Positions 1 to 64,000 of a stretch of DNA of 64,000 nucleotides are shown piece after piece. This DNA comes from Burkholderiales bacterium (GTDB lineage Bacteria; Pseudomonadota; Gammaproteobacteria; Burkholderiales; Burkholderiaceae_D), in the NCBI GenBank assembly GCA_038254545.1, contig JBBSGB010000010.1, positions 28,726 through 92,725 on the forward strand. Direction: 5' to 3'. The position numbers and the translations under genes are program-made. The notes beneath the pieces were generated by a model, which did not search any database, had not been told where the DNA came from, and saw only the letters and a list, made by a program, of their open reading frames with translations. Each line of letters opens with the position of its first letter. Position 1 is the first letter of the stretch.

Positions 1-196
1 CGAGCACGACCACGTCGAACTTGTCGTCGGCGCGATAGACGGTCTCCTGCGCCGACTCGGTCAGCAGGTTCTTCATCTTCATCTTGACGACGGCGGAGTT
101 GCGGCCGGACTTGTTGTAATCGGCCTTCTGCACGACCATCGGGTCGCGGCCGACCATGATCACATTGCCGGCGCGAATTTCTTGAGCGGTTTTCAT
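1..196 (-). CDS. efp: Elongation factor P, N-terminal part (gene continues beyond the left edge)
   Basis: Reverse translation from ATG 194-196 reads [45 protein letters not shown]... This is EF-P domain I with Arg at position 32 (KSGR32N loop), the EarP-modified subclass. It is absent from the ORF track because it is truncated. Confidence 0.9.
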
Positions 197-258
197 CGGT
201 ACGAGTCAGTTGGAGAGAAGAGGTTCGGCAGCCTTGAACCCGGCCGGCCGAAAACCCG

Positions 259-1455
259 TCATTTTAGCAAGGCGCCGCGGCGTTCCGCGACGAAGGCAGC
301 GAGACTATCGACCAGACCCGGCTGCGACGCGAGGCTTTGGCGCCACACCTGGGCATGCGCCGAAAGCTCCGGCAGTTGGTCGCACCAGCGCGCCCACGCG
401 TAAGTGAAGTCCGGCCCTTGCGTGTTCCACGCATGCCAAAGCGCCTGTTGCGCGTCGCGCGCGGCCTGCGGCAGGCCGGCTTCGTAGCGTTCTTCGAACG
501 CGTCCAGTTTCTTCATGTGCGCGTCGTCCGCCTGAGGATAGATGTGCCAGACGAAAGGCCGAGCCGCCCATTGCGCACGTACGAACGAATCTTCGCCGCG
601 CACGAAATTGATGTCGCAGCTCCACAGCAGGCGGTCGAAGTCGTCCTGATCGACGAAAGGGATGGTGATGATCGAAAGCGAGCCGCGCTCTTCGATGTCG
701 AGGCCGGTGCCGGTTTCTGCCGACAGGACGCCTTCAGGCACGACCACCGACCATCGTCGATCGCGATCCTCGCTCATCGCCTGGAAGAGCGGTTCGAATG
801 GCGCACTGGAATAGACGAACAGCGACACGCGCATCTCGCCCGCGATGGGCAGGTGAACCCGCAGGCGCCGCCAGAAAGCCTCGACCTGTTCGCCGTCTTC
901 GATGAAGGCACGCCGTCGGTCTTCGAGGCCCGCCTCGATCGGCAGCCCGCCCGATTCCTCGCCGAAGCCCGGATAGAAGAAGTATTTGACCAGCGGCAGC
1001 GTCCGATGCGGCGATGGCAGGCGATGGAAATCGTCGACCCATGCTTCTGCGCTCAAGTATTCAAGATCGATCCAGACCGGCGGTTGATGGCCTGCCTGCT
1101 CGACCTCGTGCGCCATCGCATCGACGTAGGCCTGCGGCAATCCACACCCGAACAGTTCGATCACGGCATCTGCAGGTTCGATACCGGCCGAACCGTACGG
1201 TGACCATCGCGACACTTCGATGGCGTCGATGTGCTGACGTTGCGCATCTCGATCGATGCGCGGCTCGATGCGCGTGAACGCGGCCAAATCATCGATCCAG
1301 AGGCGCACCGAACGTCGTGCATCGCTGGCCAGTTGCCGTGCGAGCCGCCATGCGACGCCGATGTCGCCGTAGTTGTCGATGACGCGGCAGAACAGATCCC
1401 AGGACTCGAGGTCGGCATCCTGCGCGGCGTCGCGTCTTTCGCCCTCCGAGTTCAC
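259..1455 (-). CDS. earP: EF-P arginine-32 rhamnosyltransferase EarP (DUF2331)
   Basis: The 398-aa ORF contains WDLFCRVIDNYGDIGVAWRLARQLA, the hallmark EarP N-terminal motif. It lies directly upstream of an R32-type efp. The only in-frame start is GTG 1453-1455, which overlaps the nagZ stop (GTGA). Confidence 0.9.
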   Translation of the reverse strand: MNSEGERRDAAQDADLESWDLFCRVIDNYGDIGVAWRLARQLASDARRSVRLWIDDLAAFTRIEPRIDRDAQRQHIDAIEVSRWSPYGSAGIEPADAVIELFGCGLPQAYVDAMAHEVEQAGHQPPVWIDLEYLSAEAWVDDFHRLPSPHRTLPLVKYFFYPGFGEESGGLPIEAGLEDRRRAFIEDGEQVEAFWRRLRVHLPIAGEMRVSLFVYSSAPFEPLFQAMSEDRDRRWSVVVPEGVLSAETGTGLDIEERGSLSIITIPFVDQDDFDRLLWSCDINFVRGEDSFVRAQWAARPFVWHIYPQADDAHMKKLDAFEERYEAGLPQAARDAQQALWHAWNTQGPDFTYAWARWCDQLPELSAHAQVWRQSLASQPGLVDSLAAFVAERRGALLK

Positions 1456-2495
1456 GTCGCTAGCAGGCGCGCTTCGCGCAACACCGCGAGTGACTGCTGG
1501 TAGCGCGGATCGTCGCGCACGTCGCCTGAGAAGGCGCGCGCGCGCAAGGCTTGCAAGCGGCGCTGGGAGCGCGCGTCACGAATGTCTTCGAGCCGGTCGA
1601 GCAATGCGTCGGCCCGCTCGGAGTCATTGCACATGAGAACCACGTCGCATCCGGCTTCGAGCGCAGCCCGGCCGGCCGCGACCACGTCGCCGGCGACACT
1701 CGCGGCTTCCATCGAGAGGTCGTCGCTGAAGATCGCGCCTTCGAATCCGAGGCGGCCGCGCAGGATGTCCTGCAACCAGACCGACGAGAAGCCTGCCGGC
1801 TTGCTGTCCACGGCAGGATAGATCACGTGCGCGGGCATGACCGACGCGAGCGCCGGCGTCAGCCACGCATAAGGCATCGCATCGTCCGCGAGGATCGTCT
1901 CGAGATCACGGTCGTCGACCGGGATCGCAACGTGCGAGTCGGCTGCGACGTATCCGTGCCCCGGAAAATGCTTGCCGCAGTTCGCCATGCCTGCGAGCAG
2001 AAGACCGTGTATCAGGCTCTTGGCAAGCAAGCCCACGACGCGTGGATCGCGATGGAAGGCGCGGTCGCCGATCACGCCGCTCGGGCCGTGATCGAGATCG
2101 AGCACGGGCGTGAACGAGAGATCGATGCCGCATGCAACGAGATCAGCCGCCAGGATGAAGCCGACCGCGGTGGCCGCACGCGTAGCGGTCAAGGCGCCGC
2201 TCGCCGCGTCGCCGTTCCACAGTGCCCCGAGGCTGCGCATGGTCGGCAGCAGCACGAAGCCATCGCTACAAAAGCGTTGCACGCGACCGCCCTCATGATC
2301 GACGGCGATCAGCAGTCCCGGCCGCAACGTGCGCATAGCCTTGACCAGCGCGCAGAGCTGCACGCGGCTTTCGAAATTGCGTGCGAACAGGATCACGCCG
2401 CCGGTCTTCGGGTGTGCGATGCGGCGTCTATCGTCGACGGTCAGGGTCGTCGATGCGACATCGAGCATCACGGGGCCGAGCGAGGTCTTGTTCAT
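1452..2495 (-). CDS. nagZ: Beta-N-acetylhexosaminidase NagZ (GH3, peptidoglycan recycling)
   Basis: GH3 NagZ blocks are present: [33 protein letters not shown] chose ATG 2493-2495 ([13 protein letters not shown]) rather than the track start at 2636. There is a 4-nt overlap with the acpS stop. Confidence 0.9.
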
Positions 2496-2962
2496 GAGGC
2501 TGGAATCGATGAGGACTGTGGATCGATCTGCGCATCGACGCGCGCGTCGACTCTCTCGATGACCGCGAACGCGACCGCGTAGTCGGCGTCGTCGGTCACC
2601 GTGACGTGCGCGATCAACGAGCGCTCGCGCATCCATGCCGACAACACCTCGTCGGTGGCGACGTGCGGCTTGCCCGAGATTTCCTTGAGGATCTGCGCTG
2701 CGCGCCAGCGCATCGGCATGCGCATGCCCAGGCCGAGCGCCTTCGAGATCGCTTCCTTGGCGGCAAAGCGCGTCGCGAGGAACGTGATGCCGCGCGAGGT
2801 TTCATACGCACTCGCGTGCGCGTGATCACGGGCGCTGCGACGGCGATAGATGGCCATCTCTTCAGGTCCGAGTATGCGTTCGACGAAGCGATCGCCGTGA
2901 CGGTCGAAAGCCGCGCGTATGCGATCGACCTTCTGGATGTCGGTGCCGATGCCGAAGATCAT
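2492..2962 (-). CDS. acpS: Holo-[acyl-carrier-protein] synthase
   Basis: The C-terminal 156 codons of the track ORF read [15 protein letters not shown]...[13 protein letters not shown], typical AcpS. ATG 2960-2962 overlaps the pdxJ stop (ATGA). Confidence 0.9.
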
Positions 2963-3762
2963 CGCGAGGCTTTTCCGACTGGCATCGACGCGCGATCGAT
3001 GCATGCGAGATACGCCCGCACCGTCGCCGCGAGCCCCAGTTCGAGCGCATCGGCGATCAGGGCATGGCCGATCGAGACTTCCGCCACGGCCGGCACCGCT
3101 TCGAGGAAAACGGCGAGATTGTCGCGATTCAGGTCGTGGCCTGCGTTGACCTTCAAACCGGCCGCGAGCGCCGCGCGTGCACCGTCGACGAAGCGCGCGA
3201 GCGTCTCGTCCTGTGACTGTGTTCCGTAGGCGCGCGCATAGCTTTCGGTGTAGAGCTCGATGCGATCGGCGCCGACGTCGGCGGCACGCTTCATGGCCGA
3301 TGCCGCGGGGTCCATGAAGAGGCTGACGCGCACGCCCAGGCCGTGCGCTTCTTCGATCAAGGGCCTCAGGCGCTCGGCATCGATATCGAGATTCCATCCA
3401 TGATCGCTGGTCGCCTGTTCGACGCTGTCAGGCACGAACGTGCATTGCTGCGGCCGCACCGCGCGCACGAAGTCCATCAGGTTATGGAAGGGATTGCCTT
3501 CGATGTTGTACTCGGCGCGCGGCCAGTCCTTCAGCAGCGCGGCAAGGTCTTGCACGTCGCCTGCGCGGATGTGTCTTTCGTCGGGGCGCGGATGCACGGT
3601 GATGCCCGAGGCACCGGCGTCGAGTGCGAGGGTCGCCGCGCGCGTCACGCTCGGGATCGTGAGCGCGCGCGTATTTCGCAACAGCGCGACCTTGTTGAGA
3701 TTGACCGACAACGCGGTGCGCGTGTCTGCATCCGGACTCTCGGCAGCGACCAATGGATTCAT
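2959..3762 (-). CDS. pdxJ: Pyridoxine 5'-phosphate synthase
   Basis: 267 aa, with [27 protein letters not shown] and [13 protein letters not shown], which are PdxJ signature blocks. The ATGA overlaps the recO stop. Confidence 0.93.
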
Positions 3763-4685
3763 CGCCTTGTTCCTTCTTCCAGCGATTGCAGGTCGAGCAT
3801 CATGCGTCGGGTGTGCAACACCTGACCCTGCATGTGGTGCTGCAGAACGAATCGCATCAGCGTCTTGGCCTGCGCCAGCGTGACGGGGTCGCTGTAATCC
3901 TCGGCTTCAATGTCGAGCAACGTCTTGCCGAGGATCAGGGTGTCGTCGTCGCCGGCACCGCGATTGGCAAATGGGTGCCCGTCGTCGCCATCGACACGGA
4001 TCGGTCCCTGCTCGGGCACGTAGCGATAAAACGCTGTCGATTCGACGGCTTCACCGCTGGCGGTCTGGCTGAGCCGCAACGCATAGCCGGCTCCGCGCAA
4101 CAGCACGCCTTCGAAGTGGCGCAGCACCGGCGCTGCGGGACCGTCGTCATCGGCCAATGCCGCGAGCGCCTCGTGATAGGCGTCGAACAAGGCTTCGTGT
4201 GGATCATCGCGCGCAAGCAATTTCTGGATCAGTTCATTCAGGTAGAAGCCCGACATCAGCGCGTCGCCGCGCAACGGCGGCAATCCTCCGGTCCATTCGG
4301 CGCGCGTCAAGGTCCGCAGGTCGCTGCCGCCGTGGGCGCTCGTGATTGCGCTCGTTGCCGCGCGCGAACGCGCCTGCACCCAACTGATGGTCAAAGGGGA
4401 AAACGCGAGCAGCACGCCACGCAATGCCGATCGCGGTCGCTTAGCGCCGCGCGCGACCAGTGCCACGCGGCCGTGATGCCGCGTGAGCGCATCGACGATC
4501 AGGCTGGTCTCCTTGTACGGATAACTGTGGAGTACGAACGCGGCTTCGTCACCGATGCGGGTTTCGGACCGCGGTGCGCGCGATCGGGCACGTGGTGCAA
4601 CACGTTGCGGCGCTCCGGTCTCCACTTCCGACTCGGTTGCAGATTCCACGAGCGAAGCTACGGCGGTGGCGTGGGCCTCACTCAT
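3759..4685 (-). CDS. recO: DNA repair protein RecO
   Basis: Contains AFVLHSYPYKETSLIVDALTRHHGRVALVARGAKRPRS (RecO OB-fold). I chose ATG 4683-4685, which is 2 nt after the era stop. An alternative GTG at 4712 would overlap era. The acidic, Ala-rich N-terminal extension is about 48 aa. Confidence 0.85.
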   Translation of the reverse strand: MSEAHATAVASLVESATESEVETGAPQRVAPRARSRAPRSETRIGDEAAFVLHSYPYKETSLIVDALTRHHGRVALVARGAKRPRSALRGVLLAFSPLTISWVQARSRAATSAITSAHGGSDLRTLTRAEWTGGLPPLRGDALMSGFYLNELIQKLLARDDPHEALFDAYHEALAALADDDGPAAPVLRHFEGVLLRGAGYALRLSQTASGEAVESTAFYRYVPEQGPIRVDGDDGHPFANRGAGDDDTLILGKTLLDIEAEDYSDPVTLAQAKTLMRFVLQHHMQGQVLHTRRMMLDLQSLEEGTRR

Positions 4686-5601
4686 ACCCGAACGACTTGA
4701 CGAGCGCGGCACTGTCGGCCCAACCCGACCTCACCTTGACCCACAGCTCGAGGTGGCTGCGCGCATCGAGCAGCTTCTCGATGTCGACGCGCGCTTCGCT
4801 GCCGATCTGCTTGAGCTTGGCGCCGCCGGGTCCGATCAGCATCGCCTTGTGGTTGGCGCGCTCGACCACGATGGACGCCGCGATACGGCAGAAGCGGCCG
4901 CCATGCGGAGACGGCTCCTCGATGAAGCGGTCGATGATGACCGTCATGCCATACGGCAGCTCGTCGCCGAGCTGGCGAAAGACCTTCTCGCGGATCAACT
5001 CGGACACAAGGAAGCGTTCGCTGCGGTCGGTGAGATGGTCGGCGTCGAACAGCGGCTGTCCGACCGGCAAGAGGGCTTCGATTTCCTTGAACAAGGGTTC
5101 GATCTGCAAGCCGGTCTTCGCCGAGATGGGAACGATCGCGGCCCACGCATGCTGCGGCGCTCGCGCCTGCAGGTATGGCAGAAGGCTCGCCTTGTCGTCG
5201 AGTGTGTCGGTCTTGTTGACGACCAGGATCACCGGCACATCGGCGAGCAGCATCTCGAGCACGATCAGATCGTCGGGCCCGAAGCGGCCGGCCTCGACCA
5301 CGAACAATATGCATGCGACGCCGGCGATTCCGTCGCGCACCGCGCGGTGCATGGACTTGTGCAGCACGCTCTTGTGCCTGATCTGCACGCCGGGCGTATC
5401 GACGAAGATGAACTGCGCGGTCGCCGTCGTCGTGACGCCGACGATGCGGTGGCGTGTGGTCTGCGCCTTCCGCGACGTGATGCTGATCTTCTGGCCGACG
5501 AGGCGATTGAGCAAGGTGGATTTGCCGACGTTGGGCCGCCCGATGATGGCGATCATTCCGCAGCGAAAGTCCGGCAGAAATTGCGCCCGTTCGATGGTCA
5601 T
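4678..5601 (-). CDS. era: GTPase Era
   Basis: GRPNVGKSTLLN (G1), DTPG (G3), NKTD (G4) and a C-terminal KH domain are present. I chose ATG 5599-5601 (MTIERAQF...), downstream of the rnc stop. Confidence 0.93.
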   Translation of the reverse strand: MTIERAQFLPDFRCGMIAIIGRPNVGKSTLLNRLVGQKISITSRKAQTTRHRIVGVTTTATAQFIFVDTPGVQIRHKSVLHKSMHRAVRDGIAGVACILFVVEAGRFGPDDLIVLEMLLADVPVILVVNKTDTLDDKASLLPYLQARAPQHAWAAIVPISAKTGLQIEPLFKEIEALLPVGQPLFDADHLTDRSERFLVSELIREKVFRQLGDELPYGMTVIIDRFIEEPSPHGGRFCRIAASIVVERANHKAMLIGPGGAKLKQIGSEARVDIEKLLDARSHLELWVKVRSGWADSAALVKSFGYE

Positions 5602-5632
5602 CGCGGCGCCCTCGGCGCCCGGTTCGACGGGC

Positions 5633-6859
5633 TCAGGCAACACGGACCTTCGGCGACCGCGGCAGCTCGGCGAGCGGTTCGCCGGAGACCTGCGTCAACA
5701 TGCTGCCGGTGACTTCGTTCGGAGCTGCAGACGGGGCGCCCTGTCCATTCTTCGAAGCATCGTCGGTTTCCGACCCGTCGTTCGCGCGTGGTACTGCCTT
5801 GACTTCGGGCCTTGCGTCGGTCTTGACTTCGGACTTGGTGTCCGCCTTGATTTCGGGCTTGGCGTCCGCTTTGGCGTCGGGCTTCATGGCCTTCATATCC
5901 TTCAGCTTCGACACCGCGGTCGCGTCGCTCGCCGCTTGACGACTGCTTGCACTTGCAACGATGCGCGCGGGCTCGATCGGCGCGGCCGCCTTGGTCGATG
6001 TGCGATCGAGCGAAGGCTTTGCAAGCGTCGCGTCCGCTTCGCGTGGCTTGGGCTCGGGTGCCTTTCGAGTCGAGGCCGCGGCAAGGCTTGCGCCATCGGC
6101 GGGCCCGGTCTCCGGACTCTGCTCGACCGACACCGGCAAACTGAGCTGCGCCGATTTTGCGCGGCGCGCGCGCTTGGTGGCTGCGCCCGTCAAGGCCTGC
6201 GCGGCTTCGAGCGCTTTCTTGGCGGCGGCCTGCTCGGCCGCACGGCGGCTGCCGCCCGCGCCCAGCACCTGGATGGCAAGCTTGGCGACCGCGCATTCGA
6301 CTTCGAATTCCTGACTGTGGGCAGCGCCATGCGTGGCCACCACCGTATAGACCGGCAGTGCAATCTTTCGTCCCTGCAGATATTCCTGGAGCAAGGTCTT
6401 GGCATCCTTGCCGAGCGTCTTCGGATCGACCGTGTCGAGCACCGGTTGGTAGAGGCGCTTGATCATGCGTCGCGCCACGTCGAATCCGGCGTCAAGAAAG
6501 ACGGCGCCGAACAGCGCTTCGACGGTGTCGGCAAGTATCGAAGGTCGCCGAAAGCCACCGCTCTTCAACTCGCCTTCCCCCAGGCGCAGATGCTGGCTCA
6601 GTTCGAGACGCTGCGCGATCTCGTAGAGCGACTGCTGTTTGACGAGGTTGGCGCGCAAGCGCGAGAGGTCGCCCTCGTCGATCTTCGAGAATTTGTCGAA
6701 CAGCAGCGAAGCGATCACGCAATTGAGCACGCTGTCGCCCAGAAACTCGAGGCGCTCGTTGTGCGCCACGCTGTGGCTGCGATGGGTCAGCGCCTGAGAC
6801 AGCAATTCCTTCGAGGCGAACTCGTGCCCCAGGGCAGTCTGTAACGCTTGGACATCCAT
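5633..6859 (-). CDS. rnc: Ribonuclease III with a long low-complexity C-terminal extension
   Basis: The RNase III signature [13 protein letters not shown] and a dsRBD (KTLLQEYLQ...[13 protein letters not shown]) fill the first ~225 aa. About 183 further codons of A/K/P/S/D-rich sequence follow in the same frame. Confidence 0.92.
5795..5896 (-). repeat. Degenerate short-period coding repeat in the rnc tail ([34 protein letters not shown])
   Basis: The plus strand shows recurring cttgacttcgg / cttgatttcgg / ttggcgtc(c/g)g units. The encoded peptide is a K-x-D/E-x-K periodic block. Confidence 0.7.
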
Positions 6860-6903
6860 CGAGAGTTCGTCTTTCTAAAGCGCGTCTTTCCGAAGCGAGT
6901 CTG

Positions 6904-7299
6904 CTAGAGCGACTTGCTGGTTCCCGCGTAATCGATGGTCAAGCTGACCGGTCCGAACAGCGGGATTTTCTTCGTGTACGCGAACGACACCACGATGTCG
7001 TCGTTGACCTTGGTGATATCGAGATCCTTGCCTGACAGCACCGTGATGTCGTCGATCGCGGCCGAGCGATCGAATGCCTTTTGAATTTCGACCACAGTAT
7101 TGGCGGTGGCTTGGGCTCGCTTGATTGCCGACAAGGCCGCCCGATATTCGACGAACGTCGGCACGACGCGAAGCGCAACGATCGCCGCGAATCCGATCAA
7201 GATGACCAGCACGACGAGGCTGACCACACTGATTCCCCTTTGATGGGAAACAGCGCGGGAAACAGTGCCGAAACGCGAGCGGATGGATGAAGGAATCAA
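6904..7299 (-). CDS. DUF4845-like small membrane-anchored protein (conserved between lepB and rnc in betaproteobacteria)
   Basis: 131 aa with ...QRGISVVSLVVLVILIGFAAIVALRVVPTFVEY..., a single N-terminal TM helix. The position between lepB and rnc is typical. The start is TTG 7297-7299, 9 nt after the lepB stop. Confidence 0.7.
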   Translation of the reverse strand: MIPSSIRSRFGTVSRAVSHQRGISVVSLVVLVILIGFAAIVALRVVPTFVEYRAALSAIKRAQATANTVVEIQKAFDRSAAIDDITVLSGKDLDITKVNDDIVVSFAYTKKIPLFGPVSLTIDYAGTSKSL

Positions 7300-7308
7300 G
7301 ACTGTTCT

Positions 7309-8238
7309 CTACCGGAATGAGCCGATGCGATGGATGTTACCGAAGTTCATCCAGATGAAAAACGCTTTGCCGACAATATTCTCGTTCGGGACGAAACCCC
7401 AATAACGGCTGTCGGCGCTATTGTCGCGGTTATCGCCCATCATGAAATATTGGCCATTTGGAACCTTGCAGGTCACCGAAGTATTGCCATCTGAATAAAC
7501 GCAATTATCCCTGAACGGGAACGAATTTGGCGTTATTACGCCCGAACGTTCGTCATCGAGCAGAATCATGTGATTCACGAATCCACCGTCCGACGGCAAT
7601 TGTTCAGCGAATTGTTTGGCATAAGTCACACGCTCGGAATCGAAATAATCGGGCGCCGCGATCGTTTGCACGGTTTGCCCATTGATGCTCAATCGTTTGT
7701 TTCGATAGACGATCGTATCGCCAGGCAACCCGATCACGCGCTTGACGTAATCGACCGACGGATCGACCGGATAACGAAATACCATCACGTCGCCGCGCTG
7801 GGGCGAGCCCACGTCGAGAATCTTCTTGTTGACGATCGGCAACCGGACGCCGTACGTGAACTTGTTGACCAGGATGAGATCGCCGATCACCAGCGTCGGA
7901 ATCATCGAGCCGGAAGGAATCCGAAAGGGCTCGAAGAGAAACGACCGGAGCACGAAGACCACGAGAATGACCGGGAAGAAGCCGGCGGGGAATTCGATCC
8001 ATCCCGGTTGGCGGATCAAGCGTTCGCGAAGGCGCTCGCGCTCTTCCGTGATGGCGCGCGGGTCGATGCTCGCAGCCGTTCCCTCGGTTTCACGCAACTT
8101 GGCCTGCGTGTCGAAGTGCCGCAGCGCCGCCTCGGCCTCGGCGATGCGCCTACGACGAAGGACCAGCCGGTCGAGCAGCCAGATCGCGCCGGTCGCGACC
8201 AGCAGCCAGAACAGGATCACCGCAAAGTTGAAACTCAT
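7309..8238 (-). CDS. lepB: Signal peptidase I
   Basis: SGSMIPTL (catalytic Ser box), KRVIGLPGD (Lys box) and [16 protein letters not shown] are present. The ATGA overlaps the lepA stop. Confidence 0.93.
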
Positions 8239-10028
8239 TTGTCCTCCACTTGCAGGATGGCGAGAAAAGCCTCCTGAGGAATCTCGACCGATCCGACCTG
8301 CTTCATGCGTTTCTTGCCGGCCTTCTGCTTGTCAAGCAGCTTGCGTTTGCGGCTGATGTCGCCGCCGTAGCACTTCGCGATCACGTTCTTGCGCAGCGCC
8401 TTGACGTTTTCGCGCGCGATGATGTTCGAGCCGATCGCGGCCTGGATCGCGACATCGAACATCTGTCGGGGAATCAGCTCGCGCATCTTGGCTGCGACTT
8501 CGCGACCGCGATGCTGGCTGTTGGCCCGATGCACGATCACCGCGAGCGCATCGACCTTCTCGCCGTTGATCAGCATGTCGACCTTGACGACATCAGCCGC
8601 GCGGTATTCCTTGAACTCGTAATCCATCGACGCGTAGCCGCGCGACACCGACTTCAACTTGTCGAAGAAGTCGAGCACGATCTCGGCCAGCGGGATCTCG
8701 TAGGTCAGCATGACCTGACGACCGTGATAGTCCATGCCGAGCTGCGCGCCGCGCTTCTGCGTGGCGAGCGCGATCACGGAACCCACGTAATCCTTGGGCA
8801 TATAGAGCTTGACCGTGACGATCGGTTCGCGAATCTCCTCGATGCGGCCGGGGTCGGGCAGCTTCGACGGGTTCTCGATCTGGATGAGGCTGCCGTCGCG
8901 CATCAGCACCTGATAGATCACCGACGGCGCGGTGGTGATCAGGTCCATGTCGTACTCGCGCTCGAGGCGTTCCTGCACGATCTCGAGATGCAGCAGCCCC
9001 AGGAAGCCGCAGCGAAAGCCGAAGCCGAGCGCCTGCGACACTTCGGGTTCGTATTGGAGCGACGAGTCGTTCAGGCGCAGCTTCTCGAGCGCGTCGCGCA
9101 GCGCGTCGTACTGATTGCTCTCGATTGGAAAGAGGCCCGCGAAAACCTGTGGCTGCGCTTCCTTGAATCCGGGCAATGCCTGCTTGGCGGGCCGGGATGC
9201 GAGCGTCACCGTGTCACCGACCTTGGCCGCCTTCAACTCCTTGATGCCGGCGATGATGAACCCCACGCCGCCTGCCGAGAGTTGCGCACGCGACAAGGAC
9301 TTGGGCGTGAACACCCCGACCTGCTCGACCAGATGCTGCGAGCCGTTGGCCATCAAGAGGATCTTGTCGCGGGGCTTGACGACGCCGTTAAACACGCGCA
9401 CCAGCATCACCACGCCGACATAGTTGTCGAACCACGAGTCGATGATCAACGCCTGCAACGGCTCCGTAGCGGAACCGCTGGGCGGCGGGATACGCGCGAT
9501 CACGGCTTCGATGATGTCGGGCACGCCCTCGCCGGTCTTCGCGCTCGCGCGGATCGCGTCCTGCGCATCGATGCCGATCACGTCCTCGATCTCTTCGATC
9601 GCGCTTTCGGGATTGGCGCTCGGCAGATCGATCTTGTTCAGCACCGGCACCACTTCGACGTCGAGCTCGATCGCGGTGTAGCAGTTGGCAACCGTCTGTG
9701 CCTCGACACCCTGAGTCGCATCGACCACCAGCAACGCGCCTTCGCAGGCCGACAGCGAACGGCTCACCTCATACGAGAAATCGACGTGACCTGGCGTGTC
9801 GATCAGGTTGAGCTGGTAGAGCTTGCCATCGCGCGCCTTGTATTCGAGGACCGCGGTCTGCGCCTTGATGGTGATGCCGCGCTCGCGCTCGAGATCCATC
9901 GAGTCGAGCACCTGCGCTTCCATCTCGCGATCCGACAGGCCGCCGCACAACTGGATGATGCGATCGGCCAGGGTCGATTTGCCGTGATCGATATGGGCAA
10001 TGATGGAAAAGTTGCGGATCTGCTGCAT
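8235..10028 (-). CDS. lepA: Translation elongation factor 4 (LepA)
   Basis: [23 protein letters not shown]..., DTPGHVDF and NKIDL are present. At 597 aa it has normal LepA length. I chose ATG 10026-10028 rather than the track start at 10133. Confidence 0.95.
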
Positions 10029-10130
10029 CGATGAATGAGAACTGGGGAGCACTGCGTGCGGAGCATTGCGCGGCGCGAAGCGTTGATCGAGTCGATGGAC
10101 CCGAACTGAAAATGCCGGGATGGCGGGCAA

Positions 10131-10165
10131 CAAAAAAGGGGGCCGCGCACGGTCGGCTCCCCTTT
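10131..10165 (-). terminator. Rho-independent terminator downstream of mucD
   Basis: On the minus-strand RNA: GGGG(A)GCCG-8 nt loop-CGGCCCCC followed by UUUUUU. It lies ~108 nt after the mucD stop. Confidence 0.7.
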
Positions 10166-10273
10166 TGCCAAGCCCGCGATTTTACCCGAAGCGGCGTCTG
10201 ATTCCCGAACGACGAAACCGCGACGCCAATCCAGGCTGCGCAATGGTACGTAGCGCCCACGCAGACCGCGCGG

Positions 10274-11731
10274 CTATTGCCTCTGGGTCGGACGCAGCGG
10301 CAGATAAAACACGTTCTCGCCCCGACGAACCAGCAGGAACGCCTGCTTCTTCGCATCGAGCTTGACGACCTGCTCGTTGAACTGCTTCGCGCTCGTGACA
10401 TCGACGTTGTTGAGTGCCAAGACAATGTCGTCGCGACGCAGGCCGGTGCTCGCCGCCGACCCTTCAACGCTCTCGACCAGCACGCCCGACGCGATGTTCA
10501 GTTGCTTGCGCTTCTCCTCGCCGAGGTCCACGACCGACAGCCCGAGGTTGTTGGTCACCGCAGGCTTGGGCGGCTCGGGCGCCTTGGGTGGCCGCTTGGT
10601 ATCGGAATCGAGTTCGCTCACCACGATGGGAATGTCTCGCGGCGTTCCCTTGCGCAGCACCGACAGCATCGACTTGGTCCCGGGCTTGGTATCGCCCACC
10701 GCACGCGGCAGATCGACCGACTTCTCGATCGTCTTGCCGTCGAACTTGAGGATCACGTCACCCGGCATCACGCCCGCTTTTTCCGCCGGCGTTCCTACTT
10801 CGACCCGGCTGACGACCGCGCCTTGCGGCTTGATCCCCATCGCGTCGGCAACGTCCTTGCCCAGTTCCTGAATCTCGACCCCAAGCCGTCCGCGCCTGAC
10901 GCGGCCGCCGTTCTTCAGTTGCTCGACAATGCGCATCGCGTCATCGACGGGAATCGCGAACGAGATACCGATACTGCCGCCAGAGCCCGACAAGATCTGC
11001 GAATTGATCCCGATCACTTCGCCGCGCATGTTGATCAACGGCCCGCCCGAGTTGCCCGGATTGATCGCGGCATCGGTCTGGATGAAGGGCAGCAATTCGC
11101 CGGTATCGCGCCCCTTCGCGCTGACGATACCCGCGGTGACGGTGTTCTCGAGGCCGAACGGCGAGCCGATCGCAAGCACCCATTGGCCCACGCGTATTCC
11201 CTTCGAGTCGCCGATGGTGGTCTTGGGCAGGCCGCTCGCTTCGATCTTCACGAGCGCGACATCGGTGCGCTTGTCGGCGCCGATCAGCTTACCCTTGAAC
11301 TCACGCTTGTCGGTGAGCGTGACGATGATCTCGCTCGCGCTCTCGACCACGTGGGCGTTGGTCATCACATAACCGTCGGCCGACAGGATGAAGCCCGAGG
11401 CCACGCCACGCTCGCGCGGCGCGTCCGGAGTTCCGCGGTCCCCGCGATCACCACGCCTGCCTCGCGGCGTCGGCGCCTTGTCCGGCCCTGGTGTCTGCGG
11501 TGCCGGCACCCCGAAGAAGCGTCGAAAGAGTTCCTGCACATCGTCGTCGTCCAGGCCTTCCACCGAGGGCACGCCCCGCAGTCTCTCGGTCGTGCGAATG
11601 TTGACGACGGCGGGACCGACGCGCTCGACCAGATCGGCGAAGTCCGGCAGGTCACGGCCTTGCGCGAGCGCCGGTGGCGAGGCGAAGACAATCATCACGC
11701 TCGCGAGCGTCGCCACGAAGAAACTTCGCAT
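10274..11731 (-). CDS. mucD: Periplasmic serine endoprotease, DegP/DegQ/MucD family (two PDZ domains)
   Basis: Has a signal peptide (MRSFFVATLASVMIVFASPPALA), TNAHVV (His), and GNSGGPL (Ser), followed by two PDZ-like segments. It follows rpoE-rseA-rseB, as in the algU-muc clusters. Confidence 0.9.
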   Translation of the reverse strand: MRSFFVATLASVMIVFASPPALAQGRDLPDFADLVERVGPAVVNIRTTERLRGVPSVEGLDDDDVQELFRRFFGVPAPQTPGPDKAPTPRGRRGDRGDRGTPDAPRERGVASGFILSADGYVMTNAHVVESASEIIVTLTDKREFKGKLIGADKRTDVALVKIEASGLPKTTIGDSKGIRVGQWVLAIGSPFGLENTVTAGIVSAKGRDTGELLPFIQTDAAINPGNSGGPLINMRGEVIGINSQILSGSGGSIGISFAIPVDDAMRIVEQLKNGGRVRRGRLGVEIQELGKDVADAMGIKPQGAVVSRVEVGTPAEKAGVMPGDVILKFDGKTIEKSVDLPRAVGDTKPGTKSMLSVLRKGTPRDIPIVVSELDSDTKRPPKAPEPPKPAVTNNLGLSVVDLGEEKRKQLNIASGVLVESVEGSAASTGLRRDDIVLALNNVDVTSAKQFNEQVVKLDAKKQAFLLVRRGENVFYLPLRPTQRQ

Positions 11732-11765
11732 GTTGCCTTCCTTGAATGAGACCGACGCGACTCGG

Positions 11766-11807
11766 CAAAAAGAATCGGATCAGCGCGAGATCGGAGCGCG
11801 ATCCGAT
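11766..11807 (-). terminator. Rho-independent terminator downstream of rseB
   Basis: The minus-strand RNA forms AUCGGAUCGCGC-loop-GCGCUGAUCCGAU (12-bp stem, one bulge), followed by UCUUUUUG. It lies ~100 nt after the rseB stop. Confidence 0.65.
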
Positions 11808-11906
11808 CGAGCCGATCCGGATTGCATCATGCCAGCAGATGCGGACTGCCGCATGGGATAGCGGCGAACTTCGACGCGAGTAGCGTAGCCAAGCGCGCTG
11901 CCAGAC

Positions 11907-12914
11907 CTATTTCGGCGCCTTGTATGAGACGGTGCTCGCCATCTGCTTGACCGACGCGGCGGGCAAATCGCCCACGACGGTCAGCCAATAGTCGCCCAGC
12001 CTTCGGGTCACGACATTGATCGGCCCTTTGCTGGCGTCGCCTTCGGCCACCCCGGGCGGAGGAGCCGTCTCGATGAAGATCGAAACTGCGGCAAGCCCGT
12101 CCGAATAGACGATTTGTCCCACGTCCTCCCGGCCACCGAAGGCGCGACGGACCTCCATCACCTTGTGAAAGCCCGCGATCGGCTGCGCGACCGACCAGCC
12201 GGCGCGCGCCAGATCGATCGGCGTCATGTTGCTGGTCTCGGTTCGCCAACCCTCGGTGCTCGATGACGTGGGCCTGATCTTCGCGCGGTCCACTGCGCCG
12301 CCGATCAAGACGTCGGTGAATGCCACCTGCTCGATCACGATGCCTTTGTCGTTGACCGTCTGCGCCTTCAACAGCAAGGACGAATCGCGATCGAACCACA
12401 GCCGGTATCCATAGCGCTGCTTGTCTCGCGCCTCGAGCTTGATGGCTTGCGCCATGCGGCCCGCGATGCGATCGACCCCTTCGGACGAAAGCCGATAGTA
12501 CTGATCGATATCGGAAGGCGTGCTGGTGAGCAGCGCGGGAAAGCTGTCGTACCGAGCCCGCTTCTCGACCAGAATCAGCTTGCTGTCGGGAACGTAGCAG
12601 CGCACGTCGTCGTTGTGCCGGATGAACTCGCGCACTTGACCGTCGAGCAACTCGAGCTTCTCGTGCTCACCAGTCTTGTCGGCCACGTGCGTTACGCGCG
12701 ACGACTGGACCTGATTGCCCTGCTGGTAGATGAAGATGCCTGCGTAGTTCTCTCTTTGCGCGGCTTGCTGGATCCGTATCAGCAGCGCGACCGCATCGCT
12801 GGTCGCGGACACTGGCGCATCGGGCGATGCGCCGATCGCGGGTTGGCATAACGCGATTCCGATCGCGGCGAGCAACAGACCCTGTACACCCACACCCTGC
12901 GAACGACGCACCAT
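11907..12914 (-). CDS. rseB: Sigma-E regulatory protein RseB/MucB
   Basis: Has a signal peptide (MVRRSQGVGVQGLLLAAIGIALCQPAIGA) and MucB/RseB blocks (LLIRIQQAAQRENYAGIFIYQQGNQVQSSRVTH...). I chose ATG 12912-12914. An alternative ATG at 13052, 4 nt after the rseA stop, would add 46 aa before the signal peptide. Confidence 0.8.
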   Translation of the reverse strand: MVRRSQGVGVQGLLLAAIGIALCQPAIGASPDAPVSATSDAVALLIRIQQAAQRENYAGIFIYQQGNQVQSSRVTHVADKTGEHEKLELLDGQVREFIRHNDDVRCYVPDSKLILVEKRARYDSFPALLTSTPSDIDQYYRLSSEGVDRIAGRMAQAIKLEARDKQRYGYRLWFDRDSSLLLKAQTVNDKGIVIEQVAFTDVLIGGAVDRAKIRPTSSSTEGWRTETSNMTPIDLARAGWSVAQPIAGFHKVMEVRRAFGGREDVGQIVYSDGLAAVSIFIETAPPPGVAEGDASKGPINVVTRRLGDYWLTVVGDLPAASVKQMASTVSYKAPK

Positions 12915-13056
12915 GCGCCTGCCCCGACTTCCTTCGGCCGACGGCCCTCGGCGCGGCGTGACGCGCGAGCTGATGTGAAATGTGATGCGCGTTGCAAGGC
13001 GCGGCCTGATGCGCGTTTCGTTCTGCGAGCGTGCAGACGTGCCGACCGTCATGAGT

Positions 13057-13710
13057 TCACTGCGGTGCGGGCACGGAGGTCGAAGCCGAAGTATTGAATG
13101 CCGCCGGCATGGCCGACGGGCCACGATAGGCGAATGGCGTCACATCGCGATGCGCAGCAAGATAAGGCGAGAGTCGGTCGGAATCAATCGCTTTCAATTC
13201 GCTACGCGCTTCGTCACTGCGCGCTTCAGGCTCGACGACGGGACTCGCCTTCGCAATCACCACTGTCGGTCCGTCGGAGGACGAAGCCAACGCTTTCCTG
13301 GCGTCGTCGCCACGCCAGAGCGGCGTGGCCACCCACGCTACGGCGACAAGCGCCGCCGCAATCGACGCGCCTGGCAAGCCCGTCCGCATCCAGAAGCCCG
13401 GCGCGCGCGAACGCCTGGCGCGCTTGGGGGCTACGATCGCGGGCTCTGCCGCCAGCGCCATCGAGAAGCGGCGCAATGCGAGTTGACTGTGTCCCACCCC
13501 AACGACTTCGTCGGATCGCAGCCAGTCTCCAGCGCAATGGGCCGACAGCCAGAAGCGACTCAGACTCTCGGACGCCAGCAAGGCGTCCAGGGTGGCGTCG
13601 ATGGCCGCATCGTCGAGTTCGCTGTCGATCAAGGCCGACACCCGCATGCGTGCATCCGCATCGGCTGCTTGCGCTTCGACAGAGACCCCGACCGTGTCTT
13701 GAATATTCAT
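13057..13710 (-). CDS. rseA: Anti-sigma-E factor RseA/MucA-like
   Basis: 217 aa. The N-terminal RseA_N-like block is SALIDSELDDAAIDATLDALLASESLSRFWLSAHCAGDWLR, with one central TM helix (GASIAAALVAVAWVATPLW). It lies immediately downstream of rpoE. Confidence 0.72.
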   Translation of the reverse strand: MNIQDTVGVSVEAQAADADARMRVSALIDSELDDAAIDATLDALLASESLSRFWLSAHCAGDWLRSDEVVGVGHSQLALRRFSMALAAEPAIVAPKRARRSRAPGFWMRTGLPGASIAAALVAVAWVATPLWRGDDARKALASSSDGPTVVIAKASPVVEPEARSDEARSELKAIDSDRLSPYLAAHRDVTPFAYRGPSAMPAAFNTSASTSVPAPQ

Positions 13711-13712
13711 CG

Positions 13713-14333
13713 TTACCACCTCTTGTCTTTCGCTGTTCCCAACAACGGACGCAATTCGGAAGCAATCGACTCCCGGGCCCGAAAGATGCGCGAGCGCACC
13801 GTACCGATCGGACAACTCATCGCTGCCGCAATGTCTTCGTAACTCATTCCCTCTATTTCTCTCAACTGGATCGCGGTGCGGAGCTCTTCTGGGAGTGCAT
13901 CCATCGCCCGCCCGACGGTTTCGCCAACCTGCTTGCTCATCATCAGCGATTCCGGCGTGTTGATGTCCCTTAGTTGGTCCGCCTCCTCGAAAGTTTCAGC
14001 TTCTTCCGCATCATTGCCGGTGCTGGTGGGCGCCCTACGGCCCTGCGAGGCTAGATAGTTCTTGGCGGTATTGATCGCGATCCGATAAAGCCAGGTGTAG
14101 AAAGCGCTGTCGCCGCGGAACTGGGGCAGCGCCCGATAGGCCTTGATGAAGGCCTCCTGGGTCACGTCCTCGATCTCGGCCGCGTCGCGAACCAGCCGCG
14201 AGACCAGGCGATTGATCTTGCGCTGGTACTTCGCCACGAGCAGCTCGAACGCGTGCTTGTCGCCGCGCTGGACGCGCTCGACGAGAAGCTGATCGATTTC
14301 CCGCTCGGTCGCGGGTGGCGTGGGGTCAGACAA
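13713..14333 (-). CDS. rpoE: ECF sigma factor RpoE/AlgU (sigma-24)
   Basis: ...EREIDQLLVERVQRGDKHAFELLVAKYQRKINRLVSRLV...TWLYRIAINTAKNYL...EGMSYEDIAAAMSCPIGTVRSRIFRARE. No ATG lies near the conserved N-terminus. TTG 14331-14333 is preceded by AAGGGA at a 6-nt spacing and gives a normal 206-aa protein (MSDPTPPATEREIDQ...). Confidence 0.92.
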   Translation of the reverse strand: MSDPTPPATEREIDQLLVERVQRGDKHAFELLVAKYQRKINRLVSRLVRDAAEIEDVTQEAFIKAYRALPQFRGDSAFYTWLYRIAINTAKNYLASQGRRAPTSTGNDAEEAETFEEADQLRDINTPESLMMSKQVGETVGRAMDALPEELRTAIQLREIEGMSYEDIAAAMSCPIGTVRSRIFRARESIASELRPLLGTAKDKRW

Positions 14334-14883
14334 ACGAATCCCTTGGGTTCGACCCGCCGGGGTCAGAACCGATCCGGCGCGAATCGTTGCGCTGCGCCCA
14401 GAGAAGAAAGCGATGCAGTCGCCATCCTCCGTCCGCATCGATTTCGCCGCGCACGACCGCGAGGTCGAGGGTGCGATGGCACAGTCGGGCAAGCAGCTTG
14501 GATGCAGGAACGAGGGCCGATACCGGCGAAGGCGCGAGCGACAGCACCGCGAAGCCCGGCCAGACCATCGAAGCGTCGGTCAGTGCAAAAGCTTGCGGCA
14601 TGGTGCCCTCGCCCGGGTATCGCACCGATACGGCGGCGCGATCGCTGATGAAGACTTCGTATACGCACGAGCCGCCCGGCTTGATCCAGCGCTTCGCGCA
14701 GATCGCGACCGCCGTCATCATTGCGACGCCCGCCACGAGCCACAAGGCTGCAGAAGCGGACTGGTCGACCAGACGTGCCGCCATGGTCGCAGCCGTGAGG
14801 ATGACCGTGCCTGCAATCATCGCCGCGCGGGCGCTGGCGAGGTAACGCGACGGCCCGATCGCGATGTGCGTCGAGAGACTCAT
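14326..14883 (-). CDS. Hypothetical two-TM membrane protein (possibly YgfX/CptA-like)
   Basis: 185-aa ORF with ATG 14881-14883 and strong third-position GC. Two N-terminal TM helices are present (AAMIAGTVILTAATMAARL, AALWLVAGVAMMTAVAICA). The C-terminal ...EIDADGGWRLHRFLLW resembles the D-x-x-E-W-R-x-L-R-R tail of YgfX. The stop overlaps the TTG start of rpoE by 8 nt. Confidence 0.55.
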   Translation of the reverse strand: MSLSTHIAIGPSRYLASARAAMIAGTVILTAATMAARLVDQSASAALWLVAGVAMMTAVAICAKRWIKPGGSCVYEVFISDRAAVSVRYPGEGTMPQAFALTDASMVWPGFAVLSLAPSPVSALVPASKLLARLCHRTLDLAVVRGEIDADGGWRLHRFLLWAQRNDSRRIGSDPGGSNPRDSFV

Positions 14884-14958
14884 GCGCTTGAAGAAGGCGT
14901 GCGCGCAGCGGCTGCCGCGCGGATCACTGATGAAGCACGAGCAGGTTCGCGAACGGCA

Positions 14959-16188
14959 TCACAAGCGGCGCAAAATCATCGTGCCGTTGGTTCCGCCGAA
15001 ACCGAAGGAATTCGAAATGGCGACGTCGATCTTCATGGACCGCGCCTGGTTGGCGCAATAGTCGAGGTCACACTCGGGATCCTGGTTGAAGATATTGATC
15101 GTCGGTGGCGAAATCTGGTCGCGGATCGCAAGGGCCGTGAACACGCCTTCGATACCGCCCGCAGCGCCCAGCAGATGGCCGGTCATCGACTTGGTCGAAT
15201 TGACCACGAGCTTGTGCGCGTGGTCGCCGAAGGCGCGCTTGATCGCTTCGGTTTCGTTCCTGTCGCCCAGCGGCGTGGACGTGCCGTGCGCATTGATGTA
15301 CTGGACTTCGTCCGGATTCAGCTTCGCGTTGCGAAGCGCGTTCAGCATCCCGCGCCGCGGACCATCCGCATCGGGCGCCGTGATGTGATACGCGTCCGAA
15401 CTCATGCCGTATCCGATCAGCTCGGCGACGATGTTCGCGCCGCGTTCTTTCGCGTGCTCGTATTCCTCGAGCACCATGACGCCCGCGCCTTCACCGAGCA
15501 CGAAGCCGTCGCGATCGATATCCCACGGTCGGCTCGCCAGCTGCGGCTCGTCGTTGCGCTGGGTCAGCGCGCGGGCGGCCGTGAAGCCGCCGATGCCCAG
15601 CGGCGAGATGGTGGACTCGGCTCCTCCGGCGAGCATCACGTCGGCATCGCCGTACTCGATCAGGCGACCGGCTTCGCCGATGCAATGCAGGCCGGTCGTG
15701 CAGGCGCTGACGATGCCGAAGCTCGGCCCCTTCATCCCGAAATGAATCGAGAGCTGGCCGGAGACCATGTTGATGATCGACGCGGGGACGAAGAACGGCG
15801 AGATGCGCCGCGGTCCGCGCGCTGCTAGCTCGATGCAGGTTTCTTCGATCAACGGCAGCCCGCCGATACCCGAGCCGACGATCACGCCGATGCGTTCGGC
15901 ATTCTCGTCGGTGATGACCAGACCGCTGTCATTGACGGCCTGGATGCCCGCGGCAACGCCGTAATGGATGAACGTATCCATGTGGCGCGCTTCCTTGGCC
16001 ACGATGTAATCGTCGACCTTGAAGCCCTTGACCTCGCCGGCGATGCGGCAGGAAAACGCCGACGCATCGAACCTCGTGATGCGATCGATGCCCGACTTGC
16101 CGGCGACGATATTGGCCCAGGCCTCAGGAATGGTATTGCCGACCGGGGAGATGATGCCGAGCCCGGAGATGACGACACGACGACGCAT
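14959..16188 (-). CDS. fabF: 3-oxoacyl-ACP synthase II
   Basis: 409 aa, with RRVVISGLGIISPVGN, active-site SACTTG, NAHGTSTPLGD and NSFGFGGTN. Confidence 0.96.
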   Translation of the reverse strand: MRRRVVISGLGIISPVGNTIPEAWANIVAGKSGIDRITRFDASAFSCRIAGEVKGFKVDDYIVAKEARHMDTFIHYGVAAGIQAVNDSGLVITDENAERIGVIVGSGIGGLPLIEETCIELAARGPRRISPFFVPASIINMVSGQLSIHFGMKGPSFGIVSACTTGLHCIGEAGRLIEYGDADVMLAGGAESTISPLGIGGFTAARALTQRNDEPQLASRPWDIDRDGFVLGEGAGVMVLEEYEHAKERGANIVAELIGYGMSSDAYHITAPDADGPRRGMLNALRNAKLNPDEVQYINAHGTSTPLGDRNETEAIKRAFGDHAHKLVVNSTKSMTGHLLGAAGGIEGVFTALAIRDQISPPTINIFNQDPECDLDYCANQARSMKIDVAISNSFGFGGTNGTMILRRL

Positions 16189-16218
16189 GTGGTTGAAAAC
16201 GGTGCTGACGCAGCCGTC

Positions 16219-16455
16219 TTATTTCTTGTGCGAACTGACGTAGTCGATCGCCTGCTGCACGGTGGTGATCTTCTCGGCTTCTTCGTCCGGGATCTCGGTT
16301 TCGAATTCGTCTTCGAGAGCCATGACGAGCTCGACGGTGTCGAGCGAATCGGCGCCCAGATCATCGACGAAAGACGATTCGGTTTTGATGTCCGCTTCGT
16401 TGACGCCCAGTTGCTCGGCGACAATCTTCTTGACGCGCTGTTCGATGTTGTCCAT
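16219..16455 (-). CDS. acpP: Acyl carrier protein
   Basis: [59 protein letters not shown]..., with the DSLD phosphopantetheine site. 78 aa; ATG 16453-16455. Confidence 0.97.
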
Positions 16456-16745
16456 GAACTCCTCTCCTCGGGGGGAATGTGTGACGATGAAGAGCGGGTC
16501 GCGCTCCAGGGTCTCTATCGGCGCTGGTATTGCTCGCTGCATGCTCGCCGCGTTGCTCGTTTGAAATTGCTCTCGACCCACTGTAAAAATTGCGCGGATT
16601 GTAGCAGACCAACCCATGCGGCCGACCTCCTCCATCGGGCTCGATGCTTGTCGGCCTACGCCTGAATCTCGGGCTTTCGGCAGACGAACTATGCCTTTCC
16701 GCGCTGTCCTCTCGCCGCGACTCTCGTTGCGTCTTCAGGCGCCAC

Positions 16746-17498
16746 TTACATATACATGCCGCCATTGACGTGCAGCGTCGTGCCGGTGATGTATCCGGCG
16801 TGCGGCGAGACCAGGAAGGCGACCGCCGCCGCGATGTCGTCGGGCTTGCCCAGACGCGCCAGTGGGATCTGCGCGGTCAACGCCTCGACCTGTCCGGCGG
16901 TAAGGCCCTTGGTCATGTCGGTATCGATGAACCCTGGCGCGACGCAATTGACCGTGATGCCGCGGCTGCCGACTTCCTTGGCGAGCGCGCGCGTCATGCC
17001 TGCGACGCCGGCCTTCGCAGCCGCGTAGTTGGCCTGCCCCGCATTGCCCGCGGAGCCCACCACCGACGTGATGTTGACGATGCGCCCACCACGCGCCTTG
17101 ATCATGCCGCGCAACACGCCGCGCGACAGGCGAAACACCGCCGACAGATTGGTGTCGATCACCGCGCTCCAGTCGTCGTCCTTCATGCGCATCGCCAGCG
17201 TGTCCTGCGTGATGCCCGCGTTGTTGACGAGGATGGCCAGCGAACCGAATTCCTTCTGAACCGCATCGATCGCCGCATCGCAGGCCGCCGCATCGCGCAC
17301 GTCGAGCAGGATGCCCTTTCCCTTGCATTGACCCGATGCGCCCGAAAGATCCTCGGTGACCCCGGCCGCCCCCGCTTCCGACGTCGAGGTCCCGACGACA
17401 GTCGCGCCGCGCGCTGCGAGTTCGGCCGCGATCGCGCGACCGATGCCCCGCGATGCGCCTGTCACGAGCGCGACCTGTCCTGTGAGTTCGTGATTCAT
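16746..17498 (-). CDS. fabG: 3-oxoacyl-ACP reductase
   Basis: 250 aa, with LVTGASRGIGRAIA (TGxxxGxG), NNAG and YAAAKAG (YxxxK). The track ORF (to 18227) is an out-of-frame read-through into fabD. The real ATG is at 17496-17498. Confidence 0.95.
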   Translation of the reverse strand: MNHELTGQVALVTGASRGIGRAIAAELAARGATVVGTSTSEAGAAGVTEDLSGASGQCKGKGILLDVRDAAACDAAIDAVQKEFGSLAILVNNAGITQDTLAMRMKDDDWSAVIDTNLSAVFRLSRGVLRGMIKARGGRIVNITSVVGSAGNAGQANYAAAKAGVAGMTRALAKEVGSRGITVNCVAPGFIDTDMTKGLTAGQVEALTAQIPLARLGKPDDIAAAVAFLVSPHAGYITGTTLHVNGGMYM

Positions 17499-17509
17499 CG
17501 CAACCTCGT

Positions 17510-18451
17510 TCACTTCACCAGTTCCAAAGCCGCATCCAACGACGCGGGGTCGAAGATCGAGGCGCCATTCAAACGTGAGTCGATGCGCTTCGTCATGCCG
17601 GTCAACACCTTCCCGGGACCGCATTCGACGACCTGCGTCACGCCGCGGTCGGCCATCATGCGGATCGTCTCGACCCAGCGCACCGGACTCGCTGCCTGGC
17701 GGACCAGGGCCGCCTTGATCGCGGTGCCCTCGTGTTCGACGCGCACGTCGACGTTGTTGATGACATCGATGGCGGGCGCTGCAATCGCCACGCTCGAGAG
17801 ATAGCCGGAAAGCCGGTCCGCCGCCGGTTGCATCAGCGACGAATGAAACGGCGCCGACACCGCCAGCATCACCGCGCGCTTGGCACCCGCTGCCTTGGCC
17901 GCTTCGCAGGCACGCTCGACGGCCGCCTTGTGCCCGGCGATGACGACTTGCGACGGCGCATTGAAATTGACTGGCTCGACGACTTCGTCTTCGGCGCCTT
18001 GTCTGCACGCTGCGCGAACCGCCTCGTCGTCCAGGCCGAGGATCGCGGCCATGCCGCCTACACCTGCTGGCACCGCGCTTTGCATCGCATTGGCGCGCAG
18101 TCGCACCAGCGGCAATGCGTCGCCGAATGCGAGCGCGCCGGCCGCGACCAGCGCCGCGTATTCGCCGAGGCTGTGGCCCGCCATCAACACAGGCGTACCA
18201 CCGCCGGCCTCGATCCATGTGCGCCACATCGCGACGCCTGCCGCCAACATCACCGGCTGCGTATTGGTGGTGAGGCCCAGGTCTTCGATCGGTCCTTTCG
18301 CGATCAGGCTCGCGAGGTCCTGCTTCAGGACCTCGGACGCCTCTTCGAGCGTTGCGGCGACCGCGGGATGCGTGCTGCGCGCGGCCAGCATCGCATCGAG
18401 CATGCCAATGGCCTGCGAACCCTGCCCGGGGAAAACGAATGCGAATGTCAT
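17510..18451 (-). CDS. fabD: Malonyl-CoA:ACP transacylase
   Basis: 313 aa, with FVFPGQGSQ and the GHSLGEY active-site serine motif. Confidence 0.95.
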   Translation of the reverse strand: MTFAFVFPGQGSQAIGMLDAMLAARSTHPAVAATLEEASEVLKQDLASLIAKGPIEDLGLTTNTQPVMLAAGVAMWRTWIEAGGGTPVLMAGHSLGEYAALVAAGALAFGDALPLVRLRANAMQSAVPAGVGGMAAILGLDDEAVRAACRQGAEDEVVEPVNFNAPSQVVIAGHKAAVERACEAAKAAGAKRAVMLAVSAPFHSSLMQPAADRLSGYLSSVAIAAPAIDVINNVDVRVEHEGTAIKAALVRQAASPVRWVETIRMMADRGVTQVVECGPGKVLTGMTKRIDSRLNGASIFDPASLDAALELVK

Positions 18452-18484
18452 CGCGGTCCTACGTCTCGATTCAACATCCCGATC

Positions 18485-19474
18485 TCACATCTCGACCAGC
18501 ACCGCGCCCCAGGTGAAGCCGCCACCCACGCCTTCCATCAACACCTTGTGGCCGCTCCTGATGCGGCCGTCGCGAACCGCGACGTCGAGCGCGAGAGGGA
18601 TCGATGCCGCCGACGTATTGCCGTGCTCGGCAACCGTCGCGATCATTTTTTCGACAGGCAACCCGAGCTTCCGGCAGGTGCCCTGCATGATGCGGATATT
18701 GGCCTGATGCGGAATCAGCCAGTCGAGATCGGCCGGTGAAATGTCGGCGGCGGCGAGGGTTTCGAGCGCGACTTTCTCGAGCACATTGACGGCAAGCTTG
18801 AACACGGCCGGCCCATCCATTCGCAACAGGGCCTGTCCTGCCACACCGCCGCGATCGACGTTGCCGGGCACGCACAGGATGCCGACATGCTGTCCGTCGG
18901 AATGCAGGCGGCTGGCCATCACGCCGGGCCGATCGGCGGCCGTCATCACCACCGCGCCCGCGCCATCTCCGAACAGGACGCAGGTGGTGCGGTCTTCGAA
19001 GTTGAGGATGCGCGAGAACACTTCGGAGCCGATCACGAGCGCATTGCTGGCCTGCCCCGAGCGAATGAAGCTGTCGGCCGTCGTCATCGCGTAAATGAAT
19101 CCGCTGCACACTGCCTGCAGGTCGAAGGCCGCGCACTGAGTGGTGATCCCGAGCTTCTGCTGAACGATGCAGGCCGTGCTTGGAAACACCATGTCTGGTG
19201 TCGAGGTCGCTATGATGATCAGGTCGATCGCCGATGGGTCCATGGCCGCGGCTTCGAGAGCTCGGCGTGCGGCGATGGTGGCCAGGTCGCTGCACGGCAT
19301 GTCGCGATCGGCGAAGTGGCGCGCCTGGATGCCGCTGCGCGAGACGATCCATTCGTCGCTGGTCTCGATGCCGTTTTGCGCAAGCTCTGCGGCCAGCATG
19401 TCGTTGGTGACCCGACGCGGGGGCAAGTAGCTGCCGGTTCCGATGATGGTCGAGTAGGGCATGAGATGCGGCAT
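18485..19474 (-). CDS. fabH: 3-oxoacyl-ACP synthase III
   Basis: [16 protein letters not shown], active-site AACSGF-type (AVCSGFIYA), and HQANIRI...GNTSAASIP. The start is ATG 19474 or ATG 19462. Confidence 0.93.
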
Positions 19475-19525
19475 GAGTATCGGCTTGAAGGTCGAGCGTG
19501 CGCGTGCTGCGGGTTCGCCGGATCG

Positions 19526-20602
19526 TCAGTACAGCGACGCGACCTGTTCATCGACGATGGCCGCCGATGCCGGGACGACCGGCCGCGCACTCTTCATCGC
19601 CGCGACGATCTGCGATGCGACGTCGTGGCGCGAGGCTTCGCATGCACGCCGGATCGCGTAGCCGAAGGCGAAGGCATCGGCCGAGCCGTGGCTCTTGATG
19701 ACCAGGCCGCGCAGCCCGAGCAGGCTGGCGCCGTTGTACCGGCGGTGATCGACGCGCGTCTTGAAACGGTTCAGTACCGGCAGCGCGATTGCGGCTGCGA
19801 GATAGGTGAAGGGATTGCGCGTGAATTCCTCTCGGATGAAACCGCCCAGCATTTGCGCCAGGCCTTCGGAGGTCTTCAAGACGACGTTGCCGACGAACCC
19901 ATCGCAGACCACCACATCGACGCAGCCCATGAAGATGTCGTTGCCTTCGACGTTGCCGTAGAAATTGAGTTGGCCGCGCTCGCTGGCCGCGCGCATTAAT
20001 TCCCCGGCCTCCTTGACGGTGTCGTTGCCCTTGATGACCTCTTCGCCGATATTCAACAAACCCACGCTCGGCCTGTCCTTGCCGTCGATCGCAGCGACCA
20101 GCGCGCTGCCCATGATCGCGAATTGCAGCAGATGTTCGGCCGAGCAATCGACGTTGGCGCCCAGGTCGAGGACCGTGGTTGCGCCGCCGGTCTGGTTCGG
20201 CAACGACGTCGCGATCGCAGGCCGGTCGATGCCTTCGAGCGTCTTCAGCACATAGCGCGAGATCGCCATCAGCGCGCCGGTATTTCCCGCGCTCACGCAG
20301 GCGTCGGCGCGACCTTCCTTGACCAGGTTGATCGCCACGCGCATCGAGGAATCCTTCTTCTTGCGAAGGGCGATCTCGATGGAATCGTCCATCGTCACGA
20401 CTTCGGACGCAGGGACGATTTCGATGCGCGGGTGATCGGCCGCGATTTTTGCGGCGCGTAGCCGCTCGGCAATCGCCACCGGATCGCCGACCAGAAGAAT
20501 GGCGACGTCGGCGTGACGCTCCAGAAATTCGAGCGTGGCAGGGAGGGTGACCGCGAGGCCGTGGTCGCCGCCCATGCTGTCGATCGCGATACGGGCAGGC
20601 AT
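19526..20602 (-). CDS. plsX: Phosphate acyltransferase PlsX
   Basis: [15 protein letters not shown]... is the canonical PlsX N-terminus. I chose ATG 20600-20602. The track start at 20626 is a TTG 8 codons upstream. Confidence 0.93.
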
Positions 20603-20754
20603 CGAGGCGGGTGCTGCAGTAGTCAAATCGTGCGGGAAATCTGCAACACGAAAGGCATGCGGCCGAGATTCAATGAGTAACGAAGCGTGGAAGCCCGGAA
20701 CGTCGTTGCGCTCGTCGAGGGGATGCGCGAGGACGCGCGATCAAGCGCGCGACG

Positions 20755-20937
20755 TCACTCGTCGTTCTTGGTCTTGACGACCTTCTTGCCCCGATAGAAA
20801 CCGGTGGGGCTGATGTGATGACGACGATGCACTTCGCCCGTGGTGGGCTCGACGGCAAGCGGCGGCGAAGTCAGGAAATCGTGCGCACGGTGCATGCCGC
20901 GCTTCGAGGGCGACTTCTTGTTCTGTTGGACAGCCAT
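20755..20937 (-). CDS. rpmF: 50S ribosomal protein L32
   Basis: [22 protein letters not shown]..., 60 aa. Confidence 0.96.
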
Positions 20938-21055
20938 AGCAACTCCAGATCCAAAACGGCATAAATTGACAAGCGGCGGATTCTAACACGCGAGCGTGGC
21001 GCGAATCGACTGCATTGCCGTAGGACTGCAAGAGGATTGTTATTGAAACAACGCT

Positions 21056-21586
21056 CTAGCGCGCGCCGCCGTCGGCGCCTTCATTGCTGTCATCGGCTGC
21101 ATCGTCAGTTCGCATGCCGGGCTTTAAGGCGGCCAGCGTAGCGAACGGCGACGCCTTTTTCTCCCCGTAGGGAAGATTCACGCTTTCATCGGGACACGCC
21201 GCGTGCCTGGGCGCGATCGGCAACGCGAGGATGATTTCGTCTTCGATCAGCGCATCGAGATCGAAGTCGGTGGCGCCGACGATCGCATCGTATGCGTCGT
21301 CGTCGAGAGCGCCGGCCTGCGACTCGTCGGGCACGATCAAGAAACGCGAGCGGACCGCGACTGCCTGCGTCATCGGCTGCAGGCAGCGCTGGCAAATCAA
21401 CGGGATCGCCCCTTCGATCTCGAGGTCGAGTCGCGGAAATCCAGGTCGCCCCTCCGCCCCGACCGCCGCTTTCCAGGCCAGTGCGCCGCTGCGATCCGGT
21501 GTGTCGACGCGCTGCATCCTGGCCAGCGGCAGTTCACCGGCGGCCTCGCCACCGAGTCGCGCGAATTCGAAGAGATCGATTTTCAT
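21056..21586 (-). CDS. yceD: YceD/DUF177 family protein (large-subunit rRNA accumulation protein)
   Basis: 176 aa from ATG 21584-21586 (MKIDLFEFARLGG...). It has the CQRCLQPM metal-binding-like motif and the conserved position upstream of rpmF-plsX. Confidence 0.85.
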   Translation of the reverse strand: MKIDLFEFARLGGEAAGELPLARMQRVDTPDRSGALAWKAAVGAEGRPGFPRLDLEIEGAIPLICQRCLQPMTQAVAVRSRFLIVPDESQAGALDDDAYDAIVGATDFDLDALIEDEIILALPIAPRHAACPDESVNLPYGEKKASPFATLAALKPGMRTDDAADDSNEGADGGAR

Positions 21587-21683
21587 GAAGTGCCATTCGA
21601 TTGAGGACGGTTGGCTTCGACCATCGTCGGCTTGCGATAATACGGCGCGCTGCGATCCTTGATGGGATTTTCGCGTTTCCCTC

Positions 21684-22292
21684 ATGCCCCTGTTGCCACG
21701 CCCTCCCCTCATCCTCGCGTCGAGTTCGCGTTATCGGCGCGAGTTGCTGCTGCGCCTGCGCATCCCGTTCGATGCGATCAGACCGGAAGTGGACGAAAGC
21801 GCGCACGACGGCGAATCGGCCGAAGCGACCGCGTTGCGCCTGTCGCGCGCCAAGGCCGAAACGATTGCAGCACAGCGACCCGATGCCGTGGTGATCGGCT
21901 CCGATCAGGTGGCCGAGTCCGAAGGCCATGCGATCGGCAAGCCCGGCACGCACGAAAATGCAGTCGTGCAACTGCGTGCGCTGAGCGGCAAGGTCGCACG
22001 CTTTCACAGCGGCGTCTGCGTGATCGCACCGCAAACCAACAGGGAGCGACAGGCCCAATGTGAGGTCGTGACCACGACGGTCCTGTTTCGCGCATTGGGC
22101 GATGCGGAGATCGACGCCTACCTGAAACTCGAAACCCCTTACGACTGCGCCGGTAGCGCGAAGGCCGAAGCGCTCGGCATCGCGCTGCTCGCGCGGATCG
22201 ACAGCGACGACCCCACCGCGCTGATCGGCCTGCCGCTGATACGCCTCGTGACGATGCTGCGCGCGATCGATTATCCGGTCCTGCCGCGTTGA
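21684..22292 (+). CDS. maf: Maf-like nucleoside-triphosphate pyrophosphatase (YceF type)
   Basis: LILASSSRYRRELL, VIGSDQV and DCAGSAKAEALG blocks are present. It is divergent from yceD, as in many proteobacteria. Confidence 0.88.
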   Translation: MPLLPRPPLILASSSRYRRELLLRLRIPFDAIRPEVDESAHDGESAEATALRLSRAKAETIAAQRPDAVVIGSDQVAESEGHAIGKPGTHENAVVQLRALSGKVARFHSGVCVIAPQTNRERQAQCEVVTTTVLFRALGDAEIDAYLKLETPYDCAGSAKAEALGIALLARIDSDDPTALIGLPLIRLVTMLRAIDYPVLPR

Positions 22293-23011
22293 TGGCCGGC
22301 GTCCTCTACCTGATTCCGAATGCGCTCGGCGCCGGCGCGTTGCAAGCCGTTCTTCCCGCACAGACGTCGGCTATCGCCGCGCGCCTCGATTACTTCGTCG
22401 GCGAAAACGCGAAGTCCACGCGCGCATTTCTCAAGCGCGTCGACGGGGTCGCGCCGTTGGCAAAACCGCTACGCGAAATCGAGATCGTCGAACTGAATGT
22501 AGCGACATCGAGTGAGGCCTTGCCCGTCCTGCTCGCACCGCTCCTGGACGGACGCGATGGCGGCCTGGTTTCCGAAGCAGGCTGTCCCGCAGTCGCCGAC
22601 CCCGGCGCGGGGCTGGTGCGTCTCGCGCATAGTCACGGTATCGAAGTGCGTCCGCTCGTCGGACCGTCGGCGATCCTGCTCGCATTGATGGCCAGCGGAC
22701 TCGACGGACAGCGCTTCGCATTCAACGGCTACCTGCCGACCGATGGTGCGGAACGCGCGCAGGCGATTCGCGATTTCGAGCGGCTGTCGACGCAGCGTCG
22801 CCAAACCCAGATCTTCATCGAGACTCCGTATCGCAATCAGGCGCTGCTGGCCGCCATGCTGGAACACTGCAAGCCATCAACGCTGCTCTGCGTAGCCCGC
22901 GACCTCACGCTCGATTCGCAATCGATCGCCACGAGAAGTATCGAGCGCTGGCGCGGCACGACCATTGATTTGCACAAGCGACCAACGGTTTTCCTGATGC
23001 TTGCGCACTGA
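22292..23011 (+). CDS. SAM-dependent methyltransferase, tetrapyrrole-methylase/RsmI-like fold
   Basis: LYLIPNALG...VSEAGCPAVADPG...GPSAILLALMASGL... resembles RsmI-type 2'-O-methylases. ATG 22292 overlaps the maf TGA by 1 nt (TGATG). Confidence 0.75.
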   Translation: MAGVLYLIPNALGAGALQAVLPAQTSAIAARLDYFVGENAKSTRAFLKRVDGVAPLAKPLREIEIVELNVATSSEALPVLLAPLLDGRDGGLVSEAGCPAVADPGAGLVRLAHSHGIEVRPLVGPSAILLALMASGLDGQRFAFNGYLPTDGAERAQAIRDFERLSTQRRQTQIFIETPYRNQALLAAMLEHCKPSTLLCVARDLTLDSQSIATRSIERWRGTTIDLHKRPTVFLMLAH

Positions 23012-23044
23012 AAAACTTAAGACCGCACGGTGATTGTCGGACGA

Positions 23045-26000
23045 TCAATCGAACGAGAACGTATAGAACACATCCACCGCGCTCTCGGTTCCGGTCTGCA
23101 CCTGCAGGTCCACGCGCTGGTAGATGTTGTAGCGAATCTTGAGCAACGTCGCGGCTTTCGTGAAGCCCTGCTCGAAGGTCACGCGCAGGCGCGACGAGAT
23201 CTGCTTGCCGATGGTCAGGAGGCCGCCCCGATCGCCGCCTAATCCCGACACGCCGATCTCGTCCACGCCGAGCGTCGCAGCGATGCGCGACTGTATTCCG
23301 ACCGAATCGGATGAACCCAGCAAGCTCGCCGCCGCGGTCGTGAGCAAACCGAAGTCCGACTTGCTCGATCCCGACAAGCCGTGGCCCAGCACCAGCCACG
23401 ACAGTTTCTCGGTGTCTGGAACACTTGGGTTCGACGTGAGGCGTGCCTGCGGCGCGAGTGCGGTGCCACTGATCTGCACGCCGGCTTCGACCGCGAGGTT
23501 CTTGCGGACCGCATGGATGTCGAGCGCGGGGTTGTCGATCGGTCCCGAGAATGTCAGGTTGCCGCGGTCTATCGTCAGTCGCTGACCGTAGGCTTCGTAG
23601 GTCCCTTCACGTACCGCGACGGTGCCGATCGCGCGCAGATCGGTGCCCACGCCCGCGATGCGGATCACGCCGCCGAGCTTGCCGTCGAATCCTGAACCCT
23701 TGACCTTGAAGTCGTCGCCCATATCGAACTTCACTTCGAAGCGCACCGGCACGCTCTTGGCAGGCACGTCCTCGTCCGCCTTTTCCCGACCCACGATCAC
23801 GATGTCGTCGGAGAGGATCGGGCCGCGGCGCTCGGCGAGCTGCAGCGATCCGCGGTCGGCCTTGAGGTCCGCGGTCAGTTCGATCCCCGCCGTGCCGAAG
23901 CGTGCCGTGCCCGTTCCCGAGACGACCATGGTGCGATCGGTGCGCGCAATCGCTTCGAACTTGTCGAGCTTGACGGCGAGCGAACCCGACACCTTGCGAT
24001 CGGCCAGGCGCAGGTCACCGTTCGCGTTCAAGTGCCCGTTGCCCGCCGCGAGAGTCGCCTCCTTGAGGATGACGCGATCGCCGTCGAAGTCCATGTCGAG
24101 GTGGCCGTCGCGGAAGTTGATGCCCTGATCGGGCCAGCGCACGCCCACCGCATCGCCACTTGCATGGCCCGCGAGTAGCGGATGCGCGACCGTGCCGTGT
24201 CCGGTCACCGCCACCTGCAATCGACCGTAGAGATCGAGGCCGGGTCGTCCCGACAGGCGCGCGAGCCAGCGCAGATCGGGGATGTCGATGTCGCTCTTCA
24301 ATGCGAGCGGCGCATCGCCGGCCAGACCCCATTGCCCATCGCGCTTCGACAGGCGCGTATCGATCGCCGCTTCGATGCGACCGAGGCCGCGACCCGCAGC
24401 CGAGACCTGCGCGGATACGCGATTGGCGACGATGGTGGCCGACACGTCGATCTTGTCCGGTTCGACGTTGAATCTCGGCTCGGTCAGGAACTGGATGTTG
24501 CCCGACTCGCGAAACAGCTTCACGCTGCCGTCGATGGCGTCGCCGATGCGCAGGTCCCAACGCCCTCCGAACTTGAGCGAGGTCGCGACCTGGCGCGAAA
24601 AATCGCGCGAGAAAGTCCCCACGATCGCGAGCGGAAACCCGGTCGCGCTACCGGCGGTGACGATCTGTCCGTCGCTGTAGGTGAGTCGCTGAAGATCGAC
24701 CTGCCCTTCGTTGAACTTGAGAAGCGTCGCACCGACGTCGATCTCGTCCTTGCTCGCCAGCAAGGTCGCGGGCCTTGCGAGTGCAAACGGCACGCGGCCG
24801 CGACTGGCCAGCTTGTCGATGGTGCCGCGCCACGTACTGTTGCCTTCCAGTCCCCCATGCGCAGTGGTCGCGATGTCGAAGCGATCGCTTTTTGCGGTGA
24901 GCGTCAGCGTGTGCGCATCGCGCGTGCCTTTGACGTGTCCTTCGGCCGATTGGACTGCAGGCGTCGGACCGGGGCCGTCGCGAAATTCGGTCAGCGCGAT
25001 GTCGGCATCGAGAATGCCGCTGGGACCGGCAAGCAGTCGCCCCTGGCCTCTGAGCGTCTTGAGGCTGTAGTAGATCGTTGTCGCTGTCGCGGCCCTGGCG
25101 GCGGCCTTTGTATCAGTCTTGTCGTCGGCGCCTTTGGTTGTCGCCACAGTTGTCGCTGCCGGTGCCGCGGCGGTCTTCGCCACGTTAACCGACGCACTTG
25201 CGATCGACTTGCTGACCCGCAGGCCGTCGCCGGCGATCGTGAAGTCGATCGCGGGTTCGTCGAACGTGCCTCCCAGGAATCCTTGTCCCTTCAAAGAACC
25301 GCTGACGCCCGCGCCCAGGTCCGCAAGTCGTGGCGCATCGACGTTCCATTTCAGGCGATCCTGCGGTCGACCGAAGTCTCCCTGCGCATCGATACGATTC
25401 GCGCCGAACGCGAGAGCGATGTTCGCATTCGCGATCTGGCGAATCGCGACGGCGGGTCCTTCCTTCAGTCGCGCACCAGCCCTGTCCGCGATCGCACCCT
25501 CGACCGTGCCGACCACCGTACCCGCCACGGGCCTCTCCATCACGCGGCTCGGTTCGATGCGAAGGTCGGCGGCCACGCGAAAGACTTGTGGATTGCGCGC
25601 GGTCGCCGGCGCGCCCATCGTGCCCGCAAGCTTGAACGCCGCATTGAGCTCGGCCTTGGGAAAGTCACCGAAGTCGCGCGGGTTCAGATGGGCGACCTCG
25701 CCTTTCAGATCGAAGGGACGGCTCTTCGCGAGATCGACCGTGCCCGATGCCGCGACGCGACTGGCGCCGAGCACCACGCGCGCTTCTGCGATGCGAATCT
25801 CCTGGCCTTCCAACTCGCCGCGCAGCTTCACGCTGCGACCCGCATCGGCAAGCGTGGTGTCGATGTGAATCACGCCCTCGCGACGGCTGATTGCGAGCGG
25901 TCCCGCGAACTTCGACCCGATCAACTTGCCGTGAATCGCGCGCAGGTCGAGCGCGCGAACTACGCCATCGAACGAGGGCGTGCCGCCGTTCGCAAACACA

Positions 26001-27184
26001 TAGCTGCCCTTTCCGCTCACGTGCCCGGCCGCGCCGAGGTCGGCGACGATGCGCGAGAAGACCAGCGACAGCGAACCGCCGGTGAGGTCCGCGTTCAATG
26101 CAGCGACGGGGATGTGATCGCGATCGATGCGGCCGGGCGCGCCATTGACGACGCGCAGCGTTCCCCGGAATGGATAGAGCCCTGCACCTGCGCCAGGCGC
26201 CGGATTCGACAAGGGAGCATCGAGCGGGACGAGGTTCGCATCGACCGCGATGTCGGCTTCGGGCAGATCGGTCTTCCATCGCTTCGGTGAAATGCCTGCG
26301 ACATGCAGCATCGCGTCGGCGATCGGCTGCTCGTGAAACGGCAATACGTGCGCGGTCGCATGGCCCGCGAGCGGCTGGTCTTTCGGATCCGAAAGCGAGA
26401 AGTCCGAGGACAACTGGAGGTCGGCGAGCTTGCCCGCGACGGCGAGCGGCGCGCGATACGGTACATCGAAGGCCTTGCCTTCGGCAAGCAGGCGAGCATC
26501 GATTGCAAACGGCTTGGTCGCCGCGACCGACGCCGTTCCCGAAGCCGTTCCCCACGGGCTCTTCAAGGCCACGCTCTCGACGATCCAGCGCTTGCGTCCG
26601 TTCTCGAAGGCGTAGCGTCCGCGCAGGTCGGCATCGGTCAACGACGTCATCGCTTCCTTCTGCACGATATCGATGGCATCGAGATGCAGCGCAGTGATTC
26701 GCAGCGTGTCGATGCGCATCGCCGCGGGCAGCTCGAGCGTGTCGGGTTCCTTGGTCGGCTCGTCGGACTTGCCGATGATCGCGATGGTGAGCTTCTTTGC
26801 GCGCGCATCGTCGATCGTGAAGCGTCGCGCAAAAGGCTCCAAGGCATAACGCAATGAGCCCTTCTCGATCGTGATCACCTGTGTCTCGGTGCGATACACG
26901 AGGCGGTCGAACGCGACGCGGTCGTAGATCGATCCGGTCACGCCTTCGATGGTCAATTGTCCGTGTAGCGCCTTCTCGGCCTCGACCACGATGCGCTGCA
27001 GGGTTGCCTCGCGCCCGAGCAGCCAAGCGCCGATCGCGATCAGGAGAATCAGCAGACCGAACAGGCCGGCAACCGACCACGCCGCAGCGCGTGCGATGCG
27101 GCGCGCGCGCGAGCGCGGCATCGTGATCGGTACATCCGTCGGCGCATTCGTCCCCTGCTTCGACGGATCGTCGGGTTCGTTCAA
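23045..27184 (-). CDS. tamB: Translocation and assembly module protein TamB (DUF490/AsmA-like)
   Basis: Has an N-terminal anchor helix (AAWSVAGLFGLLILLIAIGAWLLG), a long beta-rich body, and a C-terminal DUF490 block (LTFSGPIDNPALDIHAVRK...LSWLVLGH...TGTESAVDVFYTFSFD). The start is TTG 27182-27184, overlapping the tamA stop, or ATG 27119-27121 (MPRSRARRIARAAAW...). Confidence 0.85.
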   Translation of the reverse strand: MNEPDDPSKQGTNAPTDVPITMPRSRARRIARAAAWSVAGLFGLLILLIAIGAWLLGREATLQRIVVEAEKALHGQLTIEGVTGSIYDRVAFDRLVYRTETQVITIEKGSLRYALEPFARRFTIDDARAKKLTIAIIGKSDEPTKEPDTLELPAAMRIDTLRITALHLDAIDIVQKEAMTSLTDADLRGRYAFENGRKRWIVESVALKSPWGTASGTASVAATKPFAIDARLLAEGKAFDVPYRAPLAVAGKLADLQLSSDFSLSDPKDQPLAGHATAHVLPFHEQPIADAMLHVAGISPKRWKTDLPEADIAVDANLVPLDAPLSNPAPGAGAGLYPFRGTLRVVNGAPGRIDRDHIPVAALNADLTGGSLSLVFSRIVADLGAAGHVSGKGSYVFANGGTPSFDGVVRALDLRAIHGKLIGSKFAGPLAISRREGVIHIDTTLADAGRSVKLRGELEGQEIRIAEARVVLGASRVAASGTVDLAKSRPFDLKGEVAHLNPRDFGDFPKAELNAAFKLAGTMGAPATARNPQVFRVAADLRIEPSRVMERPVAGTVVGTVEGAIADRAGARLKEGPAVAIRQIANANIALAFGANRIDAQGDFGRPQDRLKWNVDAPRLADLGAGVSGSLKGQGFLGGTFDEPAIDFTIAGDGLRVSKSIASASVNVAKTAAAPAATTVATTKGADDKTDTKAAARAATATTIYYSLKTLRGQGRLLAGPSGILDADIALTEFRDGPGPTPAVQSAEGHVKGTRDAHTLTLTAKSDRFDIATTAHGGLEGNSTWRGTIDKLASRGRVPFALARPATLLASKDEIDVGATLLKFNEGQVDLQRLTYSDGQIVTAGSATGFPLAIVGTFSRDFSRQVATSLKFGGRWDLRIGDAIDGSVKLFRESGNIQFLTEPRFNVEPDKIDVSATIVANRVSAQVSAAGRGLGRIEAAIDTRLSKRDGQWGLAGDAPLALKSDIDIPDLRWLARLSGRPGLDLYGRLQVAVTGHGTVAHPLLAGHASGDAVGVRWPDQGINFRDGHLDMDFDGDRVILKEATLAAGNGHLNANGDLRLADRKVSGSLAVKLDKFEAIARTDRTMVVSGTGTARFGTAGIELTADLKADRGSLQLAERRGPILSDDIVIVGREKADEDVPAKSVPVRFEVKFDMGDDFKVKGSGFDGKLGGVIRIAGVGTDLRAIGTVAVREGTYEAYGQRLTIDRGNLTFSGPIDNPALDIHAVRKNLAVEAGVQISGTALAPQARLTSNPSVPDTEKLSWLVLGHGLSGSSKSDFGLLTTAAASLLGSSDSVGIQSRIAATLGVDEIGVSGLGGDRGGLLTIGKQISSRLRVTFEQGFTKAATLLKIRYNIYQRVDLQVQTGTESAVDVFYTFSFD

Positions 27185-29130
27185 AACGACACCCCAAGCG
27201 AGAAATGAACACGCGTCGAACCGTTCTGCACGCCGTGCGCGACGTCGAAATCGAGCGTGCCGACCGGACTGCGCCAGCGTGCGCCGACGCCGTAGCCTAC
27301 GACCGGCTTCAAGTCGGAGAAGCGGTTGCCCGCATTTCCTGCGTCGACGAAAAGCGCGACGCCATAGTTCGGATAGCGCGGCCCGAGCCAGTGAATGCCT
27401 TCGATCGTACCGGTTGCGAGATAGCGTCCGCCGACGATCGCATCGACCTGTTGGACACCGAGACTTTGATATCCATAGCCCCGCACCGAACCATCACCGC
27501 CCGCGCGAAACAGCAGGGCAGACGGCAGGGTCTCGGTGGTCTTGCCCGCGACCACGCCGAGTTCGCCGCGCACGATCAGCGTGTTGTCGGTGCCGATCGG
27601 CTGGTAGCGAATCGCCTTGCCGTAGATGCGGCTGTACGGCTCACCGGTCTTCAACCGAACGCCCGCGCCGACCTGTCCGCTCGCGATGTAGCCGATGGTG
27701 GGCGTGAGCAGGTTGTCGGTACGGCGAAACGTCACGCCGTAGCTCGCACCGAGCGTTTGCGTCGACGTCTGCGGGATGCTGGACACGTCCTTCTGCTCGT
27801 ACAGATAATCGATCGAGGTAAAGCGTTCGGTGGCCTCGGGACCCCAGGCGCGCTTGGCCGAAAGGCCGGCGCCGCGCGTGACTTCGCCCTGCACGTCTTC
27901 GCGCTTGGCGAAGGACGAAATCGAGTACCGACTTCCAGCCTGGGTCGTCGGGAAGATCAGGTCGGCACCCAGCGCCTGTTTCAGACGATCGACCGCGAGC
28001 GTGGTGCGCAGTTGCTTGGCTCCGCCGAGAAAGCCGATGAAGTTGTAGCCCAGCGAAGCGCGCGGTCCCGCGTTGGTCGAGAGGCCGAGACCCACCGACA
28101 ATTGCTTCGACTTGTTTTCCTCGACGACTACGCGCAGAGGCAGCGTGACTTCGCGCGGCAGCGGTGTGGGCGGTGGGATGGACGATGGCGCGGACGATGG
28201 CGCGGACGACGGCGCGGCACTCGGTGCAGCCTCTGCGTTCGACCCGTCCGCGGTCGCGGCGGGTGCGTCCGTGCCGTCGGTCACCGGTTGCACGAACGGC
28301 GAGCGCGGATCGGTGCCGGGGTCGGCGGCGGCTTCGATGCTGACTTCGACGCGCGAGAAATAGCCGCTGTCATTCAGGCGCCGCTGGAAATCGAATATCT
28401 TTTCCTGCGAATAGAGTTCGCCCAGGCCGATCGGATCCAGATTGCGAACCGTCTCGGGTGGGTAGCGCTTCAGGCCGGTGGTCTGCAGTGGCCCAAATCG
28501 CACCGCCGGGCCGCTGGCGATCACCACGATGAGCTTCGCCTTGGAGCTGCGCACATCGACCTCGGCTTCGCTGCGCGTGATGGTCGCGAACGGGTAGGTG
28601 CGGATCAAGAGCCCTTGCAGCAGGCGCCGCTTGTTCGCTTCCCATTCTCCTTGTCGGAAGACGTCGCCCGATTGAAGCGTCCATCGCTCTCGCAGCGCGT
28701 CGACGTCGGGAGGTGTGTTCGTAGGCGCTTCCTTGATCGGACCGACGAATTGAAGGTCGATTGCCCCAACGGTCGTGATGTCGCCGGGTTCGATCCGGTA
28801 GCGCGCGATCCAGCGGTCGCCGCTCTGTTCGAGTTCGGCCGTGACGGTCGGCGCGTAGTAGCCTTCGGTCGCGATCAGGCGTTCGATCTCGTCCTTTCCC
28901 TGATCGAAGAGTCGCCGCAATTGATCGGCATCGATGCGTCCGCGCCGGCCGTCGGCATCGCGCCAGCGAATCAGGCTGAGGTTGCTGTTGACCAGCGACT
29001 TGAGGTTGCCCGGCGCTTCGACCACGACTTCATAGCGCGCTTCCTCGGCGTTCGCGCAATTGGCGGTGCAGAGCAGCGCCACAAACGCGCATGCGACGAG
29101 AGGCGGCGCCCACGCGGAACCCGGTCGCAT
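27181..29130 (-). CDS. tamA: Omp85-family outer-membrane protein TamA
   Basis: Has a signal peptide (MRPGSAWAPPLVACAFVALLCTANCANA), POTRA-like repeats, and a surface-antigen barrel ending in ...VHFSLGVSF (terminal Phe). I chose ATG 29128-29130. TTG 29143-29145 would overlap the upstream stop. Confidence 0.85.
   Translation of the reverse strand: MRPGSAWAPPLVACAFVALLCTANCANAEEARYEVVVEAPGNLKSLVNSNLSLIRWRDADGRRGRIDADQLRRLFDQGKDEIERLIATEGYYAPTVTAELEQSGDRWIARYRIEPGDITTVGAIDLQFVGPIKEAPTNTPPDVDALRERWTLQSGDVFRQGEWEANKRRLLQGLLIRTYPFATITRSEAEVDVRSSKAKLIVVIASGPAVRFGPLQTTGLKRYPPETVRNLDPIGLGELYSQEKIFDFQRRLNDSGYFSRVEVSIEAAADPGTDPRSPFVQPVTDGTDAPAATADGSNAEAAPSAAPSSAPSSAPSSIPPPTPLPREVTLPLRVVVEENKSKQLSVGLGLSTNAGPRASLGYNFIGFLGGAKQLRTTLAVDRLKQALGADLIFPTTQAGSRYSISSFAKREDVQGEVTRGAGLSAKRAWGPEATERFTSIDYLYEQKDVSSIPQTSTQTLGASYGVTFRRTDNLLTPTIGYIASGQVGAGVRLKTGEPYSRIYGKAIRYQPIGTDNTLIVRGELGVVAGKTTETLPSALLFRAGGDGSVRGYGYQSLGVQQVDAIVGGRYLATGTIEGIHWLGPRYPNYGVALFVDAGNAGNRFSDLKPVVGYGVGARWRSPVGTLDFDVAHGVQNGSTRVHFSLGVSF
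28181..28216. repeat. 3 x 12-nt tandem repeat inside tamA (encodes APSSAPSSAPSS)
   Basis: gacgatggcgcg / gacgatggcgcg / gacgacggcgcg on the plus strand. It lies in a Pro/Ala/Ser-rich linker (…APSAAPSSAPSSAPSSIPPPTPLP…). Confidence 0.8.
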
Positions 29131-29141
29131 CGCGCGCGCGA

Positions 29142-32100
29142 TCAAGCCTTCGCGCGGATCGCGCCCACGTTCGCGCCGATGTTCGGATCTGCGTTCGCCC
29201 CGAAGTTCGCGCCTTCGTTCATCCCCACGCTCGCGCCTACATTCAATACCGCCGCCATTTCGACCGAGTGAAGATCACCGGTCTCTTCGATGCCGACCGG
29301 TCGAACGTTCCTGCGTGGCGCATAGGCCGAGATCAGCGCGCATGCGAGCGACGAGAGATAAGGGATAGCCTGCGTGGCAAGGATGCCGACCCACAACAGG
29401 CTTTCGTATTGCCTCGGCATCAAGGCCAGCACGCTGCCGATGGCGAGAATGATCGCGAACGCCATCAGCGCTTCTTCCCGCACCGCGCTCAGCCACGCGA
29501 ACGCGCTCTTCTTCTTGCCGGTCTGCCAGCTCTTGGGCGTGACGACGAACGTACCCTGCTTCTGGATCAGGCCCGCCAGGATCCCGCGCGCGATTGAGTG
29601 CGACAACGCCATCGATGCGACCGATGCGCCAAATACGTCGCGCCATCCGCAAGGCACCCGCGCGCGATAGAGCGACGGGCCGAACCATGCCTTCAAGACG
29701 AAGAAGCCCAGTACCGGAATCACGAACAGGTCGAGCGGCAAGCTGAAGTTCTCGGGATTGAGCAGCATGCCGACAGTCCACGCGAGCGAGGCCAGCGTGA
29801 AGAACAGATGCAGCGCATCGGCAAACCACGAGAACCAGCCGGTGAGGAAGTGGAAGCGCTGTCCCGCGGTGAGTCCGCGTCGCTTGACGATGGGCTTGCC
29901 CTCGCGCGCGGAATCCTTTCGTGCCGCATCCTGGCGACCCAACAACCAGTTCCAGCGCCGCTTCAAGATCTGCATCGCCCCGAAAGCCCAGCGAAAACGC
30001 TGCGACTTGTAGCCCGCGAAGTTCGAAGGCGTGAGCCCGCGGCCGAGCACCTCGTCGATGTAGCGCGTCTCCCAGCCCGCGTTCATCAGGCGCAGACCCA
30101 ATTCGGCGTCTTCGCAGATGCACCACTCGGACCACCCTCCGGTCTCGACCAGCGCGTTCTTCTTCACCAGCGTCATCGTGCCGTGTTGGATGATCGCGTC
30201 GCGCTCGTTGCGGTGGTGCATGCCGATTCGAAAGAAGCCGTCGTATTCCCAGCTGGTCATGCGCTGGAAGGCGTTGTGCTGCCAGTCGCGATGGGCTTGC
30301 GGGCATTGCACGACGGCCACGCGCGGCGCTTCGAAATGCGACACCGTGAGCTTGAGCCAATCGTGATTGACGACATAGTCGGCATCGACCACGCCCACGA
30401 TCGCCGCGCGGCGATCGGTCTCTTCGAGCGCGAAGTTGAGTGCGCCCGCCTTGAAGCCCGGCCAGTTGTCGAGGTGGAAGAAGCGAAAGCGCGGACGCGA
30501 CGATGCTGACCGCGCTGGACGGTCGTGCTCGCCGGCCCGTTCTTGCGATTGCTCATTGACATGCTCGTTCAAACGCGCGACATAGCGCTCGACCGGCCTC
30601 CACACGTCTTCGCTCTTGGTGTTGTTGTCGATCACCAGCACTTCGAAGTTGCGATAGTCCAGGCGCGCAAGGCTCGCAAGCGTCTGGATCACCATCTCGG
30701 GCGGCTCGTTGTGGCAGGGCAGATGGATCGATACGAACGGCTCCACGGCGTCGAGCGCGGGACGCTCGGGCCTGAAGTGGCGCTGCCAGCGGCTCTGCCA
30801 CACCACTTCGGTGAACTCGAACGCGTTGGCCAGCAGGATCATCAACATCGCCGCCAACGCAGGCAGCAGCAGGACCAGCATCGCCCAGTCGAGCGTGTTC
30901 AGGTAGAACTCGAACGGCAAGGTGGTCAACCACACCACCAGCGTCATCGCCGCCTGGATCACGAGCCCGAAGAACAACCGGCCCGGCAAGCGAAAACGCG
31001 CGAACGCGATGCAGAACGCGACGATGGGAATGAGCGCGAGCAACGATGCCATCGTGGCCTTGCGCGGCCACGACGGGTCTGGAACCACCGGGCCCGTGAA
31101 CGAGAACTTCGGTTCGCGATCCGAGTTGAAGATGCCCCAGTAGGCGCCGGTGCGGCCTTCGCTGGTGCGCTTCCAGGGCTGGTCGATCGCTTCCATCAGG
31201 TAGTAGTCGAGCCCCTTCTGCTTGGCGATCGGCAGGAACTCGCGGATGAACTGGGCTTCGTCGGCGACCGACGCGGTCGAATAGACGATCGGGTCGTTGG
31301 GCTTTTCGAGGTTCTTGATCGGCACGCGACTGCCGCCGCTCGGCCAGCCGACTTCGCCGATGACGATCTTCTTGTTCGGATATTCGCGCCGCATCTCCTC
31401 GTAGCGGCGCATCACGTGCGTGACCGCGTTGGCGCGCGGAACGCCTTCCCAATACGGCAGCAGGTGGACGGTGATGAAGTCCACATGTTTCGCGAGCTCA
31501 TGCATCTGCTTCGCGCGTGCACGGTCGGTGGTTAGCCAGATGTCCCACGATTCGGCAGTCGAAACCGGCACGCGCGCGCGGCGCTTGATGATGTCGATAT
31601 AACTCATCAGCTCCTTGGGCGTGAGGTCGCCGCGCAGCAGGGTTTCATTGCCGACCATGACGCGATCGACGTTGTTGTTGTCGCGCATCAACTCGATCAG
31701 CGATTTGATCTGGAGATTGTTCTCCTTCTTGTCGGTCGACAGCCACGCGCCGGCGGTGACCGTCATGCCGTACTCGCGCGCGAGCGCGGGGATGGCTGCA
31801 GCATCGACAGCGTTATAAGTGCGCAGCCGGTCCGTGTACTTCGACAGCATGCGCACGTCGGCGGCCAGCTCCTGCTCGCTTGGATACGTGGGCGTCGGAG
31901 GTTGCGGCGACTGGTCGCGCTGGAATCCGTTAAACGCGAAGCCGCCCACCTGGCCTTGCCACGGCGGCGCTTCGGGCGCGCGATTGAGCCACGACCAGAA
32001 CGACCAGTTGGTCGCTGCGATGACTGCGGCAACCAGGATCGCCGAAACCACCATCCCGATCGAGACGCGGCGGCCGTTTCCGTTCTTTCGGTTGGCGCCG

Positions 32101-32153
32101 CGATCGGCCGGGGTCGGTCGACTGGATCGGCCGAAGGGTTGAAGGATGCTCAA
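29142..32153 (-). CDS. ndvB: NdvB-like bifunctional beta-1,3-glucan synthase: N-terminal GH17 transglycosylase/glucanase domain, a TM region, and a GT2 processive glycosyltransferase
   Basis: The GH17 catalytic glutamates sit in the canonical contexts VMVGNETLL and IVIGEVGWPSGG. About 4 TM helices follow. The GT2 motifs are VLVIDNNT, VVDADYVV (DxD), ICEDAELG and QRFRW (QxxRW). The start is TTG 32151-32153. The next ATG, at 32054, would remove the basic cytoplasmic N-terminus. Confidence 0.8.
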   Translation of the reverse strand: MSILQPFGRSSRPTPADRGANRKNGNGRRVSIGMVVSAILVAAVIAATNWSFWSWLNRAPEAPPWQGQVGGFAFNGFQRDQSPQPPTPTYPSEQELAADVRMLSKYTDRLRTYNAVDAAAIPALAREYGMTVTAGAWLSTDKKENNLQIKSLIELMRDNNNVDRVMVGNETLLRGDLTPKELMSYIDIIKRRARVPVSTAESWDIWLTTDRARAKQMHELAKHVDFITVHLLPYWEGVPRANAVTHVMRRYEEMRREYPNKKIVIGEVGWPSGGSRVPIKNLEKPNDPIVYSTASVADEAQFIREFLPIAKQKGLDYYLMEAIDQPWKRTSEGRTGAYWGIFNSDREPKFSFTGPVVPDPSWPRKATMASLLALIPIVAFCIAFARFRLPGRLFFGLVIQAAMTLVVWLTTLPFEFYLNTLDWAMLVLLLPALAAMLMILLANAFEFTEVVWQSRWQRHFRPERPALDAVEPFVSIHLPCHNEPPEMVIQTLASLARLDYRNFEVLVIDNNTKSEDVWRPVERYVARLNEHVNEQSQERAGEHDRPARSASSRPRFRFFHLDNWPGFKAGALNFALEETDRRAAIVGVVDADYVVNHDWLKLTVSHFEAPRVAVVQCPQAHRDWQHNAFQRMTSWEYDGFFRIGMHHRNERDAIIQHGTMTLVKKNALVETGGWSEWCICEDAELGLRLMNAGWETRYIDEVLGRGLTPSNFAGYKSQRFRWAFGAMQILKRRWNWLLGRQDAARKDSAREGKPIVKRRGLTAGQRFHFLTGWFSWFADALHLFFTLASLAWTVGMLLNPENFSLPLDLFVIPVLGFFVLKAWFGPSLYRARVPCGWRDVFGASVASMALSHSIARGILAGLIQKQGTFVVTPKSWQTGKKKSAFAWLSAVREEALMAFAIILAIGSVLALMPRQYESLLWVGILATQAIPYLSSLACALISAYAPRRNVRPVGIEETGDLHSVEMAAVLNVGASVGMNEGANFGANADPNIGANVGAIRAKA

Positions 32154-32212
32154 TGCAGACTGGTCCTGTGATGATGCGCAGCGTCGGTAACGATCGACCG
32201 GCGCGCCTCGAT

Positions 32213-32264
32213 GACATGCGGTGTGACATGCAGCCCGACATGCGGCGTGCGACGACAGATGCGG
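32213..32264. repeat. Three in-phase 12-nt direct repeats (GACATGCrGyny) plus a degenerate fourth copy, in the ndvB/kinase divergent intergenic region
   Basis: gacatgcggtgt (32213-24), gacatgcagccc (32225-36), gacatgcggcgt (32237-48), then ...acagatgcgg (32255-64). Confidence 0.75.
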
Positions 32265-32333
32265 TATTCTCTCTCACCCGCTCGATCGGGCGTGCAGGGC
32301 CGACGCGCCGTGCACGGCTCGACTGCAACCTTC

Positions 32334-33992
32334 ATGACCGCACCTACCTCCGCGCACATTTCGACACGAAGCACGCCACCAGCCGCCGCTGATTCGTCGG
32401 CGCAACTGACCTTCGGTCCCTACCGCGTCATCGAAAAAGTCGGCGCTGGCGCAACCGCGATCGTGTATCGCGCGATTCACAGCGAGACCGGGCAGATGGT
32501 GGCGCTCAAGGTCATCCTCTTCAATCAGTCGAACGCCAAGCTCAGCCGGCGGTTGAAAAAACTGTTCGCGACCGAAGCCGCGCTGGCGATGAAGGTCAAG
32601 CATCCCAACATCGTCTCGATCTTCGAAGCCGACATCGAGGAAAAATTCGCGTACATCGCGATGGAGTTCGTCAACGGCCTGGCCCTGCGCGAGTACTGCA
32701 GTTTCGACAAGCTGCTGCCGCCGCACCGCGTCGTCGAGATCATGTTCAAGTGCGCGATGGCGCTCGATTTCTCCGCACGCATGGGCGTGGTCCATCGCGA
32801 CATCAAGCCCGACAACATCATGCTGGGCAGCGACGACATCGTGAAGATCACCGACTTCGGCCTTGCCCTCGACATGAAGAAGAAGAGCGACTCGGACTCG
32901 ACCTTCATCATGGGCGTGGGTTCCCCGGCCTACATGTCGCCCGAGCAGATCAAGGATTATCCGTTGAACGGGCAGACCGACCTGTATTCGCTGGGTACGG
33001 TGATGTTCGAGTTGCTGACGGGTCGTCAGCCCTTCCGCGCCAAGAATCGCGCGTCGCTGATGTACAAGATCATCAACATGGACGCCGAGGCGGTCAGCAC
33101 GCTGAACCCCTCGATCCCGGATACGCTCGATCCGATCATCAAGCGCACGCTCGAGAAGGACCTGTACACGCGGTATCGCACAGGCGCCCAGTTCGCGCAG
33201 GACTTGTCGTCGGCCAAGTTCCAGATCCTCGACGATGCCGATTCGGTGCGCCTGACGCGGCGCTTCAAGATCGTGCGACAGAACCAGGCGTTCACCGATT
33301 TCGAGAACGACGAGGTCTGGGAAGTGCTGCGTATCTCGCAATGGCGCGTGGTGCACGAGTCGCGGCCCCTGATGGTCGAGGGCGAGGAAGGGACCAACTT
33401 CGGCGTGATCATCGAAGGCGAAGTCGAGGCGTCGCTCAAGGGTCGCCAACTCGCGGTCTATGGTCCGGGCGAGGTCATCGGCGAACTCGCGTTCCTGTCG
33501 CTGGGCCCCTCGAAGCGCAACGCAACCGTGATCGCGATGGTCGATACCGTTTATCTCGAGGTCAATGCGGCGGCCTATGCGTTGGCAAGCGAGGAGTGTC
33601 AGGAACACTTCAAGCAACTGATCGTGGGCACCTTGATGCGTCGGACCCAGGACACCAACGAAAAATTGATCGTGAACGCGCCCGAGGCGCGAGAAAGCCT
33701 GCGCGACGACAGCGAATTCGGCTTCGGCCTGGTGCCGCTGGAAGACGAGATGTCGCCTGCCGATGACTCGCAAGCCCATCGCCCGCAGGTGACCTACGGC
33801 ACGCGCGCGGCAGCAAATCGCACGGAATCGCCCGCGCGCATGGACACCGCCTCGCAGGCGACTGTGGTCCATCGGCCCAGCGCAAGCACGATGACGAACA
33901 TCCTGTTCACCACCGACGGCGGCGTGCGCGTGGACGACGAGGTCGACGTGGAATTTCGTTCGCCCTCCTTGCGCCCGCGCGGCCAGCGCTGA
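32334..33992 (+). CDS. Hanks-type Ser/Thr protein kinase fused to a C-terminal cyclic-nucleotide-binding domain
   Basis: Kinase motifs: GAGATAIVY (G-loop), VALKV, HRDIKPDNIM, DFG, SPAYMSPE. A cNMP-binding-like domain follows (FGVIIEGEVE...GEVIGELAFL...RNATVIA). No TM segment is seen. I chose ATG 32334; the upstream in-frame ATGs at 32211 and 32259 fall in the repeat region. Confidence 0.85.
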   Translation: MTAPTSAHISTRSTPPAAADSSAQLTFGPYRVIEKVGAGATAIVYRAIHSETGQMVALKVILFNQSNAKLSRRLKKLFATEAALAMKVKHPNIVSIFEADIEEKFAYIAMEFVNGLALREYCSFDKLLPPHRVVEIMFKCAMALDFSARMGVVHRDIKPDNIMLGSDDIVKITDFGLALDMKKKSDSDSTFIMGVGSPAYMSPEQIKDYPLNGQTDLYSLGTVMFELLTGRQPFRAKNRASLMYKIINMDAEAVSTLNPSIPDTLDPIIKRTLEKDLYTRYRTGAQFAQDLSSAKFQILDDADSVRLTRRFKIVRQNQAFTDFENDEVWEVLRISQWRVVHESRPLMVEGEEGTNFGVIIEGEVEASLKGRQLAVYGPGEVIGELAFLSLGPSKRNATVIAMVDTVYLEVNAAAYALASEECQEHFKQLIVGTLMRRTQDTNEKLIVNAPEARESLRDDSEFGFGLVPLEDEMSPADDSQAHRPQVTYGTRAAANRTESPARMDTASQATVVHRPSASTMTNILFTTDGGVRVDDEVDVEFRSPSLRPRGQR

Positions 33993-34039
33993 GTTCTTCA
34001 GTCCGTCAGACCTTCGATCGGTTGTCAGCAGTCAGCAGT

Positions 34040-34068
34040 TTGTTCAAGCAGCATTCGATCGGTACAAT
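34040..34068 (+). promoter_or_regulatory. Putative sigma-70 promoter of the gcv operon
   Basis: TTGTTC (34040-45), a 17-nt spacer, then TACAAT (34063-68). It lies just upstream of the first riboswitch aptamer. Confidence 0.4.
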
Positions 34069-34074
34069 CCGCAC

Positions 34075-34325
34075 GTCGATCAGGAGAGCGTTGCCGGGCA
34101 GATGCCGGCGACCGCCGAAGGCGCAAATCCCATAACCGCTCAGGCCCGGGACTCGCACGCATTACAGTGCCGTGCAAGTCCTCGAAGACTGGTCGTACGG
34201 CATCACCAATCTGGAGAGCGATGGCGTTGCGCGATGGATGTCGCAGCGACCATCCACCGAAGGGGCACGCGGGCGCGAGCTTCACACTTGCGCCGCAATC
34301 TCTCAGGTAAAAGGACAGAGGGATA
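34075..34325 (+). promoter_or_regulatory. Tandem glycine riboswitch (two aptamers) controlling gcvTHP
   Basis: Aptamer 1: cAGGAGAGcg...gaCCGCCGAAGGCGCAAat...CTCAGGCccgGGAC. Aptamer 2: cTGGAGAGcg...CCACCGAAGGGGCAcg...CTCAGGTAAAAGGACAGAGG. Both match the conserved GGAGAG / CACCGAAGGGGCAA / CTCAGGCAAAAGGAC cores. It lies directly upstream of gcvT. Confidence 0.87.
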
Positions 34326-34366
34326 GGCTCCGCTATTTGCCAATCCCACTGTATCTGCCGAGAGTC

Positions 34367-35587
34367 ATGACAACAGCCTCCACCGCTTCGAATGCATTCC
34401 AGCCCGACACGCCGCCGGCCGCCCAGCAGACGGCGCTGCACGCGCTGCACCTCGAACTCGGTGCGCGCATGGTTCCTTTCGCCGGCTATGACATGCCGGT
34501 GCAATATCCGATGGGAGTATTGCAAGAGCATCAGCACACGCGAAGCGCGGCGGGGCTGTTCGACGTCTCTCACATGGGGCAATTGAAGTTGGTCGGTCCG
34601 CACGCGGCCGAAGGGCTCGAGCTGCTCGTGCCGATGGACATCATGGGCCTCGCGCGCAATCAGCAGCGCTATGCGTTGTTCACCAACGAGGCTGGCGGGA
34701 TCCTCGACGACCTGATGGTCACCCACTGCGGCGACTATCTCTTCGTGGTCGTCAACGCGGCCTGCAAAGTGCAGGACACCGCCCATCTGCGCGCCGAGCT
34801 GGGCGGACCGGGCAAGCCCGGCTGCGACATCGTCGAGCTCGACGATCACGCCCTGCTGGCACTGCAGGGACCCGAGGCCATGACCGTGATGGCGCGGCTC
34901 TGCCCCGATGTCGATTTCGGCAAGTGGACCTTCATGACGGCGCGCGATCTCAAGATCGGCGGCATCGCCTGCTTCGTCACGCGCTCGGGCTACACCGGCG
35001 AGGATGGCTTCGAGATCTCGGTGGAGAATCGTTGCGCCGAAGAACTCGCCCGGCTGTTGCTGCTGCAACCCGAAGTCGCCCCGGTCGGCTTGGGCGCGCG
35101 CGATTCGCTACGGCTCGAATCCGGCCTGTGCCTGTACGGCAACGACATCGACATCGAAACCACGCCGGTCGAAGCAAGCCTGACGTGGGCGATCTCGAAG
35201 GCTCGGCGCGCCGACGGTGCGCGACCCGGCGGCTTTCCCGGTGCGAAGAAAATCCTCGCGCAACTGGCGTCGGGAAAGGACGGCAAGCCTGTGACTGCCG
35301 AGGGCGTCGTCTCACGCAAGCGGGTCGGTCTAGTCGGTGTTGAACGCACACCAGTCCGCGCGGGCAGCGAAATCGTCGCTGGCAATGGGGATGATGATGG
35401 AGCGGTGATCGGGCGCGTCACCAGCGGCACGTTGGGCCCCACCGCGCAGCGCGCCGTCGCGCTCGGCTATGTATCGCCTGCGCATGCGGCTATCGGGACC
35501 GAGGTGATGGCGATGGTCCGCGGCAAGCCGGTCGCGATGCGTGTGACCGCGACGCCGTTCGTACCTCACCGCTATTACCGGGGCTGA
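34367..35587 (+). CDS. gcvT: Glycine cleavage system aminomethyltransferase (T protein)
   Basis: LHLELGARMVPFAGYDMPVQY...GLFDVSHMGQL... I chose ATG 34367 rather than the track start at 34172, which lies inside the riboswitch. Confidence 0.93.
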   Translation: MTTASTASNAFQPDTPPAAQQTALHALHLELGARMVPFAGYDMPVQYPMGVLQEHQHTRSAAGLFDVSHMGQLKLVGPHAAEGLELLVPMDIMGLARNQQRYALFTNEAGGILDDLMVTHCGDYLFVVVNAACKVQDTAHLRAELGGPGKPGCDIVELDDHALLALQGPEAMTVMARLCPDVDFGKWTFMTARDLKIGGIACFVTRSGYTGEDGFEISVENRCAEELARLLLLQPEVAPVGLGARDSLRLESGLCLYGNDIDIETTPVEASLTWAISKARRADGARPGGFPGAKKILAQLASGKDGKPVTAEGVVSRKRVGLVGVERTPVRAGSEIVAGNGDDDGAVIGRVTSGTLGPTAQRAVALGYVSPAHAAIGTEVMAMVRGKPVAMRVTATPFVPHRYYRG

Positions 35588-35650
35588 CCCCTTTTCACCC
35601 GCTCTTTTCATCTTTCTTCTCTTCATCGACCTCGTCGCGAAAGGACGTCC

Positions 35651-36025
35651 ATGACCGCATTGCGCTACACCGGAGATCACGAATGGATTCGACTCGAATC
35701 CGATGGCAGTGCAACGGTCGGCATCACGGATCACGCGCAGGATGCGCTCGGCGACATCGTGTTCGTCGAGATGCCCGAGATCAGAAGGAAGTTCGCGAAG
35801 GGCGAACCCGCATGCGTGATCGAGTCGGTCAAGGCTGCGGCCGACTTGAAGATGCCGGTTGCCGGCAGCGTGGTCGCGGTCAACGGCGCGTTGCCCGACG
35901 ATCCGGCGAAGGTCAACACCGATCCGATGAAGGACGGCTGGTTCATTCGCATCCAGCCGGACAACCCGGCCGACCTCGAATCCCTGATGGACGACGCGGC
36001 CTATCAAGCGCTGATTGCTTCCTGA
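35651..36025 (+). CDS. gcvH: Glycine cleavage system H protein
   Basis: 124 aa, with the lipoyl-lysine motif [10 protein letters not shown]. An AAGGA RBS precedes the ATG. Confidence 0.96.
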
Positions 36026-36044
36026 ACATCTTGACGACGCATCG

Positions 36045-38978
36045 ATGAATACAGTCCGTGATCCCGTGATCGAACATCCCGCTCTCGAAGCCGCGCCGGC
36101 CAGGCGCGAGCCCTTGTCTTCGCTCGAGCCGCGCGACGCTTTCGTCGCGCGTCATATCGGCACGTCCGCAGAAGATCAGGCGAACATGTTGGGCGCGCTC
36201 GGCTATGCGTCGCGCCAGGCGTTGATCGATGCGATCGTTCCTGCGGCGATCCGTCGGCCCGAGACGGGCGCACATTCGATGGCACTTCCCGAAGCGCTTC
36301 CCGAAGCCGAGGCGCTCGAAAAGCTCGCGTCGCTCGCCGCCCGCAACCAGGTATTTCGCTCGTTCATCGGCCAGGGTTATTACGCCTGCTTCACCCCAGG
36401 CGTGATCCAGCGCAACGTGCTCGAGAGTCCCGCTTGGTACACGGCCTACACACCGTATCAGCCCGAGATTTCGCAAGGCCGGCTCGAAGCCATCGCAAAT
36501 TTCCAGACGATGGTGACCGACCTCACCGCGATGGACATCGCCAACGCCTCGATGCTCGATGAAGCCACCGCCGCAGCCGAAGCGATGACCTTGTGCCAGC
36601 GCGTGGGCAAGAGCAAGGCCATGCGCTTCTTCGTTGCCAACGATGTGCTGCCGCAGACCATCGCGGTCGTGAAGACGCGCGCCGAGCCGATCGGAATCGA
36701 AGTCGTGGTGGGTGCGATCGACGTCAGCGCAGGTGTCGATGCGATCGACGAATGCTTCGGCGTGCTGCTGCAATATCCCGGCGTAGACGGACACGTGGTC
36801 GATTACGCCGCACTGGTCGCGGCCGTGCACGCCAAGGGCGGTCTCGTGGTCGTGGCGGCCGACTTGCTCGCACTGACACTCCTGAAACCGCCCGGAGAAT
36901 GGGGCGCCGATGTCGTCGTTGGGACCAGCCAGCGCTTCGGCGTACCGATGGGCTTCGGTGGTCCGCACGCCGGCTATCTCGCCACGCGCGATGCTTTCAA
37001 GCGCAGCATGCCGGGCCGGCTGGTCGGCGTGACGATCGATTCGAACGGCAAGGGTGCCTACCGACTCGCGCTGCAAACGCGCGAGCAACACATACGCCGC
37101 GAGAAGGCGACCTCCAACATCTGTACCGCACAGGTGCTGCTCGCAGTCATGGCGAGCATGTATGCGGTCTATCACGGGCCGAAGGGGCTCGCGGCAATCG
37201 CGCAACGGGTGCATAGGCTCACGAGCGTGCTTGCGACGGGACTCGAGCAACTCGGCGTAACCGTCGAGAACGGCACCTGGTTCGACACCTTGACGGTCGC
37301 ATGCGACGCGGCATTCCTGCATGCGGCCGCGTCTGCTCAACAACTCAATCTGCGCGCGATCGATGCCGACCGCGTCGGCATTTCGATCGACGAGACGACC
37401 ACGCGCGCCGACATCGAAAGGCTGTGGCTGATGTTCGCGCATGGCCGCTCGCTTCCCGACTTCTCTGCGCTCGAAGCCGCGAGTCGCGACGCATTGCCCG
37501 CGGGCCTGTTGCGCACCTCGTCATGGCTCACGCATGCGGTCTTCAACACGCATCATTCCGAGACCGAGATGCTGCGCTACCTGCGCCAGCTCGCCGACAA
37601 GGACATCGCGCTCGATCGCGCGATGATTCCGCTGGGCTCATGCACGATGAAGCTCAATGCAACGTCGGAAATGATCCCGGTCACGTGGCCCGCATTCGCG
37701 CACATGCATCCGTTTGCGCCCGAGTCGCAGACCGAAGGCTACCGTGCGATGATCGGCGAGCTCGAGGATATGCTGTGCGAGGCGACCGGCTATTCAGCGG
37801 TCTCGTTGCAGCCGAACGCGGGCTCGCAAGGCGAGTACACCGGCCTGCTCGTGATCCGCGCATGGCACGCGTCGCGCGGCGAGGCGCATCGCGACGTATG
37901 CCTGATTCCTTCGTCCGCACACGGCACCAACCCGGCCTCGGCGCAGATGGCCGGCCTGAAGGTCGTGGTGGTTGCGTGTGACGACATGGGCAACGTCGAT
38001 CTTGACGACCTCGAGGCGAAAGCGAGCGAGCACGCCGACGATCTCGCGGCCGTGATGATCACGTACCCGTCGACCCACGGCGTCTACGAAGAAGGCGTGC
38101 AGAAGATCTGCGAGATCGTCCATCGCTACGGCGGTCAGGTGTATGTCGACGGCGCCAACATGAATGCGATGGTCGGGGTCGCCGCACCAGGGCATTTCGG
38201 CGGCGATGTTTCTCACCTCAACCTGCACAAGACCTTCTGCATTCCGCACGGTGGTGGGGGACCCGGTGTCGGCCCAGTCGGAGTGGCCGAACATCTCGCG
38301 AAATTCCTGCCGGGCCTGGTAACGCGCGCCAAGGAGTCGATCGGTGCGGTGTCCGCTGCGCCCTTCGGGTCCGCATCGATCCTGCCGATCTCGTGGATGT
38401 ACATCACGATGATGGGCAAGGCCGGCCTCACCGCTGCGACCGAGAGCGCGATCCTTGCGGCGAACTACATCGCGCGCAAGCTCGACGCCCATTTCCCAGT
38501 GCTCTATCGCGGCGATCACGGCCTGGTCGCGCACGAATGCATCCTCGATCTGCGGCCCGTCAAGGAAGCCAGCGGCATCACGGTGGACGACGTCGCCAAG
38601 CGCCTGGTGGACTACGGCTTCCATGCACCGACGATGAGCTTTCCGGTCGCCGGCACCTTGATGGTCGAGCCTACCGAGTCCGAGCCGCTGGTCGAACTCG
38701 ATCGCTTCATCGCGGCGATGGTTTCGATCCGCGAGGAGATTCGCGCGATCGAGGAAGGCCGCATGGATCGCGACGACAATCCGTTGCGCAACGCGCCGCA
38801 TACCGCGGAGTCGCTGCTCGCGGAGGCATGGACCCATCCCTATTCACGCGAGGCTGCGGCGTATCCGCAGAAGTATTTGCGTGCGAACAAATACTGGCCA
38901 CCGGTCGGTCGGGCCGATCACGTTTACGGTGATCGCAATCTGTTCTGTGGGTGCATTCCTACCGAAGACTACGCGTGA
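36045..38978 (+). CDS. gcvP: Glycine dehydrogenase (decarboxylating), P protein
   Basis: 977 aa from ATG 36045. The PLP-lysine region is [19 protein letters not shown]. Confidence 0.96.
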
Positions 38979-39041
38979 AGGAGGCGACCGGACGATGACG
39001 TAGGTCGCGGCATCGACCAGCGCCTTTACCGACAACCGGGT

Positions 39042-41171
39042 CTACGCTGCGTTGAGCGCTTCCATCAGTTTCCGGCGCGAATTGAGGAGTCCGTTGGCTT
39101 CCATTTCCCGCAGGTGCTGCTGCGTCGACGGCGGTTTCGCGGACGAGCCGATGTGCCGCTCCAGGATCTTCAGAAACGGTCGCATCATCCGTGGATCGAA
39201 ATGGATGCCGCTCTCGCACATCATCTGCTCGACCGCCAGTCGGTGGGGCCACGCGCGCTTGTAGGGCCGCTCGTTGGTCAACGCGTCATAGACGTCGGCG
39301 AAAGCGCAGATCCGCGCTGCCAGCGGGATGTTGTCACCCGATGCATTCGGATAGCCCTCGCCGTTCCACCATGCGTGGTGATACTTGGCGATCACCGCGG
39401 CCATTTGCAGCGTCGAATCTTCGGATCCTTCGAGCAGTTGGGCGCCGACCTCGGTATGCGCGCGCATCGCCGTCACTTCGCTCGCGTCCAGCGGACCGGG
39501 CTTGAGCAGGATCATCTCGTTGACGGCGATCTTCCCGATGTCGTGCAGCCGCGAAGCATGCTCGATGCGCACGCAATACTCGCGGTCCATGCCCAGTTCG
39601 GCGGCCAGCAACCCGGCCAGACGGCCGACGCGAAAGCAATGCTGACCGGTCTGGTCATCGAAAAACTCCGCGGCGAGCGCCCAGTTCTCGGCGACGTCGT
39701 AGGCAGCGGTGCGCATCGCAGCCTTCAGCGAATCGATCCGCAGCTTGGCCAGATCGCCGTGAATGGCGGTCAATTCGTCGTGCTTGCGGACGCGCCCGCG
39801 CACTGCGCCGACCGACGAGACCGGTGACGACATGATGGCGATCGCTTCCGCGCTCGCATCGGTGGCGGCGACTTCGTCGTCGAGCCAGCGACGGACGCCG
39901 GCGAACGGATCGAACACCGCGGACGCCTTGTCGTCTTCCCTTGACTTGCGAGCGGCCTCACGATCGCTCACCTGCCGGTAGAACTTCGCGTGCTTGACGT
40001 TAGTGGTGTATTCGACAAGTTCCTTGGCCGGATTGTTTCCCGCAGTGTGCTCGACCAGTTCCCGCGCGTACTTCATGCCGGTCCTGGCCGTCTGCGTCAC
40101 GATCCGCTTGAGGGCGTCGACCCCGTCAACGGCGTGATCGTGGCGCTCGAGCTTGTCGATCTCCCCGGTCAATGTGCGGCTATGCACGTCCATCAACGCA
40201 CGAAGGACGTGGTCGTGATGCATGCGGGTCTGCCTGGTCCTGTGATAGAGCTCGAAGAGTTGCTTGCGCGCCCGCGCTTCACGGTCGTGGTCGCGGCTTG
40301 CCCAATCGCAGAGGGCTTCGGCGATGTCGAGCAGGATCTCGACTGGGGGATTGCTTACTTTCGCGGTGCGCACCTTGGCCGCCGCAATCAGAAGTTCTGC
40401 CGTCTCGTTGTCCTGTTTGAATAGGAGGTACATCGCGCGGCAATGCTCGAAGTTCGTCTTCAGGACGATGTCTGCAAGGGGATTGTCGTCGTACATCTCC
40501 GAGCCGATGCGCAGGTAACGAAGCGCGGCTTCGTCGTCGCGCAGGCGATGGGCGCTGAACAGGCCGTTGATGGCATTGATGAAAGCCAGGTAGCGCCCGC
40601 GGGGCGAACTGGCCTCATAGGCAAGCGCCTTGTCGGCGACTTCCATCGCTTCTTGATAGAGGCCCATCTCCTTCAAAAGCGCACCGGCATTTGTCATTGC
40701 TAGGCAAACCAGCACCGGATCGCCAATCTCATTTGAAAGCTTCAACGAACTCTCGAGAGATTCGCAGGCTTCTTCGAAGCACGCGCCATCGAGATATGCC
40801 GTTCCCAATGCATTGGCCGCAAGCCGCTCGAGATTGATCAATCCATTTTGTTTCGCAAGATTCTTCGCAATCTGACCACGAGGAATTCCATCAAAGCTGT
40901 AGCCGATCTGCTTGTAGTAATAGCAGGCATCGCCCAGCACTTTGATCCGGGCTTCGAGATTCAGATTCCTTTCCACCTGCATCAGGATAGTCGTCAGGCG
41001 ATCGACCATCGCGCGATGCTGAGCGTTGAAACCACTGATCGCAGCGACGGTGCGGTCTACTAGAACACCTAGGACGCGCGTAGCAATCTCGACGTCGATG
41101 CTGTCGATTACCCGTACGGCATCGGGCACGCTTCCTTGCAGGAGAGCGTCTACGGATATCACCTGGTTCAT
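39042..41171 (-). CDS. TPR-like repeat sensor protein with a C-terminal HD-GYP domain (predicted c-di-GMP phosphodiesterase)
   Basis: 709 aa. Residues ~70-300 are helical TPR-like repeats (LGDACYYYKQIGY..., ALGTAYLDGACFEEACESLESSLKL, NAGALLKEMGLYQEAMEVADKALAY). The C-terminal HD-GYP region reads HCFRVGRL...ASRLHDIGKI...KYHHAWWNGEGYP...FADVYDALTNERPYK. G+C is visibly lower than in the neighbours. Confidence 0.85.
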   Translation of the reverse strand: MNQVISVDALLQGSVPDAVRVIDSIDVEIATRVLGVLVDRTVAAISGFNAQHRAMVDRLTTILMQVERNLNLEARIKVLGDACYYYKQIGYSFDGIPRGQIAKNLAKQNGLINLERLAANALGTAYLDGACFEEACESLESSLKLSNEIGDPVLVCLAMTNAGALLKEMGLYQEAMEVADKALAYEASSPRGRYLAFINAINGLFSAHRLRDDEAALRYLRIGSEMYDDNPLADIVLKTNFEHCRAMYLLFKQDNETAELLIAAAKVRTAKVSNPPVEILLDIAEALCDWASRDHDREARARKQLFELYHRTRQTRMHHDHVLRALMDVHSRTLTGEIDKLERHDHAVDGVDALKRIVTQTARTGMKYARELVEHTAGNNPAKELVEYTTNVKHAKFYRQVSDREAARKSREDDKASAVFDPFAGVRRWLDDEVAATDASAEAIAIMSSPVSSVGAVRGRVRKHDELTAIHGDLAKLRIDSLKAAMRTAAYDVAENWALAAEFFDDQTGQHCFRVGRLAGLLAAELGMDREYCVRIEHASRLHDIGKIAVNEMILLKPGPLDASEVTAMRAHTEVGAQLLEGSEDSTLQMAAVIAKYHHAWWNGEGYPNASGDNIPLAARICAFADVYDALTNERPYKRAWPHRLAVEQMMCESGIHFDPRMMRPFLKILERHIGSSAKPPSTQQHLREMEANGLLNSRRKLMEALNAA

Positions 41172-41277
41172 TGACGGGCTTGCTTTCGTTGAACGGACTA
41201 CGCTACCTTGGCAACATCTGACGCAAATCGTCAGTACCAGACAAAACCCGGCCTAAACTTTTTCTCGGAGCACCATC

Positions 41278-41403
41278 ATGATTGCAACCACCCAAACGCA
41301 AGAAGTCGTCGCAGTTGCTACCGAGAAGCAGGTCCAGTACGTCTTCGTCGAAGACGCGGCGCTGATTCATGTCGGCGGCGGTTCGGCCACTGGTCATTTC
41401 TAA
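41278..41403 (+). CDS. Candidate 41-aa small protein or peptide precursor (MIATTQTQEVVAVATEKQVQYVFVEDAALIHVGGGSATGHF)
   Basis: ATG 41278 is preceded by GGAG (41267-70) at a 7-nt spacing. TAA is at 41401, and a strong intrinsic terminator begins 28 nt downstream. It is too short for the ORF track. A fully antisense 64-codon frame (41203-41397, minus strand) cannot be excluded on composition alone. Confidence 0.35.
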   Translation: MIATTQTQEVVAVATEKQVQYVFVEDAALIHVGGGSATGHF

Positions 41404-41430
41404 ATCCTGATACAAACAAGATTCGCGCCA

Positions 41431-41480
41431 CGCCAGCAATTCGCCCCGCAAAACGGGGCGATTGCTGGCGTTGTTGTTTT
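41431..41480 (+). terminator. Rho-independent terminator (plus-strand orientation)
   Basis: cgccagcaattcgccccg - caaaa - cggggcgattgctggcg forms a 17-bp stem with one bulged T. It is followed by ttgttgtttt. The T tract is on the plus strand only. Confidence 0.8.
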
Positions 41481-41757
41481 GTGGCCAAGGTTTTGATCTA
41501 GCCTCCCAAATTAATTCACTCGGGATACGCCTAGATCGATGGCACATCCCTAATCAATAACTAGATGATCGATCGATGGCGAAATAGGAATTAACCCATT
41601 CGAACGGGACGTGCTATTCGTAGCAACGAATAATCGACCCCGTGTTCGGCAGCTATGCTGCAGCCTCCTGTGGGTGAATTCCGGCGGAGGACTACGTCTG
41701 ATAGCTCGCGCCCTGCCACGATGCGGACAACTAAAATGACGCATCCTCACGAGCCGA

Positions 41758-42336
41758 ATGAATACCGATCCACTCCCTTCGAGCACGACCGCATCGACCT
41801 GCCGTTACGGCAAGCCGGCGATCGCGCTGCACTGGATCATTGCGGTACTGATCTTCGGGATGATCGCGCTGGGCTGGTACATGATGAGCATCGAGAAGGA
41901 GCCGGGTGCGGATGCCCTGTTCGACCTGCACAAGTCCTTCGGGTTGACGGTATTCGGACTGATGGTGCTGCGCATCCTGTGGCGCGCGGGGGATCGACCC
42001 GAAGGTCTGCCGGACTCGGTTCCCGCCTGGCAGGCCAGGCTGTCGGCGCTGATCCACTGGGCGCTCTATGCATGCATGATCGTGATGCCGGTCACCGGCT
42101 ATCTGGGTGCCTCGCATCAGAAGGAATCGCCGAAGCTGTTCGGCCTCGACCTGCCGCATTGGGCCACGCCCGACCACGATACCGCCGAAGCGTTCTTCAC
42201 GATCCATTCGTTCACGACCTGGGTGCTCGTCGTGCTGATCGCCTTGCACGTCCTCGCGGGATTCAAGCACCTGCTGATGGATCGCGATAGGGTTTTCCAG
42301 CGGATGTGGATGGAACGCCGCGATCAGCGGACTTGA
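41758..42336 (+). CDS. cybB: Cytochrome b561 family protein (CybB-like)
   Basis: 192 aa with four TM helices and the conserved His pattern ([31 protein letters not shown]). Confidence 0.85.
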
Positions 42337-42626
42337 GAGTCCGTCCTGGCGCTCGAAGGCTCGACGATCTGCACAAACACTTCGCCTTCCTTCAACATCC
42401 GGAGTTCATAACGCGCGCGTTCCTCGACCGCGCCGGCGCCTTCCTTCAAATCCTTCACTTCGGCCGCGAGCTTGGCGTTGCGCGCTTCGAGATCGGTGTT
42501 GGTTTTCTTCTGCACCTGAAGTTGCCGCTCGGCGTCGCGTACCTTCATCCACCCGCCCTTGCCGAGCCACAAGGGGAACTGGATCGCGATCAGCAACGCG
42601 ACGATCGCGATCGGGATCAGGCGCAT
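42324..42626 (-). CDS. ftsB: Cell division protein FtsB
   Basis: [26 protein letters not shown]... is followed by a coiled coil. The position downstream of eno is conserved. I chose ATG 42624-42626. Confidence 0.86.
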
Positions 42627-42645
42627 CGCGCGATCGACCTGGAAA

Positions 42646-44290
<1,645 letters not shown>

Positions 44291-44320
44291 GTTGGTTCTC
44301 GCGCAGTTGTTTGTCAGAGA

Positions 44321-45178
44321 TCAAACGCCGAAGTCATTCTCGGCAAAACCATTCTTCTTGACGGCGCGATCGAGCGCGACCATGACCTCGAGCAACGCAC
44401 GCATGCGCTTCAACGGTACCGCGTTCGGTCCGTCGGACTTCGCGTGCTCGGGATCGGGATGCGTCTCCATGAAGACGCCCGCGACGCCGACCGCGATCGC
44501 CGCGCGCGCGAGTACCGGCACGAACTCGCGCTGACCTCCCGAGGTCGTGCCCTGCCCGCCCGGCAACTGCACCGAGTGGGTCGCATCGAACACCACCGGA
44601 CACGCGGTCTCGCGCATGATCGCGAGCGAACGCATGTCGGACACCAGATTGTTATAGCCGAACGAAGCGCCGCGTTCGCACACCAGGATGTTCTGTCCGT
44701 CGCCACCCGCTTCGACGGCCGCATCGCGCGCCTTGTCGACGACGTTCTTCATGTCGTGCGGCGCCAGGAACTGACCCTTCTTGATGTTGACCGGCTTGCC
44801 CGCGGCCGCGGCCGCGGGGATGAAGTCGGTCTGGCGGCAAAGAAAAGCCGGCGTCTGCAGCACATCGACGACCGACGCCACCGGTGCGACCTCGTAGATC
44901 TCGTGGATGTCGGTGAGCACCGGCACGGCGATCTGCTTTTGCACCTCCGCAAGAACCTTGAGGCCATTCTCCATGCCCGGCCCGCGGAAGGACTTGCCTG
45001 AACTGCGATTGGCCTTGTCGAACGACGACTTGAAGATGAAGGGGATTCCGAGCGCCGCCGTCATCTCCTTCAGGGTGCCCGCCGTGTCGAGCGCCAGCTG
45101 TTGCGATTCGATCACGCAAGGCCCGGCGATCAGGAAGAACGGGTGCTCGAGGCCCGCATCGAAGCCGCACAGCTTCAT
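44321..45178 (-). CDS. kdsA: 3-deoxy-8-phosphooctulonate synthase
   Basis: 285 aa, with [12 protein letters not shown]...[12 protein letters not shown]...[12 protein letters not shown]. Confidence 0.95.
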
Positions 45179-45179
45179 C

Positions 45180-46931
<1,752 letters not shown>

Positions 46932-46985
46932 TTATAGCGGAAGCGTCGCGGCCCCCTGCCACAACACGCTTGCATAATCGCGGCG

Positions 46986-47846
46986 ATGAACAAGAAACGC
47001 TCGCGACCGCAGCGGTCGAAAACCGCGACCAGGGCGAAGTCGCTCGCGTCCGCTGCGATCCGCCCACCGATTGCAAATCGCGACGCCGCGCCACGCCTGG
47101 ATGTCGTCGATACGGCGCGCGGCGTGGCGATCGCGATGATGATCGCCTATCACTTCTGCTTCGACCTGACGTATTTCGGCTGGACGCGGTGGGCGATGCT
47201 CGACGACCCTCGATGGGTAGCATGGCGCGCGAGCATCGTGGTGAGTTTTCTCTTTCTCGTCGGCATCTCGCTCGCGTTGCGGGAGGCCCGCGATCGGGCG
47301 CGCGTGCCGGCGATGCCACACGGCCGCGACGCGAATCGCGCGTTCATCAAGCGCTGGGCGCAGGTTGCTGCGGGGGCGCTGCTGGTGAGCATCGGCAGCG
47401 CGCTGCTGTTTCCCGATACCTTCATCTACTTCGGCGTCCTGCATTTCGTCGCGGTTGCGCTGTGGGTCTGCCGACGCGCACCGCGGCTGGGCGCGTCGGC
47501 CATCGCGCTTGGCCTCGTTGCAATCGCGCTCGGTACGCTGATCCACGAACCTGCGTTCGACCCGCGCCTGATCAACTGGATCGGATTCGCCGAGCAGAAA
47601 CCGATCACCGAGGACTACGTGCCGCTGTTTCCGTGGCTCGGGGTGGTCCTAATCGGCTGCGGAATCGGTGCCCTCTGGACGCGGCACAAGTGCCGCCTTG
47701 CACCGTTCGTGTCGCATGCCTGGCAAGGTACCCCGCGTGGTCTGCGTAAGCTGCTTGCGACTTCGGGCCGATGGAGCCTCACCATCTACCTCGTACATCA
47801 GCCCATCCTGTTCGGCGCGATGAGCCTGATCAAACAACTAAGATGA
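46986..47846 (+). CDS. DUF1624 / heparan-alpha-glucosaminide N-acetyltransferase-like membrane protein
   Basis: RLDVVDTARGVAIAMMIAYHF... is followed by ~8 TM helices, the typical DUF1624 acyltransferase-like architecture. Confidence 0.72.
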   Translation: MNKKRSRPQRSKTATRAKSLASAAIRPPIANRDAAPRLDVVDTARGVAIAMMIAYHFCFDLTYFGWTRWAMLDDPRWVAWRASIVVSFLFLVGISLALREARDRARVPAMPHGRDANRAFIKRWAQVAAGALLVSIGSALLFPDTFIYFGVLHFVAVALWVCRRAPRLGASAIALGLVAIALGTLIHEPAFDPRLINWIGFAEQKPITEDYVPLFPWLGVVLIGCGIGALWTRHKCRLAPFVSHAWQGTPRGLRKLLATSGRWSLTIYLVHQPILFGAMSLIKQLR

Positions 47847-47849
47847 ATC

Positions 47850-48572
47850 TTACTTGTAGTTGAACGTGATCTTTGCCGAGTAGGCCTTGCGAGTCGCGGG
47901 ATCCTTGAGATTGGTGATCCCGGAATATTCGAGTATCTGCTTGTTGTCCATGTCGATCGTCAGTTCCAGCGGCGGCAGGAGCAGCCGCAGCAGGGAGTCG
48001 AGTTCGATGCGCACCCGCATCGCGCGGCGGCCGTCGACCTCGACGTTCGCCAGCTTTCTCGCCCGCAACCGGAAGCTGTCGGTCTTGCCGGCGACTGCGA
48101 GTGTGAAATGCAGTGTGGTCCCGGCTTCGAGTTGTTCGAGGTGATCGACCACGTAGGGCTGCGAGCCGCAGTCGGCCACCATGTTCTGCACGCGTGTCAG
48201 CGACGCGGCATGGCGTTGGCCGTCGCGCAGCATCGAGACATCGACATGCTGTGCATCGATGCGCGTGATGGCTTCGTGATATTCGACATTCGATTGATCG
48301 AGCGTGTAGATCGGCATGTAGCGATCGGTCGAGAAGTCGAACTTGCGCACGCCGATCGCCACGCCGCCGGGAAGGAAATATCGCGTCGTTCCCGACGTCC
48401 ATCGACCGTTCTCGACCTGGACTTCGTAGTTCTCGGTGTAGAGCACGCGGCCGGTCTTGAGGTCGTGCGCGGCGGTGGTGAAGCGCTGGGTTTCCACAGC
48501 GTGCGCAAGACATGGCGCAATCGCCAGCCAGGAGAACAACGCAACGGCCTTCACGAATCGGGGGCTAAGCAT
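47850..48572 (-). CDS. Hypothetical secreted/periplasmic protein
   Basis: 240 aa from ATG 48570-48572. It has a signal peptide (MLSPRFVKAVALFSWLAIAPCLAHA) and a beta-rich body. The start overlaps the stop of the upstream methyltransferase gene by 8 nt. Confidence 0.6.
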   Translation of the reverse strand: MLSPRFVKAVALFSWLAIAPCLAHAVETQRFTTAAHDLKTGRVLYTENYEVQVENGRWTSGTTRYFLPGGVAIGVRKFDFSTDRYMPIYTLDQSNVEYHEAITRIDAQHVDVSMLRDGQRHAASLTRVQNMVADCGSQPYVVDHLEQLEAGTTLHFTLAVAGKTDSFRLRARKLANVEVDGRRAMRVRIELDSLLRLLLPPLELTIDMDNKQILEYSGITNLKDPATRKAYSAKITFNYK

Positions 48573-49629
48573 CGATCTCTGCCACGCCGCGCCTGGCGAG
48601 TCGGTAATGGGCAACGCCCCATTGCCGGCCTTCGTCGTAGCCGAACAATTCGGCGACGGCCATGTAGAACATGCGCCAGCGCGCGAACCAGATGCGCGCG
48701 TCGCCCTCACCGTAGGTCGCTCGAAAGATTTCCATGATGGCGCCTTCGGCGTTGTCCATGTGGCGCAACCAGTCGTTGGCGGTGCGCTCGTAGTGTCGTC
48801 CGGAAACCCACCAGCGTTTCTCGACCTGGAGATCGTCGTCGAAATGCTTGAAGAGATCGAAGCTCGGCATCGTGCCGCCGGTGAAGAAGTAGCGCGACAT
48901 CCAGTCGTCGGCTTCCTTGTCCTCGAAGTGATAGGCGAGTTGCCGGTTCGCGAACACGTGCACGAACACGCGGCCCTCCACGGCCAGCCAGCGCGCGATC
49001 TTCGCGAACAGTTTCCGATAATTCTTCATGTGCTCGAACATCTCGATGGAGACGATGCGGTCGAAGCCTTCTCCGATATCGGCCGCATCGAATTCGTAGT
49101 CGACGATGTTGCCGGTGCGTATCGTGAGATTGGTCAGGCCGCGCTTGGTGGCTGCCGCTTCGATGTATTCGCGCTGCCCATGCGAGTTGGACAGGCCGAT
49201 CACGGTCGAACGGGGAAAGCGCGCAGCCGCCCAGAGCGCGAAAGAACCCCATCCACAACCGAGGTCGAGGATGCGCTGGCCGTCGACAAGCCCGGCGCGA
49301 TCGGCATAGCTGGCGAGCATCGCCTCTTCGGCGCCGGCGAGGCTTTCGCGTCCGGACGCAAACAGGCAGCACGAATACTTCAGCCGCGGCCCGAGATGCA
49401 GGCGAAAGAATTGCGCCGGCACTTCGTAGTGCTGGCGATTGGCCGACTGGGATTCGATCGCGATCGGACTTGCGTCGAGCTCGCGCACGAATTGATGGAA
49501 GCGCGCGCCAAGCGCCGCATCGTCTCCCGCGGCTTCGCTCTTGAGCCGCCTGGTCATGAGCCGGCGCATGCCGGCCCGGACCCAAGAGTCCGGCAGCCAG
49601 CGGCGTTCGGCGAGATCGATGACGTTCAT
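48565..49629 (-). CDS. Cyclopropane-fatty-acyl-phospholipid synthase family SAM-dependent methyltransferase
   Basis: CMAS-family blocks are present: HYEVPAQFFRLHLGPRLKYSCCLF, SAM motif ILDLGCGWGSFALW, and IVSIEMFEHM. I chose ATG 49627-49629. Confidence 0.85.
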   Translation of the reverse strand: MNVIDLAERRWLPDSWVRAGMRRLMTRRLKSEAAGDDAALGARFHQFVRELDASPIAIESQSANRQHYEVPAQFFRLHLGPRLKYSCCLFASGRESLAGAEEAMLASYADRAGLVDGQRILDLGCGWGSFALWAAARFPRSTVIGLSNSHGQREYIEAAATKRGLTNLTIRTGNIVDYEFDAADIGEGFDRIVSIEMFEHMKNYRKLFAKIARWLAVEGRVFVHVFANRQLAYHFEDKEADDWMSRYFFTGGTMPSFDLFKHFDDDLQVEKRWWVSGRHYERTANDWLRHMDNAEGAIMEIFRATYGEGDARIWFARWRMFYMAVAELFGYDEGRQWGVAHYRLARRGVAEIDA

Positions 49630-49636
49630 GCGGTAC

Positions 49637-50425
49637 TCATCGGACGGCTTCGCGCTTGGGTAGCCACGGAATGAACGCACTGGTGGTGCGCATGTAATCC
49701 GCGTATCCGGGCCGGCTCCTGGCGAGATGGGCCTCGGTAATCGGGATACCGGAGAGGCGCAGCAGCAGGAAGGCCATCACGGCCGGCGAGATCAGGCCGA
49801 CCCACCACCACGGGCTGCCGATCGCCAGCAGCAGATACGTGAACCAGTGCAGGCACTCGAAGAAATAATTCGGGTGTCTCGAATAGCGCCACAGGCCTGC
49901 ACGGCACACGCGACCCTTGTTGCTGCTGTCCTTCACGAAGCGCGCGAGTTGCGCGTCAGCCGTGGCTTCGCCGACCACCGAGACGATCCACACGATCGCC
50001 GCCGCAGCGGCCGCCCAGGGCGGCGGAAGATCATCGCGCCACGCCACGACCACGAAGGGCAACGACAACAGCGCGGCGAACACGGTCTGGAACTGGAAGA
50101 ACCAGAACAGATTGCGATCGGCATTCTTGCCCCATTGCTCGCGAAAGCGCGCATAGCGGCCGTCTTCTGGCTTGCCGTGATTGCGCATGAACAGATGCAT
50201 GCCCAGACGCAATCCCCAAAGGCCGGCAAGCACGGCGAGCATCGTTCGCAGCGCGATCGGCGCACTGCCGAACGCCGCGAAGCAGACGCCGAGCGCTCCC
50301 AGGCTCCACGACCAGACCGGATCGACCAGGTTGCTGTTGTGACTCTTCAGCTGAAATATCCAGACGACCGCGAGCGCGAGCGCCACGCACGCAATGGCGC
50401 CGACGTAGATCAGACAGGCGTGCAT
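49637..50425 (-). CDS. DUF1295 membrane protein (steroid-5-alpha-reductase/ICMT-like fold)
   Basis: Multi-TM protein with GLWRYSRHPNYFFECLHWFTY near the C-terminus. I chose ATG 50423-50425. The track start at 50461 is a TTG. Confidence 0.75.
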   Translation of the reverse strand: MHACLIYVGAIACVALALAVVWIFQLKSHNSNLVDPVWSWSLGALGVCFAAFGSAPIALRTMLAVLAGLWGLRLGMHLFMRNHGKPEDGRYARFREQWGKNADRNLFWFFQFQTVFAALLSLPFVVVAWRDDLPPPWAAAAAAIVWIVSVVGEATADAQLARFVKDSSNKGRVCRAGLWRYSRHPNYFFECLHWFTYLLLAIGSPWWWVGLISPAVMAFLLLRLSGIPITEAHLARSRPGYADYMRTTSAFIPWLPKREAVR

Positions 50426-50519
50426 CGGGAGCGAATGGACAGGGAGATCATCGAAAGGCAAGGCCGCGCATGATTACAAGCAGCTTTACGCGTCGCAACG
50501 ACCGACGGATTCGATCGCA

Positions 50520-51245
50520 TCACAATCCGAGCGCGCGTTGTTGCGCTTCGACCAACGTGCCGATACCGCGCTTGGCGAGATCGATCAGCGCATCGAGTTG
50601 CTCGCGCGAAAACGGCTCGCCTTCGGCCGTCCCCTGGATCTCGACGATCCCACCCGAGCCGGTCATGACGAAGTTCATGTCGGTATCGCACGAGGAGTCC
50701 TCATCGTAGTCGAGGTCGAGCAAGGCGACGCCGTCCATCAATCCCGCCGACACCGCCGCCACGAAATCGCGCACCGGACTCTTCGCAATCACGCCGCGGG
50801 CAAGCAGCGATGCAATCGCATCGTGCGCGGCCACGAAGGCGCCGGTGATGCTCGCGGTGCGCGTCCCGCCGTCGGCCTGCAGCACGTCGCAGTCGAGCGT
50901 GACGGTGCGTTCGCCCAGTGCGCCCAGATCGAACACGCTGCGCATCGAACGCCCGATCAGCCGCTGTATCTCCTGCGTGCGCCCGGATTGCTTGCCGCGC
51001 GCGGCCTCGCGATCGCTGCGCGTGTGCGTGGCGCGCGGCAGCATGCCGTACTCGGCGGTCAACCAGCCCTGCCCCTTGCCCTTGAGAAACGGCGGCACGC
51101 GTTCTTCGACGCTCGCCGTGCACAGCACGCGCGTGTGACCGAACTCGACGAGCACCGAGCCTTCGGCATAGCGGGTGTACTGGCGCGTGATGCGCACGGC
51201 GCGCAGCGTATCGGCTGCGCGCCCATCGAAGCGGACAATCGTCAT
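50520..51245 (-). CDS. rph: Ribonuclease PH
   Basis: [41 protein letters not shown]...[18 protein letters not shown]... I chose ATG 51243-51245. Confidence 0.95.
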
Positions 51246-51264
51246 TGTTTCCTTCGAGCGCAAG

Positions 51265-52194
51265 TCAGAGCTTGGGCATCAGCTTGTTGGACTTGCGTAT
51301 CGAGCTGCGAATATCGTCGATCGCGCGTTCGATCTCGCTGTCGGTCATGGGCGAATGCGGAACCTCGAGCTGAGTCGGCCGCAGATGATTGATGGTGGTG
51401 GTGATGGCACCCAGCGGCATCGCGATGGTCGAGACTGCCTCTGCCTCGTCGAGGTCGGCGCCTTCCCAGCTCATCGCCATGCCGGTCACGTTGTCGGCGT
51501 CGTCGCCGGCTTCCATCAGCGCGAGGTAGATCAGGTCGGGCACCGCGCGCATCACGGTGTTATCCGCGAAGGTCGATGCGATCGCCTGATCGGCCACTGC
51601 CGACCACAGACCGTCGGTGCACAGGAACAGCGAATCACCCGGCTGCAGCGTCATCTTTCGGGACAGCTCGACGGTCGGCAGTTCGGGCGAGCCGAGGCAA
51701 TTGAAGAGCTTGTTGCGATCGGGATGGCTGTCGATGTCCGCGGGCGACGCAAGGCCCTGCAGGATCATGCTCTGGATCTTCGAATGGTCGCGCGTCTGCG
51801 CGATGATCTCGCCCGCACGGATCCAGTAGAGCCGCGAATCGCCGACGTGCGCCCAGTAGGCCGCGCCGTTTTGCACGACGCATGCGACGATCGTGGTCCG
51901 CGGCGATTCGGCCAGCTTGTTGGCCGCGCGGTAATGCAGGATCTGCTGGTGCGCGTCGAGCAGGCTCGATTCAAGAAAGCGCTGCGGGCTCTTGAGCATC
52001 GGCGTGGCCTGCTGCTGGAACAGCGCGCCCACCGTCTGCACCGCGATCTGCGCGGCCATGTCGCCCTGCAGATGCCCGCCCATGCCGTCGGCGATGATCA
52101 TCAGCAGCGCGTCGCGCGTGAAGCAATAGCCCATGCGGTCCTGATTGGACTTGCGACCGCCCTTCTTGCTTTCCTGATAGATCGAAAACCGCAT
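51265..52194 (-). CDS. PP2C-family Ser/Thr protein phosphatase
   Basis: PP2C motifs are present: [35 protein letters not shown]. There is a ~60-aa C-terminal extension. Confidence 0.88.
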
Positions 52195-52209
52195 GAGGCA
52201 CCGTGAGTA

Positions 52210-53229
52210 TTACCTGCTTTGGCGTGTGTACAAGGATATGGTGGACGAGCGGCGCATGTCACCCAGGCCGAGGCCGCGTGGCTTGAGCGCACGCAACCGA
52301 TCGAGCGCGCGATCGGTCAAGGTTTTCTTCTGTGGCGTGGGAACGCGATCGAGCAGCGCCTTCTGCAGCGCGAACACGCTCTGCGGCCGCTCGAGCGGGT
52401 CGAGCTTCAGGCACCATTCGACCACACCCAGCAACTCCTTCGAATAGCTGTGCGACAGCTCGCGTATTTTCGCACCCATCTTGTCATTGAGCAGCCGCGC
52501 ATCGGCCGGCTGCGGCGCGTGCCCTGACATCGACGCGAAGATCGAAGCGCCGATGCCGTAGATGTCGGTCCAGGGGCCGAGCTGTCCGCCCTTTTCGCAG
52601 AGCTCGGGTGCGGCGAAGCCGGGCGTGTACATCGGATAGAGCTTGTCGTTGTCGGTGGTCAGCGTGCGCCGCGCGGCGCCGAAGTCGAGCAGAATCGGCG
52701 ATGCATCGCGCCGCAGATAGAGATTGGCAGGCTTGAGATCGAGGTGCAGCAGCTTGTTGGTGTGGACCTCGCGCAGGCCGTTCATCACCTGCGTGAACAC
52801 CAGCCGGATGAAGCGTTCGCCGAGCAGTTTCTTCTCGCCGCGATCGCGATATTTTAGGATCTGTTCCTGCAGGGTGCGGCCCTGTTCGTAGAGCATCACC
52901 ATGTACACGGTCTCGTTGGCGCGAAAGAAATTCACGACGCGCACCACGTTCGGATGCAGGATGCGCGCGAGCGCGCGGCCCTCTTCGAAAAAGCATTTGA
53001 GGCCGATGCGAAAGGTCGCCAGATTCGACTCGACGATCGTCGGGACCAACTCGCCGGCGCGCCGCAACGCAAGCGAGCTCGGCAGGTACTCCTTGATGGC
53101 GACGGGCCGATCGAACTCATCGCGTGCGAGATAGACGATCGAGAACCCGCCGCTGGATATCTTCCTTACAATGCGGTAGCCCTCGACCTCGTAGCCTTCG
53201 GGCAGCGGGGCGTTCGATTGTGAAGCCAT
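52210..53229 (-). CDS. Hanks-type Ser/Thr protein kinase (soluble)
   Basis: SGGFSIVYLA (G-loop), VAIKEY, HLDLKPANLYL, LLDFGAAR and TPGFAAPE are present. It lies 15 nt upstream of the PP2C gene. Confidence 0.86.
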   Translation of the reverse strand: MASQSNAPLPEGYEVEGYRIVRKISSGGFSIVYLARDEFDRPVAIKEYLPSSLALRRAGELVPTIVESNLATFRIGLKCFFEEGRALARILHPNVVRVVNFFRANETVYMVMLYEQGRTLQEQILKYRDRGEKKLLGERFIRLVFTQVMNGLREVHTNKLLHLDLKPANLYLRRDASPILLDFGAARRTLTTDNDKLYPMYTPGFAAPELCEKGGQLGPWTDIYGIGASIFASMSGHAPQPADARLLNDKMGAKIRELSHSYSKELLGVVEWCLKLDPLERPQSVFALQKALLDRVPTPQKKTLTDRALDRLRALKPRGLGLGDMRRSSTISLYTRQSR

Positions 53230-53476
53230 ACGATCAGCGGCCGCGAGGTTGAATCATCAACATGGAAATATGGGGACGACGACACAAGGCCGTCGCATGA
53301 GGAGGCGTTTGTCGGCGAGGCCACGCAGCTTGCCGCAATGACCCGATCGACCGGAAGGAGCCCCGCAGGGCAGCGGCATTTTGTTCATTTCGTGCCTGCT
53401 TGTAAAGGAAACCCCGGTCCGCATGAGCATCGCATCGATCACATCGACCCATACAAGAGCCGACAAGACACCCCAC

Positions 53477-54418
53477 ATGACCGTTTCCAGCATGACCGGC
53501 TTCGCGCTGGCCCGCCGCGATCACCGTATCGGCGCCATCGTTCTGGAGATCCGCAGCGTCAACTCGCGTTATCTCGATCCTCAGTTTCGCATCAGCGATG
53601 AACTGCGCGCGGGCGAGGCGACGCTGCGCGAAGCGCTCGCTGCACGCATCTCGCGCGGCAAGCTCGACGTGCGCTTCTACATTCATCGCAGCACGGCCAC
53701 CAGCAAGGGCATGGCCGCGGCCGAAACCATGCTCGCGCAGATCGATGCGCTCCAACGCAGCGTGCGCGCGCGCTTGCCCGACGCCGCGCCGCTGTCGGTC
53801 AATGAAATCCTGCACTGGCCAGGCGTCCTCGAAAGCGGCGAGATCGAGCTCGACGAAATCATTGCGCTCACCCGCGAACTCGTCGCGGACGCGATCGAGC
53901 AGCTTGCCCTTGCGCGCGCGCGCGAAGGCGAGCGCCTCGCCGTGGTGATCGTCGAGCGGGTTGCGGCGATGGAGGCGATCGCCACGGCCTTGCAGCCGCT
54001 CGTCCCGAGGCTGGTCGAGGCGCATCAACAGAAGCTCGAGCAAAGACTGGCCGCGGCCTTGGGCGTGGTGTTCGATGCGAGCACCGCGGCGGGCACTGCC
54101 GGCAACGCGACAACCCCTGCGATATCGATCTCGCGCAACGAAGCCCTCGATCGCATCCGCCAGGAGATCACGCTCTACGGCACACGCATCGACGTGTCCG
54201 AGGAACTCGCCCGACTGTCGGGTCATCTGTCCGAGGTTCGCGCCATCCTCACGCGCGGCGGCGCGGTGGGCAAGCGGCTCGACTTCATGATGCAGGAGAT
54301 GAATCGCGAGGCGAACACGCTCGGATCGAAATCGGCCGCGGCCGAACTCGCCGACTCGGCCGTCGAACTCAAGCTCGCGATCGAACAGATTCGCGAGCAG
54401 GTCCAGAATCTCGAGTGA
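53477..54418 (+). CDS. yicC: YicC family stress-induced protein
   Basis: [10 protein letters not shown]...[11 protein letters not shown]..., with a C-terminal DUF1732 block [17 protein letters not shown] chose ATG 53477. Confidence 0.85.
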
Positions 54419-54429
54419 GTCCCTCCCCC

Positions 54430-55062
54430 ATGGTTTCTTCTCATCAGGGCAATCTGCTGATCGTTGCCGCGCCCTCGGGTGCCGGCAAGTCGACGCTGGT
54501 CAACGCGCTGCTCGCATCCGATTCCACCATCAAGCTGTCGATCTCGTACACCACGCGCGCGCCGCGGCCTGGTGAAGTCGATGGACGCGAATATCGCTTC
54601 GTCGACATCACGGCATTCGAGCGCATGCGTTCCGGCGGCGAGTTGATCGAGTCGGCCGAAGTGCATGGCCACTGGTACGGAACCTCGGCGCGCTGGATCG
54701 AAACGCGCATCGGCGCGGGTGACGACGTGCTTCTCGAGATCGATTGGCAAGGCGCCCAGCAGATCAAGCGGCGCTTCCCGGATGCGGTCGGGATTTTCAT
54801 CCTGCCGCCGTCGATCGAGTCGCTCGAAGCACGCCTGCGTCGCCGCGGCCAGGACGAACCGGTCGTCATCACGCGCCGACTGCTGGCTGCGGGAGGCGAG
54901 ATCGCGCATGCTCGGGAATTCGATTATGTTATTATCAATCAAGACTTTGCAGAGGCTTCCGGACATTTGAAGAGCATCGTGCAGGCGGCGCGCTTGCGCT
55001 TCGCCCTGCAGGCACTTCGACATGCCGAACTGTTCGGACAACTAGGTATCCACATCGATTGA
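54430..55062 (+). CDS. gmk: Guanylate kinase
   Basis: [22 protein letters not shown] (P-loop)...HGHWYGTS... I chose ATG 54430. GTG 54415 is possible. Confidence 0.93.
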
Positions 55063-55129
55063 AATCGCAACTGCACAGGCTCCGCCATGTGCAGGCACGA
55101 ACGTTTGCCCCCCCTCGCCGGAGAATTGC

Positions 55130-55333
55130 ATGGCTCGTATCACCGTAGAAGATTGCCTGAAGCAGATTCCGAACCGTTTCCAGCTCACGCTGGCTGCGAC
55201 CTATCGCGCGCGCCAGCTCGCGCAGGGCCACACGCCCAAGATCGAAAGTCGCGACAAGCCGACCGTCACTGCCCTGCGTGAAATCGCAGAGGGCAAGGTC
55301 GGCATCGAGATGTTGAAGAAGGTCCCGACCTGA
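55130..55333 (+). CDS. rpoZ: DNA-directed RNA polymerase omega subunit
   Basis: [30 protein letters not shown]... 67 aa, with a GGAGAA RBS. Confidence 0.96.
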
Positions 55334-55400
55334 AGCGACTCGCCTGCCGATCTGCATGAATCGGCAAGCGTGACCAGTCGCGCATACCTACCGCCTCGAG

Positions 55401-57722
55401 ATGAGCCTCTCCACTGCTCTCGATTCGGTCGCGCGGCTGATCAATTTCAGGCGCAGGCGCGAAGGATTTTCCGCCGCCGACGTCGCTGAACTCGACGGGT
55501 CCGGCATGGGGTCAGGCTCCCATCTGGAGCAGTCCCCGCTGGTCATCGCGCACCTGCCGCCCACGTCTGCGAAACCTTCGCGGGTCGTCAGCCTTGCTCC
55601 GCTGACCGAAATGCTTTCGGCGTATCTGGCCGAGGCGGACATCAAGCGCATCAAGGATGCGTATCGCTTTTCCGACGACGCGCACCTCGGGCAATTCCGT
55701 TCGAGCGGCGACGCGTACATCTCGCACCCGATCGCGGTCGCCGAGATCTGCGCGGGCATGAAGCTCGACGCCAATGCGATCATGGCCGCGCTGTTGCACG
55801 ACGTGATCGAGGACAAGGGCGTCGCGAAAGAGGTTCTCCTCGAACGCTTCGGCCCGCAGGTGGCCGATCTGGTCGACGGCCTCTCCAAGCTCGATCGGCT
55901 CCAGTTTCGCGACAGCCAGGAAGCGCAGGCCGAGAACTTCCGCAAGATGCTGCTCGCGATGGCGCGCGACGTGCGCGTCATCCTCATCAAGCTCGCCGAC
56001 CGCCTGCACAACATGCGTACGCTCGGCGCGCTCTCACCCGACAAGCGCCGGCGCATCGCGCGCGAGACGCTCGATATCTATACGCCGATCGCGCACCGCC
56101 TGGGCCTGAACACGATCTATCGGGACCTGCAGGACCTGTCGTTCATGCACCTCTATCCGCGGCGCTTCGCGGTGCTCAGGAAAGCGATCCTGGGGGCGCG
56201 CGGCAATCGGCGCGAGGTCGTCGGCAAGACGCTCGAAGCGGTGCGCGGCGCACTGCCCGCCGCGGGCATCCGCGCCGAGGTCTATGGGCGCGAGAAGACC
56301 ATGTACGGCGTCTATCGCAAGATGAGCGAGAAGAAGCTGTCGTTCTCGCAGGTGCTCGACGTCTATGGTTTCCGCGTGGTGGTGCCCGATCACGCGTCGT
56401 GCTACCTGACCCTGGGCGCACTGCACGCGTTGTTCAAGCCGGTCGCGTCGAAGTTCAAGGACTACATCGCGATCCCCAAGGTCAACGGCTATCAGTCGCT
56501 GCACACGACCGTGCTCGGACCGTTCGGCACGCCGGTCGAATTCCAGATCCGCACGCAGGACATGCATAGAGTCGCCGAGTCGGGCGTCGCCGCGCACTGG
56601 CTCTACAAGAACAGCAACGAGTTGTCCGACGCGCAGCCGCATGCGCATCAATGGCTGCAATCGCTGCTCGACATCCAGAACCAGACCGGCGACGCCGCCG
56701 AGTTTCTCGAGCACATCAAGGTCGATCTCTTCCCCGAGACCGTCTACGTGTTCACGCCGATGTCCAAGATCATCACCTTGCCGCGCGGCTCGACGCCGGT
56801 GGACTTCGCCTATCAGATTCATACCGACATCGGCAATGCGTGCATCGCCGCGCGCATCAACGGTGAGCTCTCGCCACTGCGTACCGAACTGCAATCAGGT
56901 GATGTGGTCGAGGTCGTCACGTCGGACGAGTCGAGACCGAATCCCAACTGGCTCAACTTCGTGCGTACCGGTCGCGCGCGCTCCGAGATTCGGCATTACC
57001 TGAAGACCATGAAGTACGAGGAGTCGGTCGATCTCGGGCGGCGACTTCTCGACCAGTCCTTGCAGCAGATCGATCGGAGCTACGACGACCTGATCGATGC
57101 GGAATGGCAAAGAGTCGAGTACGAGAGCGGCGCAAAGAGTCGCGACGAGCTGCTTGCCGATATCGGTCTGGGTCGCCGGCTTGCGGGCGTGGTCGCGCGT
57201 CGGCTCGTGCTCGCGTCGGCCGCTCATGAAGGCGACGGGGCGGCGTCGGGCAAGAAGCCGGTGATGCCGGTCGTGATCAGCGGCGCCGATGGCGTGTCGG
57301 TCACGCTCGCGCGCTGCTGTCGTCCGATTCCCGGCGACTCGATCTTCGGCCACATCCAGCGGGGTCATGGGCTGGTGGTCCACACCACCGATTGCCCGAC
57401 CGCATCCCGCCAGAAGTTACGCGATCCCGATCGATGGATCGACGCGCAGTGGGAGAAGGCCGACGCAGCCGACGGCACGCGCTTGTTCAACCTCAAGCTC
57501 GACTTGTCGTTGAAGAACGAGCGCGGCGTACTCGCGCGCGCCGCCGTCGAGATCTCGGAGGCCGGCGCCAATCTCGCGCACGTGTCGATGGACGACGAGG
57601 CCGAAGAGATCACGCTGATTCACCTGATGATCCAGGTGACCGATCGCGCGCACCTCGCGCGCGTGATGCGCCGTTTGCGGCGCCTGCCTGAAACGGTGCG
57701 CGTCGCGCGCGTCAAGAGTTAG
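55401..57722 (+). CDS. spoT: Bifunctional (p)ppGpp synthetase/hydrolase SpoT
   Basis: The HD hydrolase domain is intact (YISHPIAVAEI...ALLHDVIEDKG). A synthetase domain (YRDLQD...GYQSLHTTV) and TGS and ACT regions follow. The rpoZ-spoT linkage is present. Confidence 0.93.
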   Translation: MSLSTALDSVARLINFRRRREGFSAADVAELDGSGMGSGSHLEQSPLVIAHLPPTSAKPSRVVSLAPLTEMLSAYLAEADIKRIKDAYRFSDDAHLGQFRSSGDAYISHPIAVAEICAGMKLDANAIMAALLHDVIEDKGVAKEVLLERFGPQVADLVDGLSKLDRLQFRDSQEAQAENFRKMLLAMARDVRVILIKLADRLHNMRTLGALSPDKRRRIARETLDIYTPIAHRLGLNTIYRDLQDLSFMHLYPRRFAVLRKAILGARGNRREVVGKTLEAVRGALPAAGIRAEVYGREKTMYGVYRKMSEKKLSFSQVLDVYGFRVVVPDHASCYLTLGALHALFKPVASKFKDYIAIPKVNGYQSLHTTVLGPFGTPVEFQIRTQDMHRVAESGVAAHWLYKNSNELSDAQPHAHQWLQSLLDIQNQTGDAAEFLEHIKVDLFPETVYVFTPMSKIITLPRGSTPVDFAYQIHTDIGNACIAARINGELSPLRTELQSGDVVEVVTSDESRPNPNWLNFVRTGRARSEIRHYLKTMKYEESVDLGRRLLDQSLQQIDRSYDDLIDAEWQRVEYESGAKSRDELLADIGLGRRLAGVVARRLVLASAAHEGDGAASGKKPVMPVVISGADGVSVTLARCCRPIPGDSIFGHIQRGHGLVVHTTDCPTASRQKLRDPDRWIDAQWEKADAADGTRLFNLKLDLSLKNERGVLARAAVEISEAGANLAHVSMDDEAEEITLIHLMIQVTDRAHLARVMRRLRRLPETVRVARVKS

Positions 57723-57758
57723 AACTGCGATTGGAACTGTCAGCCGGCGCTGGCCCGA

Positions 57759-58331
57759 CTAGGCCCGCTCGGGCGCTGGATAGCGCACTGCGACGATCTC
57801 GATCTCTTCCGCGCCACCCGGTGTCTTCAGCGTGACGATGTCGCCTTCGCGCGCCTTGAGCAGGCCGCGGGCAATCGGAGCCACCCAGCTGACCTTGCCG
57901 GCCAGCGGTTCGGCCTCATCGACGCCGACGATGGTGATGGTGCGCGAGTCTTTTCCATCGACGATGTAATCGACGGTAGCACCGAAGAAGATCTGATCGG
58001 ACCCCGAGTGCTGCGAAGCGTCCACGACTTCCGCGATATCGAGGCGGCGCGTCAGGAAGCGTATGCGTCGATCGATCTCGCGCAGGCGCTTCTTGCCGTA
58101 GATGTAGTCGCCGTTCTCGGAACGGTCGCCGTTCGACGCGGCCCATGAGACGGTGCGAACCACTTCGGGTCGATCGACATCGAGTAGCTGCAGCAGCTCG
58201 CCCTTCAAGCGTCGATAGCCCGCCGGCGAGATGTAGTTCTTCACGCCCGCAGGCAGCGGCGATGCGACGTCGCCGTCCACCTCGTCGTCGTCGTTTTCGC
58301 TTTCCTTGACGAAGGCCTTGTTCAAGGTCAT
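57759..58331 (-). CDS. greB: Transcription elongation factor GreB
   Basis: ...NYISPAGYRRLKGELLQLL...WAASNGDRSENGDYIYGKKRLREIDRRIRFL... closely follows the E. coli GreB pattern. There is an acidic N-terminal extension of about 30 aa. I chose ATG 58329-58331; GTG 58346 is possible. Confidence 0.88.
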   Translation of the reverse strand: MTLNKAFVKESENDDDEVDGDVASPLPAGVKNYISPAGYRRLKGELLQLLDVDRPEVVRTVSWAASNGDRSENGDYIYGKKRLREIDRRIRFLTRRLDIAEVVDASQHSGSDQIFFGATVDYIVDGKDSRTITIVGVDEAEPLAGKVSWVAPIARGLLKAREGDIVTLKTPGGAEEIEIVAVRYPAPERA

Positions 58332-58355
58332 AGCCTCGTGGGTCACAGCCCTTGT

Positions 58356-58895
58356 TCAGAGCCAGTTCGACCGACCGCGCGGCTTGCGCGTGAGATAGGC
58401 CAGCGACAACACCGTCAACACGACGAACCACAACAGCGACCATTCGGCGATCGACAAGCCCAGCAGCGTCCAATCGACTTTCGCGCAATCGCCGGTCGCA
58501 CGCAAGGCGCGCTCGATCACTGCTAAGAACGGGGACTGCTGCAATTGAAAGAAGAGATCGGCCGTGCATGCCTGGTGCTCGGGCGGATGCCATTGCAGCC
58601 ACACGTGCCGCACCGCGAAGCTCGCACCGGCGATCGCCGCTGCCGTCGCGAGCACGCCATAGACACGTACGCCGACACCCGATGGCTTGTGTATGGCCGC
58701 GACCAGGAACACGAGACCGAGGCCGATGAACCACAGGCGCTGGATCATGCACAGCGGACAGGGCTCCAGGCCTTTCGCATATTGAAGATAGAGCGCGAAG
58801 CCGATCAGCCCCGCACAAACAAGAAAGCCCGCCAAGGCGAGCTTTCCAGGAGTATCGACGCGTCTTCCATGCATCGTCGCAAGACCTTCCCGCAT
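58356..58895 (-). CDS. dsbB: Disulfide bond formation protein B
   Basis: Four TM helices with the CPLC redox pair (LEPCPLCMIQR) and a second Cys pair region (HQACTAD...GDCAKVDW). The start is ATG 58895 or ATG 58874. Confidence 0.85.
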   Translation of the reverse strand: MREGLATMHGRRVDTPGKLALAGFLVCAGLIGFALYLQYAKGLEPCPLCMIQRLWFIGLGLVFLVAAIHKPSGVGVRVYGVLATAAAIAGASFAVRHVWLQWHPPEHQACTADLFFQLQQSPFLAVIERALRATGDCAKVDWTLLGLSIAEWSLLWFVVLTVLSLAYLTRKPRGRSNWL

Positions 58896-59020
58896 TGATC
58901 AGTTCGTTTTCGAAAGCCCTTGCATCGAGTCGAGAGCGTGATGCGCAGACCAAGCCTGGAAGCGAAGTATAGCCGCTGAGTAATTCGCGCCTCTCCAGGA
59001 TTTGCGCCCGCGTTGTCGCG

Positions 59021-59503
59021 TCAACTCTGTATCCACGGCAAGCCGGCCTTGCGCCAGCCGCTCTTCTCGCCGCGATGCTTGCCTTCATCGAGGTCGCCCT
59101 CGAAACCTTCCAGAATATTGAATGCGTGACGATGTCCCGCGGCTGTCGCTGCCGCCGCGGCCGCATGCGAACGCACGCCGCTGCGACAGAGAAACAGCAG
59201 GTGCTCGCGCTTGTCGGGCAGCGCTTCGAGTCGCTCGAGGAAATGCGGATCGGGCTCCGCCGCGCCGAGCGCCCTCCACTCGATCAACGGTGTTTCCGGA
59301 ATGCGGCCGACATATTCGGCTTCGAAGCGCGTGCGCACGTCGACGATCGTCGCAACGCCTGCCTGCATCAGCGCATGGGCCTCGCTGGGCGTGACCAATC
59401 CCGCATAGGGAACCGCCTTCTGCTTCGCGCGCACGGCAGCGCGTTCGAGGATGGACGAGGTTGTGTCGGCGTCCCGCTCCTGATCGCTGCGATCGTTCGT
59501 CAT
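59021..59503 (-). CDS. Single-domain rhodanese (sulfurtransferase)
   Basis: Rhodanese fold with active-site loop CRSGVRS ([15 protein letters not shown]). ATG 59501-59503 overlaps the cysA TGA (ATGA). Confidence 0.8.
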
Positions 59504-60591
59504 GCCAACTCCTTTGCAGCCGCATCTTCGATGAAGACCCGCGCCCGGCGTGCAGCCAGATGAACGTTCGATCCCACGGTCACGTCGAGTTCATCGAAAC
59601 GCTCACGCGGCAACTCGACTTCGAGGAACCCATGCTCCGATCCATCGTGCGCGAGGTCGATCATTTCGAGTCGCACCGTCGAGCCGAGTTTCACCATGTG
59701 TTCGACGCGCGCGGAGAACGCCGCGTGCGCCCGATCATCGACGATTTCCAGATCGTGCGGGCGGATATACGCGGTGCCGTTTGCATCGCTTACGGCGGCG
59801 TGTTCGGGCGCCGCGAGGCGCGAGCGGCCGATCGTCGCGACACCGCGGTCGACGCGGCTCCGGACGCGATTGGCGTGCCCGAGAAAGCCGTACACGAACG
59901 GCGTGGCGGGATGATCGTAGACCTCGTCGGGGACGCCGATCTGCTCGATCTTTCCATGATCGAACACCACCACCCGGTCCGACACTTCCAGCGCTTCCTC
60001 CTGATCGTGCGTAACGAACACGCTGGTCAGCTGGATCTCGTCGTGAAGACGCCGCAGCCAGCGGCGCAGGTCCTTTCTCACCTTCGCGTCGAGCGCACCG
60101 AAGGGTTCATCGAGCAGCAGCACCTTGGGTTCGATCGCCAGCGCGCGCGCGAGCGCGATGCGCTGGCGTTGGCCGCCCGAGAGCTGGTGCGGATAACGAT
60201 CGCCGAGCCAGTCGAGCTGCACCAGGTTGAGCAGGCCGTGGACCTTCTCGCGAATCACGGCCTCGCTCGGGCGCTCCTTCTTCGACTTCACGCGCAAGCC
60301 GAACGCGACGTTCTCGAACACCGTCATGTGCCGGAACAGCGCGTAGTGCTGGAACACGAAGCCGACCGCACGCTCGCGCACGTCCTTGTCGGTGGCGTCC
60401 TCGGCGTCGAGAAACACGCGGCCTTCGTCGGGCACTTCCAGGCCCGCAATGACGCGCAGGAGCGTGGTCTTGCCCGAGCCCGAGGGTCCGAGCAACGCGA
60501 CCAGTTCGCCGGGCGCTATCGTGAGGTCGACGTTCTCGAGCGCGACGAAATCGTTGAAGCGCTTCGAGACGTTTTCAATCTTGATGCTCAT
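59500..60591 (-). CDS. cysA: Sulfate/thiosulfate ABC transporter ATP-binding protein
   Basis: Walker [10 protein letters not shown], signature LSGGQRQR, Walker B LLLDEPF, and a C-terminal regulatory (TOBE-like) domain. 363 aa. Confidence 0.93.
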
Positions 60592-60601
60592 TTCAATTCC
60601 A

Positions 60602-61516
60602 TCATCGTGTTTCCTTTAGATAGCGACGCTCGACAACGGTCTTGATCACCAGTGTGACTAGTGCGAGCAACGCGAGCAGCGACGCGCACGCGAACGCCGC
60701 CGCGAAATTGTATTCGTTGTAGAGGATCTCCACGTGCAGCGGCAAGGTATTGGTGGTGCCGCGGATGTGGCCTGACACCACCGACACCGCGCCGAACTCG
60801 CCCATCGCGCGTGCGTTGCAGAGGATCACGCCGTAGAGCACGCCCCACTTCACGTTCGGCAGGGTCACGCGCCAGAACGTCTGCCAGCCCGATGCCCCCA
60901 GCACGACCGCAGCTTCTTCCTCTTCGCGCCCCTGCGCCTGCATCAAGGGAATCAGCTCGCGCGCGACGAAGGGAAACGTGACGAAGATGGTCGCCAGCAC
61001 GATCCCTGGCACGGCGAAAATGATCTTCACGTCGTGTGCCGAAAGCCACGGCCCGAGCCAGCCTTGCAAACCGAAGATCAGCACATACACCAGCCCCGAT
61101 ACCACCGGCGACACCGAGAACGGCAGGTCGATCAGCGTGATCAGGATGGCCTTGCCGCGAAAGTCGAACTTCGCGATCGCCCACGCCGCGCTGACGCCGA
61201 AGATCAGGTTCGCAGGGACGGCGATGGCGGCGGCCGTGAACGTGAGACGGATCGCCGACAACGCGTCGGGCTCGGCGATAGCAGCGAAGTAGTGGGCGGC
61301 GCCCTTCCTGAACGCTTCGACGAAGACCGCGGCGAGGGGCACCAGCAAGGCGACCGCAACGTAGGCCAGCGCTAGCGCGATCAGTGCGATCGGCATCCAT
61401 GCGATGCGGCCCGAAGGCGGACGCGTGGTCCGCCGGGCGACTCGCGTGCGCAAGCCTGCACCCACTTCACTCGGCGCGAGACTCTTTCCATCGAGCTTGT
61501 CGAGGACGTCCGACAT
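60602..61516 (-). CDS. cysW: Sulfate ABC transporter permease CysW
   Basis: 304 aa from ATG 61514-61516, with the EAA-type loop [21 protein letters not shown]. The track ORF (to 62656) is out-of-frame read-through. The start overlaps the cysT stop by 1 nt (TGATG). Confidence 0.92.
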
Positions 61517-62370
61517 CAGACCGTCCTCTCCTGCGCGTTGCGCCTGCGCATCCAGCCTTGCAGCAGGTTGATCGCCAGCAGCATCGCGAAGGATGCGAGC
61601 AGCATCACGACCGCAATCGCGGTCGCACCGGAGTAGTCGTACTGCTCGAGCTTGCTGATGATCACCAGCGGCGCGATCTCCGACACCATCGGCATGTTGC
61701 CGGCGATGAAGACGACTGATCCGTACTCGCCGACCGCGCGCGCGAAGGCCAGCGTGAATCCGGTCAGGAGCGCAGGCATCACTGTGGGGAAGATCACGCG
61801 CGTGAAGATCTGGAACGCATTTGCACCCAGCGAGCGCGCCGCTTCCTCGAGTTCGCGCTCCATGTCTTCGAGCACCGGCTGCACGGTGCGGACCACGAAG
61901 GGCAGGCCGATGAAAATCAACGCGACGAGTACGCCCACCGGCGTGAACGCGACCTTGATGCCCAGGGCCGCGAGCGGCGCGCCGAGCCAACCGTTCTCCG
62001 CGTAGACGGCCGTCAGTGCGATGCCCGCGACCGCTGTCGGCAACGCGAACGGCAGGTCGACCAGCGCATCGACGATGCGCGAGCCGGGAAACTTGTAGCG
62101 CACCAGAACCCACGCGAGCAACAGGCCGAAGAAGGCATTGACGGTCGCCGCGATCAAGGCCGCGCCGAACGACAGCCGCAGCGACGCGAGCACGCGCGGC
62201 GCGGTCACCGTGGCCACGAATTGCGGCCAGGTCAGCGTGAAGGTCTTCAGGAACGCCGCCGACAGCGGGATCAGCACGATCAGCGCGAGATACAGCAAGG
62301 TCGTGCCGAGCGCGAGATGAAAGCCGGGCAACACGCTCGGCCGGCGCAGCGCGATCGGTCCCGCGATCAT
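61516..62370 (-). CDS. cysT: Sulfate ABC transporter permease CysT
   Basis: 284 aa, with [21 protein letters not shown]. The ATGA overlaps the binding-protein gene stop. Confidence 0.92.
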
Positions 62371-63383
62371 CGCTTGATCGCCCCGTAAATCCTGTCGAAC
62401 TCGCCGCCGTCGTTGAAGTGCTTCTCCTGCGCCTGTTTCCAGCTTCCGAACATTTCATCGACGGTGAACAACTGGATAGTCTTGAAGGTCGCCGCGTGCT
62501 TGGCCGCGACCTTCTGCGAGCGCACACGCAGATAGTGATTGGCCGCGATCTCTTGCGCGTCATCGGAGTAGAGGTATTCGAGATAGGCGGTCGCGAGCGC
62601 GCGAGTGCCCTTCTTGTCGACGACGCGATCGATGACCGCGACCGGGTTCTCTGCAAGCACGCTGATCGACGGATAGACCGGGTCGACCTTGCCGGCGCCG
62701 AACTCGCGATCGATCTGCACGACCTCGCTCTCGAAGGTCACGAGCACGTCACCCACGCCGCGCTGCAGGAAGGTGGTGGTCGCACCGCGGCCGCCGGTGG
62801 CGAGCACCGGCACATTTGCCAGCACGCGCCCGACGAACGCGCCGGCATCCGCATCGCTCATGCCCTTCTTCTTCGCATAGCCCCATGCGCCCATGTAGCT
62901 GTAGCGTCCATTGCCGCCGGTCTTGGGATTGACGATCACGACCTGCACGCCGGGCTTGGCAAGGTCGTCCCAATCCTTGATGCCTTTGGGATTGCCCTTG
63001 CGAACCAGGAACAGCATGGTCGAAAAGGTGGGCGCGGCATTGTTCGGAAATTTCTTCGCCCAGTCGGCGGGCACGACGTTGCGCGACGCGAGGAAGTCGA
63101 TGTCGTTGGCCGAGTTCATCGTCACGACGTCGGCCTCGAGTCCGTCGGCGACAGAGCGCGCCTGCTTGCTCGAGCCGTCGTGCGATTGATTCAGGACCGC
63201 GTCCTGCCCGGTCTTCTGCTTCCAGTATTTCGCGAACGCCGGGTTGTAGTCCTTGTAGAACTCGCGCGCCACGTCGTACGACGCATTGAGCAGGGTCTGC
63301 TGCGCGAACGCGCTCGATGCGCCGAGCAGCGACAGCGCTCCGACGGCCAGCAGTTTCGATGCGATCGATACGATGGATTTCAC
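62367..63383 (-). CDS. cysP: Sulfate/thiosulfate ABC transporter periplasmic binding protein (Sbp/CysP family, CysP-like motifs)
   Basis: Signal peptide (V)[26 protein letters not shown], then [13 protein letters not shown]...[11 protein letters not shown]...[12 protein letters not shown]...[10 protein letters not shown] chose GTG 63381-63383, preceded by AAGGAA. The track start at 63419 is a TTG. Confidence 0.9.
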
Positions 63384-63431
63384 GAGGTTCCTTGATGAGG
63401 CGTTCGATACGAGCCGCAATGGCTCGCCGAT

Positions 63432-63769
63432 TCACTTGCCGCCGGGTTGATAGATCTGATCAAACACGCCGCCTTCGGCGAGGACGCTGATCGACGGGAT
63501 CACGATGTCGACCTTGCCCGCGCCGAACTCCTTCTTCGCGAGGTCGGCCTCGTTCTTCCATGCGAGCAGCACGTCACCGGACCCCGCGTTCGCGTCGGGT
63601 CATACGAGACGTTGAGCCGCGTGAGGTCGGCGGTACGTCACGGTCCGCCCTTCGCCGTGGAGAAAATCGAAAAGGCAAGCAGCAATGCCACGTCCGCCGC
63701 GAGAACGTAGAGCAGGACGAGGCGCGCGTACGACCGCGGTCGGCGCGTGGATTTCGAGCGGGGGTTCAC
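63432..63769 (-). pseudogene. sbp: Decayed second sulfate-binding protein gene (Sbp-type remnant with premature stop, frameshift and two large internal deletions)
   Basis: Three colinear homology blocks survive. (1) A signal-peptide-like ...RRPRSYARLVLLYVLAADVALLLAFSIFSTAKGGP, an in-frame TGA (63638-40), then ADLTRLNVSYDPTR (compare E. coli Sbp LLNVSYDPTRELY). (2) In another frame, [38 protein letters not shown] (compare GDVLIAWENEA...ILAE). (3) Fused directly, GGVFDQIYQPGGK* (compare the C-terminal GGTFDQISKR). Confidence 0.72.
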
Positions 63770-64000
63770 GCGGCCCTGGATTTTTCCTGCGCGCGATCCA
63801 CATCGAGGACGACAGCCTGTCGAACGATTTCTCCGATCACCAGCGTTGCCGGGCCATCGAGCGCGGTCAGACCTTCGCGCGCAAGTTCGGCTAGCGTCAT
63901 CACGCAAGTGAAAACGTTCGGCAACGAAGCGTTCTCGACCAGAGCGACCGGGGTCGATCCCTTTCTTCCCGCCGCGATCAGCAGCGCGGCGATGCGATCG
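63766..64000 (-). CDS. cobA: Uroporphyrinogen-III C-methyltransferase / siroheme synthase, C-terminal end (gene continues beyond the right edge)
   Basis: Reverse frame from 63999 reads DRIAALLIAAGRKGSTPVALVENASLPNVFTCVMTLAELAREGLTALDGPATLVIGEIV...*, the typical SUMT C-terminus. The stop TGA is at 63766-63768. Confidence 0.8.
   Translation of the reverse strand, partial: DRIAALLIAAGRKGSTPVALVENASLPNVFTCVMTLAELAREGLTALDGPATLVIGEIVRQAVVLDVDRAQEKSRAA

Follow-up and report, generated by a model that had tools for sequence, protein, structure and literature searches.

Why should a reading frame of only 41 codons lie head to head with the gene of a TPR-HD-GYP protein, and what could its product do there? 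The locus was studied within a window of 64 kb (the whole stretch of DNA analysed), in which the original prediction had singled it out as a self-contained transcription unit for an exported peptide. We give a probability of roughly 0.55 to the reading that the 41-codon product is the precursor of a short signalling peptide, which would act by way of export through a PCAT and of the adjacent TPR-HD-GYP protein.

The reading frame and its control signals

The gene occupies positions 41278 to 41403 of the plus strand, that is, 41 codons followed by TAA, and its translation is MIATTQTQEVVAVATEKQVQYVFVEDAALIHVGGGSATGHF, which divides into MIATTQTQEVVAVATEKQVQYVFVEDAALIHVGGG and the tail SATGHF. 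In a public assembly this ORF is a called gene. A divergent control region of 106 nt (41172 to 41277) is common to this gene and to the HD-GYP gene, whose ATG is read at 41171 to 41169 on the minus strand; the spacer measures approximately 97 to 109 nt in most relatives. A GGAG ribosome-binding site (41267 to 41270, plus strand) stands 7 nt before the peptide ATG, and 11 of the 12 loci aligned have GGAG at this distance. Spacer, frame and ribosome-binding site were thus read as first described, and a recount of GC at the three codon positions returned the values counted earlier by hand (28, 16 and 26 of 41).

Two checks proposed with the original prediction, a search for the peptide next to homologues of the partner and a test of the strand under selection, were carried out. 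At all 16 related loci with upstream DNA, the HD-GYP homologue was adjoined by an intact peptide ORF, with the start codon retained in every case; this association is far beyond chance. Codon statistics were computed for the leader, 35 codons long, at 10 loci (45 pairs). Pairwise differences at plus-frame codon positions 1, 2 and 3 numbered 468, 454 and 804, and invariant columns 13, 8 and 2, respectively; the run of GGG showed synonymous variation in its Gly codons across the 10 loci. In the sense frame, mean pN was 0.294 versus 0.599 for pS, and pS exceeded pN in 44 of 45 pairs, compared to 0.363 versus 0.364, and 18 of 45 pairs, in the antisense frame. The segment 41278 to 41403 of the plus strand is protein-coding, with purifying selection on the plus frame only. 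The antisense frame put forward earlier as an alternative gene (41203 to 41397, minus strand) does exist, is codon-aligned and extends to 41547, but its pN and pS values and the codon-position pattern led us to reject it as the primary reading.

Within the control region, a conserved block CTACGCTA (41198 to 41205, plus strand) contains TAnnnT and might be a -10 element, an assignment that is uncertain; variant forms of it occur in L101 and L103. A sigma-70 consensus scan of the locus called no promoter, and inspection by eye revealed no convincing -35/-10 or sigma-54 promoter in the control region. The perfect palindrome announced at 41218 to 41234 is present as CTGACGcaaatCGTCAG (CTGACG-N5-CGTCAG). 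It is unique within the window, and it is kept with changed letters at related loci (TGACA..TGTCA in L006, CTGATT..AATCAG in L008). As RNA, the 5' region folded no more stably than shuffled sequences (z = +0.8), so the palindrome is more likely to be a DNA site, and we consider it a candidate operator. One may speculate that, were a c-di-GMP-responsive CRP/Clp-like factor to act there, an autoinduction loop would be closed.

Downstream of the stop codon, a hairpin of approximately 19 bp with one bulge (41430 to 41471, beginning 27 nt past the stop) is followed by the T-rich tract TGTTGTTTTGT (41472 to 41482). The structure expected on the plus strand is present and resembles an intrinsic terminator, with the GC-rich stem and U tract of the Rho-independent type on the transcribed strand. 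A simple, strict consensus scan for terminators did not call it. The 82-nt segment from 41404 to 41485 folds at -41.3 kcal/mol (z = -5.3, none of 200 shuffles being as stable), a fold in which an upstream A-rich stretch is also paired with the T tract. In 11 of 12 loci the ORF is followed by a GC-rich hairpin, unrelated in sequence from one locus to another; it is the structure that is conserved, not the sequence. The adjoining motif ACAAGATTCGCGCCA (41416 to 41430, plus strand) behaves differently: unique within the window and conserved across loci, it is identical in L001 and L004, although the L004 peptide is only 46% identical, and it appears with one to four changes in six further loci. 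An Rfam scan by E-value of 40500 to 42500 gave as candidates a trypanosome snoRNA and AgvB, both on the minus strand and far below gathering score; as these are chance matches only, a known sRNA family was rejected as the primary reading.

With purifying selection on the plus frame, and with ribosome-binding site, start, stop and hairpin structure all kept, the self-contained plus-strand unit holds. The peptide gene would be transcribed alone from the 106-nt divergent region, its transcript ending at the hairpin (41430 to 41482).

A family of double-glycine peptides and its partner

Among 1.84 billion proteins, the peptide family forms 65 clusters when grouped at 90% identity and 37 when grouped at 50%. 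Its members, all of which derive from metagenome assemblies, are 39 to 42 aa long, share one leader-plus-tail layout, and belong to MAGs of Burkholderiales or Betaproteobacteria. No model for the family was found in Pfam, NCBIfam or Rfam, and none of its approximately 90 clusters bears a name, so that the family is under-annotated.

The leader (codons 1 to 35, 41278 to 41382, plus strand) is acidic and of the double-glycine (GG) type. It ends in V-x-G-G and contains no hydrophobic Sec signal. Counted from the predicted cut, G34-G35 stand at -2/-1, V32 at -4, L29 at -7, D26 at -10, V24 at -12 and Y21 at -15. This register, on which the original prediction was built, turned out to be the most conserved feature of the family. 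M1, G34 and G35 are invariant in the alignments (the two glycines across 59 aligned members), and Q6, T7, Q8, V24, L29, V32 and G33 are each conserved to at least 90%, with V32 and L29 invariant across 11 genome loci. Y or F occupies -15 and a hydrophobic residue -12, and D26 is conserved; G33 is occasionally A or S, since -3 is a free position in GG leaders. Near -8, where an acidic residue belongs to the pattern, most members have E or D and the window peptide itself has A. The consensus of Havarstein and Dirix for such leaders is reportedly LSxxELxxIxGG. The 35-residue leader would thus carry the export and cleavage motif, with Gly-Gly directly before the mature part, and SATGHF would be the product. 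The first nine residues, MIADIQTQE, are strongly conserved at the protein level. As this is more than a PCAT needs, the leader may have a further role or may be the ligand itself.

The tail (codons 36 to 41, 41383 to 41400, plus strand) is the predicted mature hexapeptide. Tails are 5 to 7 aa long, uncharged and devoid of K or R; they are rich in His and Cys, and 55 of 64 end in F or Y. Among 65 peptides, 51 distinct tails were counted, and no tail residue is conserved family-wide, which makes a fixed tail chemistry, metal chelation for instance, improbable. Tails are stable inside clades and replaced between clades. The same tail was found on leaders down to 51% identical (SATGYF, and SHGCLF six times), and different tails on leaders 94 to 97% identical; some genomes possess two cassettes with different tails. 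This supports a pherotype-like variation of the tail. A comparison of tail distance with TPR distance, HD-GYP distance being controlled (partial Mantel), yielded r = 0.18 (P = 0.02), a value confounded by phylogeny, and the converse partial test r = 0.11 (P = 0.10), which suggests at most a weak co-variation of tail and TPR domain.

The partner gene (39042 to 41171, minus strand) encodes a soluble protein of 709 aa, predicted to be both receptor and c-di-GMP phosphodiesterase. No transmembrane segment was found in it (maximum KD19 1.41). Pfam matches were HD_5 (2e-24) and a weak TPR_12, and the AF2 model had a pLDDT of 82. The N-terminal sensor (aa 1 to approximately 375, 40047 to 41171, minus strand) is modelled as an all-alpha TPR superhelix of approximately eight repeats, with pLDDT above 90 over aa 10 to 340. 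Its best Foldseek matches were the TPR domain of the peptide-binding LGN/Pins and domain III of MalT, and none of the top 50 was an RRNPP protein; a profile search against the PDB gave LGN at 1e-21 and, as weak matches, RapF at 3.5e-6, RapJ at 5e-6 and NprR at 7e-3.

The HD-GYP domain (aa 465 to 709, 39045 to 39779, minus strand) matches PmGH (4mcw) with an E-value of 3e-38, or 4e-51 with a profile, and 36% identity over the aligned part. The HD dyad and the His/Asp metal ligands are in place: in 89 homologues, H511, H543, D544, H572, H598, H599, D626 and G606-Y607-P608 are invariant, as is the RPYK segment. The signature reads HHAWWNGEGYP in the window, HHEWWNGAGYP in the family consensus and HHERWDGTGYP in PmGH; the change of D to N in HHExxDGxGYP is family-wide, and the window has HHA where the family has HHE. 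The window segment DDQTGQH corresponds to PETQNH of PmGH, whose third-metal Glu is replaced by Q507 in the partner family, and we take the site to resemble the bimetallic PA4781 type. The invariant ligands point to an HD-GYP domain with intact catalytic residues, for which c-di-GMP hydrolysis is predicted; we count HHA and Q507 against this prediction.

In every one of the 16 loci, the ORF lies divergently, approximately 100 nt upstream of a TPR-HD-GYP homologue, with receptor identity down to 40%; the pairing is obligate. Flanking genes are unrelated and different at every locus, so the pair is best described as a portable two-gene cassette. As the peptide is always paired with a TPR sensor and c-di-GMP phosphodiesterase, the two together look like a cassette for peptide signalling in uncultured Burkholderiales that has not been described before. 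A wider metagenome scan was conducted with back-translated HH[EA]WWNG and ADVYDALT, patterns that proved generic for HD-GYP. Of its 80 loci, two had a GG-peptide gene beside TPR-HD-GYP (L022 and L023), the former being a further variant of the pairing. In the negative control, 490 kb round generic HD-GYP genes, the GG regular expression matched these two loci and one spurious site. A third clade (L012 to L016) combines TPR-HD-GYP with a LuxR-type HTH protein and GG peptides ending in xxxxCW. A tblastn search of PLSDB plasmids with the TPR domain gave no match.

Proposed export and perception, and the competing explanations

If the leader is of the PCAT type, one would like to find the exporter. 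That none lies in the window had been stated from the outset, and it is correct: no C39 domain, PCAT or HlyD adaptor was found in the 64 kb, the tblastn search returning solely the ATPase domain of a CysA-like transporter (approximately 60382 to 60579). Nor was any of the three found in 223 kb flanking 22 loci of the PCAT-less clades. In a sister clade (L023, L104, L105 and L106), the order is HlyD adaptor, PCAT, one to four tandem GG-peptide genes, then TPR-HD-GYP. The PCAT there, named 'RaxB/CvaB/MchF' at JGI, retains the Cys, His and Asp motifs of the catalytic site, and it is linked to the peptide/TPR-HD-GYP pair.

The proposed course of events is as follows. A PCAT with its HlyD-type adaptor, whose genes adjoin the pair in the sister clade and presumably lie at another site in the genome of the window, would cut after G35 and export the hexapeptide. 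The binding site would be the concave side of the TPR superhelix in the neighbouring cytoplasmic protein, occupied by SATGHF once it has been taken up again or, without waiting for this, while it still forms the precursor's free C-terminus. Since the receptor is cytoplasmic, re-uptake presupposes an importer, for instance Opp or Dpp. Binding would switch the HD-GYP domain, and thereby c-di-GMP hydrolysis, and diversification of tail and TPR domain would create private channels (pherotypes). We infer cleavage, export, re-uptake, TPR binding and the direction of the c-di-GMP effect, and the signalling interpretation is supported as far as sequence analysis reaches.

It may be asked whether the peptide leaves the cell at all. 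In the PCAT-less clade, which includes the window, the 41-aa product might stay unexported, attach to the TPR domain within the cytoplasm by way of either the conserved leader or the free C-terminus, and modulate HD-GYP stoichiometrically or as an anti-activator, with the PCAT, where present, merely titrating the peptide. TPR domains often clamp free C-termini, as Hop does with EEVD and PEX5 with SKL, and precursor and mature peptide here end in the same C-terminus. The cytoplasmic receptor, the lack of an exporter near window-type loci and the conservation of MIADIQTQE beyond what PCAT recognition needs would all suit such a partner. However, V-x-G-G with its hydrophobics at -4/-7/-12/-15 is the PCAT recognition code, and it is equally strict in the PCAT-less clade. 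The adjacent exporter and the up to four identical tandem peptide genes of the sister clade suit bulk secretion, and tails that are hypervariable yet conserved within clades fit cell-to-cell specificity better than a housekeeping partner. We consider a purely intracellular role unlikely.

Somewhat less probable still is that the peptide is exported for another purpose, as a tiny bacteriocin or microcin, a metal binder or a public good, the TPR-HD-GYP protein being a regulator and not the receptor. GG leaders and PCATs are classic bacteriocin and microcin machinery (PMC12219008, PMC10233263), GG peptides of Synechococcus promote biofilm with no known TPR receptor (PMC4997328), and the abundance of His and Cys in the tails could be seen in the same light. 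The 5 to 7 residues are, however, far below the size of known class II microcins. The cassette has no conserved immunity gene, its flanks varying at every locus, and its sole invariant partner has a fold of the peptide-binding type.

A RiPP pathway, in which the HD protein would modify the tail and the TPR domain recognise the leader, is suggested by SmaX, an HD-domain enzyme for which modification of a RiPP precursor with a GG leader has been demonstrated (PMC12186529). But SmaX is an atypical single-iron HD_4/DUF6817 protein, whereas the partner is a canonical HD-GYP with di-metal ligands, GYP and RPYK invariant; the tail offers no conserved modification site, and no second tailoring enzyme is conserved nearby, which makes this reading very improbable. 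Least probable of all is that the transcript is mainly a cis-antisense or Hfq-type sRNA, or that the antisense frame is the true gene: that frame is uninterrupted in 9 of the 10 loci and the 15-nt 3'UTR motif by the terminator is conserved above the coding sequence, in the layout of a 3'UTR-derived sRNA, but selection is seen in the sense frame alone, variation is highest at sense codon position 3, the 5' region has no unusual structure, no Rfam family matches, and a dual role of the 3' end would supplement the coding function, not substitute for it.

Comparison with known signalling systems

If the peptide is a signal sensed by its neighbour, as we favour, the combination would be a new one. 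We found no publication on the pairing of a GG peptide with TPR-HD-GYP, in keeping with the earlier claim that it is undescribed. By textbook and review accounts, quorum sensing by ribosomal peptides that are perceived inside the cell belongs to Firmicutes, and signalling by small molecules to Proteobacteria (PMC10075063). A GG-leader hexapeptide with a TPR-enzyme receptor in a proteobacterium would break this division, and it would connect a peptide signal to the c-di-GMP level without an intervening kinase or transcription factor. Burkholderiales would then possess private pherotypes, with variants that bring a PCAT exporter of their own or a LuxR-type regulator in addition. To our knowledge, few ligands that control HD-GYP proteins have been identified; the family supplies a candidate that is encoded by a gene and comes in natural variants of specificity, on which sensor gating can be tested directly, and the variant pairs constitute a ready set of orthogonal peptide/receptor parts.

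Several known systems share part of this design. DSF/Rpf signalling in Xanthomonas (RpfC-RpfG) likewise leads from a cell-cell signal to c-di-GMP degradation by an HD-GYP protein. There, however, the signal is a fatty acid, perceived by a membrane kinase with a phosphorelay to REC-HD-GYP, whereas a ribosomal peptide acting directly on TPR-HD-GYP is proposed here. RaxX with RaxB/RaxA/RaxC (Xanthomonas) and CvaC with CvaB are, as here, Gram-negative GG peptides with a PCAT and HlyD-type adaptor, but RaxX is sulfated, approximately 20 aa long or more and perceived by a plant receptor, and class II microcins are toxins of 60 to 90 aa accompanied by immunity genes; a link to a TPR or HD-GYP protein is lacking in both. 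In cyanobacteria, EbfG/PteB (Synechococcus) and PatS/HetC (Nostoc) are short or GG peptides, exported by PCATs, that control biofilm or differentiation (PMC4997328, PMC10986499), but they belong to other peptide families in another phylum and have no adjacent TPR-HD-GYP receptor. ComC/CSP-ComAB, BlpC and plantaricin A have the same GG leader, with hydrophobics at -4/-7/-12/-15 and a variable mature part, and a C39-peptidase ABC exporter, which is adjacent in the sister clade here. Their pheromones, however, are 17 to 27 aa long and act from outside the cell on membrane histidine kinases, whereas the peptides here have 5 to 7 aa and a soluble TPR enzyme as their only conserved partner.

A parallel in logic is found in the RRNPP systems (Rap-Phr, NprR-NprX, PlcR-PapR, PrgX, Rgg-SHP, ComR-XIP), described as a feature of Firmicutes (PMC10075063). 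These likewise associate a propeptide gene with the gene of a cytoplasmic TPR-type receptor, and in our family a small propeptide gene adjoins, in 16 of 16 loci, a receptor whose sensor is a TPR-type superhelix that is cytoplasmic as judged from AF2, Foldseek and the lack of a transmembrane segment. In PapR and in SHP/XIP the active part is the C-terminal 5 to 8 residues of a precursor of approximately 40 aa, as proposed here. Many rgg/shp pairs are divergent, tails diversify into pherotypes, and several cassettes may occur in one genome. The RRNPP-like logic first suggested for the locus thus fits, with its soluble TPR superhelix, portable two-gene cassette and pherotype-like tails. The differences lie in export (a Sec signal or PptAB substrate there, a double-glycine PCAT leader here), in output (an HTH or Rap phosphatase surface there, an HD-GYP phosphodiesterase here) and in host (Firmicutes there, Betaproteobacteria here). 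Since the TPR domain is far closer to generic TPRs (LGN, 1e-21), the resemblance is one of analogy, not of membership. It is tentatively, and at slightly less than even odds, that we propose the first peptide quorum sensing of RRNPP logic outside Firmicutes, in which a GG precursor would yield a pheromone of 5 to 7 residues that TPR-HD-GYP reads directly. With its GG leader, its HD-GYP effector and its Burkholderiales/Betaproteobacteria hosts, such a system would work in the RRNPP manner and yet stand apart from that family.

The peptide gene and its transcription unit

The TPR-HD-GYP gene was read from the window sequence at 39042-41171 on the minus strand. A spacer of 106 nt separates its start from a plus-strand ATG at 41278, which opens an ORF of 41 codons (41278-41403) and is preceded, 7 nt ahead, by GGAG (41267-41270). 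A plus-strand hairpin with TGTTGTTTTGT directly after it lies at 41430-41471; the surrounding 82 nt (41404-41485) fold at -41.3 kcal/mol (z = -5.3), a value equalled by none of 200 shuffles. All sequence features named in the original prediction were found in place, and its hand count of GC by codon position (28, 16 and 26) was exact on recount. The 41-aa peptide had no match in Pfam or NCBIfam, the locus had no Rfam family, and no promoter or terminator was called there by a strict consensus scan; an independent public assembly annotates exactly this protein as a gene. Elsewhere in the window, three successive very large ORFs (1379, 654 and 1003 aa) with coding-type GC3 occupy 23045-32153 on the minus strand.

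Scanning the HD-GYP protein against one genome per species yielded 11 loci with full-length relatives, all in Burkholderiales or Betaproteobacteria metagenome bins. A search for the peptide next to TPR-HD-GYP homologues had been proposed, and tblastn placed it divergently upstream of the HD-GYP relative at every locus where upstream DNA exists, with an ATG, a GGAG at equal spacing and a stop at the equal position. A strong GC-rich stem-loop, unrelated in sequence, is present 3' of the ORF in 11 of 12 loci, with T-rich tracts after most, so that the monocistronic layout is conserved.

An antisense ORF had been put forward as an alternative coding reading. Over the 35 leader codons, pairwise differences at plus-frame positions 1, 2 and 3 numbered 468, 454 and 804, and invariant columns 13, 8 and 2. 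In Nei-Gojobori proportions, the plus frame gave pN 0.294 and pS 0.599, with pS exceeding pN in 44 of 45 pairs, whereas the codon-aligned antisense frame gave 0.363 and 0.364, with pS exceeding pN in 18 of 45. Purifying selection thus acts in the plus frame, and the antisense ORF was rejected as the mirror-frame artefact that GC-rich genes usually show.

The divergent control region contains the inverted repeat CTGACG-N5-CGTCAG (41218-41234), which stays palindromic despite changed letters (TGACA..TGTCA in locus L006, CTGATT..AATCAG in L008). Since it forms no stable RNA hairpin (z = +0.8), it is probably an operator of a dimeric regulator; a conserved block, CTACGCTA (41198-41205), lies upstream of it. 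Between stop codon and terminator hairpin, the 15-nt motif ACAAGATTCGCGCCA (41416-41430, plus strand) occupies an equal position in the homologous loci L001-L009 and occurs once in the window. Its conservation exceeds that of the coding sequence: L004 has the identical motif with a peptide of only 46% identity. The succession of putative seed, hairpin and U tract has the layout of a 3'UTR-derived sRNA.

Leader and tail of the peptide family

Searched with a profile of the 11 peptides, 5.8 billion proteins yielded 65 clusters, none named and none with a Pfam domain. Members are 39-42 aa long; the exceptions are one read-through of a stop codon and a few entries whose start was called too far upstream. 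When 1.84 billion representatives at 50% identity were searched exhaustively with an HMM, only 37 members came back: the family is real but rare.

The peptide opens with a conserved MIADIQTQE, followed by a variable stretch, (V/I)QY-x-x-V-Q-D-x-(E/D)-L-x-x-V-G-G-G and a tail of 5-7 residues. If cleavage occurs behind G35, positions -4, -7, -12 and -15 are hydrophobic and -8 is usually acidic; the double-glycine consensus from the work of Havarstein and Dirix reportedly has the same hydrophobic positions and an acidic residue near -8. M1, G34 and G35 do not vary among the 59 members aligned, and G33 is at least 90% conserved, with A or S in a few, as predicted by a V(-4)-x(-3)-G(-2)-G(-1) cleavage site. 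The double-glycine register originally proposed for the leader is thereby strengthened.

Tails are far more diverse: 51 distinct ones occur among 65 peptides, with lengths of 5, 6 and 7 in 7, 43 and 14 cases. They are devoid of Lys and Arg, hold one Asp and one Glu in all, and end in F or Y in 55 of 64. The same tail can accompany leaders of down to 51% identity (SATGYF; SHGCLF in six clusters), and quite different tails can follow leaders of 94-97% identity (IASVNY, SIVVNY and NAVALY; STTTLF versus TTSMHF). Within a lineage the tail is under constraint, and between lineages it is exchanged; this is the pattern of signal-specificity (pherotype) evolution and not of a neutral appendage. Co-variation of tail and TPR part is only hinted at: in a partial Mantel test on 24 pairs the association was weak (r = 0.18, p = 0.02), and it had no counterpart for the catalytic domain (r = 0.11, p = 0.10).

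The partner protein and its neighbourhoods

In the 709-aa partner, Pfam and NCBIfam recognised HD/HD_5 (HD-GYP), with weak TPR matches. All 98 homologues of its N-terminal 473 residues have HD_5/HD domains, save one frameshifted copy. An AlphaFold2 model built with 89 homologues (pLDDT 82) predicts about eight repeats forming an all-helical TPR superhelix at residues 10-340 (pLDDT > 90), a disordered linker at about 380-460 and then the HD-GYP domain. In Foldseek, the C-terminal part matched PmGH, PA4781 and DvhD, all HD-GYP structures; for the N-terminal part the best matches were the TPR domains of LGN/Pins, which bind peptides, and MalT domain III. In a profile comparison with PDB sequences, LGN scored 1e-21; the RRNPP receptors RapF (3.5e-6), RapJ and NprR were weaker, yet significant. 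The metal ligands and GYP motif are invariant across the family. The third-metal glutamate of PmGH is replaced family-wide by Gln (codons 505-511 region), and the window partner reads HHAWWNGEGYP (codons 598-608) against a consensus HHEWWNGAGYP, a pattern that points to a bimetallic site of the PA4781 type, with pGpG or some other cyclic dinucleotide as a possible substrate. With a highest 19-residue Kyte-Doolittle mean of 1.41, the partner has no hydrophobic segment and is therefore cytoplasmic. With mean p-distances of 0.44 and 0.21, the TPR part changes roughly twice as quickly as the catalytic part. One long-read assembly (L107, 5001-7009) has two overlapping ORFs in place of the receptor, one of 508 aa with the TPR part and one of 177 aa with the HD part, owing to a frameshift or assembly error; the upstream gene for a 39-aa peptide is undamaged.

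Across the compared loci, the peptide and TPR-HD-GYP genes form a two-gene cassette. Its flanks are gcvP and cytochrome b561/ftsB in the window and closest relatives, an N-acetylglutamate-synthase-like gene and a TonB-like gene in L019, glutathione peroxidase and PilT-type ATPases in L020, and other housekeeping genes in L101-L103. The divergent peptide gene is kept even beside receptors of only 40-56% identity. Peptides in the last three loci end (↓, predicted cut) in EFVGGG↓DAVNGY (L101), EVGGG↓IDINGH (L102, an uncalled 27-codon ORF) and HVGGG↓TGLLDY (L103). Two cassettes appear to be present in each of at least three metagenome bins: JANXTA01 (tails CTATHF and GASGVLF), a Burkholderiaceae bin (peptide clusters with tails TSIGHF and NALVNY) and JBBRRW01, where the second receptor copy ends at the contig end and only one peptide is visible. 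This would fit parallel, non-cross-talking channels; the pairs may also reflect binning errors.

No PCAT, adaptor or C39 domain was found in the window or in the 223 kb that flank 22 loci of the window's type, which upholds the absence of an exporter noted earlier for the window. In a sister clade, whose HD-GYP domain is 39-49% and TPR part 23-33% identical to the window's, a conserved cluster comprises an HlyD-type adaptor, a 690-aa C39 ABC exporter, one to four peptide genes in tandem on the other strand and TPR-HD-GYP (L023 770-6533; L104 4706-10630; L105 4742-10386; L106 4593-10400). The exporter has an N-terminal Peptidase_C39 domain (E 1e-34) with catalytic QTEAAECGLACLAMI, HFVVL and DP motifs; its orthologues are common in Burkholderiales bins, one labelled Casimicrobium. 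The peptides combine a canonical leader with a short tail: LLDNEVILIGGG↓EAVGTTY (three copies), LLATEIMLIGGG↓EAAGSDY (four), LLDSELILVGGG↓EASICYFG (two) and LDDIELLFVGGG↓DVVQMGG. A third clade (L012 2612-2755; L013 2803-3021; L014 1015-4092; L015 2924-6010; L016 1550-1726) has a TPR-HD-GYP of about 590 aa with strong TPR matches, in an operon with a 328-aa protein bearing an N-terminal LuxR/GerE HTH, followed by a convergent peptide gene. Its peptides read L(S/T/N)D(D/E)QLxLxGGG↓(D/E)xxxCW, the six-residue tails all ending in Cys-Trp (DGVACW, EGVVCW, EDMVCW, DDFICW, EEAVCW). A further variant, in L022, is LSLTELAQVGGG↓MGSAALV. As a control, the leader-plus-short-tail pattern gave one spurious match in 490 kb around 78 generic HD-GYP genes and one in the 64-kb window.

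Interpretation and known systems

The best-supported reading of the cassette is a peptide signal and its receptor. A C39-peptidase ABC exporter would cleave the precursor behind G35 and release the hexapeptide from the cell; the neighbouring enzyme would recognise the tail through its TPR domain and alter HD-GYP activity, hence c-di-GMP. Since the receptor is cytoplasmic, the peptide would have to be either re-imported, as in RRNPP systems, or sensed already as the C-terminus of the unprocessed precursor. Against this reading stand mainly the missing exporter in the neighbourhoods of the window's clade and a leader N-terminus conserved beyond the usual degree. A first rival is that the peptide stays in the cell as an intracellular partner of the enzyme; a second, that it is exported and serves another function. 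The HD enzyme might instead modify a RiPP, for which SmaX is a precedent (PMC12186529). The purifying selection in the plus frame speaks against the last rival, an sRNA or antisense gene. The proposed signal-receptor cassette is of high interest, with support from comparative genomics only.

In function the cassette resembles RRNPP systems, especially PlcR-PapR and Rgg-SHP; it has its secretion code in common with ComC-type pheromones, RaxX and microcins, and its output with DSF/RpfG signalling. It is not a member of RRNPP, because export route, effector domain and phylum fail the definition and the TPR homology is only generic; a survey describes such peptide systems as a Firmicutes feature (PMC10075063). 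No description of a double-glycine-leader peptide paired with TPR-HD-GYP was found by full-text literature searches. We rate the cassette as putative peptide signalling through an intracellular TPR receptor, in a new combination of secretion, receptor and output and in a new phylum.
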